From an uncultured cyanobacterium (lineage in GTDB: Bacteria > Cyanobacteriota > Cyanobacteriia > Pseudanabaenales > Pseudanabaenaceae): a stretch of 64,000 nucleotides of DNA. Positions 1-64,000 of the stretch are shown piece after piece (within the stretch, counting starts at the first letter, position 1; each line of letters opens with the position of its first letter). The DNA is taken from the NCBI GenBank assembly GCA_963703315.1, contig OY969811.1:3328001-3392000 (forward strand), written 5' to 3'. Below the pieces are notes generated by a model, which did not search any database, was not told where the DNA came from, and saw nothing but the letters and a program-made list of their open reading frames with translations. A program made the position numbers and the translations under genes.

Positions 1-664
1 CGCCCGTAGTGCCAATTTGGTTTAGTTTCGCGAATATGCGATCGCGAAAAGCATCATATTCTGGGAAATTAGGATTGCTATGGCGATCAGCCGAGCGCTC
101 GTAAAAGTCAGTTTTAATGGGACCGGGTTCAATAATTTTGACGCGAATATTAAAGGATAATAATTCATGCTGTAAGGATTCCGAAAAACCTTCCACTGCC
201 CACTTGGTCGCATGATAGAGACTATAGAGTGGGAAAGCAACTCGTCCACCAATGGAGGAAACATTAACAATCACACCACTGCGGCGATCGCGGAAATGTG
301 GCAATACTGCGCGAGTGGTTTCCATCAAGCCAAACACATTGGTATCAAATTGGCGATGAATTTGCTCAGGGGTTAAGGTTTCAAAGGCTCCGATCAGTCC
401 ATAGCCTGCATTATTCACCAAAACATCGATCGCCCCAAATTTCTCGATAGTTTCGGCAACAGCAGCAGTTATCGTAGGATGATCAGTGACATCCAGCTTC
501 AAGAGCGTGACGCGATCAAGGTTTGCTAAGCTATTGGGCTTATTTATTTCCTGATCAGGCGATCGCATGGTTGCAGCCACATTCCAACCTTTTTGCTGGA
601 AATATAAAGCCGTTGCGCGACCAATCCCAGATGATGCCCCAGTGATAAATACAGTTTTAGTCAT
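1..664 (-). CDS. SDR-family oxidoreductase (C-terminus runs off the left edge)
   Basis: Own translation from ATG at 664: MTKTVFITGASSGIGRATALYFQQKGWNVAATMRSP...IDVLVNNAGYG (TGxxxGxG and NNAG motifs); missing from the ORF track because it has no stop inside the window. Confidence 0.9.
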   Translation of the reverse strand, partial: MTKTVFITGASSGIGRATALYFQQKGWNVAATMRSPDQEINKPNSLANLDRVTLLKLDVTDHPTITAAVAETIEKFGAIDVLVNNAGYGLIGAFETLTPEQIHRQFDTNVFGLMETTRAVLPHFRDRRSGVIVNVSSIGGRVAFPLYSLYHATKWAVEGFSESLQHELLSFNIRVKIIEPGPIKTDFYERSADRHSNPNFPEYDAFRDRIFAKLNQIGTTG

Positions 665-710
665 GTTTGCTCCTAATATTTAAAATTTCGCTTTGCAAAA
701 TTCTAAATTG

Positions 711-1367
711 CTATACGTTGGCGAATAATTCAGCAATCGGGCGATCGGCAATGTCGGCGTTAACCACAATTTCCACGAGTTTATTTTTGGCAGCCTCTGT
801 AAATAAAGCCTCTACCGTCACTTGTGCCACCTTAGTACGTGGAAGACTACCTTCAAAGAGAGTGTCAGCACCTGATAATACTAAACCACCTTCTTTTTCG
901 CGATTGAGCAATCCTCCGGGACGGACAATCGTGTAGGTTAAGCCACTATCTTGCAAATAGCGCTCGGCTTGTTTTTTCCAGAATAGTACTAGCCAAAACA
1001 GGTTCAAGGGATGGAAAAATTTAGAAACACAGAGGGAAGAGACGATCGCAAAATGCTTGATATTTTTTGCCTTAGCCGCATTTACTAAATTTTTTGTGCC
1101 AAGGTAATCGACTAGATATGGGTCGAGAGCATTGAGGCTGGGTTTTGCACCTGTGGCGCATACCAGCACATCACAATCGGCGATCGCCGCCTCTAAAGTA
1201 TTTGCAAAAAGGACATTTCCCTGTACTAGTTCCACTTCGGGGGGCAAAATCTGTTTCGCCATTTCTAAGTTACGGACTAAAGCTTTGACAGGAATATTAC
1301 GTTTAACCAATTCGCTAACAATATGTCGTCCTGTTTGCCCTGTGGCTCCTGCTACAAATGCTTTCAT
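711..1367 (-). CDS. NAD(P)-binding atypical SDR / NmrA-like protein
   Basis: GATGQTG Rossmann motif, YTIVRPGGL. Confidence 0.85.
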   Translation of the reverse strand: MKAFVAGATGQTGRHIVSELVKRNIPVKALVRNLEMAKQILPPEVELVQGNVLFANTLEAAIADCDVLVCATGAKPSLNALDPYLVDYLGTKNLVNAAKAKNIKHFAIVSSLCVSKFFHPLNLFWLVLFWKKQAERYLQDSGLTYTIVRPGGLLNREKEGGLVLSGADTLFEGSLPRTKVAQVTVEALFTEAAKNKLVEIVVNADIADRPIAELFANV

Positions 1368-1518
1368 CTCTCACTTCTATGCAACTATTTACTTTAGTAT
1401 AAGCGGCGTACAGTCATGTCTACGCTAATTTGGCACGATCATTTCCGTGTTAACGACTCTGATATAATCCAAAAATAAAAATACGTGTTTTTACGACAAA
1501 TTCATTAAGAAAAGTTAA

Positions 1519-2520
<1,002 letters not shown>

Positions 2521-2537
2521 TCGTCTCCTTATCAACC

Positions 2538-3260
2538 ATGAATGCAAAAGAACTTCTCGAAAGTTACGCTTTGGGCGATCGCGACTTTAGTAAGCGATCG
2601 CTCATTGGATTGATTTTGACTGGGGCAAATTTGTCTGGCGCGAATTTTATCGAATCAGACCTTGAAGAGATTACGCTCGATATTGCCAATTTAGAAGATG
2701 TAGAGCTAAATCTAGCGAATTTAGTAAGAGCCAATTTGAGTGGTTCGATTTTAATCCAAGCCAATCTCAATGGCACAATTCTTGAACAGGCTTCATTAAT
2801 TGGGGCAAATCTTTCAGAAGCATTTTTGATCGAAGCTGATCTTAGCGATGCGGTGTTAGTCGAAGCGAATTTTTCCCATGCATTTTTGACTAGTGCTAAT
2901 TTAACGCGATCGCGTTTATGTCGCGCTAACCTTGCCAATGCATTTTTAACAGGAGCTTGCCTTAATGGGGCAGACCTGCGTGGGGCAAATTTGGTAGAAG
3001 CCGATCTCACGAGAGCCAATTTAACAGGCGCTAATTTGGCAGGAGCCGATCTGAGCCGCGCTAATTTGACAAATGCTAAGCTAAATTGGGCAAATCTCGC
3101 CAATGCCAAGTTAATAGGAGCAGATTTGACAGGAACTTATCTGTCTACCCTAAAAAGCATTGAGGGGACAATCTTTACTGATGCGCGTAATGCTCCGAAC
3201 TCCGTTGAAATTGTAAATGTGGAGCTTGCTAAGATAGAAGAGTCCCATACAGAAGAATAA
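2538..3260 (+). CDS. Pentapeptide repeat protein
   Basis: Tandem A(N/D)LxX repeats; MNAKELLESYALGDRDF start typical of cyanobacterial members. Confidence 0.95.
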   Translation: MNAKELLESYALGDRDFSKRSLIGLILTGANLSGANFIESDLEEITLDIANLEDVELNLANLVRANLSGSILIQANLNGTILEQASLIGANLSEAFLIEADLSDAVLVEANFSHAFLTSANLTRSRLCRANLANAFLTGACLNGADLRGANLVEADLTRANLTGANLAGADLSRANLTNAKLNWANLANAKLIGADLTGTYLSTLKSIEGTIFTDARNAPNSVEIVNVELAKIEESHTEE

Positions 3261-3275
3261 AATTTTTAATTTTTT

Positions 3276-3377
3276 AAGTAGCTAGGCATAAGTAAACTTA
3301 AAACCTAGAAGCTTGTGCCGCCCGCGTAGCGGGCGGCACAAGCTCTGATTTTGGGTTTTAACTATACTGAGCTACTT
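3276..3377. repeat. 102-bp palindromic MITE/REP-like element (AAGTAGCT-ended type)
   Basis: Ends AAGTAGCT/AGCTACTT; inner perfect hairpin AGCTTGTGCCGCCCGC-GTA-GCGGGCGGCACAAGCT. Confidence 0.8.
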
Positions 3378-3414
3378 AAAAAATTAAAAATTTATCAACG
3401 TAAATTAAAAGCTT

Positions 3415-4524
3415 ATGCGCTTGTTTCGCTCAGTAAATCGATCGCTAAATCGACTCACACACCTCGCTTTAGTCATGGTAGTCGCAGGGGCGATCGCCAT
3501 CCCAACCACAGAAAATGCTTACGCTCAAGCCAAAAAAGATGCTACCGAATGGATCAGACAGGGGCGACAGCTTTGGCAAAGAAATGATATTTCAGGGGCG
3601 ATCGCTGCCTATCAACAGGCATCCAATCTCGAACCCAAAAACTCCAAGATTTTAACTAGTCTTGGCTTTTTACTAACGCAACAAAGTAATTACTCTGGGG
3701 CGATCGCCGCTTTGGATAGAGCGACTCGACTGGATGCCAATAATGCTAAAGCCTTCACCGCATTGGGTTTTGTCTATGTCAAAATTAAGGACTATCCCAG
3801 CGCGATCAATGCCTATCGTCGGGCGATCGCTCTAGATCGCCAAAATCTTGACGCCTATAACAGTGTCGGTTTTTTGTTAACTGAACAAAAAAACTATACG
3901 GAAGCAGTAAAGATTTATCGTCAAGCGATCGCGGCTGCGCCTAAGGAAGTTAAGAGCTATCTCAACTTGGGCTATGTCTTAAAGCTATCAGGTGATCGCA
4001 AGGGAGCCGTTGCTATTTACAATCAAGCAGACAAAATTGCTCCCTTTGATGCTGATGTATTGGTAGCGCTCGGTGGCTTGTTTGCTGAGCAAAATCAAAA
4101 TGAGGAGGCGATCGCTAAATATAAACGCGCCTTAGAAGTCAATCCTCGTCATCCTCAAGCAAATCTGGCGATCGCTAAAGTATTTCAGAGTCAAGGCAAT
4201 TATGCCGAGGCGATCGCTGCCCTCCGTCATGCTGCCTCAGCACGAAATATCTCCACTAATAATGTAGTGGAACTGCAACGGGCGATCGCGGATCTCTATA
4301 TTCAGCAAGGTTCACTATCAGGGGCGATCGTTGCCTATCGCCAAATTATCGAAGTTGAGCCTGAAGAAGCTACAACTTATTTATCTCTGGGCAAGCTGCT
4401 AGCCAGTCAACAAAGGTTCGATGAAGCTCGCAAAATGTTAGGAACGGCGGAGCGTTTGTTTAATCAACAAGGCAATATCGATGGTCTAACCCAAACTCGG
4501 AAAGCGATCGCCGAAATCAAATAA
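3415..4524 (+). CDS. Exported tetratricopeptide repeat protein
   Basis: Hydrophobic signal-like N-terminus, multiple TPR units (AIAAYQQA..LEP..). Confidence 0.9.
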   Translation: MRLFRSVNRSLNRLTHLALVMVVAGAIAIPTTENAYAQAKKDATEWIRQGRQLWQRNDISGAIAAYQQASNLEPKNSKILTSLGFLLTQQSNYSGAIAALDRATRLDANNAKAFTALGFVYVKIKDYPSAINAYRRAIALDRQNLDAYNSVGFLLTEQKNYTEAVKIYRQAIAAAPKEVKSYLNLGYVLKLSGDRKGAVAIYNQADKIAPFDADVLVALGGLFAEQNQNEEAIAKYKRALEVNPRHPQANLAIAKVFQSQGNYAEAIAALRHAASARNISTNNVVELQRAIADLYIQQGSLSGAIVAYRQIIEVEPEEATTYLSLGKLLASQQRFDEARKMLGTAERLFNQQGNIDGLTQTRKAIAEIK

Positions 4525-4550
4525 GATAGAACTTACGCAAAAAAGGACAA

Positions 4551-4584
4551 AACGTAGTGGCAATTCATGAATTGCCACTACGTT
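4551..4584. repeat. REP-like palindrome AACGTAGTGGCAATTCATGAATTGCCACTACGTT
   Basis: Perfect palindrome with GTAG/CTAC near its ends, just after the TPR gene stop; preceded by AGAACTTACGCA, a variant of the end motif at 60665. Confidence 0.7.
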
Positions 4585-4734
4585 GAAATACAGGTTTCAA
4601 ATCAGGCACTGGTCATTACCACCAAGACGGAAAAGCGATCGTTAGCAAAGTTAAGTTAGTCACTAAGGGTTAGTGTCTAGATGCCGTTTATGTCTTATTT
4701 TTACTTAAATAGCTAGGCTAAAAGCTATAAATTA

Positions 4735-4807
4735 AGCTGGGGACGAGACTCGAACTCGTGACCTACTGATTACAAATCAGTTGCTCTACCAACTGAGCTA
4801 CACCAGC
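4735..4807 (-). tRNA. trnT: tRNA-Thr(UGU)
   Basis: Reverse complement GCTGGTGTAGCTCAGTTGGTAGAGCAACTGATTTGTAATCAGTAGGTCACGAGTTCGAGTCTCGTCCCCAGCT; cloverleaf, anticodon loop TT-TGT-AA, TTCGA T-loop; CCA not encoded. Confidence 0.95.
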
Positions 4808-4915
4808 AAATTTGATGCTTTGATAGCATAACAGAATAGCGATCGCTTTGACAAGATTGATCTCAAATATCTCCAAAATGTAGATATAGCAAAGCAAAAG
4901 TTGGTGGCTCAATAG

Positions 4916-5035
4916 GTGAATCGGGGAGGTGAAGTAGTAATTCGTATGTTAGAAAATGTGCAACAGCGCACTATTGAACCCTTGATTAAAGCAACGATTG
5001 CCTCTAGCACTATGGTTTACACCGATGAATTGTAA
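4916..5035 (+). pseudogene. IS1595-family (ISXO2-like) transposase fragment
   Basis: Translates to VNRGGEVVIRMLENVQQRTIEPLIKATIASSTMVYTDEL*, resembling the segment ending in the VYTDE catalytic-Asp motif; flanked by 21-nt direct repeats. Confidence 0.7.
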
Positions 5036-5037
5036 TT

Positions 5038-5152
5038 TATAGCAAAGCAAGAGTTGGTTAGTACAAACTAAAACCCAAGAAGCGAGTTGCGGCGCGGCGC
5101 GCCGCAACTCGCATTCTGGTTTTATGTCCTAAGCAAAACTTTTTTTGCTATA
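5038..5152. repeat. Palindromic MITE/REP-like element (TATAGC-ended type)
   Basis: TATAGCAAA...TTTGCTATA ends, inner GCGAGTTGCGGCGC-GGC-GCGCCGCAACTCGC; same type at 14026-14108, 34648-34750, 42711-42820, 55659-55750. Confidence 0.8.
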
Positions 5153-5202
5153 TAATTCTCTACAAGATTGGGGCTATGCTCACAAAACTGTTTGTCATGT
5201 AG

Positions 5203-6984
5203 TTAAAATCCTGTAAAGTTGAGATTGAAGTAAAGACCATTTTCTTGCCATGTATTACGGCTATTTTGTACAGAAATTAAGGGAATGCCATAATCAAGTC
5301 GAGCATCTAAAGTATTCCCTAATCGCCAGCGTAAGCCCAAACCAGTACCGAATAATGTATTTTGACTAGAGTTAGCTCCACCTGAACTTGTCCATACGGC
5401 AGCAGCATCAATGAAGGGAACAAATTGCAATAAACCGTCCCATTCGGGAATACGCAATATGGGTATTCTTAACTCTGCCGATAGATTCAAGCCGTTGTCT
5501 CCTAGCAATACGTCCTGACGATAACCACGTAAGGTATCTTGTCCTCCAAATCCAATTTGCTCTGAAGGGAGAAGTGCGCGATCGCCTAGTTGCAGATCCC
5601 CACGCAGCAATAAAAAGGTGTCGGGTGCAAGCAAACTCACATACTGCGATTGTCCACGCCATGAAATAAAACGACTATCGGGAAAGCTAGTATTTAACGT
5701 TGAACCAAGTACACCACCTAGTCCAAAATTAAATTGCGATCGCAAAGAGAGGACTGACTGACTAGATCGCTGCGTAAATTCTTGAAAAGCACGTAAGACG
5801 GAGATCTTGGTTACACCATTATCATCGGCTCCTGCGGATAGGGGAAAAGGAAGTTTCAGTAAACTCGTTAGGCTTTCACGATAGGAAGTTGTAAAACCGA
5901 TTGCTAGTTCTTGACTAGGTGTTTGCTCAATCGGTTGACGATAGGTAATGTCATAGGCTGTGGAGTTTGCATAGATATCCAACACATTAAAAGGCTTTTC
6001 TAAAACATTACTATTGCCATTATTGTAGGCAAGGGTAATTGTGCCATTGTAGGGATTGATAGGCAATGTATAACTGATGTCGTAGGAATTACTACCATCA
6101 GTATTGCTATATGCCAAATTGAGAGAGTCACCAAATCCTGTTAAATTCCCTTCACTAAGTTGCACTTTACGGCGCAATGAACCCACACTAGGCGCACGGT
6201 TATTATCTAAAGATAGCTGCAACTTCAGAGATTGCGCTTCTTTAATTCGTAACTCTAGAATGTTCTGCCCAGGACGAGAACCTGCGGATAGTTCCGCCGA
6301 TAAGCTCGCAATTAAGGGATTGATTTGTAAAACTTGTAGTGCTTGAATCAAGCGATCGCGATTAAGTGGAGCGCCTGTCGCAATATTCATGCGCGATCGC
6401 ACATAGTCAGGATTTAGATTTTCCGCTCCGATAACTTTGATTGCTTCTAAGCCGCCTTCGACCACTTGAATCTGGACTACTCCACCCTGCAAATTTTGAG
6501 TAGGAATAAAGGCTCCAGAAGTAATATATCCTCGACTTACATACAATTCTGTGACCTGCGATCGCGCTTGCAGCAGTTCCGAAAACGTGATGGGTCGATT
6601 AGTAAAAGGTTTGAGAAGCTGATCTAATTCTTCGACTGTAAATACTGTATTGCCAAGAACTTCAAATTTATTGACAGTAATCTTGCCAGCGATTGGGACA
6701 TCTTTTTGAGGTGTAACGGGTTGTCGCGAAGGGGTTAATAACTCATCAGGAGAAGGAAGTGGTGCTGGGGGCTGCACTGGTATTTGGATTGTGGGCGTTC
6801 GGATTGATGGCGTAATGATTTCTGGTGTTACAGACCCCGCCCTGTTTGATTGGGCGATCGCTGGCGACAGTCCCCAAATAATATAACTAGTTAAGTCAAG
6901 AACTATTACATAAGCAATTGAAACTGATATTTTTATTACATTAGCCTGACTTTTTCTCCATTTTTGATGTCCTGACATAAACAT
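5203..6984 (-). CDS. ShlB/FhaC/HecB family two-partner secretion outer-membrane transporter (TpsB/Omp85)
   Basis: Pro-rich N-terminal linker, POTRA (LYVSRGYITSGA), beta-barrel with GGQDTLRGY motif, C-terminal F. Confidence 0.9.
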   Translation of the reverse strand: MFMSGHQKWRKSQANVIKISVSIAYVIVLDLTSYIIWGLSPAIAQSNRAGSVTPEIITPSIRTPTIQIPVQPPAPLPSPDELLTPSRQPVTPQKDVPIAGKITVNKFEVLGNTVFTVEELDQLLKPFTNRPITFSELLQARSQVTELYVSRGYITSGAFIPTQNLQGGVVQIQVVEGGLEAIKVIGAENLNPDYVRSRMNIATGAPLNRDRLIQALQVLQINPLIASLSAELSAGSRPGQNILELRIKEAQSLKLQLSLDNNRAPSVGSLRRKVQLSEGNLTGFGDSLNLAYSNTDGSNSYDISYTLPINPYNGTITLAYNNGNSNVLEKPFNVLDIYANSTAYDITYRQPIEQTPSQELAIGFTTSYRESLTSLLKLPFPLSAGADDNGVTKISVLRAFQEFTQRSSQSVLSLRSQFNFGLGGVLGSTLNTSFPDSRFISWRGQSQYVSLLAPDTFLLLRGDLQLGDRALLPSEQIGFGGQDTLRGYRQDVLLGDNGLNLSAELRIPILRIPEWDGLLQFVPFIDAAAVWTSSGGANSSQNTLFGTGLGLRWRLGNTLDARLDYGIPLISVQNSRNTWQENGLYFNLNFTGF

Positions 6985-7144
6985 AAGACCATTCCTAACT
7001 GCAATGAAATTTGCTAGTCAGCAATTTACTCGGCTTTGATAAATTGTGCAACATAAAACCCCAAATAAGTAGAGGCGGCGCGAAGCGCCGCCTCTACTTA
7101 TTTGGGTTGCGCGAAGCGCCGCGCACCACTAAATTATTCAGTAG

Positions 7145-9955
7145 TTATACAAACTCAGCTTCAATCGTTTCAGGTTGGGGTTGGGGACGTGGATCGAACT
7201 CGAATAGAGAGTAGACAACATCACGACGAATTTGCGTCATCATGTCTAGGAAGATTTCGTAACCTTCGCTCTTATATTCAATCAATGGATCTTTTTGTCC
7301 ATAGCCGCGCAAACCAACAGACTCACGCAAAGCTTCCATTGCTTGTAAATGATCGCGCCAGAGAGCGTCAATACGCTGCAAGATAAAGAAACGTTCGGCT
7401 TGGCGCATTAAACCGACTTGCAAAGATTCTACTTGTGCTTCCTTGATCTCATAGGCACGGCGCACTTCTTCTCTCAAAAATGCTTGCATTTCAGGTAAGA
7501 ACATATCATCAAGTTGAGATGGTTCAAGGTCTTGCAAAAGATTGACAAACTCTTTGATCTTCTTAACCATCGCTACGAGGTTCCATTCTTCGGGTGGAAG
7601 CTCTGGATTGACATAGGCGTTGACGATATCATCCATTGTGCGTTCAGCATACTCAATTACGCGATCGCGGAGGTCTTCACCTTCAAGGACACGGCGGCGC
7701 TCAGCATAGATAGCTCGGCGCTGATTGTTCATCACTTCATCGTACTCAAAGACCTGTTTACGAATGTCGTAATAATAGGTTTCCACCTTTTTCTGGGCAT
7801 TTTCGAGAGCGCTGGTGAGCATTCCTGAACTAATCGGCATATCTTCTTCCACACGGAAGGCATTCATCAAACCTGCTACGCGATCGCCTGCAAAGATTCG
7901 CATCAAGTTATCCTCAAGACTGAGGAAGAAGCGAGTAGAACCGGGGTCACCTTGACGACCGCAACGACCGCGCAACTGGTTGTCCACACGACGAGATTCA
8001 TGCCGCTCTGTACCGATGACGTGTAAGCCACCAAGTTTAGTTACTTCCTGATGTTCAGCACCTGTAACTTCTTCATATTCACGCTTAATTAGGGTGAAAG
8101 CATTCCGTAGTTTTTGGATGACGGCATCATCAGTAGGCGCTTTTTCTGAGGCAACAGCCAGCATTTCCTCAGCTTCGAGTTCCGATTGACTCATTCTGCC
8201 CAACTTCTCCACCGCAAAATCTACGGCTTCTTTGAGCATAGCTTGAGCATCTTTGGAGAGTTCGCAAGGATAGAGGCTGTCGGATACTTTCCAAGTCTTT
8301 TTCTTTTTCTCTTCGGAGCTAGTGCCAAATCCCTGTCCCTTTTGGGGGCGATCGCTAAATATACGCTGACCTTCATTAGTAAAGTCATCTTCATCTTCAG
8401 GGCGTACAATTTGAGGCATGAAGTTTTCACGTACTTTCAGACGTGCCATATAGTCAGCATTACCGCCGAGGATAATGTCTGTACCACGACCCGCCATGTT
8501 TGTGGCGATCGTGATTGAGCCTTTGCGACCTGCTTGGGCAACGATCTCCGCTTCACGCTCTACGTTCTCTGGCTTCGCATTTAAGAGATTGTGAGGAATA
8601 TCTTTTTCACTCAACAAACGGGCGAGTACTTCAGACTTTTCCACACTGGTGGTTCCGATCAGAACGGGGCGACCTGTTTCATGCATTTCACGGCATTCTT
8701 CGGCAACGGCTCGCCATTTAGCAGCTTCAGTTTTATAGACTACATCTGACCAGTCACCGCGACCACTCTTGCGATTGGTGGGCATGGTCGTAACTTCGAG
8801 ATTATAGATTTTGCCAAGTTCCGCTTCTTCAGTTTTTGCCGTACCCGTCATTCCGCCCAGTTTGGGATAGAGCAGAAAGAAGTTTTGATAGGTAATCGTG
8901 GCAAGGGTTTGGGTCTCATTTTCAATTTGCACGCCTTCTTTTGCTTCGATCGCTTGGTGCAATCCATCACTCCAACGGCGACCAGGCATGACGCGACCTG
9001 TAAATTCATCGACGATCGTTACTTCACCATCACGGACGATGTAATTTACATCTTTCAAGAATAATTCTTTAGCTTTGAGCGCATTAAACACATAGTGCGC
9101 CCAAGGATCAGCTTGGTCAAACAAATCGGTGACACCGAGCAGTTTTTCGGCAAGTTCAAAACCTTCATCGGTCATGACCACGTTGCGCTGCTTCTCGTCA
9201 ACTTCGTAGTGGGTTTCCTTTTGCAATTGATCAGCGATCGTCACTGCGCCTAAATATTTCTCCGTAGGACGCTCGACCATGCCTGAGATAATTAAAGGAG
9301 TCCGTGCTTCATCGATCAAAATCGAGTCAACTTCATCAATCACACAAAAATTAAAGGGACGCTGCACCACTTCTTCGATGCTAGTCGCCATGTTATCTCG
9401 GAGATAGTCAAAACCTAATTCGCTGTTAGTCGCGTAGGTAATATCACAGCCATAGTTTTTACGGCGCTCGATTGGCTCCATTGAGTTTTGGATCAATCCC
9501 ACCGACATTCCTAAAAAGCGATGAACTTGCCCCATCCACTCTGCATCACGGCGAGCGAGGTAGTCGTTAACTGTAACTACGTGGACACCTTTACCTGAGA
9601 GGGCATTGAGGTAGCTGGGTAATGTGGCGACGAGGGTTTTACCTTCCCCTGTTTTCATTTCGGCAATTTCACCACGATGCAAGACCATGCCGCCGAGCAT
9701 CTGCACATCATAATGACGTAAACCTAAAACACGGGTAGCTGCCTCACGAACTACGGCAAAAGCTTCAGGCAATAGATCGTCAAGGGGTTCACCTTTTTCG
9801 AGGCGCTGTTTAAACTCTCCTGTTTTTCCTTGCAATTGGCGATCGCTAAGCGCCGCTAACTCTGGGGCTAGGGAATTGATGAGTGCCACATCGGGACGGA
9901 GTTTATCGAGCTTGCGCTTATTAGGATCGCCAATCAGGTTTTTTAGGTTAAACAT
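7145..9955 (-). CDS. secA: Preprotein translocase ATPase SecA
   Basis: [50 protein letters not shown]. Confidence 0.99.
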
Positions 9956-10198
9956 AGCTACCGAATGCAGTTAAAACAGGGATTGCGCCAAACGTGATAT
10001 TGAATACGATTTTGGACATACTATATATTAACCGACTGTTGAGACTACAAGCTTCGGTTATCCGAAGCGATCGCGAAAGCATTTACTTAATGCGTGCATA
10101 ATAGAAATAAAGAACTAATTTTTGGTGGCACAGCTTTGCCGCGCCACCAAAAATTAGTAGTTGTCTTTAGTTAGACAGAGCAAGTAATTGAGTTAGCA

Positions 10199-11194
10199 AT
10201 GCATTTTATTGATCGAGTTACGATACACGTTAAGTCTGGCAATGGTGGCGATGGGCTAGTCGCATTTCGCCGTGAAAAATATGTCCCTGCGGGTGGACCT
10301 GCGGGTGGCAATGGCGGCAATGGCGGATCGGTCATTTTGCAAGCAACAACTGACCTCCAAACCCTACTAGATTTTCGCTTCGAGAATATTTTTAAAGCTG
10401 AAGATGGTGAGCGTGGCGGACCTAGCAACATGACAGGCAAAAAAGGCAGCGATCGCGTGATCAAAGTTCCTGTTGGTACGGTTGTCATGAATGAAGAGAC
10501 GGGCGAAGTTTTGGGTGATCTTACAGAAGTTGACCAAACTTTGTTTGTAGCAAAGGGCGGCAAGGGCGGCTTGGGTAATAAATATTTCTTAAGTAACCAA
10601 AATCGCGCCCCTGACTACGCTTTACCTGGATTACCAGGGGAAGAACTAAATCTTTATTTAGAACTAAAACTAATTGCGGAAGTGGGGATCATTGGCTTAC
10701 CTAATGCTGGTAAATCAACATTGATCTCGGTAGTATCGGCAGCCCGTCCCAAAATTGCTGACTATCCTTTCACCACGCTTGTACCAAATTTAGGTGTAGT
10801 CTCGAAACCATCAGGCGATGGCATCGTATTTGCCGATATTCCGGGATTAATTGAGGGAGCATCCGATGGCATTGGACTAGGACATGACTTTTTGCGTCAC
10901 GTTGAACGCACTAAGTTATTAATTCATCTAATTGATGTGACTCAAGATGATCCCCTTGCGGCATACCATACAATCCAAGAAGAATTAGTTGCCTATGGTC
11001 ATGGCTTAGCCGACAAGCCGCAAATTCTAGCTTTAAATAAGATTGATGCGATGTTACCTGAAGATGTCGAAGAAATTGCGTCACAGTTTGATCTACCAAT
11101 TCTGGCAATTTCTGCGGCTTCCAAAAAAGGACTAGATAAGCTTTTGCAATCAGTCTGGAAATTATTAGAGCAGTTTGATCACGACAATCCATAA
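10199..11194 (+). CDS. obgE: GTPase ObgE/CgtA
   Basis: Gly-rich Obg fold, GLPNAGKST, DYPFTT, DIPG, NKID. Confidence 0.98.
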   Translation: MHFIDRVTIHVKSGNGGDGLVAFRREKYVPAGGPAGGNGGNGGSVILQATTDLQTLLDFRFENIFKAEDGERGGPSNMTGKKGSDRVIKVPVGTVVMNEETGEVLGDLTEVDQTLFVAKGGKGGLGNKYFLSNQNRAPDYALPGLPGEELNLYLELKLIAEVGIIGLPNAGKSTLISVVSAARPKIADYPFTTLVPNLGVVSKPSGDGIVFADIPGLIEGASDGIGLGHDFLRHVERTKLLIHLIDVTQDDPLAAYHTIQEELVAYGHGLADKPQILALNKIDAMLPEDVEEIASQFDLPILAISAASKKGLDKLLQSVWKLLEQFDHDNP

Positions 11195-11225
11195 GAAAAG
11201 CGGTGCTTTGCACCGCTTTTCTTAT
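11191..11225. terminator. Bidirectional hairpin between convergent obgE and the DUF4359-like gene
   Basis: ATAAGAAAAGCGGTGC-TTT-GCACCGCTTTTCTTAT, with A/T tracts on both sides. Confidence 0.7.
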
Positions 11226-11557
11226 CTGAGCATATAGAAATTACCAAAGGCAGCGATCGTGGTGATTTTTTTATTGGGCATATCAGTTTCGTAAAGGCTG
11301 AATACTACAAAATTTTGCTGCTTAGTCGAGTTTTCAACTAATCCCTTAATTACACCTTTACCTTGAGAGATCAAAAATTTACATGATTGCTGAGCAGCGA
11401 TCGGGACATTATCTCCCGCACAAATTGAGGTTTTACCTGCTTCAGAAAACTGCTCGGTGGCGTACTCAATGTAACGTTCTTTACTAGGATTGCTGACAGC
11501 CATTACACCAACAACCACAGCAGCACCAATTAGAATTACTTGTAATTTCATAATCAA
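11222..11557 (-). CDS. DUF4359-like cyanobacterial protein
   Basis: Hydrophobic N-terminus then SNP..Y..YA, two Cys, NFVVFSLYET, AFGNF. Confidence 0.7.
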   Translation of the reverse strand: MIMKLQVILIGAAVVVGVMAVSNPSKERYIEYATEQFSEAGKTSICAGDNVPIAAQQSCKFLISQGKGVIKGLVENSTKQQNFVVFSLYETDMPNKKITTIAAFGNFYMLR

Positions 11558-11653
11558 TCAGACAAGGGGCTTAAGCCCCTTGTTCCTTAAATTTCTAGAT
11601 TGCTTAACTTTACCGATAATTGCTACAAAAAGTTAGGGTGTGCAAAGCATATC

Positions 11654-12502
11654 CTACTTTTTGATCGGCGCGATCGCCTCTTGGCTAATTTGACAAATTT
11701 TGCGATGGCAATGACCATTACTAGCAACAATCGTTCCCCATTGTCGCAATTCCAGATTGTTATAGGACAGCAAAGACAAATCAGCATGGCTAAGTTGTCC
11801 CCCTGCCTCAGTCAAAATAATTTCAGGAGCGCAATAGTCCCAGTCCTTAGGAGCAGATTTTCCTGAGACCGAGATATAGACATCGGCATTGCCCGAAGCG
11901 ATCGCTGCAAATTTACCACCAATACTACCGACCGCAATTTCGGCGGCTTTTGGCAACTGTTGGAGAATACTTTCGAGTTGGTGATTGCGATGGCTCCGAC
12001 TGGCTACGACGACCATCTGATCAAGTTCGATTTTATTGGAAACCTGAATGCGTTGTTGCACACCATTTCGAGTTTCAATATAGGCTCCGTTACCTAAAAT
12101 CCCCTGAAATAGGCGGTCTTGAGCAGGGGTTGCCACTAGCCCAAGCACAGGACGTTGGCGATAGCTCAAACCAATATGGACAGCAAACTCATTGGTGCGC
12201 CGAATAAAGTCACTTGTGCCATCCATCGGATCGATGATCCAGACCCATTCATGCTCAAGGCGATCAATATTATCTTCAGTTTCTTCACTGAGATACGCAA
12301 AGTTTTCTGTGCCAAACGATTCCTTTAAATGACTCAAGATAAAATCATTGGCAGCCAAATCTGCGGATGTGACGTTGCCCTCTTCACCACCCTTAAACGT
12401 GATTTCTAAATCTTGCGGCTCTTGATAGTACTTCATCAAAATATCGCCAGCCCCCCAAGCAATCGGGCGGACGAGTGACATAATTTCGTTTAAATTCAGC
12501 AT
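11654..12502 (-). CDS. 3'(2'),5'-bisphosphate nucleotidase CysQ / inositol monophosphatase family
   Basis: VTSAD, LSEE, WIIDPMDGT, WDYCAP motifs. Confidence 0.9.
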   Translation of the reverse strand: MLNLNEIMSLVRPIAWGAGDILMKYYQEPQDLEITFKGGEEGNVTSADLAANDFILSHLKESFGTENFAYLSEETEDNIDRLEHEWVWIIDPMDGTSDFIRRTNEFAVHIGLSYRQRPVLGLVATPAQDRLFQGILGNGAYIETRNGVQQRIQVSNKIELDQMVVVASRSHRNHQLESILQQLPKAAEIAVGSIGGKFAAIASGNADVYISVSGKSAPKDWDYCAPEIILTEAGGQLSHADLSLLSYNNLELRQWGTIVASNGHCHRKICQISQEAIAPIKK

Positions 12503-12601
12503 CTTGAATTTTGGTGAAGCTAATGATTTGTACTATACCGTAATTTCTCCTCCCCAAAACCAAAAAGAGAGTGGCGGCACTTCGCGCCGCCACTCTCGAA
12601 C

Positions 12602-13267
12602 CTACTTCGCGATCGCTATATCTGGCTCAGAACTAATTTCAGGAGCAGGCAAAACTAAGCGATCGCTACACATCGACCGTAATTTATCCACAAAAATAGA
12701 TGTTTCCGCTAACAAAGTCATGTTTTCGTAAGCAGAGCGATAGGCTTCTGAATATTCAGTTTTTAAATCAGCTTTTAAATTAGTTGGATAATGCTGAGTG
12801 GGTGTAGTTGTACCTGAAGGATTAGCCACAAGACTAGGGTATTTCTGAGGTTTTGCAGGTTCGGGAGCAATTTTCACACCTGCGATCGTGGAACGACGCG
12901 GAAATGGGAGAGGTGAAGTAGAATTCTTTTCTGGAGCAAAGGGTGCAATTTCAGTGATAGAAGCTTCGCGAGTAGAAGTACGTGGAGGCGTGTAATAAAT
13001 TCTATCTTCATAAATCACAGCAACGTCACCACAGACTAAACGCTCAAATTCCCGATTGTAGCGACAGTTTGGCTCACCCTTGCGTTCCCATAAATGCAAA
13101 ATTTGATTAACCGAAACCGCTTTATATCTTCCTTGAAACAGCGATTCGATTACAGCTTGGCGTACCCATTCTGGTTTAAAGTGATCCCATGTCCGAGTTA
13201 AATCCTTGATGGTATAGCCACCAAGATCAAAACTGTAATGTTGTAAGAGGGCGATCGCAATGTCCAT
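12602..13267 (-). CDS. Conserved cyanobacterial hypothetical protein
   Basis: LLQHYSFDL...WVRQAVIESLFQGRYKAVSVNQIL N-terminal domain plus low-complexity tail. Confidence 0.7.
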   Translation of the reverse strand: MDIAIALLQHYSFDLGGYTIKDLTRTWDHFKPEWVRQAVIESLFQGRYKAVSVNQILHLWERKGEPNCRYNREFERLVCGDVAVIYEDRIYYTPPRTSTREASITEIAPFAPEKNSTSPLPFPRRSTIAGVKIAPEPAKPQKYPSLVANPSGTTTPTQHYPTNLKADLKTEYSEAYRSAYENMTLLAETSIFVDKLRSMCSDRLVLPAPEISSEPDIAIAK

Positions 13268-13354
13268 AAGGGCGACGTTGGCTCAAATTATGTATCACCA
13301 TTTTACATTAAAAACCCAAAATTCAAGGTATAGGTTTCACATATATCTTAAATT

Positions 13355-14008
13355 TTAGGTTGATATTTGCTGTGAAAACCAAATTGCAGCTTCAGTATTA
13401 GTTTTGGTAGCAAGCATTTCCATCGTTTGCTCTAATAAAGCGATCGCTAAATTTGGCAAGACCTGAGAAACCTCGCATTGTTGATAAACTCCCGCTTCAT
13501 CTAAGCGAAATGCAAATAATCGATAAGCACGGACATCAATTACCCAATATTCAGAAATTCCTAGATCTGCATAAAGCCGCTTCTTTTCATCTAAATCGAT
13601 CGCTAAAGTCGTATCCGAAATTTCACCAACGAGATCAGGCGATCGCCACTGTTCTAAATTAATAAATCGCGATTGTCCAGCCTTCCATATCGGTGTATCG
13701 TCACCAACATACACAACAATATCTGGAGCTACTGAACGGTTGCCTTTTTTTTCCATCTGGCAACCCCCAAATGTATTTAATTTGATGTCAGGAAATTTTG
13801 CTGCCCAAAAAACCAAAATCATCGCAAACAGATCGCAAAATTTAGCGTGATTAATTCCTTCCGCACCCATTTCTACCCACAATTTTTGGTTGTCAAAAAA
13901 TAATTTATAGCGATCGCCATCATCTCGCAGCGCTACATAATCATCCCAAGTCGCTTGCTGCCATTGCTGCTTCGGTCTTATTGCAACAACCATATATTTA
14001 TCCCTCAC
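13355..14008 (-). CDS. Uma2 family (PD-(D/E)xK-like) endonuclease
   Basis: APD..., PDLVGEISDTTL..D..EKK.LY..LGI.EYWVID; the true start may be the ATG at about 13993. Confidence 0.9.
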   Translation of the reverse strand: MRDKYMVVAIRPKQQWQQATWDDYVALRDDGDRYKLFFDNQKLWVEMGAEGINHAKFCDLFAMILVFWAAKFPDIKLNTFGGCQMEKKGNRSVAPDIVVYVGDDTPIWKAGQSRFINLEQWRSPDLVGEISDTTLAIDLDEKKRLYADLGISEYWVIDVRAYRLFAFRLDEAGVYQQCEVSQVLPNLAIALLEQTMEMLATKTNTEAAIWFSQQIST

Positions 14009-14229
14009 GACATATAGAAATTATATATAGCAAAAAAAGAGTTAGCTAGAACCAGAAGATGAGTGGCGGCGCGAAGCGCCGCCACTCATCCTCTGGTTTT
14101 TTGCTATAGCTTGCTTAATAGAGTAAGGGAGCGCTTCCGCGCTCCCTTACTCTATTTATGAAAAAACAGGCTAGTCAAAGATATGACCAGCCTGTTAATT
14201 TGCATAGTTAAATCGCAAGATTTCGTACC

Positions 14230-14580
14230 TTACTGCAATACGAGTTTGACATTAGCATTGCTGAGACCAGGACGCTTCACTTCAGTCAGAGCCTTGTTCA
14301 CCGCATACTTTTGGTTGATCGAATTGATCAGTTCAGTCTGATTGTGCTTTTTAGCAACACCCCAGAGATCAGCAATCAAGTCAAAAGAACCGTCAGCATT
14401 CCGTGACCAACCAAGATCATAGTCACCCTCAAGAGTTGCTACAATGTCGGCACGAATGCGTTGGCTGTTATAGCCGCGAACATCAGCTTCAGTATTAACG
14501 CTAATACCCAGATCGCGCAAAGACGACTTGAGGACTTCGGCATCAGTAATTTTTGTGCGAAGAGTGCTGAAATGAGACAT
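14230..14580 (-). CDS. DUF1257 / Ycf35 family protein (Slr0376-like)
   Basis: MSHFSTLRTKITD, YDLGWSRNADGSFDLIADLWG. Confidence 0.9.
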   Translation of the reverse strand: MSHFSTLRTKITDAEVLKSSLRDLGISVNTEADVRGYNSQRIRADIVATLEGDYDLGWSRNADGSFDLIADLWGVAKKHNQTELINSINQKYAVNKALTEVKRPGLSNANVKLVLQ

Positions 14581-14755
14581 AATAGTTTTGCTCCTGTGAA
14601 TAATTGTGAACGCAATTGTTAACTGAAACGGGACACATAAGAGTGTTGGGTGGTTCCTGCTCCTATGTTAGCTGCTAGCCTAGAGATATCTTAGGAAGAC
14701 ATTCTTTAGAATCTAGCCTTACCTCTGCTGCCTGCAAAACAGCAGAATAAGCTTT

Positions 14756-16303
14756 TCAAAACTCCATACGCTGATATTCAGCGACCGAAGTTGCGGCGGG
14801 TCTAGCCCGCATCCTTGCCCAGTCACGCAAAGCAGCAACCTGCTCAGTCATCGTGCGTGAGAGGGGAGTTGTTGATTTCACAGCCGAAATGATATCTAGC
14901 TGTGTAAACTCCCGATCTTGGGCAAAAGCTTCATACATCGCGGCAATTACCGCTTGTTCGATCTCCGCCCCCGAGAAACCATCGCTTACCTTCGATAGTT
15001 GCTCAAGATCAAACCTGTCTAAATCTGGACGACGCTTCCGTAGATGGATCTGGAAGATGTCTCTGCGCTCTTCACCATTAGGCAAATCAACGAAAAACAG
15101 TTCGTCAAAGCGACCTTTGCGTAAGAACTCCCCTGGAAGCTTTTCGATACGGTTGGCAGTTGCCATTACAAATACAGGCGATTTTTTCTCCTGCATCCAT
15201 GTGAGGAATGTGCCAAAAATTCTTGATGATGTACCACCATCAGAATCTGCCGAACCTGCTCCACCCGCAAAGGCTTTGTCTAGCTCATCAATAAATAGGA
15301 TCATTGGTGAAATTGACTCAGCCACCTTGAGAGCATTTCGCAAGTTTGCCTCAGACTTGCCAACAGTTGAGCCATCATAGACACGCCCCATATCGAGGCG
15401 AATCAAGGGTAATGACCAAAGCCTAGCTGTTGTCTTGGCAATTAGGGACTTTCCACAACCAGGCACACCAAGAATTAGCATTCCTTTTGGTTGCGGTAAT
15501 CCATAATTTCTAGCGCGTTGACTAAAAGCATTCGATCGCTGTTGCAACCAATGTTTTAGCTCCTCGAGTCCCCCCACTGCGTCTAAATCTTCTTCATCCT
15601 CAATATATTCGAGGATACCGTTGCGGCGAATTAGTTGCTGCTTCTCTGAAAGCACAATGTCAACTTCTTCTTCTGTCAATTTACCCTTGGTAACTTGGGC
15701 TTTGCGATAAACTTTCTCAGCTTCATCTTGGGTTAACCCTAGAGTTGCTCGAACTAATTTTTCGCGAGTTTCGGCTGATATCTTTTTAGTGCGGACTTGT
15801 CCAAGTTGTTGGTCAAGTACCTCTTCGATCGCCTTAATATCTGGCAGAGGAAAATCAAGTACAACGATTTCTTTCTCTAATTCCACAGGGATCTCTTGGA
15901 CAGGTGACATCAAAATGATGGTTTTTTGAGTACCTTTAAAGTTAGCCACTGCATCACGTAGACAACGAACTGTCACTGCATGATCAAAGAAAGGATGCGC
16001 GTCTTTAAAAATGTAAATAGCAGGCTCTTTCTGATCAGCGCGGATTACCCATTGTAGAGCCGCTTGAATGGACTCAGTATTATGCTGGGATGCTCCTGTA
16101 GTTTGACCATACTCAATAATTCCGCGAGTTACAGTCCATGTGAACACACGCCGCGTTGGCTTTAATTGAGAGATAGTAGCGATCGCCCGTTCTGCTCTTT
16201 CTTCCTCTGGGGTGTTGAGGTAGATCAAGGGATATTGGGCTTGAATTAAAATGCTAAGTTGTTCTTGCATATACTCTACAGAGGCTTTAGCCTCCATCCT
16301 CAC
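14756..16303 (-). CDS. ycf46: Ycf46-family AAA+ ATPase (Slr0374-like)
   Basis: GVPGCGKS Walker A, LFIDELDK Walker B, LRKGRFDE; start may be MQEQL at about 16270. Confidence 0.9.
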   Translation of the reverse strand: MRMEAKASVEYMQEQLSILIQAQYPLIYLNTPEEERAERAIATISQLKPTRRVFTWTVTRGIIEYGQTTGASQHNTESIQAALQWVIRADQKEPAIYIFKDAHPFFDHAVTVRCLRDAVANFKGTQKTIILMSPVQEIPVELEKEIVVLDFPLPDIKAIEEVLDQQLGQVRTKKISAETREKLVRATLGLTQDEAEKVYRKAQVTKGKLTEEEVDIVLSEKQQLIRRNGILEYIEDEEDLDAVGGLEELKHWLQQRSNAFSQRARNYGLPQPKGMLILGVPGCGKSLIAKTTARLWSLPLIRLDMGRVYDGSTVGKSEANLRNALKVAESISPMILFIDELDKAFAGGAGSADSDGGTSSRIFGTFLTWMQEKKSPVFVMATANRIEKLPGEFLRKGRFDELFFVDLPNGEERRDIFQIHLRKRRPDLDRFDLEQLSKVSDGFSGAEIEQAVIAAMYEAFAQDREFTQLDIISAVKSTTPLSRTMTEQVAALRDWARMRARPAATSVAEYQRMEF

Positions 16304-16343
16304 CTTGTCTACAGAAAAATGTCTAGGAAATTTTCAAATTCAG

Positions 16344-16679
16344 TTAACTAACTGGAATTAGTTCTTCATCTGCATTGTCAGCTTTAGCGCCAACAGTAAC
16401 AGGTAAAGTCTGAGTACGATTGCCCCCGATCGCTAGCAAATCACCATTACGGATTACAACAGTCTGAGAACAGCTTGGACAGTTATAAGTCTGATGAGTA
16501 TGCCCGACACCTGAAGATTCCACAATGTCAGCGTGAGCAAGGTAAAAGCTGATTGCCTTTTCTGCTAAGTCTGACATCGAATCACCATCAATAGCAGAAC
16601 GAATCTTAAGCTGCTGATGTAGTCGTTCGGGGAGATAAAAAGTTACCTTTTGCTTGTCTTGCATAGTGGTTAAGAACAT
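16344..16679 (-). CDS. Ribbon-helix-helix-like protein with CxxC (Slr0373-like), first gene of the ycf46 operon
   Basis: KQKVTFYLPERLHQQLKIRSA...; CPSC; gene order RHH - AAA - DUF1257. Confidence 0.75.
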   Translation of the reverse strand: MFLTTMQDKQKVTFYLPERLHQQLKIRSAIDGDSMSDLAEKAISFYLAHADIVESSGVGHTHQTYNCPSCSQTVVIRNGDLLAIGGNRTQTLPVTVGAKADNADEELIPVS

Positions 16680-17062
16680 TGAATACCCGGGTATGAAATT
16701 AAAGTTACAGGTAGAACCCTATACTGTCAAGACGCTATGCCGTCATGACAGTAACATCTTAATATTTCTTAATAAAATTCAAAAAGAGTGTGATGACGAC
16801 AAGCACCATCACACTCTTGCTATTCCAATAATTAGGCGTGCGCGGCGAAGCCGCGCACGCCTAATTATTGGAGGAGGAACAAAGCTAGGACTAACTGAGT
16901 CTTAACACCTAACGAGATTCAAATAATATCTTTAACTTCTCTGCTTCTATCTGTAAACTTTGATATTGCCTAATTTTAAATTTTATGCAAATAGCGCAGT
17001 TATCAACTTTTAGTTAGAGCAATCCCGAAATAAGGCATTTCACATAACGCATCTAATGCTAC

Positions 17063-17554
17063 ATGGAGTCAGGTATGGACGTTTCTAAAATTGGTAATCT
17101 AAGTTGGGGAACCTTGACTAGCGTTGCTGTAGCTTTGGCGATCGCTTCTCCTAGTTTTGCTCAAAGTGCAATTTCTCTAGGGCGCAATTTTCGACCTGAT
17201 CCTGCAACGATGACTGGAAATGGTGGGGGATCTACCAGCCTTGCTAGTATTTCAGGAATTGCTGATAATTGTCGTGGTTTCGCTAACGCTGCACCAAACC
17301 ACACCATTACTTTAACCGAGACTTTTCCCTTGATGGATTTGTTGGTTTATACCAGTAACGTCAATGATGACCCCACTATGTTGGTTAAAGGTCCTAACGG
17401 TATTGTGATTTGTGCTGATGATGAATCAGGCGGACGCAACCCCCAAGCCAATCGACGATTGCCTAAGGGTATTTATCAAGTTTGGATCGGTTCTAAAACC
17501 GTTAATCAATCTTTTGTTTACACATTGTCTTTGAGTGAAATACGTCAGAAATGA
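17063..17554 (+). CDS. Secreted hypothetical protein (PPC-like beta-sandwich)
   Basis: Signal peptide ending AFA/SFA-Q; CRGFA..PNH, DPTMLVKGP..CADD, G.YQVWIG. Confidence 0.7.
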   Translation: MESGMDVSKIGNLSWGTLTSVAVALAIASPSFAQSAISLGRNFRPDPATMTGNGGGSTSLASISGIADNCRGFANAAPNHTITLTETFPLMDLLVYTSNVNDDPTMLVKGPNGIVICADDESGGRNPQANRRLPKGIYQVWIGSKTVNQSFVYTLSLSEIRQK

Positions 17555-17997
17555 AACTTTTGAAACTAACGTCTAATTTACTAGGCTTCGCTTTGCTCCC
17601 GTTGCTATCTGTAGTTCCTGCAATGAGTCAAGAAGTCTTAAAACCCATTGCACCCAAATTTACGCCTGATCCACAGGTTTATGTTGGGAAGGCAGGGGGA
17701 GATGTGCCTGTAAAATCTCTTGCTAGTGGCGCTAATGGGCAATGTCAAGGTTTAGCTGAGCAAAAACCAAACCATGCTCTAACATTGCAGAAAAATTTTG
17801 GTCTGTTAAGTCTGAAGGTGTCAGGTAATTCCAATCTATCTTTATTAGTTAAAGGTCCTGATGGGAGTTATTGTCGCAGTGGTCAAGATCCTCAGCTTTC
17901 GGGGGCTTGGGTTTCGGGGGATTATGAAATTTGGGTAGGTACACCGAATGGCGATCGCATCGATTATCGACTATCAATTAGTGAAACAAGTCAGTAG
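17551..17997 (+). CDS. Secreted hypothetical protein, tandem paralog of the previous gene
   Basis: ATGA overlap; shares F.PDP, CQG..PNH, LLVKGP, G.YEIWVG. Confidence 0.7.
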   Translation: MKLLKLTSNLLGFALLPLLSVVPAMSQEVLKPIAPKFTPDPQVYVGKAGGDVPVKSLASGANGQCQGLAEQKPNHALTLQKNFGLLSLKVSGNSNLSLLVKGPDGSYCRSGQDPQLSGAWVSGDYEIWVGTPNGDRIDYRLSISETSQ

Positions 17998-18183
17998 TGA
18001 AAAGGAGCGCGAAGCGCTCCTTTTCACTTCTAATAAAGAAAGGCGGCGCTTTGCGCCGCCTTTCTTTAAAATAACCTGACATTGCTCTTAGGTCTCAGTG
18101 TTAGGCAATACATGGTATTTGTGACTGGATCTTTCACAATTAGGACGTGTGGTTTTTCCTAAGAGTGATGAATTATAAGGACA

Positions 18184-20526
18184 ATGCGTAAAATATCAGT
18201 ATCCGAGATTGTAAGACCTTGTTATCTATCATTAGCCTTTGTCTGCATAAGCATCGGAAGTGTTACCGAAGCGTTTAGCCAAACGAATCCATTCCCGTTA
18301 GATGCTCAAATTAGATATAACGGTCGTGGAGCAGGAGTTGATAGCAATACCAGTGTTGAATTACGTATTCCACTCAATCAAACTCCAGACAACTTTTTTT
18401 ATGTCGCGCCTCAAGTTCGGGTTTTTAACAATGGCAAGATTGGCTCTAATTTAATTGTGGGCTATCGATCGCTTAATGAAGCAGCCAAACATATTCTGGG
18501 GGGCTATATTGCCTACGACAACCGTGATACGGGGGCGCGTTTTTTTCAACAGGTTTCCGCAGGGCTAGAATTTTTTGCTGAGGCATTTGACTTGCGGCTG
18601 AATGCGTATATGCCCGTTGGTCAGAGTACCGTGCAGTTAGGCGAGACCTTACTGGGTACAGGTAGATTTATTGGTAATCAGTTTGGACTTGATCGCGATC
18701 GCCGTATTGATGCGGCTATGGGTGGAGTGGATGTCGAAGCTGGCACAATCTTCACCATCGAAGGACTCGATGGCTATTTGCGTCCCTACGCAGGTACATA
18801 TTTCTATACGGCGGAAAATAGCGCTGGGGCGTTAGGGATTCGGGGTGGACTTGGATATTATGGCAGTCTAATTAATGCGGGCATTTCGGTTCAGAATGAC
18901 CGCGTTTTCGGCACAAGTATTCTTTTTAATATTGGCGTAAATATTGGCAATCGTCCTTCATCGAAGCCCCCAACTTTGTTGGAACGCATGAATGAGTCGG
19001 TGGCGCGAAATAGCTCAGTCATGATCGAGAATCAAGTTGTCCGCGATCAAGTAATCGCGATTAATCCTGCTACAGGTCGTCCCTACAGCTTCTTTATTGT
19101 CGCTGATAATACTTCAGGTTTAGCAGGCAATCCCAATGTCGTAAGTTATGCCAACTTTGCAACTGCGGTAGCGAATGCAGGGACTGCTGGTGCAGATGGC
19201 ATCGTGTTTGCATACGCACCAGCAGGTTCGGCGGCTCCAATTTTAGGCGGCTTTACGATTCCTGATCAAGTGCGGGTAATTTCTAGCGCACCAGCGACGA
19301 TTAATCTTGCTGCTCTTGTTGGCGGCACAACCTTCACGAGTCTACCGTTGCCTTCTAATACTGGCGTTTTCCCAGTTATTACCGAGACGGTGACCTTGGC
19401 AACGGGTGGTACGAATCAAGCGTTGATTGGTTTTGCGATTAATAAAAATGTGGCAACCAGTGCAGGTGCAGGGATTATCGGCAACAATAATATCAATCCG
19501 ACGATCGCTTCTAATATCGTCACGATCACGGCTCCATCGACTACGGGTGTCGGGACTTCAGGGCGCGGGATTGTGTTGATTGGTGCTAGTGGCAATACCA
19601 ATGTTTTGAATAACCAAGTTAACAATGCGATCGCCGAAGGGATTCGTCTGGATAATGTCAGTGGCACTGCCGTGATTTCGGGCAACACGGTGGTGAATAC
19701 GATCCAGCCTAATGTGCAGACCAATGTAGAAGCGGGTATTCTCGTTCGTAACAATAGAGGCAATGTCGATCTGACGATCGCCAACAACATCGTTAGAGAT
19801 AACACCGCCACCGCAGGTGTTGTCGAGATCGACGGTATTGAGTTCAGCCTCTGTCGTGTCTATGCTGATTTACCCGCTTGTACTGCGACTGCTACAGCAA
19901 CTGTAAATATCACGGGCAACACGGTACGAAATATTACAGGCGCTCTCGATGGTGCTGATGGTATTGATATCAATCTGGGTAATTTTGCCAATGCCACTGT
20001 AAATATTACGAACAATACCCTCAACAATATTGTGAATAAGGGCATTAGCTTTGGTGCTGTTAATGGCGCGATCGCTACCACCACGATCGCCAATAACACA
20101 GTTAGCAATGTTGGTGGCACAGCAATTCAAGTACGTCTAGCCAATCCCGATGATACCCAAGCAGGCTTGCCCAATAATCCCTTAGTGCGAGCAGCAGTGC
20201 TAAACAACAACATTACTAACACCGAAACAGGAACGGCTGACAATGGTTCTATGACTATGCGTACCCAAGGAAATGCTACACTCTGCGTCCGATTTGAGGG
20301 AAATACTCTCAACAATCCCACCGCTGAGTTTGACTACCTTTTCCGTCGCCAAGCGGCAACATCAACCATACAACTAGCAGGATTGACCACTGCGATCTCT
20401 ACTGGCAACCCCAGTGCTGGATTGGTAACTGAGCTAACAGCTAGAGGTAATACAGGTAATGTGAATAGGTACAGAGTCCAAGATAACACTGTACAAGTCC
20501 CCACTGCGGCTTGCACATTTCCTTAA
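18184..20526 (+). CDS. Inverse-autotransporter-like beta-barrel fused to a right-handed beta-helix passenger
   Basis: N-terminal barrel (NLIVGYR, GGYIAYD, QVSAGLE, NAYMPVG); C-terminal Asn/Thr/Ile-rich parallel beta-helix repeats (ISGNTV, IANNIV, ITNNTL). Confidence 0.75.
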   Translation: MRKISVSEIVRPCYLSLAFVCISIGSVTEAFSQTNPFPLDAQIRYNGRGAGVDSNTSVELRIPLNQTPDNFFYVAPQVRVFNNGKIGSNLIVGYRSLNEAAKHILGGYIAYDNRDTGARFFQQVSAGLEFFAEAFDLRLNAYMPVGQSTVQLGETLLGTGRFIGNQFGLDRDRRIDAAMGGVDVEAGTIFTIEGLDGYLRPYAGTYFYTAENSAGALGIRGGLGYYGSLINAGISVQNDRVFGTSILFNIGVNIGNRPSSKPPTLLERMNESVARNSSVMIENQVVRDQVIAINPATGRPYSFFIVADNTSGLAGNPNVVSYANFATAVANAGTAGADGIVFAYAPAGSAAPILGGFTIPDQVRVISSAPATINLAALVGGTTFTSLPLPSNTGVFPVITETVTLATGGTNQALIGFAINKNVATSAGAGIIGNNNINPTIASNIVTITAPSTTGVGTSGRGIVLIGASGNTNVLNNQVNNAIAEGIRLDNVSGTAVISGNTVVNTIQPNVQTNVEAGILVRNNRGNVDLTIANNIVRDNTATAGVVEIDGIEFSLCRVYADLPACTATATATVNITGNTVRNITGALDGADGIDINLGNFANATVNITNNTLNNIVNKGISFGAVNGAIATTTIANNTVSNVGGTAIQVRLANPDDTQAGLPNNPLVRAAVLNNNITNTETGTADNGSMTMRTQGNATLCVRFEGNTLNNPTAEFDYLFRRQAATSTIQLAGLTTAISTGNPSAGLVTELTARGNTGNVNRYRVQDNTVQVPTAACTFP

Positions 20527-20728
20527 GAATTAGAAAGAAAACTCGCTTTGCGAGTTTTCTTATAGTTTGGTGAGTTGCAGCTTATAAAAATGCTATGTGC
20601 ATATTAAAAAAAGAAACCCCACTGTGTAAGGTTTCTTTTTTTAATATGCACCGCCCTGCTTGTAAAAATTGCTGCTGTAGCGATCGCATTCATCATCAAA
20701 AAAGAAACTCTACAAAGTGGGGTTTTCT

Positions 20729-22375
20729 TTATTTGGAAATATTCCAGTAGGGAAGTTGTTGATTAGGTTCGATTTTGACTCCTTCTACTCCCTTTTGAGC
20801 AAAGGCATATTCTTTGTTTTGCCAGAGAGGGATGAATGGTACGTCTTGAGCTAATAGTTCTTGGATTTGTTGCAATAGCTGCGATCGCTTAGTCACATCA
20901 CGTTCTTTGCGCTGATTGGCAATTAGTTCATTCATTTTGGCACTATTATAAAACGAGCCTTGGAATTGACTACCACCTTTTTTGCAGCGATCTCCTTCTG
21001 CCTCTTCACAATCGAGGAAGGGTTTGATGTAGTTATCAGGATCGAGAATGTCGGGAGTCCAGTCTAGCAAATAGCTGGAATAGACACCTTTATCGAGGAA
21101 CGCATAGCCGACAGTATTTTCCACCCGTTCAGTTTTGATTTGGAGGATTTTGCCTACGTTTTTTTGAATTGAGGCGTGCAGTGTACTAGCAATAAGATCG
21201 CCATTACCACCATATTTTGGTGAATACCAGATCGTCACTTGAGCAGGTTTATCGTCAGAATATCCTGCCTCTTGCAGCAGTTGCCGCGCTAATTTGCCAT
21301 TACTTTCTCCATATTTCTGCTCAAATACTGGCTTTGACTCAGGAAAAGCGCTAGGAATGAGGCTATAAAGTGGAGCGCGTTGATTAAAAAATATCCGTGA
21401 GCTGAGGAGAGAGCGATCAATTACGGCGGCAAGGGCTTGGCGCACACGCACGTCATTGAGTGGTGATTGCTGAGTATTTAAAACTAAATAGAGGATAGTT
21501 GCCCCTTGTCCTGAGGCGATCGTCCAGCCATTTTGCTGAGCATTGGTTTCAACATTTTTGACTTGAGTGGGTGTAAGAGTTTGGAATGCGACATCCACTG
21601 CACCTGTTTTAAAGGCATTGAGTAAATTGGAGTTGGAGGAGAAAAACTGAATATCAATACCTTTATTGACAGGCTTTTTGCCCCAATAGTCAGGGAAAGT
21701 ATCAAGACGTAAATAACTACCCTCAACAAACTGGGTAACTTGATAGGGACCAGTACCAACTAATTTATCAGGCAAGAATAAAAGCTGACCTGTTTTTTCG
21801 TCTTTGATGTGTTTGTAAACCTGTGGCGAAATCGCGGCTGCGCCTGTAAAAGCTAAAAATTTGGGAAAAAATTGTAAAGGCTGTTTGAGCTTGAAAACTA
21901 ACTCAGTGTCACTAGGTGCAGAAATCGCTTCGATGACATCAGTCAAAATATAAGCAGGTGTACCTTTGGAATTCATAAATCGTTCCAAAGCAAATTTCAT
22001 CGTATAGGCATTAAAGTTAGTGCGATCGTGATACTTAATGCCTGTACGAACGGTCACATTATAAGTTAAGCCGTCATCACTGACCTTGGGCATATCCGTC
22101 GCCAATTGTGGCACGATTTCGTTAGAGCCTTCTTTGTAGGTATAGAGACGTTCGAGGGTGTTATAAAAAACATTGCTAACAAAAAACTCGTTAGCATCCG
22201 CAGGGTCAAGGGTACGAATTTTGCTGGTCGTTCCTAAAACAATTCGCTCATCGGTGCGATCGCTAATTCCCATTTTACCATTGCTGATTTTGCCATTGGT
22301 ACAACCAAACATGGCAATTGTGATGAATAGAGCGATCACAAACCAAGCCAAAAAGCGACGCAGCAAATATTTCAT
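20729..22375 (-). CDS. ABC transporter substrate-binding lipoprotein, peptide/nickel (family 5)
   Basis: Lipobox-like MFGC, TLDPA, VPQLA, GTGPY, VRQAL, IPLW. Confidence 0.9.
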   Translation of the reverse strand: MKYLLRRFLAWFVIALFITIAMFGCTNGKISNGKMGISDRTDERIVLGTTSKIRTLDPADANEFFVSNVFYNTLERLYTYKEGSNEIVPQLATDMPKVSDDGLTYNVTVRTGIKYHDRTNFNAYTMKFALERFMNSKGTPAYILTDVIEAISAPSDTELVFKLKQPLQFFPKFLAFTGAAAISPQVYKHIKDEKTGQLLFLPDKLVGTGPYQVTQFVEGSYLRLDTFPDYWGKKPVNKGIDIQFFSSNSNLLNAFKTGAVDVAFQTLTPTQVKNVETNAQQNGWTIASGQGATILYLVLNTQQSPLNDVRVRQALAAVIDRSLLSSRIFFNQRAPLYSLIPSAFPESKPVFEQKYGESNGKLARQLLQEAGYSDDKPAQVTIWYSPKYGGNGDLIASTLHASIQKNVGKILQIKTERVENTVGYAFLDKGVYSSYLLDWTPDILDPDNYIKPFLDCEEAEGDRCKKGGSQFQGSFYNSAKMNELIANQRKERDVTKRSQLLQQIQELLAQDVPFIPLWQNKEYAFAQKGVEGVKIEPNQQLPYWNISK

Positions 22376-22438
22376 GGATCGATTTAGCCGAAAACTTAAC
22401 TGTAATTCTTTCTGCTAAATCTTCTCACAATGTCGGAG

Positions 22439-24364
22439 CTATGTAATAACGTTGTAAGCGATCGCCCGATTACGCCCCTGAGCTTTTGCTTCATAGAGAG
22501 CTTTGTCTGCGTAGGAAATTAGAATTTCTGAACTTTGCTCTAGAGTAGGAATCAGACTCACAACGCCCATACTTAGAGTAACGCGATCGCTTACATCCGA
22601 ATTTTGATGGGAAATGTCGATGGCAGCGATTGTCTCTTGGATAATATTCGCTAATTTTAGCGCTCCATCGGTCTTTGTATTGCTCAAAATCACTGCAAAC
22701 TCTTCACCACCATATCTTGTTACTAAATCAGTTGGGCGTTGGGGAACTTGGGAGATCGCTTGGGCAACACGTATTAAACAATCATCCCCACCTTGATGTC
22801 CGTAACTATCGTTATAGCGTTTGAAATAATCTATATCAATCAAGATTAACGCGAGAGGATTTTGTTCGCGTTGATGTCGTTGCCATTCTAGCGCTAGGTA
22901 ATCATCAAAGCGGCGACGATTAGCGATTTGGGTTAAACCATCCAAATTCGCAAGCAGTTCCAATTGACGATTGGCAAGCACTAGCTCGGCAGTGCGCTCT
23001 TCTACACGATGTTCTAATGTCTCAAAGGACATTTGCAAATCTGTCGCCATTTGATTAAAAGAGTCTGATAAGGTTGCTAACTCTGTAATATCTTGAAATC
23101 CTAAAAAGTCTGGTTTGAGTGCAGATTTTTGCCATTCTTGCTGGGCTAAAGTTTGACTTGCTTGACTTAATTTCTGGATTGGTTGGGTAATTCGACGCGC
23201 AGTCAAAACACCAATTCCAATAGCGATCGCTAAGGTGAAGCTACATAAGATAATTGTCCACTGAGTATTTGCCTGAATTTCTGCCATAAAATCCGATTCA
23301 GGAATGATCACAACTGTTAACCAGTCCAAATCTACTTGATCTTGAAATGGAGAAACTTGAATAAAATATTTCTTGTTATCAATAACGAAACTAATATTTT
23401 GGCTATTTTTAACTTGGTGAAAATCAGTAAAATAATTTTTTAAATAAATAGCGACTTTTTGAAACAATAAGTTATTGCTATTAAGAATATTTAAACGCTC
23501 TAGCTTAGTGAGCTTATTATCCAAGTTTTGCTTAGTATTAGTTACAGGTAATTTTGGAGTCCAAAGATTTTCATTGGTGGAGCTATCAATTAGTAATCCT
23601 TCTCGATTTATAATAAAAGCTTGACCAGTTTTGCCAATTTTTAGACTTTTTAAAAAATCTCCAAGTTGTGTTAAAGATACGGACGAACCAACAATTCCTT
23701 GAAAGACATTATTACGATCATAAAAAGGCATAAAATTTAAAGCGACAAAGGGAGATTTGTCAGTCTTAATGCGTTCAACATTAAGGATCCAAACTAAACG
23801 ATTTTCTTTTTTTACTTTTTCATACCAAGGGGCTTTAGGTGGATATTTATGGGTATCAAATTTATTGGAACTTCTAATCAGTTTAAGTCTGTTTCCTTGA
23901 TTGTCAACAATGTAACTATTGAAGAAGTAGTTAGTTGATTGATCTCTAATACTAAGTGTCTGAGAATCATCATCATTTTTTTGTAAAATTAAAAGTTCTT
24001 TTTGTTCATTAATAATACCTAAAGAACCAATCCCCTCAAATGTTTGTATTTGTTGCCGAAAGTACTGCTCTAAACTAGCAAAATCTTGCCAAGGAATAAT
24101 GCCAAGTTTAATGGCATTAGCATTGTTTTGGATTACTTCTGTGGGTTTACGAAAGTAATTTTTTAGATTTTCATGAATGCGTTTACCAACCTCAGTCATC
24201 AGAGATTCAGAAATATTTTCTACTGCTTTTTGACCACTATGATAAGAAAGATAACCAACTAAACTCACCGCACCAGCAATTTGTAAGACAAAGGGAATAA
24301 TTAATAATAATTTAAGGGAGATTTGGCGAGGCTTTTTGAATTTTATGGTGCGATCGCTATTCAT
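22439..24364 (-). CDS. Membrane diguanylate cyclase (Cache-HAMP-GGDEF)
   Basis: Two TM helices around a periplasmic domain, HAMP, DGLTQIANRR, RPTD I-site, RYGGEEF. Confidence 0.92.
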   Translation of the reverse strand: MNSDRTIKFKKPRQISLKLLLIIPFVLQIAGAVSLVGYLSYHSGQKAVENISESLMTEVGKRIHENLKNYFRKPTEVIQNNANAIKLGIIPWQDFASLEQYFRQQIQTFEGIGSLGIINEQKELLILQKNDDDSQTLSIRDQSTNYFFNSYIVDNQGNRLKLIRSSNKFDTHKYPPKAPWYEKVKKENRLVWILNVERIKTDKSPFVALNFMPFYDRNNVFQGIVGSSVSLTQLGDFLKSLKIGKTGQAFIINREGLLIDSSTNENLWTPKLPVTNTKQNLDNKLTKLERLNILNSNNLLFQKVAIYLKNYFTDFHQVKNSQNISFVIDNKKYFIQVSPFQDQVDLDWLTVVIIPESDFMAEIQANTQWTIILCSFTLAIAIGIGVLTARRITQPIQKLSQASQTLAQQEWQKSALKPDFLGFQDITELATLSDSFNQMATDLQMSFETLEHRVEERTAELVLANRQLELLANLDGLTQIANRRRFDDYLALEWQRHQREQNPLALILIDIDYFKRYNDSYGHQGGDDCLIRVAQAISQVPQRPTDLVTRYGGEEFAVILSNTKTDGALKLANIIQETIAAIDISHQNSDVSDRVTLSMGVVSLIPTLEQSSEILISYADKALYEAKAQGRNRAIAYNVIT

Positions 24365-24561
24365 TTATTCTAATTCTTCTATTAGATTAATAATATATCT
24401 AAATAGCGGTAAATCTCCATTTTATTGTCTTCCCAAAATCTTAGAGTATGAATAATATGAGAGTTGACTTTCTACTTTTGTATTGGTGTAACTAGTTTCT
24501 AGATTTTAAATTTATAGTAAGCTAAACTTTATCGATATAAACAACCAACAACTTAAGTTCA

Positions 24562-25083
24562 ATGAAAAAACTCAAGTTAAAACCTCTTAGCTTTTCTAGC
24601 TTGATATTATTTGTATGTATGAGTTTATCTCCATGTATAGCGATCGCCAATACTGAAAATACTCAAAATGCACCTACATCAATTCCTGTCCCCATAAAAT
24701 CCAAGAAACAATTAGCTAGAGAAGTTCTAGTCGAGCTAGGCATCGGCAAACAGTATGACTTACATATCTGGAATAGTGTTTATATTGCAGTCAATCGAGA
24801 GGTGAAAAAAGAATTTAAGGTTTGGCTTCAGCAGACTATGGTTCGGTTTGCAGGATGGAAATATGTTGAGTCTCAGTATGTGACACGTTTAGCAACCAAC
24901 TTTTCAGAAGAGGAACTACAAGAGCTTTTATCTCTAGCAAAGAAACCATTGATGAAAAAGTTATTGCGAGCAAAAATCGAAGCCTATGAAGATACTGGTG
25001 AAAAAAGAGATGGATTGCTTTGGCAATTCTGGGAAGACTACAATGACGGAAAGATTGGTATACCTCCCAATTTGTTGAATTAG
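24562..25083 (+). CDS. Secreted hypothetical protein (DUF2059-like helical motif)
   Basis: Signal peptide; NFSEEELQELL..KKPLMKKL. Confidence 0.55.
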   Translation: MKKLKLKPLSFSSLILFVCMSLSPCIAIANTENTQNAPTSIPVPIKSKKQLAREVLVELGIGKQYDLHIWNSVYIAVNREVKKEFKVWLQQTMVRFAGWKYVESQYVTRLATNFSEEELQELLSLAKKPLMKKLLRAKIEAYEDTGEKRDGLLWQFWEDYNDGKIGIPPNLLN

Positions 25084-25096
25084 TTGTGTAAAATTT

Positions 25097-25495
25097 ATGT
25101 CTCTACTAACTGATCATCCCTCAAATACTAATATCTTAGGTGGCTGTCACTGTGGAGCCGTTCGCTTTCGGGTAAAGGTGAGAAAGTATGAAGCGATCGC
25201 CTGTAACTGCTCGATTTGTCAAAAGAAGGGCATTTTGCATTTAATTGTTCCTCCTGAAGACTTTGAGCTATTGCAAGGTAAAGAGAATCTAACCAATTAC
25301 ACTTTTAATACGGGCATTGCCAAGCATTATTTTTGTAAAACCTGCGGTATTCATCCCTTTTATCGTCCGCGATCGCATCCTGATGATTACGATGTAAATG
25401 TGCGCTGTCTAGATGGTGAGGCGATGGAGAAATTTGCGATCGTGCCGTTTGATGGCAAACATTGGGAAGATAATGTGCAGCAGATTACTTCATAA
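25097..25495 (+). CDS. GFA / CENP-V family Zn protein
   Basis: GGCHCGAVRF, CNCSIC, HYFCKTCG. Confidence 0.92.
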   Translation: MSLLTDHPSNTNILGGCHCGAVRFRVKVRKYEAIACNCSICQKKGILHLIVPPEDFELLQGKENLTNYTFNTGIAKHYFCKTCGIHPFYRPRSHPDDYDVNVRCLDGEAMEKFAIVPFDGKHWEDNVQQITS

Positions 25496-25535
25496 CAAAA
25501 AAGCCTCGCAATGCGAGGCTTTTTTGTTATCGGAC

Positions 25536-25889
25536 TTAGCTACAAGCTACGGGTGCGCCAATTTCTTTGGGAGTCGCGAAAGAAGTACCACAACTACAAG
25601 ACTTACTAGCATTAGGATTGCGGAAACGGAAGCCGCCGCCTAATAGGTCTTCGGTGTAGTCGAGTTCTAGTCCTTGCAACTGAGGCAAGTTGCTGTTATT
25701 GATCACAATTTTTACGCCATTGTATTCGTACTCGTTGTCATCAGCTTCGAGTTGATCAACAAAGTCCATTAAATAGGACAAGCCAGAACAACCACCTTGT
25801 TTGATGCCTAGACGCAAAGGTGCAGAAGTTGCACGTTGGGTTTGGAGATTTCTTACGCGAGCGATCGCTGCGTCGGTCAATGTAATCAT
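25536..25889 (-). CDS. iscA: Iron-sulfur cluster assembly accessory protein (HesB/IscA)
   Basis: GGCSGLSY, GGFRFRNPNA..SCSCGTSF. Confidence 0.9.
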   Translation of the reverse strand: MITLTDAAIARVRNLQTQRATSAPLRLGIKQGGCSGLSYLMDFVDQLEADDNEYEYNGVKIVINNSNLPQLQGLELDYTEDLLGGGFRFRNPNASKSCSCGTSFATPKEIGAPVACS

Positions 25890-25929
25890 ACGAAATTTTC
25901 CTATATTAAAAAACGTGCTAAGGGCAATA

Positions 25930-26142
25930 TTAGTCTTCTAGTAAGACAAGCGCAATACTGGCTAGAGAAACATTGGTATAGCCTGCAACTTTGACAGCTT
26001 TATAAAATGGTTTGGTGAGAGGACATTTATGGACACCAAATAAACGCACACCTTGATCGAGTAGTAGCCCAGTTTTGAAATGAAAATTACGGTGTAGTTT
26101 GACAGCTTTAGCAAGACTTGATTTGGCTTTACAGCAAACCAT
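25930..26142 (-). CDS. Small basic hypothetical protein (70 aa) upstream of iscA
   Basis: GGAG RBS 7 nt before the ATG at 26142; MVCCKAKSSLAKAVK...ALVLLED; no family recognised. Confidence 0.5.
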   Translation of the reverse strand: MVCCKAKSSLAKAVKLHRNFHFKTGLLLDQGVRLFGVHKCPLTKPFYKAVKVAGYTNVSLASIALVLLED

Positions 26143-26224
26143 AATTTTTCTCCGATAATTGAACAACTTACTCTATGTTAACGCTAGTTCAGGTGAAAAT
26201 GGGATGTACTGTGCTTTGTACAAT

Positions 26225-26326
26225 AAGTAGCTAGACGTAATTAAATATAAAACCCCAAAACCTGTGGCGCACGCTGCGCGTGCGCCACAGGTTTTGGCTC
26301 TGGTTTTTAATTGTACCCAGCTACTT
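26225..26326. repeat. 102-bp palindromic element (AAGTAGCT-ended type), second copy
   Basis: Same ends and same length as 3276-3377, but a different inner hairpin (CCAAAACCTGTGGCGCACGC-TGC-GCGTGCGCCACAGGTTTTGG). Confidence 0.8.
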
Positions 26327-26373
26327 ACAACATTATATTTGCCCTTATATTTGCCCTTAATATTCGCGAAATT

Positions 26374-27552
26374 ATGCAATTTGCCGATCGCCTTCAGCCA
26401 TTACAGTCCAATGTATTTGCCGATATGGACATTGCTAAAAGTCGAGTCAAAGCCGCAGGAATGTCGGTGATCGATTTGTCGCTTGGTTCCTCGGACTTAC
26501 CTACCGATGCGTTCATCTTGGAGGCGATCGCCACAGCATTAAACGATCCGACGACTCATGGATATTCGCTATTTGGTAGCACCCTTGATTTTCGTGAGGC
26601 AGTGGCAGCGTGGATACAGCAAAGGTTGGGTGTAGCTGTTGATCCTGAGACAGAAGTATTACCGCTGATTGGTTCGCAAGAAGGAACTGCCCATTTACCG
26701 CTTGCTTTGCTGAATCCCAATGATTTTGCACTCTTGCAAGACCCCGGGTATCCATCGCACTATGGTGGCATTCATCTCGCCAGTGGTCAGGTCTATGGAA
26801 TGCCTTTATTGGCTGAAAACAACTTTTTGCCAGTATTTGCTGACATTCCTGCGACAGTGTTGGCAAAGTCCAAAATGATGGTATTGAGCTATCCCCATAA
26901 CCCTACTGCGGCTACGGCAACTTTAGAGTTTTTCCAATCTGCTGTCGAATTTTGTCAACAGCATCATCTGGCATTAGTTCACGATTTTCCCTATATCGAT
27001 CTCGTCTTTGATGGTTCTACGCCACCTTCGATGTTGCAAGCCGATCGCGATCGCCATGTCACTATCGAATTTTTCACGATGTCCAAGTCCTATAACATGG
27101 GTGGATTTCGGGTTGGGTTTGCGGTAGGGAATCGCGAATTAATTAAGGCATTGCGTCAAGTTAAAGCCGTTGTCGATTTCAATCAATATCAGGGAATTAT
27201 GCGGGGGGCAATCAAAGCTCTATCAGGCGATCGCGCACCAATTGATCGCGTGGTTGCCACATTTAAAGAACGCCGCGATGTGATGCTCGAATCCCTGAAA
27301 GCGATCGGCTGGGAAATTCCGAAGCCCGAAGCCACAATGTATCTTTGGGCAAAGTTACCCGATCAATACGCCCATGATTCGGTCAAATTTTGTCTTGATT
27401 TGATTGATGCCACTGGGGTCGCCTTATCCCCCGGCAAAGGTTTTGGTAAACATGGTGAAGGCTATGTGCGCTTTGCCTTGGTATATCCCCCTGAAATTTT
27501 GCGAGAAGCGGCGCTAAAAATTGGCAAATTTTTGAACTATAGCTGTCGCTAA
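26374..27552 (+). CDS. PLP-dependent class I/II aminotransferase (LL-DAP aminotransferase-like)
   Basis: IGSQEG, DPGYP, YPHNPT, HDFPY, SKSYNMGGFRVG; start re-set to MQFADRL because the longer ORF begins inside the repeat. Confidence 0.9.
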   Translation: MQFADRLQPLQSNVFADMDIAKSRVKAAGMSVIDLSLGSSDLPTDAFILEAIATALNDPTTHGYSLFGSTLDFREAVAAWIQQRLGVAVDPETEVLPLIGSQEGTAHLPLALLNPNDFALLQDPGYPSHYGGIHLASGQVYGMPLLAENNFLPVFADIPATVLAKSKMMVLSYPHNPTAATATLEFFQSAVEFCQQHHLALVHDFPYIDLVFDGSTPPSMLQADRDRHVTIEFFTMSKSYNMGGFRVGFAVGNRELIKALRQVKAVVDFNQYQGIMRGAIKALSGDRAPIDRVVATFKERRDVMLESLKAIGWEIPKPEATMYLWAKLPDQYAHDSVKFCLDLIDATGVALSPGKGFGKHGEGYVRFALVYPPEILREAALKIGKFLNYSCR

Positions 27553-27675
27553 CCAGAAGCGAGTTGCGGCGCAAAGCTCCGCAACTCGCTTCAAGACTAG
27601 AGCTTGTGTCGCCCGCTTAGCAGGCGACACAAGCTCTGGTCTTGGTTTAATAAAAAAACTAGAAAAATATAATTC

Positions 27676-28839
27676 ATGCTCCAGATTTCTAAGTTACGCA
27701 TCGCTTTAATGACTTACTCCACTAAGCCTAGAGGTAGCGTCATCCATACCTTAGAGTTAGCATCAGCCTTGCAAGCTTTAGGGCATCAGGTTTGTATTTT
27801 TGCTTTGGATAAAGATGGGTCGGGATTTGAACAACATTTATCTTGTGACTTTCAACTTATCCCTGCTCAACCTGCACCTCAAGAGATTGATTTATTGATT
27901 AAGCAACGGATTCAAGAATTTGTGGATTATTTAAGCGATCATTCGCAAAATTCACGGCTAGATTATGACATTTACCATGCTCAAGACTGCATCAGTGCCA
28001 ATGCTCTAGCAATTTTGAGATCGCAGCAAATCATTCCTCACTTTATCCGCACGATTCATCATATCGAAGATTACAATAGCCCCTATTTACAAAACTGTCA
28101 GGATCGCTCCATTCGTGAGGCATCACTATGTCTATGTGTAAGTGACAGTTGGCAAGAGCAGATTCAAAATCATTATCAAATCCATGCACCGCGAGTAATT
28201 AATGGGATTAATATCAGTCGTTTTTCCAATCAAAAAGATGGTTCTGAAGACTCTTTAAAACAGCATTTTGGGCTGACAGGTTCACCAATTTATCTCACAG
28301 TTGGTGGTATCGAACCTCGCAAAAATTCCATCAATCTTTTAAAAGCATTTTCCCAAGTATTGATTGATTTTCCCCATGCTCAATTAGCGATCGCAGGAGG
28401 TTCCACTCTCTTTGATTATCAAGATTATCGTCAGCAATTTTTAGATGCTGCTCAAGAGTTAGGAATTGAGATTGGCAAATCCCTAGTGATTACAGGCATC
28501 CTCACCGATGCGGAATTACAGACGATTTATCGTTGTGCTGATGTGTTTGTATTCCCATCAATTAAAGAAGGTTGGGGACTGGTGATTTTTGAAGCGATCG
28601 CTTCAGGGTTACCGATTATGACTGCGAATACCTTGCCATTTACGGAGTTCTTAACAACTTCACAAGCCTTATTGGTCAATCCCCATAATATTGAGGCGAT
28701 CGCCCAAGCCATGCGATCGCTGAATGATCCTAATCTCGCTAATTCCTTAATCCAATCAAGTCAGAGTATTCTATCTAATTACTCATGGGAGCGATCGGCA
28801 AAAATGCACCTCACCGCATATCAAAAACTTCTTTCTTGA
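27676..28839 (+). CDS. GT4 glycosyltransferase, MSMEG_0565 family
   Basis: LRIALMTYSTKPRGSVIHTLELA, HAQDCISANAL, GGIEPRKN, EGWGLVIFEA. Confidence 0.8.
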   Translation: MLQISKLRIALMTYSTKPRGSVIHTLELASALQALGHQVCIFALDKDGSGFEQHLSCDFQLIPAQPAPQEIDLLIKQRIQEFVDYLSDHSQNSRLDYDIYHAQDCISANALAILRSQQIIPHFIRTIHHIEDYNSPYLQNCQDRSIREASLCLCVSDSWQEQIQNHYQIHAPRVINGINISRFSNQKDGSEDSLKQHFGLTGSPIYLTVGGIEPRKNSINLLKAFSQVLIDFPHAQLAIAGGSTLFDYQDYRQQFLDAAQELGIEIGKSLVITGILTDAELQTIYRCADVFVFPSIKEGWGLVIFEAIASGLPIMTANTLPFTEFLTTSQALLVNPHNIEAIAQAMRSLNDPNLANSLIQSSQSILSNYSWERSAKMHLTAYQKLLS

Positions 28840-29063
28840 TTTTTTAAAAAGTAGTGGCAATGTATAGAGGATTGTTTCCCCGCCTTCGGCGAAACAATCT
28901 TGCCAGACTATGAAACGCTATAATGTAATCATATATAGTAAGTACATACACTGTAATCACTTGTTTTTGCATAGGAATAATTGCTTAAGCTTCCGTAATT
29001 GCGAATTGTCGTGTTGATCGCAGTGTCAATAGCAAGAGCAAAATAAATAACGGGAGGAAAGTT

Positions 29064-30728
29064 ATGCGATCGCAATGGCTATCAGAATTTCCACTTTCAG
29101 CGCAGGATCAGAAACGTCTGAAGGACTTTGAGCAAAATATTCAAAAGGAAGCAGAACTTTTTTTAGGATATCCCTGTAATGCCGTATTCGACTATTCGGC
29201 ACTTTACCAATTTTTAAAATATCCTCTCAATAACGTGGGTGATCCATACCTACCCAGCAATTACCATCTCAATACCCATGACTTTGAATGCGAAGTGATG
29301 GAAATCTTTGAGAAGTTGACTCAAGCACCTGAAGGCTCAACTTGGGGCTATGTCACCAATGGCGGCACTGAGGGGAATCATTATGGGATGTTTCTTGCCC
29401 GTGAACTTCTCCCCAATGGCATTGTCTATTATTCACAGGATGCTCACTATTCCATTGATAAAATTTTGCGATGCTTGAATCTACATAGCATCATGATTCG
29501 CAGTCAGCCCGATGGCACAATGGATTTAGATGATCTACGGGAAACTCTTCGCATTCATCGTGATGTACCACCGATTATTTGCGCCACCATTGGCACAACG
29601 ATGAAAGGAGCCGTTGATGATATTGCAGGTATTCAGACCATTTTTCATGAACTTGCCATCCATCGTCATTATCTCCATGTGGATGCAGCTTTAGGAGGAA
29701 TGATTCTGCCTTTTTTGGACAATCCACCTGCTTGGAACTTTAGCTCTGGCATTGACAGTATCTCGATTAGTGGACATAAGATGGTGGGTTCACCGATTCC
29801 CTGTGGCATTGTCTTAGCGAAGAAAAAGAATGTCGATCGCATTGCTCAAAGTGTGGAATATATCGGTACACTCGATACCACCTTAAGCGGTTCTCGTAAT
29901 GCCTTTGCACCTCTTTTCCTTTGGTATGCCATGCACACAGTTGGTATCAATGGATTTAAAGGCATCATTCAGTCTTGCCTCAAGGTGGCAGACTATGCAG
30001 TTCAGAAACTCAATGAGTTAGGTCGTCATGCTTGGCGACATCCCTATGCCAACACGGTAGTATTCGATCGCCCTGCGATGTCGGTCACTCAACATTGGCA
30101 ATTAGCTTGTCAGGGCAATATCTCCCACCTGATTACGATGCCCCATGTTACCAATGAGCATATTGATCGCTTAGTTGCCGATATTATCGCGGTCGAGCCG
30201 ATTCTGCCTCTAGCTTGTGAAGCTTTTGCTGCCTGTGAAACTACTAATGGCAATAGCGATCGCGAAATCATCTTATTGGGTAGACAAGATCCCAATCTGC
30301 TCGGTGATGTGGCAACGGCGCTAGCATCGGCGGGTATTTCCATTGAAGGGCTGACTGCGGTTAAGGTCGAGGAGGGGAATGTGGTTAAACTCAGTGTGAA
30401 TGATCGCGATCGCGCGTTGAAGATTTTGAATCAGACTCTCGATATCGGTCGTTGCTATGGACAATCTCGTTCCCTTGATACCCATGCAGCATCGCAGATC
30501 CTTAGTCAAATTGATTATCAAGCGGTCAGTGGTGATGCGTTACTCATCGAACTAGATGATAGTGCAGGAACGCTTGCCTTATTAATGAAACAATGCCGCG
30601 AGCAAGAAATCTCGATCCGCAGTGTGCGGTTACTATGGCGAGGCAAACACAAAGCCGTAGTGGAGCTAGCTTCTTCTGAACCTGACAAGTTGAAGTTATT
30701 GCTAGGCGATCGCGTTTTAATTCCTTAA
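29064..30728 (+). CDS. Group II PLP-dependent (histidine/serine-type) decarboxylase with C-terminal ACT-like extension
   Basis: FLGYP, NNVGDP, TNGGTEGN, HVDAA, SISGHK (PLP Lys), GSRN; about 160 extra C-terminal residues with ACT-like patterns. Confidence 0.85.
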   Translation: MRSQWLSEFPLSAQDQKRLKDFEQNIQKEAELFLGYPCNAVFDYSALYQFLKYPLNNVGDPYLPSNYHLNTHDFECEVMEIFEKLTQAPEGSTWGYVTNGGTEGNHYGMFLARELLPNGIVYYSQDAHYSIDKILRCLNLHSIMIRSQPDGTMDLDDLRETLRIHRDVPPIICATIGTTMKGAVDDIAGIQTIFHELAIHRHYLHVDAALGGMILPFLDNPPAWNFSSGIDSISISGHKMVGSPIPCGIVLAKKKNVDRIAQSVEYIGTLDTTLSGSRNAFAPLFLWYAMHTVGINGFKGIIQSCLKVADYAVQKLNELGRHAWRHPYANTVVFDRPAMSVTQHWQLACQGNISHLITMPHVTNEHIDRLVADIIAVEPILPLACEAFAACETTNGNSDREIILLGRQDPNLLGDVATALASAGISIEGLTAVKVEEGNVVKLSVNDRDRALKILNQTLDIGRCYGQSRSLDTHAASQILSQIDYQAVSGDALLIELDDSAGTLALLMKQCREQEISIRSVRLLWRGKHKAVVELASSEPDKLKLLLGDRVLIP

Positions 30729-30797
30729 AAGGATTTTATAGCTGTCTGTCGCCAGTACAAAAACAAATCACTGAATGGCGGCGCGAAGCGCCGCCAT

Positions 30798-32288
30798 TCA
30801 GTGATTTGGTATATTCAGATAATGACATATCGGCAGCAGATCTAGATGCGCTTCTAATAGATCTGCCATCTTGTTATATAGATTCTGTTGATGATCTTGC
30901 CAAGATAGAGCAGAAGTTTGATGTTCAGAAATATTGGCTAATTGAGTTAAAGCTTTTCGGGCATTCGCAGACTCAAATAGACCATGTAAATAACTACCCC
31001 ACACCCGATCGCCTTTGATGCCTTCATCATAGATTTCGCGATCGCCTTGCACTCTCAGCAAAGGTTGGATAGAAGTAGATGAATTTGCATCAATTAAGTT
31101 CGTAACTCCCATGTGGATTTCGTAGGTCATCCATTGATCGATCGCTTGCTCTGTTTGCCAGATTGCCTGCACTTGACGAACCTGTTTAGTCGCCACAAAT
31201 TCTGTGCTAATGGGCAGCAGTCCCAATCCTGCCACTTCTCCTGACGTGCCAGCAAGTCCATCGCGATCGCCCAGATATTTACCTAGCATCTGATAGCCGC
31301 CACAGATACCAACAATGGGAATACCGCGATGATGAGCTTCCAGAATTGCCTGATCTAAGCCCGTAGTTCGCAACCATTGCAAATCGCTAAGAGTATTTTT
31401 ACTCCCTGGTAAGATAATGATTCGTGCCTCCCTAAGTTCTACAACTGTCTGCACCCAAATAGTTTCTATACCTGTATCCAATTGCCAAGGCTGACTATCT
31501 TGAGAATTAGATAAATGGGGAAACCGAATCCATGCAATCTTTGCGCCGTTCCCTTTCGCTTCAGCTTCACTACATAAACTATCTTCGCTCTCAGGTTGCA
31601 AATCTGATTGATAGGGTAGTACTCCTAAATAGGGAAGCTGAGGCATATATTTGCGAAAGTGAGTTTCCGCATCATTAAATAGTCGTAAATCACCACGAAA
31701 TTTATTGACAATAAATCCTAAGCCTAACTCCTTCGCAGGTTCAGGAATAAGATGATGCGTACCAATGATTTGCGCGAATACGCCTCCCTTCTCAATATCA
31801 CCAACTAATAGCCATCTTCCTTGTAAATGCACGATTGGACGTAAGTTGACGAGATCGCGCTGCATCAAGTTGAGTTCTACGGGACTACCTGCACCTTCGA
31901 GAAGCAGAACATCACAGCGATCGCGCCAAAATTCGAGAGTATCGCGCACAGTTTCCCAGAGGGTTTCGATATGTTGATAGTAGTCAATCGCTGCAATATG
32001 TTGACGGGCTTCTCCTAATAAAACTAATTGCGAAGTTCCATTGCCTGATGGTTTTAATAGAATTGGATTCATTTCGACAATAGGACGCATCCCGCAGGCG
32101 ATCGCTTGGACTGCTTGCGCTCGACCTATTTCTCCTCCCTCTAAGGTCACGTAGGAGTTATTCGACATATTTTGAGCTTTAAAGGGAGCAACCTTTACCC
32201 CGTTGCGTCTCAGCCATGCACCCAATGCTGTCACCATCCAGCTTTTACCAGCATTAGATGAGGTTCCTAAAACAGAGATGGCTTTCAT
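30798..32288 (-). CDS. cobQ: Cobyric acid synthase
   Basis: GTSSNAGKS, PFKAQNMS, EGAGSPVE, GICGGYQMLG, YLHG. Confidence 0.95.
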   Translation of the reverse strand: MKAISVLGTSSNAGKSWMVTALGAWLRRNGVKVAPFKAQNMSNNSYVTLEGGEIGRAQAVQAIACGMRPIVEMNPILLKPSGNGTSQLVLLGEARQHIAAIDYYQHIETLWETVRDTLEFWRDRCDVLLLEGAGSPVELNLMQRDLVNLRPIVHLQGRWLLVGDIEKGGVFAQIIGTHHLIPEPAKELGLGFIVNKFRGDLRLFNDAETHFRKYMPQLPYLGVLPYQSDLQPESEDSLCSEAEAKGNGAKIAWIRFPHLSNSQDSQPWQLDTGIETIWVQTVVELREARIIILPGSKNTLSDLQWLRTTGLDQAILEAHHRGIPIVGICGGYQMLGKYLGDRDGLAGTSGEVAGLGLLPISTEFVATKQVRQVQAIWQTEQAIDQWMTYEIHMGVTNLIDANSSTSIQPLLRVQGDREIYDEGIKGDRVWGSYLHGLFESANARKALTQLANISEHQTSALSWQDHQQNLYNKMADLLEAHLDLLPICHYLNIPNH

Positions 32289-32377
32289 AGGTGATAAGTT
32301 AATAAAGGACTAATTTTTGTGGCGCGGCAAAGCCGCGCCACAAAAATTAGTCCTTTATTTTACTGCGTGTCTCTTCC

Positions 32378-33388
32378 TTGTTAGAACTATTTCCCAATCA
32401 ACTAAATACCAATTTTCTGATTTTGATTTTGGCAGCCATTCTCGATCGCCTGATTGGTGATCCTGTAAATTGGCTGCATCCAGTACAGGTAATCGGCTGG
32501 ATGATTACTCAATTCACAAAATTAGTAATGCTTGAAGATTCTGAAACTAAACAGCGTATTCCGCGATTTTCGCCAGTAATTATGAAACTCTCAGGTGTCA
32601 TCTTGGGACTGAGTATCATTTTCGGAACTGGGGTATTAAGTTGGTTGATGATGATCGCTGCTGCCAAAATCTATCCTCTGCTCGCGATCGCCTTATCGAG
32701 CATCCTCTTAGCCGCTTGCTTTGCAGGACGTAGTTTAGAGGATGCGGCTAAGTCGGTTTTAACTGTTTTAGCAACGGGCGATCTCCAACAAGCGCGACAA
32801 GAGTTAAGCCGCTATGTGGGGCGCGATACTGATAATTTATCAGAAACAGAGATTTTACGGGCAGTGCTAGAAACTGTCACCGAAAATGCGATCGATGCCG
32901 TGACCTCGCCATTGTTCTATGCCCTGCTTGGTTCATTTTTATTTCCCTATGGTGGTGTCGCTTTGGCGATCGCCTACAAAGCAGCTAGCACTCTTGACTC
33001 AATGGTGGGATATCGCGAAGCCCCCTATAGCGATCTCGGTTGGTTCAGTGCCAAAACCGATGATGTGCTGACTTGGCTACCCTGTCGCCTCACCGTGATT
33101 ACCTTAGCCTTATTTTCAGGCAACCCGATCTATGTCTGGCAAATTTGTCAAAGGGATGCAAATCAAGACCCTAGCCCTAATTCAGGTTGGAGCGAATGTG
33201 TTTACGCGGCGATCTTGCAAGTACAGTTAGGGGGCGAAAATCGTTATCGAGGTGTTGTCAAGCAGAAACCTTTATTAGGAGATGCGATTGAGGCGATCGC
33301 TGCACCCAAAATTGATCAAGCTTTAGGATTAACCCGTACCTGTTTTCTGATTTGGCTTAGTTCTGCTCTATTACTCCCTTCTCCGTAA
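32378..33388 (+). CDS. cbiB: Adenosylcobinamide-phosphate synthase CbiB/CobD
   Basis: IGDP..WLHPV, VGRDT, EN..DAV.SPLFY, TLDSMVGY, SPNSG; start codon uncertain. Confidence 0.93.
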   Translation: MLELFPNQLNTNFLILILAAILDRLIGDPVNWLHPVQVIGWMITQFTKLVMLEDSETKQRIPRFSPVIMKLSGVILGLSIIFGTGVLSWLMMIAAAKIYPLLAIALSSILLAACFAGRSLEDAAKSVLTVLATGDLQQARQELSRYVGRDTDNLSETEILRAVLETVTENAIDAVTSPLFYALLGSFLFPYGGVALAIAYKAASTLDSMVGYREAPYSDLGWFSAKTDDVLTWLPCRLTVITLALFSGNPIYVWQICQRDANQDPSPNSGWSECVYAAILQVQLGGENRYRGVVKQKPLLGDAIEAIAAPKIDQALGLTRTCFLIWLSSALLLPSP

Positions 33389-33464
33389 GGTTTTGATCGC
33401 TGTCGCCATTTGTCAACCAAAAGAAGAGTTGTAGCGCTTCGCGCTACAACTCTTCTTTTGGATT

Positions 33465-34601
33465 TTATTTGCTGATTTGACGACATTCTTCACTAGATAT
33501 TGACTGAGCTTTACCATCAGGCAAAATTTTGACACAGGCAATATCATTCTTGGGCGCAAAGAAAATCGTATAAATGGTTCCGCCAATAAGCAATATAGAA
33601 AAGATCGGTATTAAAAGTTGCCAAGACAACCATTTTGGTCGTAACTTTTGCTTGATATTTGCCAATTTTCTCTGAACGAAAATAATATTTGGATGTCCAG
33701 AATGTAGCGATCGCTGATAAATTTTGAGGGCTTGCTCATACAGACTTTTTACTTCTGGATAACGCCTTTGTGCATAATAAATTGATGCCAAATTGACCAG
33801 ATTTGTCGCAATTTCTGGTTCTTCACCTAATATTTTTTGTTTGATTGCTAATGCTTTTAAAAAGATTGCCTCCGCTTTCTCATACAAAGCCTGTGTATTA
33901 TAAATAGCTGCTAAGTCAAGCATAATACTTGCCACATCAAGATGCTCTTCCCCAAGCAGTTGTTTTCTCAAAGCGATCGCCTCTAAAAACAATGGCTCCG
34001 CTTTACTAAATTTATTTTGTGAATAATAAAATGTCGCTAGATCAATCAGGCAATTCACAAAACCAAGATGTACCTTGCCATAGGATTTCTGTGTTAATAC
34101 TAAAATTTGTTGGAGCGTTCCCTCAACTGCATCCGTGTAATTTCTAGATTTGAGATATGTTTTGGCTAGATTCTTTAAACTCTCTAAAAAAATATCGATA
34201 TTGCCATTGACATAGGGCGGTTCTGGGTCAATTCGATAAAAGGCGCTACTGTCACTGCTAAATACAATTTCGTCACCATGCATCAGCACCCAATGATCTC
34301 GACGTTCCCCATTAATTTGCAGACCATTTGTACTTTTGCCTTTTTCAGGATTGCCATCACTCAGTCGAAATAGCTGAAATAATGGCGGCTCAGTTAATAC
34401 ACCTGTTAAAGTAGCGTGTTCGCGAGAGACTAATTGCGATCGCACGACAATATCATTTTGAGGAGATCTACCGATTTTATAAAATCGATCATCTAATAAA
34501 ATGCCTTGCACTCCCTCAGGATCTTTAACAACTAAGGAATGCTCAAACTGACTACCTTCAACTACGGTTGAATCTTGTGGGATCATACGCTGATTAGCCA
34601 T
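33465..34601 (-). CDS. FHA domain + TPR (kinesin-light-chain-like) membrane-anchored protein
   Basis: IGR..NDI...VSREHA, STNG (FHA); LGEEHLDVA TPRs; C-terminal TM. Confidence 0.85.
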   Translation of the reverse strand: MANQRMIPQDSTVVEGSQFEHSLVVKDPEGVQGILLDDRFYKIGRSPQNDIVVRSQLVSREHATLTGVLTEPPLFQLFRLSDGNPEKGKSTNGLQINGERRDHWVLMHGDEIVFSSDSSAFYRIDPEPPYVNGNIDIFLESLKNLAKTYLKSRNYTDAVEGTLQQILVLTQKSYGKVHLGFVNCLIDLATFYYSQNKFSKAEPLFLEAIALRKQLLGEEHLDVASIMLDLAAIYNTQALYEKAEAIFLKALAIKQKILGEEPEIATNLVNLASIYYAQRRYPEVKSLYEQALKIYQRSLHSGHPNIIFVQRKLANIKQKLRPKWLSWQLLIPIFSILLIGGTIYTIFFAPKNDIACVKILPDGKAQSISSEECRQISK

Positions 34602-34853
34602 AGGGTAAAACGTAATCGCTAATTATGAAGTATCACAATAGTCAACATATAGCAAAACTTTTTTTGCTTAGGATACAAACCCAGAAGAGAGTTGCGGCGC
34701 TCCGCGCCGCAACTCTCTTCTGGGGCTTTAGTTTGTATTGCTTTGCTATATTAAGAAATTTCAAAATTATGACCTTGTTTAAAACTAATCTACCCGTCTC
34801 AAATTTGCAACAATATTAAAAAAAAGAGGAGGTGCTTTGCACCTCCTCTTTTT

Positions 34854-35348
34854 TTAATTGGCTTCGACTCTCATCAAAACTTGACCATATTCAACAGGCT
34901 GGGTGTTATCCACCAAAATCTCTACAATTTTGCCAGTAGCCTCAGATTCGATCTCATTCATCAGTTTCATGGCTTCGATGATACAGACAGTACTTCCTTT
35001 TTTGATACTGTCGCCCACTTCGACAAAGGGGGCTTCATCTGGACCAGGAGAACGATAGAAAGTCCCCACCATTGGCGAAGTAATTTCGATTAACTTCTTC
35101 GCAGGTAGCGAATCGGCGATCGTGGTTGTATGAGCTACAGGACTGGTTGTGGAATTCTCGACTACTGATACCGATGGTACTGCGGCAGCTACAGGAATAT
35201 GAGTTGGCTGGGGTGCAGCTACGACAACTTTATTTTCGCTTTTACGGATACTCAGACGCAAATCGCCTGATTCTAGAGTCAGTTCGGTAATATCCGTCTT
35301 ATTTAGAATCGTGACTAGTTCACGTAATTGCTCTAAGCTAAATTCCAC
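34854..35348 (-). CDS. accB: Acetyl-CoA carboxylase biotin carboxyl carrier protein
   Basis: [25 protein letters not shown] start directly after the efp stop. Confidence 0.97.
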
Positions 35349-35909
35349 CTAATTTTCACGCCCCAAATACGTGTCTTCACGAGTATCAATTTTAATGCGA
35401 TCGCCAATGTTTACAAACAGGGGAACGTTAATCGATGCACCTGTTTCTACCTTTGCCGACTTACTACCACCCGTAGCTGTGTCACCTTTCAAGCCTGGAT
35501 CGGTTTCAATAACCTCTAGGACAACGGTGTTAGGCAATTCCACTTCAATTACGCGATCGCCCCAACGGACAACGTTAACTTCCATGCCTTCTTTAATGTA
35601 TTTGACACGGCTACCAATTTGGGCAGTGGTCAAATTTGCTTCTTCATAGCTCTGCATATCCATAAAGACATAATCTTCACCGTCTTTATAGGTATGTTGC
35701 ATGGAACTTTTTTCCAGAACTGCTTGAGGAACCATTTCCCCAGCTCTGAAGGTTCTTTCGAGGTTTTTGCCTGTCATGGCGCTTTTGAGGGTGGTGCGTA
35801 CGAATGCCGAACCCTTACCAGGCTTTACGTGTAAAAATTCAACTACACGCCAGACTTCGCCATCAAGTTCAATTGTTACGCCGGGTCGAAAATCGTTACT
35901 AGAGATCAT
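35349..35909 (-). CDS. efp: Elongation factor P
   Basis: [20 protein letters not shown]. Confidence 0.98.
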
Positions 35910-36090
35910 TGCAGATTGAGTAATAGCCGATGACTATTTTAACGTAGCGATGTAACGTTTGAGACAAAAAAATATAAAAACCGCAAACAAACGATTGCAA
36001 TCGTTTGTTTGCGGTCATCGCTATAAAGCGCCCCTTCCTACTTTTTGGGTAATTGCTATAGAATTGAGTTTTTAGAGGAGCGATCGCCCC

Positions 36091-36408
36091 ATGTCAGTAA
36101 AAAAGCAGTTTGGTAGTTTTGATGAGTTGTTAGAAAGCTCAGAATTGCCTGTTCTCGTCGATTTTTATGCTCCTTGGTGTGGTCCTTGCCAACTTATGAC
36201 AGGGATTCTCGATAAGGTAAGTGAGACGATGAAAGATAAAGTCCAGATTGTGAAGATCAATACCGATAACTATCCTGATCTTGCCTCTCAATATAAGGTT
36301 TACGCTTTACCCACTCTAGTTTTATTTAAGGATGGAGAGCCTGTCGATCGCATTGAGGGCGTAATTCAAGCTGATCCCTTGTGCGATCGCCTTAGTGTTC
36401 ATGCTTAA
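36091..36408 (+). CDS. Thioredoxin
   Basis: VDFYAPWCGPC; GAGGAG RBS. Confidence 0.95.
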   Translation: MSVKKQFGSFDELLESSELPVLVDFYAPWCGPCQLMTGILDKVSETMKDKVQIVKINTDNYPDLASQYKVYALPTLVLFKDGEPVDRIEGVIQADPLCDRLSVHA

Positions 36409-36456
36409 GCATTAAAAAAGCACCCTGACGGGTGCTTTTTTAATGAAATGAAAAAT

Positions 36457-37188
36457 TTATAAATTAGGATCAATCCCCAACTCTCGCAATTTAGCAGCCA
36501 AGGCTTCGGCGCGTTGATACTCACGTTCAGCACGTTGACTTTCTTGTTCAGCCTTCTCAGAACTCCATAGCAACAAGTTACCATCCCTGTCCCACCACCG
36601 CAGCCAACTTGTAGTAGTTAAGGCTCTGGTTCCTGACCATATTCCTAAAAACAAGTTTAACTCGGCAATCCAGACTCTACCATGCTCGTCCTTGGGCTGA
36701 ACTACATAGCGACCATCTTGTAAAACTCGAACTTCTAGGTTTTGTTCATAAGGATCGTAGGTGACATAGACAGGAACTTGCAAAATCTGCTCATAGAAAT
36801 AGAGCTTGCCGTAGGGTGGGGTCGATCGCACTGAGAACTCACCACCATCAGTATCCGACAAAAATTCCATCACGATACTCACTGCACCACCTTCACGGTG
36901 AGGAGTATAGCTACGACGAATCACGCCTTGATCGGTGGGATAAACGTGGGGTACATATAGCCAGTCAGGAGCCTTGACCACAATCTGTTTATTGACCGTA
37001 GCCACTAGTCCAAAATTGGAAACCATCAGCGCATCGTCTGGAATTAAATTCGCTGCGAGCAGCGCGTCACTGAGGGCGGCGGCTAATAATGGTTGCTGTT
37101 CGTTTTCCACAGGATCGTCAGGTAAAACATAGTTGGTGGGTAATGGCTCCCAAGTGATTTGCGGCTTAGTAGCAATCTGAATGACCAT
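36457..37188 (-). CDS. Uma2 family endonuclease
   Basis: LPDDPVEN, KAPDW, MEFLS, GK..FYEQILQVP, KLRELGIDP tail; start re-set to MVIQ with an AGGAG RBS. Confidence 0.88.
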   Translation of the reverse strand: MVIQIATKPQITWEPLPTNYVLPDDPVENEQQPLLAAALSDALLAANLIPDDALMVSNFGLVATVNKQIVVKAPDWLYVPHVYPTDQGVIRRSYTPHREGGAVSIVMEFLSDTDGGEFSVRSTPPYGKLYFYEQILQVPVYVTYDPYEQNLEVRVLQDGRYVVQPKDEHGRVWIAELNLFLGIWSGTRALTTTSWLRWWDRDGNLLLWSSEKAEQESQRAEREYQRAEALAAKLRELGIDPNL

Positions 37189-37265
37189 AGGTTGCTCCTT
37201 TGATGGGACTCTAGTAAGAAGATTTGAGAGAGTGCGCCCCCAAGGGGCGCACTCTCTCAAATAAT

Positions 37266-38369
37266 TTAGACAAGGCAATCGTTAAGCTGGGCTAGTAGTT
37301 CTTCACGGTGTAAATTGCGCCCGATAATTACTAGTTGTGTATTTATAGGCTTGCTGCGATCATCATTTTTTAGTTCATAGCGCTTGCCACTAAGTTGAAA
37401 GACATAGCGATTATCGATGCCAGCGAATTGTAAAATGCCTTTGGCTCTAAACACATCGATGGGTAATTTCTTATCTAAGAAATCTTGAAACTTGTCGAGA
37501 TTAAAGGCGCGATCGCTTTGAAATGAAATTGATATAAAACCGTCGTTTTCTAGGTGATCAGAATGATGATGATGCTCATGATCGTGATGCTCATGGTTAC
37601 ATTCGGGATCGTGGCAATGCTCATGGGCGTGGGGGCTGCCATGATCGTGATGGTCGTGTTCGTGGTGATCATGCTCTTCAGCTTTGTGGCTAGGCGCGAT
37701 CGCTGACTGGTCAATCTTCACATCAAGAATTAGCGGCAATGGCACAGATCCTAAGTGCGATCGCAAAATTCTAGCTTTAGTCTTAGTTTTATTAATGTAA
37801 GCTTCTAGTTCTTGAAGCTTTTCTTCAGTCACTAGATCAGTTTTATTGAGAATAATAATATCGCCATACATAATTTGGGCATAAGCGGCATCACTATTAA
37901 AATGCTCTGAGGTAAAAGCTTCAGAATCAACTACAGTCAAAATTGAATCAAGACGAGTTAAATGTTGTAGCTCTGTCCCCAAAAAAGTCAAGGCGATCGG
38001 CAAAGGATCGGCAACGCCCGTAGTCTCTACGATCATGTAATCAATGCGATCGCCTCTTTCGAGAACCTTGTACACAGCATCAACTAAGCCATCATTGATC
38101 GTGCAGCAAATGCAGCCATTGCTCAGTTCCATCATGTTTTCATCGACGGCAACTAACAACTGACTGTCAATATTGATATCGCCAAATTCATTAACCAAAA
38201 CCGCAACTTTTAAATCCTGCTGGTTTTGTAAAATGTGGTTTAGTAAAGTGGTCTTGCCACTGCCTAAAAAACCAGTGATGATGGTAACTGGCATCCCTCG
38301 TTTGGGTACGTCTACATCGATAATGTCTTGTGTCAGGACTTCTGTAACATTGCGATCGGAAGTGAGCAT
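37266..38369 (-). CDS. COG0523/CobW-family metallochaperone GTPase
   Basis: GFLGSGKTT, NGCICC, ETTG, NKTD, His-rich insert, CobW C-terminal domain. Confidence 0.93.
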   Translation of the reverse strand: MLTSDRNVTEVLTQDIIDVDVPKRGMPVTIITGFLGSGKTTLLNHILQNQQDLKVAVLVNEFGDINIDSQLLVAVDENMMELSNGCICCTINDGLVDAVYKVLERGDRIDYMIVETTGVADPLPIALTFLGTELQHLTRLDSILTVVDSEAFTSEHFNSDAAYAQIMYGDIIILNKTDLVTEEKLQELEAYINKTKTKARILRSHLGSVPLPLILDVKIDQSAIAPSHKAEEHDHHEHDHHDHGSPHAHEHCHDPECNHEHHDHEHHHHSDHLENDGFISISFQSDRAFNLDKFQDFLDKKLPIDVFRAKGILQFAGIDNRYVFQLSGKRYELKNDDRSKPINTQLVIIGRNLHREELLAQLNDCLV

Positions 38370-38434
38370 GGTCTTTATGCAAGAATAACTTTAGCCTTCA
38401 TCTTAACAGTCTCGATCCCGCTCTGTAGATCCTC

Positions 38435-38911
38435 ATGCCAGTTCCTGAACCTTGTATTGCCTTCAGTGTTGATGATATTTTAGCTGCTTTAGAAGTGCGT
38501 CTAGACATAGAAGAAGCGATCGCCAAGCAACCACTTACTCAAGCATTAGAGCAATGTTTAATATTTACCCAAGCCAACGACTTGATCGAATTAGCTAGGT
38601 TTGTAAAGCAGGAACTTGACGGCTATAGAGATCAACCACCCACTAATCGCTATGTTCAATTGAGTTATTTTGATAATGGTGGACAACTCATCAGTGGATT
38701 GAGTCAATACAGTAGCTATCCTTTAGTAACAGGGGTTCGCAAACTAGAACTTCACCTTAAAAATGGTATGACGTTGATGTTGCCCACCAAGATTTTGGCT
38801 TTTTTGTCAGAGGTTTCTGGTCGCACAGTTGACATTGGTCATGTATCACCATCTGAAATCAATAGACTTTTAAAACAAATTCGTAATGAGATTATCCAAA
38901 AGTTGCATTGA
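38435..38911 (+). CDS. Hypothetical protein, AbiTii-like domain
   Basis: LTQALEQCL...ELARFVKQELDGY...P..RY pattern recalls the AbiTii N-terminal motif. Confidence 0.5.
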   Translation: MPVPEPCIAFSVDDILAALEVRLDIEEAIAKQPLTQALEQCLIFTQANDLIELARFVKQELDGYRDQPPTNRYVQLSYFDNGGQLISGLSQYSSYPLVTGVRKLELHLKNGMTLMLPTKILAFLSEVSGRTVDIGHVSPSEINRLLKQIRNEIIQKLH

Positions 38912-38938
38912 CTAAATTGATTGACTAGATTGTATTGA

Positions 38939-39283
38939 CTAAACCCATTCTAGTTTTAGGGCAGGCATTAAACGCTGCAAATTTTTTAGGGATTTTCCTT
39001 GCCAAGGTATACTTTCAGAACCTTGTACAGTGATACTAATCGTTTCTTTTTGACGAACTTTGATGACGAATTTAGATAGAACATTAATACCTGAACTATT
39101 TAAAAATTCCAGATGACAGAGATTTAAAATGAGCTTTGACGGTGCTTGCTCAATTACATACTCTAAGATACTGACGATGGGAGCATATTCTTCTGTGCCT
39201 GCTAAACGCAAAGATCCCCAACAATGGATACAATTATCTGATGGATCATACCAGACTTGATAATCATCCCCTTTAACTTCCAT
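38939..39283 (-). CDS. Slr1659-family STAS-like regulator
   Basis: GSLRL..EEY.PI, LEFLNSSGINVLSKFVI, PWQGKSLKNLQRL. Confidence 0.8.
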   Translation of the reverse strand: MEVKGDDYQVWYDPSDNCIHCWGSLRLAGTEEYAPIVSILEYVIEQAPSKLILNLCHLEFLNSSGINVLSKFVIKVRQKETISITVQGSESIPWQGKSLKNLQRLMPALKLEWV

Positions 39284-39398
39284 TCTTCATCCTCATAAAA
39301 GTTTAATTCATTTACATCAGGGAAATTTTTGAAAGTGCCGCGAAGCGGCACTTTCAAAAATTTCCCTGATTTTCATTCAGCGCAAAGCGCTGTGTCTA

Positions 39399-39986
39399 CT
39401 AAAGAGGCAACTGCACCATTGTAGTTACTATTGTCACATGATGACTATCTGGAACTTGTTCAAACTTCCATCCTAACGCTGCCTCATAATCCATGAGCAT
39501 AGTCAAATAGCCCAGTCCAGATTTTTGTGATTCATCATGATCAACACTTTTTTCAACTTGGTTAATATATATTTCACCAATATCACCAGTCGTAATTTCT
39601 TTTAGGTAAGACTGAAAATTGGCGATCGCATCTTGATGCACACTATTTTTAGATAAAAATATCAGATGATCGCTAAATAAATGCACCTCTAAATTAATTG
39701 GTTGACCTGCATTTTCATCACTATATTTCATTGCATTTTCTAGCAATTCATTAGCAATAAAACTAACCGCAGATCTAATTTCAGATTGCTTACTGATATC
39801 AGCATTCGTGTCTCCGGGGAAAAAATTTCTGACATAATCTCCTAGAAAATCGGCTGATAGTCCATTTGTTTTCCATCGTAGTTGGATTGGCAACGATGAT
39901 GGTGAAAATCCTAGAACTAGGAATTCGCTTCTTTCTGAAAAGTCTTCTGTGAATTTTCCAAAAATTTGCGCCATAATTAACGCCAT
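39399..39986 (-). CDS. Slr1658-family HATPase-like (anti-sigma/kinase-like) regulator
   Basis: W..NGLSADFLGDY, ANELLENAMKY, SGLGYLTM..DY; start may be MAQIFG at about 39974. Confidence 0.8.
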   Translation of the reverse strand: MALIMAQIFGKFTEDFSERSEFLVLGFSPSSLPIQLRWKTNGLSADFLGDYVRNFFPGDTNADISKQSEIRSAVSFIANELLENAMKYSDENAGQPINLEVHLFSDHLIFLSKNSVHQDAIANFQSYLKEITTGDIGEIYINQVEKSVDHDESQKSGLGYLTMLMDYEAALGWKFEQVPDSHHVTIVTTMVQLPL

Positions 39987-40315
39987 TTTTAATGTTGATA
40001 TTTACTGGGAATTGCTAAAAAATTTTGTAATATTGTACAAACTTACAGCACTTTTCAGACTAGTGAAGTACGGGTTTGTGTCCCCGTCTTCGGCGGGGAC
40101 ACAAACCTATGTACCTCGCTTGCTTGAAAAGCACTATATAGCAACTCTACCTCTTGTACTATGTTTAGGGATATGGCGCAACCTGCTACAGAACCACCCT
40201 AGAGAAAGTGTCGGCGCTAAGCGCCGACACTTTCTCTAGGGCTAACATGATCGGTTACAGATCTAAATAGCCAAAAACTTTGATAGTAATCTAATTAAAA
40301 CTGTTGGATAAACCT

Positions 40316-40534
40316 ATGTCTGCCAATCTCGACGATGCACAAAAGCAGCCAAATTTAGAAAAATGGTTTATTTGTAAACGGGATACTGGAATCTGCGAAA
40401 TTGTCAATAGTAGTAGTAGTAGCAAAGCAGAACTGACTGATGCTATTGAAACTTGGGGCGCTTTTAATTCTCAAGGAGAAGCGATCGCCAAAAGAGTCGG
40501 GCTAATTCGTGCTGGCAAATGTCAACCGATCTAA
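40316..40534 (+). CDS. Conserved small cyanobacterial hypothetical protein
   Basis: WFICK..G.CEI, WG.F.SQ.EAIAKRVGLIRAGKCQP; start uncertain. Confidence 0.7.
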   Translation: MSANLDDAQKQPNLEKWFICKRDTGICEIVNSSSSSKAELTDAIETWGAFNSQGEAIAKRVGLIRAGKCQPI

Positions 40535-40662
40535 AAGCCCAAGCAGGAAATTCGACACTTTGTGTCGAATTTCCTGCTTGGGCTTTTAGGTTTGTCAGCT
40601 ACGATGGTAGCCGTGAAGCGCTACTATAATACGGGACTACATTTTCTGGAAAATTTTAAGCC

Positions 40663-41457
40663 ATGATATCCGTTTCCGCTCGATTTGAAGAACTGCGAGC
40701 TAGAGGGCAAGCTGCTCTGATTCCTTTCATTACGGCTGGCGATCCTAACTTAGAGGCGACAGCAAAGGCTTTGCGGATCTTGGATCAAAACGGCGCGGAT
40801 TTAATTGAGTTAGGTGTGCCTTATTCTGACCCACTAGCCGATGGTCCTGTGATTCAGGCAGCAGCCACAAGAGCTTTGCAAAATGGCACAACCTTAGAAA
40901 AAGTTTTAGATGTTGTTAGACAGGTCGCCCCTGAATTGCGATCGCCGATTATTTTATTCACCTATTACAACCCCATCCTCAACATTGGTGTAGAAACGTT
41001 TCTGCAAAAAATTTACGAGGCAGGCGTACGTGGTTTAGTCGTACCAGACCTGCCCCTTGAAGAATCTCATGTTTTGTTAGAACCTGCCCAAAAAGCGGGT
41101 ATCGAAGTAATTTTGTTGATCGCCCCGACTAGTCCCCCTGAGAGAGTTGCCGCGATCGCCGCAAAATCACAGGGCTTTATCTATGTCGTTAGTGCTACAG
41201 GTGTTACGGGAGTACGGACTGAAGTTGCTAAGGGTGTGAAGATTATGATCGAGCAACTGAGAGTGATTACCGATAAACCGATCGCCGTTGGTTTTGGCAT
41301 TTCGCAACCAGAACACGCTAAGCAGGTCATCGATTGGAACGCTGATGGGGCGATCGTGGGTAGTGCGATGGTCAGAAAGTTAGCCGAGCCAGATGGTGGT
41401 TTGCACGCGATCGCTGAGCTTTGCAAGACTCTCAAGCAATCTATTCGTAGGGATTAG
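40663..41457 (+). CDS. trpA: Tryptophan synthase alpha chain
   Basis: [27 protein letters not shown]. Confidence 0.98.
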
Positions 41458-41476
41458 CATTTAGGGATTAAGACTT

Positions 41477-42661
41477 ATGAATATTTTGACGGGTGTTGGT
41501 CTAGTACTCGCGATCTTAGCTAGTCTGGGTTTATTGCTGTGGTTGCTATTTGAATGGCAATACCGAACGCGACAGGGAAACTTACTCGAATTTGATAGCG
41601 GTCTATGGCAATTTTTAACCTACGAGCCAAATCATTATCGTTTGGAGTTATTACTCACAGCGACTAACAAAACTCGCAAACTTGATGTGTTTTTGGTGGA
41701 GGTAAATCCTGTGGTATCGTTGCTAGCCAATGACACCCTCGAAGGGATTAATACTCAAGTCCAATTGCGATCGCGCCATCCTAATCTCCCAAGTCGCAGT
41801 GATAATTACTGGGAATCTTATATTGTTACGCCCAATCACAGTACTGGAGTTGAGATTCAAATTGATATTAGCGGCAAAAATTTAGAAGACCTCAGAACTG
41901 CATGGGTACGAGTTCACTACACAATTTATGGTCCTGGGGGACGCGAGGAAAAAGTCAAGCATTGCATTATCCCTCTGCAATTTCCTGATGCTAATCAGAA
42001 AGAACGCTGGCGACCTACTCCTGATGCTGATGTCTTACCGATCCGTACCCATATTTTATCCGCAGGTGATAGTCCCGTGGAAGTCATGCAACGCTATGTC
42101 ATGAATCATGCCCAAGCAGGGGATATTGTGACGATCGCGGAAACACCGATCGCGATTATGCAAGGTAATTTCTATCATCCTAGTGATATCCAGCCTAAAT
42201 GGTTAGCAAAACGTTTGTGCTACTACTTTAAGAGTGCTTCTAGTCTAGCCACTGCCTGCGGTCTGCAATCACTCATTAATGAGTCAGGTGCATGGCGCGT
42301 CGCTTTTGCCTTTATCATCGGTTCCGTTGCCAAAGCCCTATTCCAAATTCCTGGGGTTTTTTATATGCTGGCGGGTGAACAGGCGAGGCTGATCGATGAT
42401 GTCACTGGCACTCTACCGCCCTACGATCAGTTTATTGTGTTAGGTCCTAAAAACCCTCAAGCTGTAGTTGATGAAATTAAAGCAGGTACAGGACTAGAAG
42501 CCGCGATCGTGGATGTCAACGATTTGCGGCGAGTCAAGGTTTTGGCAGCAACTTCAGAGGTTTCAGAAAAGCTACTTAATCAAGCTCTATTAATGAATCC
42601 TGCGGGAAATGCTGCCGAACAAACGCCAATCGTACTAATTCGTCCCAATAGCAGCAACTAA
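41477..42661 (+). CDS. F420-0:gamma-glutamyl ligase-like protein with N-terminal membrane anchor
   Basis: PIRTH, IAETP.A..QG, IDDVTGTLPPYD, IVDVNDL, NPAGN..EQTP. Confidence 0.75.
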   Translation: MNILTGVGLVLAILASLGLLLWLLFEWQYRTRQGNLLEFDSGLWQFLTYEPNHYRLELLLTATNKTRKLDVFLVEVNPVVSLLANDTLEGINTQVQLRSRHPNLPSRSDNYWESYIVTPNHSTGVEIQIDISGKNLEDLRTAWVRVHYTIYGPGGREEKVKHCIIPLQFPDANQKERWRPTPDADVLPIRTHILSAGDSPVEVMQRYVMNHAQAGDIVTIAETPIAIMQGNFYHPSDIQPKWLAKRLCYYFKSASSLATACGLQSLINESGAWRVAFAFIIGSVAKALFQIPGVFYMLAGEQARLIDDVTGTLPPYDQFIVLGPKNPQAVVDEIKAGTGLEAAIVDVNDLRRVKVLAATSEVSEKLLNQALLMNPAGNAAEQTPIVLIRPNSSN

Positions 42662-42897
42662 TACCAATTCAAAAAATGGCGTTGCCATTTTTTGAATCTT
42701 ACAACCTTGATATAGCAAAAAAGTTTTGCAGGACATAAAACCCAAGAAGCGAGTGGCGGCGCGAAGCGCCGCCACTCGCTTCTTGGGTTTTGATTTGTAC
42801 TAGCTTCTTGTATTGCTATACCGATTCACCAAAGTGTTGTCACACTTTCGCAAACTAAAAAACAGAGAGGCGGCGCTTTGCGCCGCCTCTCTGTTTT

Positions 42898-45765
42898 TTA
42901 GTTCACAGTGACAGCAAACCTCACAAATCCATAGGAGTCAGTAGGATTGCCAGCAGTAACCGCATTAGGAAGAAACGCTGGATTAGTCACCACATTAAAT
43001 ACGATTAACCCATTGGTATTGTCGGCACTAGTCAGAGGTGCATAGCTATTGGGCGAAACTTCCTTTATGCAAGGATTGGGACTAGGGATACTACCAGCAG
43101 CATAGAAAGATGCGCGATCGCCATCAATAGCACTACTTGCATAGGCAGTTGGGGCAGTCGGCAGAACTGTGTTACTACTTGCTAATGCCATACCCAAATT
43201 TCCTCCTGTACTACCTGCATCCAAGGGCGTGAGTCCATTGTAAGTATTGTTCACAAAGGTGGTATTGGTGGGTACTAAGTCACAAATACTGAAATTAGTT
43301 GCATTCTTACTGCCAGCAGAGAGGAAATAAACTGTATATTCTAGGCGATCGCCTGTAGCAGTTGCCCCACCATCGACAGCACCTTTGAGATAGGTATTTG
43401 GTGTAGGCCACAAGGGATCGTTATCACCGTTATTAGCAATCCCATCCTCATTAAAGGTATTGAAGCTTTGAGCGCCAGTTGGGGCGATCGAACTTCCACC
43501 TCTTTTCACATCCGTAAGGCGCTTTACTAACACTACCTTTGGTGTCGGAGGAGTGAGCGTAACATCTTCGCCCGTACTAGATGCAGAGTCATAGGATACC
43601 GTTTTAGTCACCCCCGCCGATGTCCGCACAGGATCTGAATAGCTGACATTGACAGGATTTTGGTAAGTCCCTAGAGGTGCAGCACTGCCAATTGTCACAT
43701 TAAATGTAATTTGGACTTGTCCTCCTGGTGGAATCGTAAAAGTTCCCCAAGTTGGATTAGTACTTCCTGCGGTTGGATTAGTTACGGATGTCTGTACTGC
43801 ACCTCCACTAGGAGTAATGGCAGTAGTAGAAGCAAAGGTAAAGTTTGCAGGTAAAGGATCAGCGATGACCACATTGATGGCAGTGCCACTAGCCGCAGGA
43901 CTAGTCACAGGATTGGCAGTCGTGATTGTGTAGGTAGCCGTTAATGTCCCTGAAGCTGGTTTGACCAGTGTCGGTGTACTCGTAGTTTTAGTTACTGTCA
44001 ATGTAGGTAAACACAAAGCTCCAGGTCTCACCTCAGCCGCAGGAATTGGTGTTTGTTGCACTATGCCAATTACGCCGTTAGTTGCTCCATAGGGGTCAGC
44101 CGCAGGATCGGAACCTGGAGGACCTATTGCACCAGCAACATCATTTCCAGCTAATCCAAAAATAACATCAGTTGTTGGTGTAAAGCCCTGATAGGCAATA
44201 TAACCACCACCACCACCACCACCAGGTCCATGAGATGGATAGCCAGAATTAAGCCCTGCCCCACCTCTAGCATTGATAGTAATAGTAGGAGTTGAGGCTG
44301 TAACGGATTGAATTAAGACAGTACCACCTGCTCCACCGCCGCCGCCACCATCAGTGTCGTTTGGTGCTACGCCCTGAATTCCGTCGGCATTAATAGTACC
44401 AGTTCCCAGAACACGACCACTACGAACCATGACCATACCACCACCGCCACCTCCTGATGGCACATTACCCGTAGTAGAATTGTTAGAAGTTCCAGCACCG
44501 CCGCCACCACCTAGAAAAATGCGATTGACTGACGGGGAAACCGCAGTCCCACCAAATCCGCCAAATGGTTGTCTTTGAGGGGTGAAAGTATTGTCTGTCC
44601 AAGAGTCTCCTCCTTTACCACCAGCACCCGCATTAGCACCACCGCCGCCGCCAGTATTAGCGGAGTTTTCGCCTTTATTAGGGTCAGTTGAACCACCCCC
44701 TGCATTTGCAGGTGCGCCCCGTGAGAAACTACCTTGTGGATAACCCTCTATCCCATTATCTGTTACACCTGTAACTGGAGGAAATCCTCCATTTCTGGTA
44801 TAGCGAGGGGTTCCAGCAATTCCCTCTCCTTTAGATCCATCATAATTATTAGCTCCCGTAGGAGCTGGATTAACTCCAATTCCAGTGACTAATGGAGCAA
44901 CATGAACATAAGCACTATTTTGGGATGCCCCTGCTGTAGTCCCGTCTCCGCCTAGGTTTGTGCCACCACCACCGCGAAAACCTTGACCACTAACATCGAT
45001 CGCCCCTGCGCCACCAAAAGTTAAATCACCAGCGACATCGAAGGTTACAACCCCACCGACAGAACCATCCCAAGCATAGGATGTAACTGTTGCGTTAATA
45101 GTCGCGCTGGCATACTGAGGTACACGAATTACCTGATAGCGGCGTTGTCCAGCAGTACCTGTCGCATTTGCATTAGTAAAGGTAAATGCAAGAGGCTGAG
45201 AGATCGTAACGGTTCCTCCCGCAAGTGGAACGTTGTTGGTAGCAACTACATATTGATAGGAACCAGCAGTATTTAAAGCAGTAAAGCCACTACCAGTTCC
45301 ATTATTACCGCCATAGTTAGCGTCATTGGAAACACTAATCGATGCATCTTGCATCTGAATTACTAGTAGCAAATCACCTGCGGTAATAGGTGTTGGTGCG
45401 CCTTGAGCTGTGCCAAGAGGAATTGAGGTTGCTCCAGTGCTTACGGTGGCTGTCCCTGGGTAGTAAGTGTCAATGACACCAGCGAGAACTGTGGGATTTT
45501 CCTTGCCTGGTGTGCCGCACACGTCAGGTATGGCATAGGCAGGATTTAGAAAAACTAGTTGTGACGTTATAAATAAGCTAGCTAGAAAAACAGATGCTAA
45601 AGAAGCCCATTTTAAAGTGAATTTTCGAGAATACTGATTATCAGAATTTTTGATTCTGCTGAATTTGTTATTTTGTCTTATAGATGCTGCCGATCGCCTA
45701 TCTTTTTTACTAAAAAGTAGATGCAATATTTGATTAATAAGATTTTTCAACATTAATTTCAACAT
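42898..45765 (-). CDS. Large exported Gly-rich protein with DUF11-type Ig-like domains (putative adhesin/fibre subunit)
   Basis: Long signal ending AYA; YQVIRVPQY; GxGGGGG repeats; LTVTKT..YTIT..DPLP..YQN; C-terminal LVKRLT..LEYTVYF..ICDLVP..GFVRFAVTVN; TAATG overlap with the upstream gene. Confidence 0.8.
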   Translation of the reverse strand: MLKLMLKNLINQILHLLFSKKDRRSAASIRQNNKFSRIKNSDNQYSRKFTLKWASLASVFLASLFITSQLVFLNPAYAIPDVCGTPGKENPTVLAGVIDTYYPGTATVSTGATSIPLGTAQGAPTPITAGDLLLVIQMQDASISVSNDANYGGNNGTGSGFTALNTAGSYQYVVATNNVPLAGGTVTISQPLAFTFTNANATGTAGQRRYQVIRVPQYASATINATVTSYAWDGSVGGVVTFDVAGDLTFGGAGAIDVSGQGFRGGGGTNLGGDGTTAGASQNSAYVHVAPLVTGIGVNPAPTGANNYDGSKGEGIAGTPRYTRNGGFPPVTGVTDNGIEGYPQGSFSRGAPANAGGGSTDPNKGENSANTGGGGGANAGAGGKGGDSWTDNTFTPQRQPFGGFGGTAVSPSVNRIFLGGGGGAGTSNNSTTGNVPSGGGGGGMVMVRSGRVLGTGTINADGIQGVAPNDTDGGGGGGAGGTVLIQSVTASTPTITINARGGAGLNSGYPSHGPGGGGGGGYIAYQGFTPTTDVIFGLAGNDVAGAIGPPGSDPAADPYGATNGVIGIVQQTPIPAAEVRPGALCLPTLTVTKTTSTPTLVKPASGTLTATYTITTANPVTSPAASGTAINVVIADPLPANFTFASTTAITPSGGAVQTSVTNPTAGSTNPTWGTFTIPPGGQVQITFNVTIGSAAPLGTYQNPVNVSYSDPVRTSAGVTKTVSYDSASSTGEDVTLTPPTPKVVLVKRLTDVKRGGSSIAPTGAQSFNTFNEDGIANNGDNDPLWPTPNTYLKGAVDGGATATGDRLEYTVYFLSAGSKNATNFSICDLVPTNTTFVNNTYNGLTPLDAGSTGGNLGMALASSNTVLPTAPTAYASSAIDGDRASFYAAGSIPSPNPCIKEVSPNSYAPLTSADNTNGLIVFNVVTNPAFLPNAVTAGNPTDSYGFVRFAVTVN

Positions 45766-47885
45766 TATTTCTTATCTCCCGTCTTTTCCAATTGCAAGTC
45801 TGATTCTTGGTTTTCAAAGCGAATTTCGACATCACGGACATCGGCAAATTCAATCTCAACTCGCCGATCGCGAGCATAGTCAGTAATTTGACTGCCCTGT
45901 GAGGCGCGTTGCGTTTCACCGAGCGATCGCACTGTCATGCGTTCTGAGGCGATACCCTGTCGCAGTAAGTAATTACGCACTGAGCGAGATCGCCTGAATC
46001 CCAACTCACGGTTATATTCATCGCTGGCTCTCGGATCGGTATGTCCTGAAAGGGTGATCACAATCGTGGGATATTGCCTTAATACATCAGCGATTTGATT
46101 CAAAATCTTGGCACTGGTGGGACTGATCTCGTCGCGATCGAGGGCAAAGTGGATTTGGCGTGACACAGATAGCACAATCGGATCGGGTGGGGTTGGAGTT
46201 TGGGCAATTTGCGGCGGTGTCGTACAGGCAGGAATAGCCGCTTGTACATTGGTAGGCGCAGGAACTGACAGATCGGGGTTAACTATACGTGCATTTAAAG
46301 CAGGTTCAGAAGTTCCATACTGAGGATCGGTGGCGATCGCACTGATGGTGTCGCCAACTTGGAGATTATTGAGGGAAGCTCCGAACTTACCATTAGCGTC
46401 GGTTTTAACGGTCGTCAGATATTCACTGAGGGAACCGTAGGGTAGATTTGGATCGGTTTTGTCAGTGACGCGATAGAGATCAATTTCTGTATTAGGGTCA
46501 GCCTTGCCATCAATATTGACTTGATTGGGCTGAAACATAGGGAAAGTTGTCGCTAAGAACGTTGGCGCATTGATTGCGCCATTGGCTGTATCCACGCGCC
46601 GAAAATGGGAATCGCGAGTTCGATTAATGCCATCACCTGTCCTAAAATCGCGATCGCCGACATGACGTTGGGAAATCAAATCAATGCTTAAACCTTTGAT
46701 TGCTGTAAAAGTATTGTTGCGAATCAAATTGCGATCGCTTTTAGGGAAAGCGGCGATCGCCACACCTGCACCCCGTTGATGGCGAATTTGGTTATTCGTG
46801 ACTTGATGATCATTGCCCATCAAGTAAATGGCGGCGTAGTTGGTGCTGCGATCGTTAAACAAAATGCGATTGTCTTCGATTTTAATCGCGCCATTAGGCT
46901 TGAACAGATAAATACCGCTACCATCATTGGCACAGAGGGTATTGCCCTTGATCCGTAAATTGGCAATTTCGCCTTCTAAATAGATTGCGTGGGGAATACC
47001 ATCAAAACCATTGCTAGTAATCGCATTTTCGATAATCTGAGTTCCTGTTGCCCTTACCGATGTGACGATGCCACTGCCCTCATGGTAGGCAATGCGATTA
47101 CGGTTAATGATCGTATCAGTGCTATTAAAGAGATAAATACCAAAACTAGAAGTTTGTTTCGGAACCTCGCCTGTGGGCGGAATACCGAGCCAATTCGCCT
47201 CAATCACTACGCCTTGAGGTGGAAGATTGCGGTCATAAAAGGGAGCAGATTGTGAAGGGGGCTGCTGTTGAGTGGTATTTGGTGGTGGTGACTGGTGGGA
47301 AATAAAAATATCGGCGGATGGGGTGGCGGTGGGAACGCTTTCGATCGCCTTAAATCCATAGACACTCAAGCCTCGGATCGTTACGCCATTTGCCACAATC
47401 GTGAAACCTCGGAAAATTGGCACACCATCCACAGGGGCGATCGCCACGATCGGCTGAGGAATGGCTAACTCTTGGGCAAAGGATTTTTGCGAGTCGTAGC
47501 CTGATTGGGTTGTACCATCAATGATTAGATTTTCACTGCTGAGGTCGGGTAGGGCTTGACGCAATCGAATCGTGGTGCGATCGCTCGGCAAGTCAAAGCC
47601 AATTTGGGAACCTTTGCCATTAGTTAGTGGTTTCACCTGAGCGCGTTCGGCATCGCTGAGTTGATTTAGGGCAAGTGTGCCATTGGCAAGTGCGATCGCT
47701 TCACGTAAAGTTACTTCGCGATCAGGTTGAATCTCGCCATCGCGATCGCTATTGACTGTAATTTGGTAATTCAGAATAGAGGTTTGGGCGATCGCCTGAT
47801 TGCTAATTACACCAGCAATTCCGCCACTAAAGCCAATTGTACCGATCAATATACCGATTACTTGATAGTTGTTTACTTGTCGCAT
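45765..47885 (-). CDS. Beta-helix + OmpA C-terminal peptidoglycan-binding protein
   Basis: VTLREAI, parallel beta-helix repeats, SIDL, TATD..GTSE-like Ig segment, IHFALD...GHTD....YN..LG.RR...DRRVE. Confidence 0.88.
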   Translation of the reverse strand: MRQVNNYQVIGILIGTIGFSGGIAGVISNQAIAQTSILNYQITVNSDRDGEIQPDREVTLREAIALANGTLALNQLSDAERAQVKPLTNGKGSQIGFDLPSDRTTIRLRQALPDLSSENLIIDGTTQSGYDSQKSFAQELAIPQPIVAIAPVDGVPIFRGFTIVANGVTIRGLSVYGFKAIESVPTATPSADIFISHQSPPPNTTQQQPPSQSAPFYDRNLPPQGVVIEANWLGIPPTGEVPKQTSSFGIYLFNSTDTIINRNRIAYHEGSGIVTSVRATGTQIIENAITSNGFDGIPHAIYLEGEIANLRIKGNTLCANDGSGIYLFKPNGAIKIEDNRILFNDRSTNYAAIYLMGNDHQVTNNQIRHQRGAGVAIAAFPKSDRNLIRNNTFTAIKGLSIDLISQRHVGDRDFRTGDGINRTRDSHFRRVDTANGAINAPTFLATTFPMFQPNQVNIDGKADPNTEIDLYRVTDKTDPNLPYGSLSEYLTTVKTDANGKFGASLNNLQVGDTISAIATDPQYGTSEPALNARIVNPDLSVPAPTNVQAAIPACTTPPQIAQTPTPPDPIVLSVSRQIHFALDRDEISPTSAKILNQIADVLRQYPTIVITLSGHTDPRASDEYNRELGFRRSRSVRNYLLRQGIASERMTVRSLGETQRASQGSQITDYARDRRVEIEFADVRDVEIRFENQESDLQLEKTGDKK

Positions 47886-47990
47886 AGCCTCTAATTTTTC
47901 AGGTTTAGAAATTGATCGGGGTGAATATGGGTAGAAGTGGGCGGCGCGATGCGCCGCCTATCTCTAGCTCAGTCAACGGTAATATATAGG

Positions 47991-50900
47991 TCATGGTGTC
48001 ACCGCCTGTGTTTTTGGTTGCTGGGCTACAGGGGCTTGTGGTTCGACGGGAGCTTGTTGTTGTGGGGGAGGCGTTTTTTGCAAGCCAAAGCCATCAAACA
48101 ATTCATTGAGCTTGATGGTAAGAGCCGCATATATCCCGCCTGCGGATCGCGTACCACTAAAATCGCGATCGGCATTGACGGAGCCAGTACTATAACCTGC
48201 GGCTACCCGTAGGTTGGGCGTGAGATAGTAACCAACTTCACCCACTAATCCCAACTCGCTATAACCTGCACTAGGTTGATTTAGGAATCTGGTCTCACCG
48301 ACTAGCTCAACGTTATAACCGAGGCGATAGGTGACGCGAAACTGCGTCAAATTTGTATTTGAGATACCCGTAAAGTCTCTTGCGATCGTGGTGGTGCTGT
48401 TTCGGAGCGCTAGTTTTCCGTAAAATTCCCATTGCCAGTTAGGAGCATAAATTCCTTCCAATGCAAGGGTGTGATCGGTATAGCCACTACCACTGCCTAA
48501 CAATAAAGAATCAGGAATAATATTAGGATTTTGGCGGTATTCATAACGGAGCAGAAAATTAAATTTATCGTCTTCAGGATCACGATAGGCAAGCCCAACT
48601 TTGAGATTGGAAATCGTTCCTAAACCAGATATTAACTGATTAGCAGCGCTCGATTGCTGATAGTTAAACAGTAGAGTAAATGCAGGAGAGAGCTTACCTA
48701 ATGCGGAAGCTGATACCACCGTGTTACTACTAACATCATTACTCCGAGTCTCAAACCTACCACTCGCTTTAAAGTCAGGATTATCTGTATATTCAAAGCC
48801 AACGCTATAGCTATCACCATTCTGGAAGGTCAGAGAACTAGAAGACTGACCAATGGCAAAGGGCTGTAGAAACTGAGTTCCCGTGGCAACAATCGTATTT
48901 GCAAAGCTGCCAAATATGCGTTCATAACCTAAACTTAGGCGTAATCCCGGTAAAACTTGCCAACGCTGATTTAAACCCAATGCACCTTGCGTAGAGGTCG
49001 TATTCCCACCACCAATGACGGAATAACGACCAGTAAGACTCGTATCACTGCCCAGTTTATATTCACCCAGCAAATCCGCACTGGTAATCGCACTACCAGC
49101 CAAAGAACCTGAATGGAACCATTGTTGACCTAATCGTGCGGTTAAACCTTCAACGATCGCCCAGTCCAGTGCTAAAACACTGCGATCGGGAATCACGGCA
49201 TCGGAGCTAGCGGAAAGGCTGATTTCGTTCTGAGCCGTTACTTTGAGATTGTCGGCAAGGGGAAAACTCAAACGCGATCGCAGTTGGGTGGAATTACTCG
49301 ATAAAAAATTAGGGGGCTGACGATCTTGGCGATCGCGATATAGCAAATCCAGATTTAGAAGGGCAGCGCCAAGAGTTTGTTGGACTCCTAAGCTAATCGT
49401 GCGTAAGGAATTGTTTACCAAAGAGCCGGGGATAGGGTCTTGGCGGGGATTAAGGAGATCGGCTAGGGTAGTTAATGGGCGGGGCGCAATACCGAGATTA
49501 TCTTCTTGATCGTATTGAAACTGAAGAATCGTGGTCGGACTAACCTTAGTGCTGACCTGCGCTCCATATTTAGTTTGTCCAGGAATAAAACTAATCGTGG
49601 CATTATTGGTGAAACCTGTTTCGGCTTTACTGTAATAGAGCTTTCCAATAATTCCTGAAGCAATTTCACTATTTAACTCAAAGCGCATCGCTGCACCAGC
49701 AACCTGTCCTAAGAGTTCGGAATCATTCTGAGATTTGGCATATTCGGCAATTAGTTGCGTCTTTTCGCCAAGGGAAATCAGCGCATTGACACCATAGAGA
49801 ATGAAACTCCGAATCCCAAGACTCTCTTTAAAATAGTTTGCCCCAATCCAAGAGGGTTGATTTTGGGTGCGGCTGAGGTGATAACGCAGTTGACCACCAT
49901 AGATATTGCTATTATCACCACCGATCTGCTCATTTTGATAGGTAACGACAATTTGACGACGTAGTAGTTGTCCCGCATCCCCTATTTCCGTTTGCAATAA
50001 TGGCTGGCGAAACAGAATTGACCCATTGTCATAGTTAATGTCATAGTCTTTGCCGCGCACTAGTTCTATGCGCGAAACCACTGTACCCGCACTAAAGAAA
50101 TCAATCAACTCGACAAAGATATTTTCACTACCACTAATCAAGAGACGGCGGGAGAGAAAGTAAGTACCACTAGTGCCATTAGGAGCGATCGTATCCCGTT
50201 GAAATCCTTTGCCAACAGTGCTATAAAAGCCCGTAATTTGCAAATCACCAAGGTTAAAGTTTCCTTTAAATCCATGCAATTGTCGCGAAATAGAACTAAA
50301 CTGCTGCGATCGCGAAGCAAACTCCTCAGTACTATAGTTACCCCACATGAAGTAATCGGTACTCGCGCCCTGCACAGGGGAGTTGCGTTCCAACTTCAAA
50401 TACACGCTGTCGTAGGATGGAGTCGTCAGCGTAGAAGTGGAACTATCGCCATAAACAGGATACTGAGGATCGCAATATTTGGAATTGCCGAATAAGTTGC
50501 TATTACCAGCGCAGTCTTGATTGAGGGTGCGACTATTGTTAAAGGCTCCTGTAAATAACCATTCACCAATTCGTCCTGTACCAAAAACAGCACCATATAA
50601 ATCAACTTGGGTGCGATTATTCAGATCCGCAGGCAAAAATTCACGGAGGCTGCGATAAAAATCTGTCCCTCGCGCACCAACCCGTAAATCAATTACCCCT
50701 GTCACTAAGGAAGGACGGAGATTCGTCTCAAACTGCACCTGTGTAAAGGCTTCCATTTGGGCAGTTGGAGAACTAGAAGAAATTGGAGAAGTGAGAGGAC
50801 TGAGCGCTCTCACTGTGACTGTTCCTGTTTTTAGTCCTGCTTTTAGCTGAGCGGTAAACTTGCCTTGCTTCGCTTGGACTTGAAACCCCGGTTGCTCTGG

Positions 50901-51617
50901 TGATGCATCCGTACCAATGAACTCACCATCACTCGCTTCTAGGGTGACTAAAGCATCCCAATTAGAGCGATCGCCTTTTTCATCTACTAAATATCCCTCA
51001 ACGGTGATGTATGATCTCCCATCGGCAGGAATCCGTGATTCTAGGGTACTGACCACCAATTTAGCAGGCGCACCCTTGACTTGGAGATTAACGGAACTCG
51101 CCTCTCCAGAATCGATCGCTTTTGCAGTAATTACGTTTTCACCAGCCCGCAAAGGCACACCATACCAAGTTTGGGTCAGAGTTTGATTCGCCTCATCTGG
51201 TTGCGATCGCCCAATTAATTTCGGATCAACGGGCTTACCATTGACCAAAAGCTCGATCTTGGTATTGCTTGGGATTTGGATGACCACCGTTGCCGTAGGT
51301 TGATCTAAAACTGCACCAACCGTAGGCGAAAGAATAACGATGCGTGGTGATGATTTCTCAGAATTAACATTAGTCTCTGAAGATTGAGCAATGATCTCAG
51401 AAGTAGCGATCGGTGGAGATTCAGGATTGTTTTCCTGACTATTTAAGGCTTTTTCTGGTTGTACTTCCGCCCGATCTGGACTAACTTGAGTGTCAACAAC
51501 ATCTACACCTACTTCCGCCGTAACCGTAGATGAAATCAGTACAAGTAAAATCTGCGGCAAGGTGAAACACCCTAACTTCAGCCCTGCTTTTACAAGAGGT
51601 ATAGAAAATTTTTTCAT
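47991..51617 (-). CDS. Large outer-membrane beta-barrel protein with N-terminal Ig-like domains
   Basis: Signal peptide; LRAGENVITA and IPADGRS Ig-like segments; YPVYGDSS; long amphipathic beta-strand region ending GYS.G...GG.Y. Confidence 0.75.
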   Translation of the reverse strand: MKKFSIPLVKAGLKLGCFTLPQILLVLISSTVTAEVGVDVVDTQVSPDRAEVQPEKALNSQENNPESPPIATSEIIAQSSETNVNSEKSSPRIVILSPTVGAVLDQPTATVVIQIPSNTKIELLVNGKPVDPKLIGRSQPDEANQTLTQTWYGVPLRAGENVITAKAIDSGEASSVNLQVKGAPAKLVVSTLESRIPADGRSYITVEGYLVDEKGDRSNWDALVTLEASDGEFIGTDASPEQPGFQVQAKQGKFTAQLKAGLKTGTVTVRALSPLTSPISSSSPTAQMEAFTQVQFETNLRPSLVTGVIDLRVGARGTDFYRSLREFLPADLNNRTQVDLYGAVFGTGRIGEWLFTGAFNNSRTLNQDCAGNSNLFGNSKYCDPQYPVYGDSSTSTLTTPSYDSVYLKLERNSPVQGASTDYFMWGNYSTEEFASRSQQFSSISRQLHGFKGNFNLGDLQITGFYSTVGKGFQRDTIAPNGTSGTYFLSRRLLISGSENIFVELIDFFSAGTVVSRIELVRGKDYDINYDNGSILFRQPLLQTEIGDAGQLLRRQIVVTYQNEQIGGDNSNIYGGQLRYHLSRTQNQPSWIGANYFKESLGIRSFILYGVNALISLGEKTQLIAEYAKSQNDSELLGQVAGAAMRFELNSEIASGIIGKLYYSKAETGFTNNATISFIPGQTKYGAQVSTKVSPTTILQFQYDQEDNLGIAPRPLTTLADLLNPRQDPIPGSLVNNSLRTISLGVQQTLGAALLNLDLLYRDRQDRQPPNFLSSNSTQLRSRLSFPLADNLKVTAQNEISLSASSDAVIPDRSVLALDWAIVEGLTARLGQQWFHSGSLAGSAITSADLLGEYKLGSDTSLTGRYSVIGGGNTTSTQGALGLNQRWQVLPGLRLSLGYERIFGSFANTIVATGTQFLQPFAIGQSSSSLTFQNGDSYSVGFEYTDNPDFKASGRFETRSNDVSSNTVVSASALGKLSPAFTLLFNYQQSSAANQLISGLGTISNLKVGLAYRDPEDDKFNFLLRYEYRQNPNIIPDSLLLGSGSGYTDHTLALEGIYAPNWQWEFYGKLALRNSTTTIARDFTGISNTNLTQFRVTYRLGYNVELVGETRFLNQPSAGYSELGLVGEVGYYLTPNLRVAAGYSTGSVNADRDFSGTRSAGGIYAALTIKLNELFDGFGLQKTPPPQQQAPVEPQAPVAQQPKTQAVTP

Positions 51618-53179
51618 TACTTTATACCTTCCGTATTGCTAAGACCACGAGCCGCAGGGGTGAGTGCGAAATTTGCACGTCCCAATGAACCTGGAGCTAA
51701 TCGCACCAAACGAGATTGGCTATTGCGCTCAATAAAATACAAATTGGGCGCGAGTGTGTAACCAGGAACAGAAGTTAAATCGATCGCTAAAGTTCGGCTG
51801 CCAGAAAGCACACTACTGAGAGAATAAAGTCCATTAGCATCTGTCACAATTCGATTACCATCATCCATATAAATTACGGCATTGGGTACACCAGGTTCTC
51901 CCAGTTGTTGTTCACCATCAAAGTTCTTATCGACAAATACACGTCCAACCAAGGTTCCACAATCAGAGAGAATCCCTGGACGAATCCTGATCTGATGCGA
52001 CACAGGTCCATCACGGACAACCTGCTGATTATCAGCACGGATACCTGAGATTGAAGCGCGGTTAATCCCAGTGCCACGAATCGCGTCATTTGTCACCTGT
52101 GCAGCATAGGCAATATTCAGACTCTGGTTAGCCGACGCCACAGGAAGTGACACATTAGGACGAAATGTAAGACTTCTACCATTGCGTTCTACGGGTACGG
52201 TTACGGCTGTACCACCTAACTCGGCGCGGATGGAACCATCAACATATTGAAATCCGAGCGGTAAGTCGTCGCGAATTTCGGGTTTATTAATCACAGTACT
52301 CGAAAGATTACGTGCAGTTAATCGATACACGACAATATCGCCTGGTTCTGCGGCAGCGCGATCGCCTGTTTTCAAAAGTTGAATTGCTTGTGCTTCACAT
52401 ATACTCACATTAGCATTGACAATCGCTAAGGAAAGACCGACTGATGCCGCATCGGTAATATTAATCGTGCCATTAACCGAGGTTGCACCATTGTCCGCCG
52501 AAATTGGATTGCCATCCAGTGAAGTAGCAGTGTAGTTCACCACATTACCAGTGCGTGAATTAATCGTAAATTTGATTCTTCGAGCGCCTAGCAAAGATTT
52601 TGCAGGTGGTTTAACAAACAGAATAAACTCTCTTCCTACGTCAACTTGACCACGACTAGCATCAAGTAAAAAGTTATATCGACCTTGCTCACCATTAGTC
52701 AAGAAAAAAGGATTCGCATTATATAAATTGGGAGATAAACCTGCTGGTCGAGTCGATGAAGCTTGGTTTGGAGGCACAGTAGCAGTTAGGACAATTGGTG
52801 TGCCAATATCACCTGTTGAGTTTAGTAACTCATACAGTCCCACACTAAAGCCTGTGTAGTCTGGCAGTATGCCACCATCACAGGAGGTCAGTTTACCAAA
52901 GGGGTCAATTAACGACGTTGAAGTACCCAACACCACAACATTAGAAATACCATTGATCTTGACCCCTAACTGAATAGGATCTTCATAAGTACCTGTAGCG
53001 GTGTTACTGATTTTTTTATTATCCGCAGCTTGAGCGGATACTGGAGGGGAGGAGATTTGCCATACTCCAAACAATATCAAAGTAGCTGTCAGTAATGTAA
53101 GCAAAAAATAAATAATAATGCTTTGTTTTACTTTCTTTCTTTGATAACCTGCTTTTGCATTTTGTCTTGAATAATGCAT
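51617..53179 (-). CDS. Exported DUF11 + SdrD-B/CnaB-like domain protein
   Basis: LLKTGDRAAAEPGDIVVYRL, DDLPLGF.Y, GRVFVDKNFDGEQQ.GEPGVPNA, TDANGLYS; TAATG overlap with the downstream gene. Confidence 0.85.
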   Translation of the reverse strand: MHYSRQNAKAGYQRKKVKQSIIIYFLLTLLTATLILFGVWQISSPPVSAQAADNKKISNTATGTYEDPIQLGVKINGISNVVVLGTSTSLIDPFGKLTSCDGGILPDYTGFSVGLYELLNSTGDIGTPIVLTATVPPNQASSTRPAGLSPNLYNANPFFLTNGEQGRYNFLLDASRGQVDVGREFILFVKPPAKSLLGARRIKFTINSRTGNVVNYTATSLDGNPISADNGATSVNGTINITDAASVGLSLAIVNANVSICEAQAIQLLKTGDRAAAEPGDIVVYRLTARNLSSTVINKPEIRDDLPLGFQYVDGSIRAELGGTAVTVPVERNGRSLTFRPNVSLPVASANQSLNIAYAAQVTNDAIRGTGINRASISGIRADNQQVVRDGPVSHQIRIRPGILSDCGTLVGRVFVDKNFDGEQQLGEPGVPNAVIYMDDGNRIVTDANGLYSLSSVLSGSRTLAIDLTSVPGYTLAPNLYFIERNSQSRLVRLAPGSLGRANFALTPAARGLSNTEGIK

Positions 53180-53513
53180 TACACTCGCGTCTTTGGTCTC
53201 ACACCAATATATTTTTATTTAAACCAACTGTTTGATATATCGATCCTAAAATCATTTATAGACTTTTGGGTTTGTGGAATAGTGTAAGGAAGATACCCTC
53301 TTCTACAAATTATTTAGAATTGCTATATGTCAGCTTCAACAAATCATTCTGTTTTTAAAAATAAATTAAGTTTATAAACTAAATAATTGCAAGCTTTATA
53401 GTTTAGATTTCAAAACGTATTAATCATTTGGGTATCTTAAGAGTTTGCAATATGTTAAAAATTCAATAAGATATCATAAAATCAAGAGCAAACAAGAATA
53501 TATTTATTGAGAT

Positions 53514-53566
53514 TAAATAGTTTGAGAGAGTTCAATCATTAGGGTCAACCTCTCTCAAACTATTTA
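53514..53566. promoter_or_regulatory. 17-bp perfect inverted repeat in the AT-rich upstream region of the DUF11 operon
   Basis: TAAATAGTTTGAGAGAG-N19-CTCTCTCAAACTATTTA; function not established. Confidence 0.4.
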
Positions 53567-53935
53567 GGATAGTTGTATTACTCTTAACCATGCAGAAGTA
53601 AACTTCAAAAGTTAGCCTCACAACTATAAATAAAAAGACACTGAATGTGAGGCAGACTAGGCTCAACTAGTCAACACTAGATGAGATTTTTAGCTTGTCA
53701 GTTATCTCTTGAATTTATTAGCTTAAGCAATTTGGCTTAATTCTATACTAACCAAATATATATAGTCAACCCATCTCTTGAAGTACACAATCATCAAATA
53801 CTCTTTAAATCATAATCAGTCTAATTTCTTGATTTAACTATAGACCCAATACATAAAATCTAATAAAAACAGAACTAAAATTACTAGTCCTGATTTTATC
53901 ATTAATATGAATCTAAACAAAGAAGCTAGTAAAAT

Positions 53936-54766
53936 CTAAGGTAGTTTAGGGTATTGGCGAAAATTTGGTTTGCGTTTTTCGATAAATGCTTGCTTGCCTT
54001 CCTGAGCCTCTTGAGTCATGTAAAACAACAGTGTGGCATTACCCGCTAATTCTTGAATACCAGCCTGTCCATCACAATCTGCATTAAATGCTGACTTGAG
54101 ACAGCGAATTGCTAGAGGGCTTTTATCTAAAATTTCCTGCGCCCATTGAATACCTTCTGCTTCTAGTTGTTCCACAGTTACAACCTTATTTACTAAGCCC
54201 ATTTCTAGAGCTTCTTGAGCATTGTATTGGCGACAGAGATACCAAATTTCGCGAGCTTTTTTTTGTCCCACTAAACGTGCCAAATAGGAAGCGCCAAAGC
54301 CACCATCAAAACTACCCACCATCGGTCCAGTTTGCCCAAAAATAGCATTATCTGCGGCGATCGTGAGATCACAGACTACGTGCAGAACGTGACCACCACC
54401 GATCGCATAGCCAGCTACCAACGCAATCACAGGCTGAGGCATCGTGCGAATGAGGCGCTGTAAATCAAGCACATTTAAACGCGGTACACCCGATTCAGAA
54501 ATATAACCACCTTCACCACGGACTTTCTGATCGCCTCCTGCACAAAAAGCATATTTACCATCTGGGGCAGGTCCTGCGCCTGTGAGTAAGACCACACCAA
54601 TTTCCACATCTTCGCGGGCATCCGCAAAAGCAGCAATCATTTCCGTAATTGTTTTGGGACGAAAAGCATTCCGAACTTGGGGGCGATTGATGGTGATCTT
54701 TGCCATTCCATCAGCTTTGTGATAGAGGATATCTTCAAATTCGGCGGCTATTTGCCAATCGGTCAT
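53936..54766 (-). CDS. menB: 1,4-dihydroxy-2-naphthoyl-CoA synthase
   Basis: [32 protein letters not shown]. Confidence 0.97.
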
Positions 54767-55430
54767 GTTTTTGGGGGAGAGAAAAGTACAGGAGTTAATC
54801 TTATCAAAAGTTAAAAGTTACAGTTCTTTCCGACAGTAAAAAAAGATTTTTGATAGTTGTAGTAAGCCATATATAGGGTTTCACAGTATAGAGAATTGTT
54901 TCCTAGCCAAAGGCTAGGAAACAATTCTCTATACATCGCTTGCTTGAGCCATATTTAAGACAACCCCAAAAGAGAGTTGCATCAATTTGCATCGTAATTC
55001 TCTTTTAGGTGTTAAATAAGTAGACTTAATTAAAGATAAAACCATAAAAGCTGTGGCGGACTCTGCGCGTGTGCCACAGCTTTTATGGTTTTAATAGTGC
55101 CTTATGCCTTAACTAAGAAATAACGACTATACATAGGTTAAAGATGGCAGTAACTCAGTTAAACTGCAATAAATTTTAGATTGATACCTTGATTTTTTAA
55201 CCTATTTTACAGGTTGCTTTTCCCCAATTTGTAGCGTGAATATATTTATGAATATATTCACAAAAAATACATTTAGATACCCTATTCACCTCAGTTAAAA
55301 TGATTGATTTCTTGTGTGAAGATGCAGTTGTTAATTTTTGTCTATAATTGCAATGCTTCTTTAAGAAAGGCATTAGTCTATAAATAGATCATCATCATAG
55401 TCTAGGGTCATGTTTTAGGAGAAAAGCATA

Positions 55431-55550
55431 ATGGTTATTGTATGGAATAGCTTTTTCTTGGGGGTTGTGTCTGCTTTTGCTTGTTCCAGCCTAGTCTTGT
55501 GGGTCATGGTCATGGTGTCTTTGGGGAAATCCACTTTACAGTTTAAGTAA
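55431..55550 (+). CDS. Putative 39-aa single-TM small protein (below the ORF-track cut-off)
   Basis: AGGAG RBS at 55417-55421; MVIVWNSFFLGVVSAFACSSLVLWVMVMVSLGKSTLQFK*. Confidence 0.5.
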   Translation: MVIVWNSFFLGVVSAFACSSLVLWVMVMVSLGKSTLQFK

Positions 55551-55846
55551 TTTTTTATAATTACTACAGTTGAAATTTTTGGGGATTTAGAGTTTTTTAT
55601 TGGCGCGGCTTTGCCTTGACAATAAAAATAGGTTCTTGATTTTACTTCGTGCCTTTTTTATAGCAAAGCAAAACCCAAGAAGCGAGTGGCGGCGCGGAGC
55701 TCCGCCACTCGCTTCTTGGGTTTTAGTATAAGCAAAAATTTTTTGTTATAGATGAAGCTCAAAGTACTTCCTAATCTATGACTGTGGGTTTTTGTAATAG
55801 CGATTGCTATAATTAAAATCTCAAATTTTTTAAGTAAGGGCAAGTA

Positions 55847-56140
55847 ATGGCGACTTCTCATAGGACAAAACAGGTAAATCTTCGTTTTCCTCTGCCTTTA
55901 TTGAGCCAAATCAAATCTCAAGCTGATGCTAAACAACAGGCGATCGCTGATTGGATTTTAGCAGTGGTCAGTCGTGAGTTTACCCCAGAACCAATAGCAG
56001 AAAAGCTGTCAGAGAAACCATCGGAACCTACTCCTTTTGTTTTGCATCCTGAACTTCTGGCATATATTGAGACTTGTCTAGCGCCGCTACAGGGACAGAT
56101 TGGTGAACTGAGGACACAACTGGGGGAGTCCAAAGCCTGA
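55847..56140 (+). CDS. Ribbon-helix-helix/CopG-like protein (0-frame product), ending LGESKA*
   Basis: TKQVNLRFP..LL..IK..A......IADWIL pattern; short coiled-coil C-terminus. Confidence 0.7.
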   Translation: MATSHRTKQVNLRFPLPLLSQIKSQADAKQQAIADWILAVVSREFTPEPIAEKLSEKPSEPTPFVLHPELLAYIETCLAPLQGQIGELRTQLGESKA

Positions 56141-56165
56141 TTGATAGTGGGAAATCCAGTCAGGC
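56110..56165 (+). promoter_or_regulatory. Candidate -1 programmed ribosomal frameshift signal
   Basis: GAGGA (56110-14), CTG GGG GAG (56120-28), spacer TCCAAA, stem GCCTGATTG...CAGTCAGGC (56135-56165). Confidence 0.6.
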
Positions 56166-57006
56166 AGATGTATCTGTCCCTAATCAAAATGATGATCATG
56201 TTGATGCTAATACTTCAAAAGGTTTTTGGTCATCGGCAAATACGAAGCCACTGTTTAATTCATTAGCAGGATTTGCTCTAGAAGTAGGCGATCGCCTGCT
56301 GATCAATGGCGAAGAAGTGATATTTAAAGGGTGGGTCGATCAATCCCAGACAGCGATCGAAGTAAAAGTGATCGCTGATGACGCAGTGCAGGTCAAGCAA
56401 GTTCATGCGAAAGAAATCAAAAGTCTGTCGCGATCGCCGCATATTGCTGATAATTCGTCATCACCAAACCAAACCACCAAACAAGAAGCGAATCAGTCTG
56501 ACCGTACAAAAGTAAATACGCCAGTAAATACACCAGTAAGTGCAACCGACAATGAAGAATCTCCAGTAGCAAAGGCTGAGCAAGAACTTCCAGAAGTAAC
56601 CACGCAGGAAAGCGGCGATCATCCAAAAACGGAGGAAGATGCTGTAAATAGTTCAGATAGCTTGGAAGATACTGCTCAAATAGAAGAATCTCCTGAAATC
56701 CCCCCAGAGCCAGAATACAATGCTTGGGAAGTATGGACTTATTTAGAACGGCAGCGTTTGAAAACACTCAAGTTAATCAATACATTCCATGCGGAATGGG
56801 AAGCAAATCGATTTGTCCGTGAAGCTGAACGGAGTACTCCTCCAAATCTCAGGATACATTACGAAATTCGTCCAGTTTTACTCGATGAAGCTGAGTTAAA
56901 TGGTTCTGCTCCAAAAACTGAAAATTCTCATACATCTCCTGATCAGCAACCTGATGCTGAGGTAGAAGATTATGCTGATGCGATCGATGTGGAGATCATC
57001 AGCTAA
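56122..57006 (+). CDS. -1 frame extension of the RHH ORF (KOW/SH3-like segment, acidic linker, small C-terminal domain); ORF track starts it at GTG 56317
   Basis: Frame is open from 56107 to 57006 with no ATG/GTG/TTG before 56317; LEVGDRLLINGEEVIFKGW straddles that GTG. Confidence 0.6.
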   Translation, partial: GGVQSLIDSGKSSQADVSVPNQNDDHVDANTSKGFWSSANTKPLFNSLAGFALEVGDRLLINGEEVIFKGWVDQSQTAIEVKVIADDAVQVKQVHAKEIKSLSRSPHIADNSSSPNQTTKQEANQSDRTKVNTPVNTPVSATDNEESPVAKAEQELPEVTTQESGDHPKTEEDAVNSSDSLEDTAQIEESPEIPPEPEYNAWEVWTYLERQRLKTLKLINTFHAEWEANRFVREAERSTPPNLRIHYEIRPVLLDEAELNGSAPKTENSHTSPDQQPDAEVEDYADAIDVEIIS

Positions 57007-57212
57007 AAAGAGAGTTGTGCTGCAACTCTCTTTTCGGTTTTAAAAAATGGCATAGCCATTTTTTAAAACCGTTACTGGGTTTGTTTTTTAATTCACGAAA
57101 GTGTGACAACACTTTCGTGAATTGGTGTTATGTCCTGATGCACTTGGCAACAGCTATACTGTAAAATTTCTAAAGTAATCTTAATTTATTGAAACTTATT
57201 TAGAGAAAAATC

Positions 57213-57323
57213 ATGGGAGAACTAGTTAACGCAATGGTCTTATCGATGGTACTTATTCCTGTCGGTATTGCCTTCGGATACTTCTTACTAAAGTTGCAAG
57301 GCGAAGAAAAAGAAGAAGCATAA
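57213..57323 (+). CDS. petM: Cytochrome b6f complex subunit PetM
   Basis: MGELVNAMVLSMVLIPVGIAFGYFLLKLQGEEKEEA*: single TM with the G(F/Y)xLLKxQG signature; below the ORF-track cut-off. Confidence 0.9.
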   Translation: MGELVNAMVLSMVLIPVGIAFGYFLLKLQGEEKEEA

Positions 57324-57362
57324 AGTGCTGATTTACCGTGCTTTGCGCGGTAAATCAGCACT

Positions 57363-58004
57363 TTATGCCTTTGAGTCAGATTTGAAGCTAAATTCAGTGC
57401 CGTTAAGTAAACGCTCAATATTAGAGCGATGTAACCAAATGACAAATATGCAGCCCACCGTCACAAAGCTGGAATAAATTACATTTGTTTGTAATGTCCA
57501 CATGAGCATTGGGGCGGCGGTAGCAGCAGCAATTGAACTAAGGGAGACGGTGCGCCAAATTGCCATTGTGACTAGCCACACACCAAAAGCAGCGATCGCC
57601 ACAGTCCAGTTGAGCATAAATAAAATACCGACACCAGTTGCCACTGATTTTCCACCTTTAAAGCCTAACCAAACTGGACGGCTATGACCAATTAAAGCCA
57701 ACATTCCCGCGCCAATGACAAATAGGGAAAGATGGTCAACCGCAATACTTGCCGTCAGCCCCAAGCTTTTGATTAGCCAGTTTGCTTGCTGCATCAGGTA
57801 AATGGCGATCGCCCCTTTAGCAAAGTCGGTGATAAATACGCTGATGCCCGCCAACTTACCGACATTGCGCCATACATTTGTTGCTCCTGTGGAGCCAGAC
57901 CCATGCTCACGAATGTCGATACCCGCGATCCGTCCTACCAGATAACCAGTGGGGAAAGATCCTAGAAAATAGGCGATCGCAAGCAAGAGATAGGGAAACC
58001 ACAT
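57363..58004 (-). CDS. plsY: Glycerol-3-phosphate acyltransferase PlsY
   Basis: YFLGSFP, GSGSTGATN, D.AKG, GH, FKGGKSVAT, HRSNI.RL..G.E. Confidence 0.96.
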   Translation of the reverse strand: MWFPYLLLAIAYFLGSFPTGYLVGRIAGIDIREHGSGSTGATNVWRNVGKLAGISVFITDFAKGAIAIYLMQQANWLIKSLGLTASIAVDHLSLFVIGAGMLALIGHSRPVWLGFKGGKSVATGVGILFMLNWTVAIAAFGVWLVTMAIWRTVSLSSIAAATAAPMLMWTLQTNVIYSSFVTVGCIFVIWLHRSNIERLLNGTEFSFKSDSKA

Positions 58005-58251
58005 AAGCTATATTTCAGAAAACCAAAAGTAGAGATCGGGTGCAAAATACCCATATCTACTTTATGGGTTTTAGGCAATAGCGACAATAGTCACAAAATA
58101 AAACCCAAGAATTGAGTGGCGGCGCTCCGCGCCGCCACTCAATTCTTGGGTTTTATTTCCTAGTACACTTGGCTCACTATAAAAGCCAAAAATTGTTGCA
58201 GCGCAGAGTGCTGCAACAATTTTTGGCTTTTATAGTGAGCCTGAAGAAATT

Positions 58252-58455
58252 TTAGTCAATAGAGATTGATTGAGGTCCATCCTTAACATTTTTACCAACA
58301 GAAGTTTCTGTGGTGGGTGTTGCGCCTTGTTTCTCTAGCCAACCCTTTAAAGGATCTTGTTGTAGATCGAGCTTCAGAAAGCCCGAAACGAGTCCACCCA
58401 AAAATGCAACAGGTTGTCCTAAGAACTCATTAACAATCGGTTTTAGCTCGTCCAT
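58252..58455 (-). CDS. Conserved small cyanobacterial/plastid protein (UPF0426-like)
   Basis: P.AF.GG.VSG.LKL.L..DPLK.WL, GPQSISID ending. Confidence 0.7.
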   Translation of the reverse strand: MDELKPIVNEFLGQPVAFLGGLVSGFLKLDLQQDPLKGWLEKQGATPTTETSVGKNVKDGPQSISID

Positions 58456-58963
58456 AGATACAGAAATATAGTTTTATTTGAGGATGATTTCAAAAGCAAC
58501 GCATTGCGATACTTCTCTTAACACTATAACAATTTTCGACCAGAGCCGATATATCACCGCTTTAGCAAACAAGGGACTTAAGTCCCTACCAAAACCCAAA
58601 AGAGAGTTGCGGCGCTTCGCGCCGCAACTCTCTTTTGGGTTTTATGTCGTCTTAACTTGCTTGGTTATGGCTTATAAACTAGCGCTTTTCAAGCAAGCAA
58701 GGAGAGGATTGTTTGCTTACAGTCTGTTGATGCTTAAAGTAGTCCAGATAAATTTTTGAAATCGCGGCGGAGCCACGATTTCAAAAATTTATCTGGGTTT
58801 TAACTCAGCGCAAAGCGCTGTAGCTATAATTTCTGTCAGATCTTTAAATTTAGATTGATATAATTTCTTATTTAAACTAGCAATTTCTCGCCATATCATA
58901 GTTAAATCGATCAATGCACTCTTATGAATTTACGAAGAGTGGCAAATCTAGAGAACTTTTTCG

Positions 58964-60646
58964 ATGACCACGCTAAACCGATCTACTCTTCGTCGCCTCA
59001 AAAAACTCAAGCAGTCATCTGCGGTTTGGGAAGGCGATCGCCGTGCTTTACCAGCCAAGATCCGCCAACCACAAGACTCTTCTAATATTATTCCCCTTCA
59101 TGCCCATGATGAAGAGTCTAAGCCCCATTGCATTTTGTGGGTAGATGGCTCGATGGGAATGGTACGTTCTATGGACGTAGTTGACTCGGTTGTGGGGCAG
59201 GAAGCCTTTGTCCGCGCTTTGTTACAAGCGATCGAACATCCCCAAAGCCCTGCTCAGCCATCTCTGCCCCAAAAGATTTTGGTATGCGATCGCGAACTCC
59301 AATTTTATCTACGTGGTGTCCTCCAAGATTTAGGGATTTCCGTCGAGTACGTTGAGCGCTTGCCGCTAATTGACGAGATTTTTTCGCATATTTTAGAAAG
59401 CTTTACGGCAAATCCGCCCGTTGTGCCAGAGCAATATGCGGGAGCTTTATATAAACAGTCCGAACAGCTATGGCACAACGCACCTTGGAATACTCTTTGG
59501 GATCATCAGGTAATTTCGATCAAGCTCGATCGCTGGGATCTCGATACTCTCTATGCGATCGTCATGGGCAAAATGGGGTTAGAGCAGGGGGTAATTTTTT
59601 ATCGTTCTGAAGAGTCTCTAGTGAAGTTTCGGCAGCGCATTGTGTCAGGAAGCTCTGAGGATGAGATCGAAGAAACATTTCTGCACCAAGATTGCCTATT
59701 TAATCTTTTTGAAACTCCTGAACTCGAAATGGAAGATGATGTGCCTCCATTTCCATTTCGAGGCAAAATCAGAGCTTTGCCAACAGCAACTATCCCAATG
59801 AAGCCGATCTATGGGGCTTTACATCCCCTTGAAGGTGGTAGACCCTATCTCTACGATGAAGAGGCGATCGCCTTGACAGTGGCGCTAGAGGCATTAAATA
59901 AATTTTGGGAACAGCACCATAAGCGCTTGAATGCTAATTTTGGTAGCCTCTCAGGGACTTACACCCTTCACGCTCCAAGCATTGATAGCGATGTCGAAGA
60001 ACCGATCAAGGTAGTCGTGAAGACTATGCCCGATCTGGCGAATGAGTTACATCAATTAGTCGAAGAAGATGACGAGGATGACGATTCACCATTAATTCAT
60101 GAGGATCTCTGGCCAGATAATGCGCTGATCCACATGATGACAATTCCTTGGGATCAAGTCGATTTTTTACACAATGCCTCAATTCATCGTCAGCTATTGG
60201 ACAAAAACTTGGCGATCACCTCGTCTAAAAAAGGTGAAGGCTTACCAGGTCTAATGATCCAGACTTCGCGCCCCAAGGCATTGGAATTAATCGAGCAAAT
60301 TAATGATTTGGGTGGCATTGAGGCTTTGTGCTTCAATCCTGCTGAAGATATTTTCGGCAATACTTGTCAGTTAGGCTTAATGGTGACGGGCAATAAAAGT
60401 CTGCACCTATTCGGTGAATTTGATAAGCAAACTCTCAATGGAGAACACCACAAACGTTGGAAACAACGTGCCAAAAATACTAAAGGCAATATCTGCGTAA
60501 TTATCGCGATGGGTATTACGGGTGCTTCGCGGGGTAATCCTGCACCACAACATATTTTAGGCTATTACGAAATTAAGCTAATCGATGATAAAGAACTAGG
60601 TTTAGGCAAATTACGCGCTGAACCTGCCTTTGACTTTGAATTTTAG
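58964..60646 (+). CDS. Conserved cyanobacterial hypothetical protein
   Basis: 560-aa ORF; VWEGDRR, CILWVDGS, DRELQFYLRGVL motifs. Confidence 0.75.
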   Translation: MTTLNRSTLRRLKKLKQSSAVWEGDRRALPAKIRQPQDSSNIIPLHAHDEESKPHCILWVDGSMGMVRSMDVVDSVVGQEAFVRALLQAIEHPQSPAQPSLPQKILVCDRELQFYLRGVLQDLGISVEYVERLPLIDEIFSHILESFTANPPVVPEQYAGALYKQSEQLWHNAPWNTLWDHQVISIKLDRWDLDTLYAIVMGKMGLEQGVIFYRSEESLVKFRQRIVSGSSEDEIEETFLHQDCLFNLFETPELEMEDDVPPFPFRGKIRALPTATIPMKPIYGALHPLEGGRPYLYDEEAIALTVALEALNKFWEQHHKRLNANFGSLSGTYTLHAPSIDSDVEEPIKVVVKTMPDLANELHQLVEEDDEDDDSPLIHEDLWPDNALIHMMTIPWDQVDFLHNASIHRQLLDKNLAITSSKKGEGLPGLMIQTSRPKALELIEQINDLGGIEALCFNPAEDIFGNTCQLGLMVTGNKSLHLFGEFDKQTLNGEHHKRWKQRAKNTKGNICVIIAMGITGASRGNPAPQHILGYYEIKLIDDKELGLGKLRAEPAFDFEF

Positions 60647-60664
60647 AGTTTCTGCGATTAACAT

Positions 60665-60814
60665 TAGGACTTACGCAAATTAAAAACTGCCCTCATCCCC
60701 CAACCCCTTCTCCCTCTCTGGGAGAAGGGGAGTAAGAAATTTTTCTTGTTCCCCTCTCCCTCTCTGGGAGAGGGGCTAGGGGTGAGGGTCTTAGCAATTT
60801 CTGCGTAAGTCCTA
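60665..60814. mobile_element. 150-bp MITE-like element with 13-bp terminal inverted repeats
   Basis: TAGGACTTACGCA...TGCGTAAGTCCTA enclosing two CCCCT(T)CTCCC-TCTCT-GGGAGA(A)GGGG hairpins and CCTCATCCCC/GGGGTGAGG arms. Confidence 0.75.
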
Positions 60815-60875
60815 TAACATTTAAAGTGGCGTGCTACTTAGTACGCAGCCCGCCACTTTAAATAAGGTTTTTGAT

Positions 60876-61934
60876 ATGTCTCAACAAATTGTTTATCGCA
60901 TTCTTGATGCTAATCTCGATCGCGCTCGTGAAGCTTTACGCACCATTGAAGAATGGTGTCGCTTTGGTTTAGAAGATGTAAATTTGTGCGATCGCTGCAA
61001 ACAACTGCGTCAAGAACTTGCTCAATGGCATCGAGAAGAATTTCGCCGCGCCCGTAATACCCCTGACGATCCTGCGACGGGGCTGAGCCATGCTAATGAG
61101 GAAATCCGTGCGGATATTCAAGCTGTCCTCAGAGCCAATATGGGACGGTTGCAAGAGGCGCTCAGAGTTTTAGAAGAATACGGCAAGGTTATCGATCCAA
61201 AATTAGGAGAGGCAATGAAGCAAATGCGCTATCAGGTCTACACCCTTGAAAGCCAATTGCTAGCCCATGAAATAACTAATGAGATTACCAATATTGGCGC
61301 AATTCGTCGTCAAAAATTGCAGGCTGCAAAGTTATATCTGGTGACGATGCCCGTCAATAATATTGCCGCCGTTGTGGAGTCGGCTTTGCAAGGTGGGGTG
61401 CAGATTGTGCAGTATCGGCAAAAAGATGGTGAAGATGGCACACGCTTAGCGATCGCCCAACAACTTTGCGACCTTTGTCATCAGTACGATGCTTTATTTT
61501 TAGTCAATGATCGTGTCGATATGGCGATCGCCGTGGGAGCCGATGGTATCCATGTAGGACAGACGGATTTACCTGTATCAGTAGTACGCCAAATTTTGAA
61601 TGCAAATGGCGGTGATGCCTCGCAATATATCATCGGTCAGTCCACCACTAATCCTCAAGAATTAGAAATTGCGCTAAATAATCAAGTGGATTATGTGGGT
61701 GTGGGACCAGTCCATGCCACTCCCACCAAGCCGAACAAAGCCGCCGCAGGTTATGAATATGTGCAGTATGCTGCTCAAAATATCAATATTCCGTGGTTTG
61801 CGATCGGTGGTATTGATGAACATAATTTAGGCGAGGCGATCGCGGCGGGAGCAAAACGTGTCGCCGTAGTTCGCGCCTTAATGAAAGCCGAACATCCTGA
61901 GGTGATTGCTAAACAAATGCGATCGTTTTTATAG
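60876..61934 (+). CDS. thiE: Thiamine-phosphate synthase, cyanobacterial long form
   Basis: RILDANLDRAREALR N-terminal domain; QYRQK, NDRVD, HVGQTD, TPTKP, AIGGI; start re-set to MSQQ. Confidence 0.95.
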   Translation: MSQQIVYRILDANLDRAREALRTIEEWCRFGLEDVNLCDRCKQLRQELAQWHREEFRRARNTPDDPATGLSHANEEIRADIQAVLRANMGRLQEALRVLEEYGKVIDPKLGEAMKQMRYQVYTLESQLLAHEITNEITNIGAIRRQKLQAAKLYLVTMPVNNIAAVVESALQGGVQIVQYRQKDGEDGTRLAIAQQLCDLCHQYDALFLVNDRVDMAIAVGADGIHVGQTDLPVSVVRQILNANGGDASQYIIGQSTTNPQELEIALNNQVDYVGVGPVHATPTKPNKAAAGYEYVQYAAQNINIPWFAIGGIDEHNLGEAIAAGAKRVAVVRALMKAEHPEVIAKQMRSFL

Positions 61935-62059
61935 TCATCTCAAAAAACAAAAAGAATTGCTACGCAATTCTTTTTGTTTTTTGTTTCTGCCCTGACAGCC
62001 CTAACGATAGCTATAGATTATGATGGTGAAAGCCAAGCTAATGTTAGAGAAAAAGATTT

Positions 62060-64000
62060 ATGACGCGCAAATTGTGGGATAGCTATTTAGAATTAGCCTC
62101 AGAATTAAGATTTTTGGATGGAGACAGCGATAAATCTAAAAAACATAAATCTTTCCAATTACCAGGGGCAAAACCTCACTACAATCCCGATCGCCCAGGA
62201 CAGGTTGAGCATATTGCCCTAGATCTAGTTCTCAATATTCCACAGCAATCAATTACTGGAACTTCCAAAATTCGGCTGCGACCTGTACGCGATGGTATTA
62301 CCGATCTGACTTTGGATGCCGTGAATTTACGGATTGACTCCGTAACAATTAGTTCTCAAATCGAAGCAAAGCCCGATCCAGATAAAGCTAAAAGTAAATT
62401 TGATTACGACGGCGAATTTCTTAAAATCTATCTCAATGAACCCACTCAGGCAAATGTGCCAATTGAAATAGCGATCGCCTATGCCGCCGAACAACCTCAA
62501 CGGGGAATTTATTTTGTCCAACCCACCGAGCATCAACCCGATAAACCTACGCAAGTATGGACACAAGGCGAAGATGAAGACTCGCGCTATTGGTTCCCCT
62601 GTTTTGATTATCCTGGGCAATTAGCGACTTCCGAAATTCGGATTCGGGTTCCCAAGGATTTGAACGTAATTTCCAATGGTGAGTTAATTGATGTTCAAGA
62701 ACATAAAAAAGAGAAGACTTATCATTGGTCACAAAAAGAAGTCCATCCTAGCTATTTAATTACTTTAGCGATCGGTGATTTTGTTGAAGTTAAAGATGAA
62801 TGGAAAGGCAAGCCCGTAACTTATTATGTCGATAAGTCGCGCACAGCCGAAGAAGCAATCTTGACGATGGGCAAAACCCCACGCATGATTGAGTTCTTCA
62901 GTCAGAAATATGGCTATGATTATGCATTTCCCAAATATGCACAGGTCTGTGTGGCAGATTTCATTTTTGGCGGCATGGAAAATACTTCCACAACCCTATT
63001 AACCGATCGCTGTGTACTTGATCAAAGAGCCGCCCTTGACAATCGCTCTAGTGAGAGTCTGGTTGCCCATGAGCTAGCCCATCAATGGTTTGGCGATTTA
63101 TTAGTAATCAAGCATTGGTCACACGCATGGGTGAAGGAAGGAGCCGCTACCTACGCGGAAGTTCTCTGGACAGAGCATGAATATGGAGCCGAAGAAGCCG
63201 CCTATTATCGTTTGGGAGAAGCGCGTAATTACATTTCTGAAGATAAAGAACGCTATCGTCGTCCGATCGTTACCCATGTTTATCGCGAAGCGATCGAGCT
63301 ATACGATCGCCATACCTACGAGAAAGGCGGCTGTGTTTATCACATTCTTCGCACAGAGTTAGGCGATGAACTGTTCTGGAAAGCAATTCATCATTTTGTG
63401 CGTACCAATGCCCACAAGACGGTGGAGACGATTGATCTGATTAGAGCGATCGAAGAGGCAACGGGCAAGAATACGCTCCCAATCTTCGATCAATATGTAT
63501 TTCGTGGTGGACATCCTGAATACAAGGTGGGCTATAGCTGGGATGGCGAAAACAACTTGGCAAAAGTCACAGTTTCCCAAACTCAAGATGAGCTATTTGA
63601 TCTCAAGATTCCTATTGGCTTTGGCTTTGAAGAAACTTCAGAAACTTCAGAAACTAAAGTGTTCACAGTGCGCGTGTTTGAGAAGGAACAAGCTTTTTAC
63701 TTCCCATTGAATGGCAAACCCAAATACATCAGCTTCGATCGCCATAACAACTATCTCAAACAAGTCACCCTCGACTATGGGATTGCAGAACTCAAAGCAG
63801 GTTTACAATCCGACCCTGATCCCTTAGCCCGTATCCAAGCTGCGGAAGCATTGGCGAAAAAAGGCGGATTGGAAGCTGTAAAAGCCCTTGGTCAAGCTCT
63901 GTTAGATGAATCATTCTGGGGTGTGCGAGTAGAGATTGCCGAAAATCTTGCCTCCATCAAACTCGATCAAGCCTTTGAAGCTTTAGCGAAAGGTTTAGAA
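62060..64000 (+). CDS. pepN: M1-family aminopeptidase N with C-terminal HEAT-like repeats (runs off the right edge)
   Basis: Own translation: WTQGEDEDSRYWFPCFD, GGMEN, AHELAHQWFG..W..EG, YEKG; absent from the ORF track because it has no stop in the window. Confidence 0.93.
   Translation, partial: MTRKLWDSYLELASELRFLDGDSDKSKKHKSFQLPGAKPHYNPDRPGQVEHIALDLVLNIPQQSITGTSKIRLRPVRDGITDLTLDAVNLRIDSVTISSQIEAKPDPDKAKSKFDYDGEFLKIYLNEPTQANVPIEIAIAYAAEQPQRGIYFVQPTEHQPDKPTQVWTQGEDEDSRYWFPCFDYPGQLATSEIRIRVPKDLNVISNGELIDVQEHKKEKTYHWSQKEVHPSYLITLAIGDFVEVKDEWKGKPVTYYVDKSRTAEEAILTMGKTPRMIEFFSQKYGYDYAFPKYAQVCVADFIFGGMENTSTTLLTDRCVLDQRAALDNRSSESLVAHELAHQWFGDLLVIKHWSHAWVKEGAATYAEVLWTEHEYGAEEAAYYRLGEARNYISEDKERYRRPIVTHVYREAIELYDRHTYEKGGCVYHILRTELGDELFWKAIHHFVRTNAHKTVETIDLIRAIEEATGKNTLPIFDQYVFRGGHPEYKVGYSWDGENNLAKVTVSQTQDELFDLKIPIGFGFEETSETSETKVFTVRVFEKEQAFYFPLNGKPKYISFDRHNNYLKQVTLDYGIAELKAGLQSDPDPLARIQAAEALAKKGGLEAVKALGQALLDESFWGVRVEIAENLASIKLDQAFEALAKGLE

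Follow-up and report, generated by a model that had tools for sequence, protein, structure and literature searches.

At positions 55847 to 57006 of the window, by which we mean the whole 64,000-nucleotide stretch of DNA that was analyzed, two overlapping reading frames lie on the plus strand. The first, ORF A (55847..56140, +), encodes a 97-aa protein with an RHH-like N-terminus (approximately residues 1-45, pI 10.3) and a C-terminal heptad segment, and its last codons, CTG GGG GAG TCC AAA GCC TGA, spell Leu-Gly-Glu-Ser-Lys-Ala-stop. Within them lies a putative slippery heptamer, G_GGG_GAG (56122..56128, +), followed by a 6-nt spacer (56129..56134, +) and then a stem-loop (56135..56165, +; arms 56135-56143 and 56157-56165), a candidate 3′ stimulator that carries the 0-frame TGA in its 5′ arm. 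An SD-like GAGGA (56110..56114, +), a candidate optional 5′ element, ends 7 nt before the heptamer. The -1 frame is uninterrupted from 56107 to 57006 (299 codons plus stop), and its first ATG, GTG or TTG is codon 70 (GTG, 56317); from the heptamer onward (56122..57006, +) it comprises 294 codons plus stop, an acidic (pI 4.4) C-terminal extension that would bring the predicted long isoform to 92 + 294 = 386 aa. The extension contains a conserved SH3/KOW-like beta-barrel (56242..56436, +), which starts 5′ of the first GTG and is missing in several other genera; a family-specific beta-beta-alpha-beta domain that we call WEVW (56707..56892, +; AF2 pLDDT 88.6); and a conserved C-terminal (D)AIDVE motif (56977..57006, +), which is found in other genera too and whose I-D-V-E is invariant in our alignment A1 of 36.

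The gene is single-copy: tblastn found no paralogue in its own genome, and three loose patterns revealed no second cassette there (35 candidate sites, all chance-like except this locus). Its neighbors are a menB-like gene, petM and plsY; among the 48 genus loci, as judged from short flanks only, 46 have petM next to it and 35 have menB. In the window petM (36 aa, 57213-57323) lies directly downstream on the same strand and is too short to appear in the ORF list. A candidate promoter, the extended -10-like box TGnTATAAT (55805..55813, +), was read from the sequence and is seen 5′ of most of the genus loci inspected; a -35/-10 scan did not report it. The gene is flanked by palindromic intergenic repeats (55663-55750 and 57043-57135), of which the genome has dozens of copies, and the 3′ one scores terminator-like.

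The names that homologues carry in databases put the organism in Pseudanabaena. The -1 product is present in all 47 other Pseudanabaena genomes and in 13 genomes of seven other genera, that is, in 60 of the 70 genomes of the order, own genome aside. A profile of the C-terminal domain found no match in the remaining 10 (six of them at least 90% complete) or in any of 139 genomes of other families. The initial annotation proposed a programmed frame break rather than a damaged single ORF, and the homologues agree: the break lies at the same place in 60 of the 61 genomes with the gene (48/48 of the genus, 12/13 others), although the sampled genomes are related and such counts overstate independence. 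Sequencing error, which had been raised for the length of the G run, is excluded because the same five G occur in 48/48 genus genomes and because, in three DNA runs of two studies (X1 may be the source sample), contigs that cross the site show no insertion or deletion. In the one RNA run examined, X9, no reads fall on the junction.

By genome, 53 (the 48 of the genus among them) have G_GGG_GAG as the heptamer and seven have G_GGA_AAR; by locus, it is in register at 59 of 61 (53 G_GGG_GAG, three G_GGA_AAA and three G_GGA_AAG). The base 5′ of the Gly codon is G in 59/59 loci, though the residue it belongs to may be Leu, Met, Val or Arg, while third positions near the heptamer vary freely. Among 369 occurrences of Leu-Gly-Glu in long ORFs of this genome, none is spelled with G_GGG_GAG. 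Two loci depart from the pattern. The first (L053, genome G080) is a natural in-frame fusion, a single 515-codon frame that runs from an RHH-like start through the same C-terminal domain to an additional HTH-like end, an architecture shared by database protein P0126 (Pse7367_1958). It has Val-Gly-Glu-Leu-Ala approximately where the junction would fall, with Gly written as GGT, which is not slippery; this is possibly a lost slip site or else a chance heptad. Three relatives of the fusion protein (P0127, P0129, P0130) lack the RHH start as called and may be split forms. In the second (L055, genome G084) the G_GGA_AAG cassette is intact, but the -1 frame is broken further downstream in a run of 11 C; this may reflect an assembly error, or else a second break that is prone to slippage.

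The -1 frame is under purifying coding selection 5′ of its first start codon. In a 26-codon block that starts 25 codons before the window's GTG, the fraction of non-consensus bases at the three codon positions is 0.08/0.045/0.315 (44 motif-matching loci of 59), which bears out the earlier suggestion that this stretch is coding. No ATG, GTG or TTG precedes the conserved SH3 block in 34 of those 44 loci, and the first standard -1 start wanders between codons 2 and 102 among 48 loci; the -1 ORF overlaps the end of the upstream ORF and has no conserved start of its own. Immediately past the site, the first -1 codon is Val or Ile in 59/59 loci, whereas the overlapping 0-frame codon encodes Ser, Cys, Phe or Leu or, in three loci (L044, L047, L050), is a stop directly behind the heptamer.

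Across the family the hairpin follows the heptamer by 4-6 nt. Taken alone, the window's hairpin (-13.6 kcal/mol) is modest: its z is -1.65, and 12 of 200 shuffles are equally good. The case therefore rests on conservation. The 60 nt after the heptamer gave a negative z in 18/18 loci tested (-0.9 to -9.3). Each of 53 distinct sequences keeps the five core pairs, a full pairing that is partly by construction because the script picked the best partner; among them are double changes from G-C to C-G in six, C-G to U-A in two and A-U to G-C in two. The 3′ arm of the stem shifts by 3 or 12 nt with the frame kept. In an ungapped alignment 82% of cells pair, compared with 17-47% in slid controls; six of its 30 rows are out of register, and we therefore did not count six further double changes at pair 26-44. 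Of 33 Nostocaceae genes, 27 have the stem beginning at one and the same position, and these genes add more double changes. The 3′ arm occupies one codon register in Nostocaceae and another in Pseudanabaena, implying that the stem is no by-product of protein conservation. In all, double changes occur in at least five lineages. Rfam has no family over the cassette in the eight loci searched. The short RHH ORF, slip run and 3′ stem-loop that the initial annotation assembled into one architecture are thus both present and conserved in the family.

The SD-like element that it included fared less well: it is present in the window, but only 32 of 59 loci have GAGG, and the element is therefore at most an optional enhancer. 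Among Nostocaceae genes, 12 of 31 have an SD-like match of -5 kcal/mol or better. The window's spacing of 7 nt is no longer than the shortest in the 9-14 nt range given for SD-like -1 stimulators (PMC5009743). Over the 48 genus loci the Arg codon at the element is AGG in 30 and AGA in 12 and is never CGN; genome-wide, AGG and AGA account for 5% and 14% of Arg codons.

The same arrangement recurs in other cyanobacterial RHH genes. A 20-nt pattern matched 32 of 301 genomes of the phylum (48 matches, versus 4 for the reversed control), and the 30 loci that we fetched comprised 11 cassette genes, one CRISPR-like spacer and 18 chance-like matches. In each of the 11, an RHH-coiled-coil ORF ends in Leu-Gly-Glu/Lys-x-x-Ala-stop, a hairpin is present and the -1 frame is open. 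Adding the 3′ arm to the pattern gave at least 120 loci in GTDB genomes; 11 of the 80 titled ones are non-cyanobacterial and were set aside, leaving 69 (two from unclassified bacteria and some from the gene's own family). Among these 69 matches listed only three of the eight allowed heptamers occur (GGGGGAA 36, GGGAAAA 21, GGGGGAG 12), and none of the four slip-incompatible heptamers that the pattern allows does. The Gly and Glu/Lys codons change together, two bases at once (G_GGG_GAR to or from G_GGA_AAR), and so stay slip-compatible. The -1 tails in the matches listed range from 25 to 287 codons, most Nostocales tails having only 25-40. The 100 upstream proteins used fall into at least 28 clusters at 50% identity.

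In a search meant to be less circular, a protein profile gave 127 matches in 32 of 41 Nostocaceae genomes; we fetched 70 loci for the best of these 127 and rescored them with the RHH part alone. Gly-Glu/Lys is the ending of 34 of the resulting 72 RHH ORFs; 31 of the 34 use G_GGG_GAR or G_GGA_AAA, and the remaining three stop 11-13 residues past the RHH. Shared descent contributes to these counts because the profile was built from pattern hits. Of the 38 without that ending we inspected nine: G_GGG_GAR with a later stop occurs in two, A_AAA_AAA in one and G_GAA_AAA in another at the corresponding position, and no such heptamer in the remaining five. A quick tree requires the site to have changed 10 times between G-type and A-type, with at least six of these changes forced by well-supported branches; it covers 102 of 133 proteins and 92 columns, with many forks unresolved and the Glu/Lys column left in.

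Outside Pseudanabaenaceae, some neighbors of cassette genes are integrases, tRNAs, and NikA-like, TnpB-like and methylase genes, and approximately half have no Pfam match; the integrase-type neighbors suggest a mobile origin of the cassette genes. The CRISPR-like array mentioned above (L069; G269:C17, approximately 72230-72310) has a spacer matching the slip site and hairpin start of a Microcoleus-type cassette gene, which suggests that genes of this type ride on targeted mobile elements. Viral contigs gave three pattern matches, one of them a cassette gene. On one IMG/VR contig (L295) a cassette RHH gene lies head-to-head with a repressor ORF judged HTH-like by eye, in a phage-switch-like arrangement. 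A recurring unannotated protein family is encoded divergently from many Nostocales cassette genes (L092-L171). As for a conserved divergent HTH partner, tblastn gave no match and the upstream genes vary, and we dropped this candidate. Four Nostocaceae RHH proteins (L234, L236, L237, L278) carry a long in-frame extension with an HTH-like end and no terminal cassette. One Nostoc-type ORF had no tblastn match among plasmids, and a PCC 7120 plasmid region found by DNA similarity holds no cassette.

From the arrangement of these conserved elements, we judge with a probability of roughly 0.85 that programmed -1 ribosomal frameshifting yields the 97-aa and 386-aa isoforms. A single mRNA, translated from the ATG at 55847, would give both proteins: a ribosome with tRNA-Gly(UCC) and tRNA-Glu(UUC) on GGG GAG would pause at the hairpin 6 nt ahead, and a fraction would slip to GGG GGA, where Gly re-pairs on the same codon and Glu pairs with one U-G, and continue to the end of the long protein. 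The remaining ribosomes would stop five codons later and release the short one. The X_XXY_YYZ rule is strictly obeyed in the seven G_GGA_AAR orthologues, whereas G_GGG_GAG (53 loci, window included) requires the one U-G pair. The initial annotation held that GAG re-pairs poorly in the -1 frame and favored slippage in the P site only. We disagree: the genome's tRNAs include Gly GCC and UCC only, Glu UUC only, and Lys UUU and CUU, with tRNA-Gly(CCC) absent, and tRNA-Glu(UUC) on GGA pairs with one U-G. Because GAG can re-pair, tandem slippage is at least as likely, and the junction may then be Leu-Gly-Glu-Val, not Leu-Gly-Gly-Val. A central U-G between tRNA-Glu and GGA is also the explanation offered for phage GGGGGAA, which annotation assigns to roughly a thousand putative SEA-PHAGES frameshifts (PMC10885494); the exact string GGGGGAG does not occur in that paper. 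G_GGA_AAG is highly shift-prone in E. coli (PMC5009743), and its rarity among the 69 matches listed would fit the presence of tRNA-Lys(CUU).

The serious rival is translational coupling, in which two separate proteins are made: GGGGGAG acts as an SD, and ribosomes terminating on ORF A open the hairpin and re-initiate at the CTG that overlaps the stop (C-TGA). It has to be taken seriously because the heptamer pairs with the anti-SD at -8.4 kcal/mol and lies 8 nt before that CTG, a geometry typical of coupling; moreover, of 59 family loci 57 have CTG as that codon and two have TTG, L052 and L054 have TTG GTG at that place, and the stem would hide the start until unfolded. We nevertheless consider it improbable. 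ATG or GTG appears at that codon in 0/59 family loci, and the idea is further weakened by relatives in the protein-derived set with CTA (twice), CCG or, in L257 and L261, CTC there, each with a compensated stem. The heptamers also vary in the wrong way for an SD: G_GGA_AAA (-4.2) and A_AAA_AAA are poor or no SDs, while GGGAGAR, a good one (-7.3), is never used among the 69 matches listed. Re-initiation at the CTG likewise leaves unaccounted for the Val/Ile conserved 5′ of it, the three loci whose 0-frame stop falls right behind the heptamer, and the length of most Nostocales tails, only 25-40 codons.

Transcriptional slippage, in which RNA polymerase would insert one G into the G5 run so that the edited transcript encodes the fusion, appears more doubtful still. 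There is a homopolymer at the site, and one added base would join the frames, but productive polymerase-slippage sites are mostly longer A/T runs, and here the run is five G only, falling to just three or four in the G_GGA_AAR orthologues. The constraint instead tracks codon phase and tRNA re-pairing, and the hairpin lies 3′, at ribosome distance. Finally, the reading of the locus as a sequencing error, a pseudogene or a chance overlap of unrelated ORFs, to which gene callers lend some color by annotating the downstream part as a hypothetical protein of its own whose start varies, is already refuted by conservation of the break throughout the genus and in 12 of 13 other genomes, by the independent contigs and by purifying selection on the -1 frame.

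Returning to the products expected from frameshifting, ORF A is probably an Arc/CopG-type RHH protein with a coiled coil, according to sequence matches that are concordant and all below curated cut-offs: CopG_antitoxin in Pfam (E 0.0026, below cut-off), Arc-like in PHROG (E 0.0019), Mnt/Arc with profile A3 (E 0.04-0.05), Arc/RHH_1 clusters in the Atlas (0.90/0.88) and, for one orthologue, YlcI/YnfO_N (29.2 against a cut-off of 30, E 7e-7). Its predicted homodimer, run without controls, scored 0.31 against a mark of 0.42, a result given no weight either way. We identified no operator in the upstream regions of the loci, and found no DNA target or tail partner.

The -1 extension matches no Pfam family. 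AF2 predicts the SH3/KOW-like barrel with pLDDT 80-92 (residues 51-110 of the frame), and in a model of the full -1 frame only this part folded well; its best Foldseek match is T. maritima NusG (E 0.026), with none at E<=0.001. The tail also contains acidic linkers. The 60-residue WEVW domain has 20 matches among 1.8 billion representatives, the weakest of which looks spurious, and occurs in 11 of 11 sampled genomes of the family and in 0 of 139 other genomes of the class. In a fold search its best PDB match had Z 5.5, with none >=8; it is weakly similar to small phage proteins (best E 0.04), and all Atlas matches were under 0.8, SPOR-like being a lead only. The two isoforms should co-assemble because both share the RHH and coiled coil. 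By analogy with gpG/gpGT, the most likely role is thus a DNA-bound mixed-isoform oligomer: mainly short chains, with a set minority that would bear the long acidic arm (SH3/KOW barrel, WEVW domain and IDVE tail) and use it to recruit a partner, although we put forward recruitment itself only tentatively.

The gene would work like two well-known classes of frameshift and is a member of neither. It resembles the phage G/GT pairs (lambda gpG/gpGT; GGGGGAA in SEA-PHAGES) in its slip sites, G_GGA_AAG and G_GGG_GAA, in the -1 direction and in its predicted pair of a short and a C-terminally extended product with a common N-terminal binding domain (PMC5009743, PMC10885494); in lambda the G:GT ratio is 30:1 (PMC5009743). 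Here, in contrast, the product is an RHH-like regulator encoded in single copy among housekeeping genes (menB-like, petM and plsY) rather than between major tail and tape-measure genes, there are no tail genes, and the 3′ stem is conserved. IS3-family orfA/orfAB likewise fuses a DNA-binding upstream ORF to a longer ORF by a -1 shift stimulated by an SD and a 3′ structure (PMC5009743). Unlike IS3, this gene has one copy per genome in stable synteny, an RHH rather than an HTH and tails that differ by lineage, and its -1 ORF matches no DDE transposase in Pfam. E. coli dnaX and copA and the alpha-carboxysome csoS2 also make two isoforms from one cellular gene with a heptamer and 3′ stem, csoS2 without a 5′ SD (PMC5009743), but in those the shift truncates the protein whereas here it would extend it; the site here is also G-rich and read by tRNA-Glu, and the cassette recurs in dozens of gene lineages. 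ORF A shares with the Arc/Mnt/CopG repressors a basic N-terminal strand with alternating hydrophobics and two helices, in weak matches, but falls below curated cut-offs and has a coiled coil and the putative recoding cassette behind its RHH. Our literature searches, whose coverage left out most subscription papers, found no description of the gene or cassette, and the text that we searched in the GeneTack paper (PMC3711429) names no such cluster; its supplementary file 1 may list one. The natural allelic series G_GGG_GAG, G_GGG_GAA, G_GGA_AAA, G_GGA_AAG and A_AAA_AAA would allow mid-codon U-G re-pairing by tRNA-Glu, which so far rests on phage annotations (PMC10885494), to be probed.

The cassette ends many cyanobacterial RHH genes that are now annotated as two hypothetical ORFs or whose tail is missed. 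To our knowledge, few chromosomal, non-mobile bacterial genes use -1 frameshifting; this one would extend a regulator, and it is kept in every sampled Pseudanabaena genome. We think it reasonably probable, with less assurance than for frameshifting at this locus, that a portable recoding cassette gives short and long isoforms in dozens of cyanobacterial DNA-binding lineages, that any domain encoded in the -1 frame can thereby be delivered to DNA at a set sub-stoichiometric ratio, and that Pseudanabaena has fixed one such gene, probably mobile-derived, as a single-copy core chromosomal regulator. If this is true, the portable cassette would rank, transposases and phage tails aside, among the largest groups of programmed frameshifts that still lack annotation.
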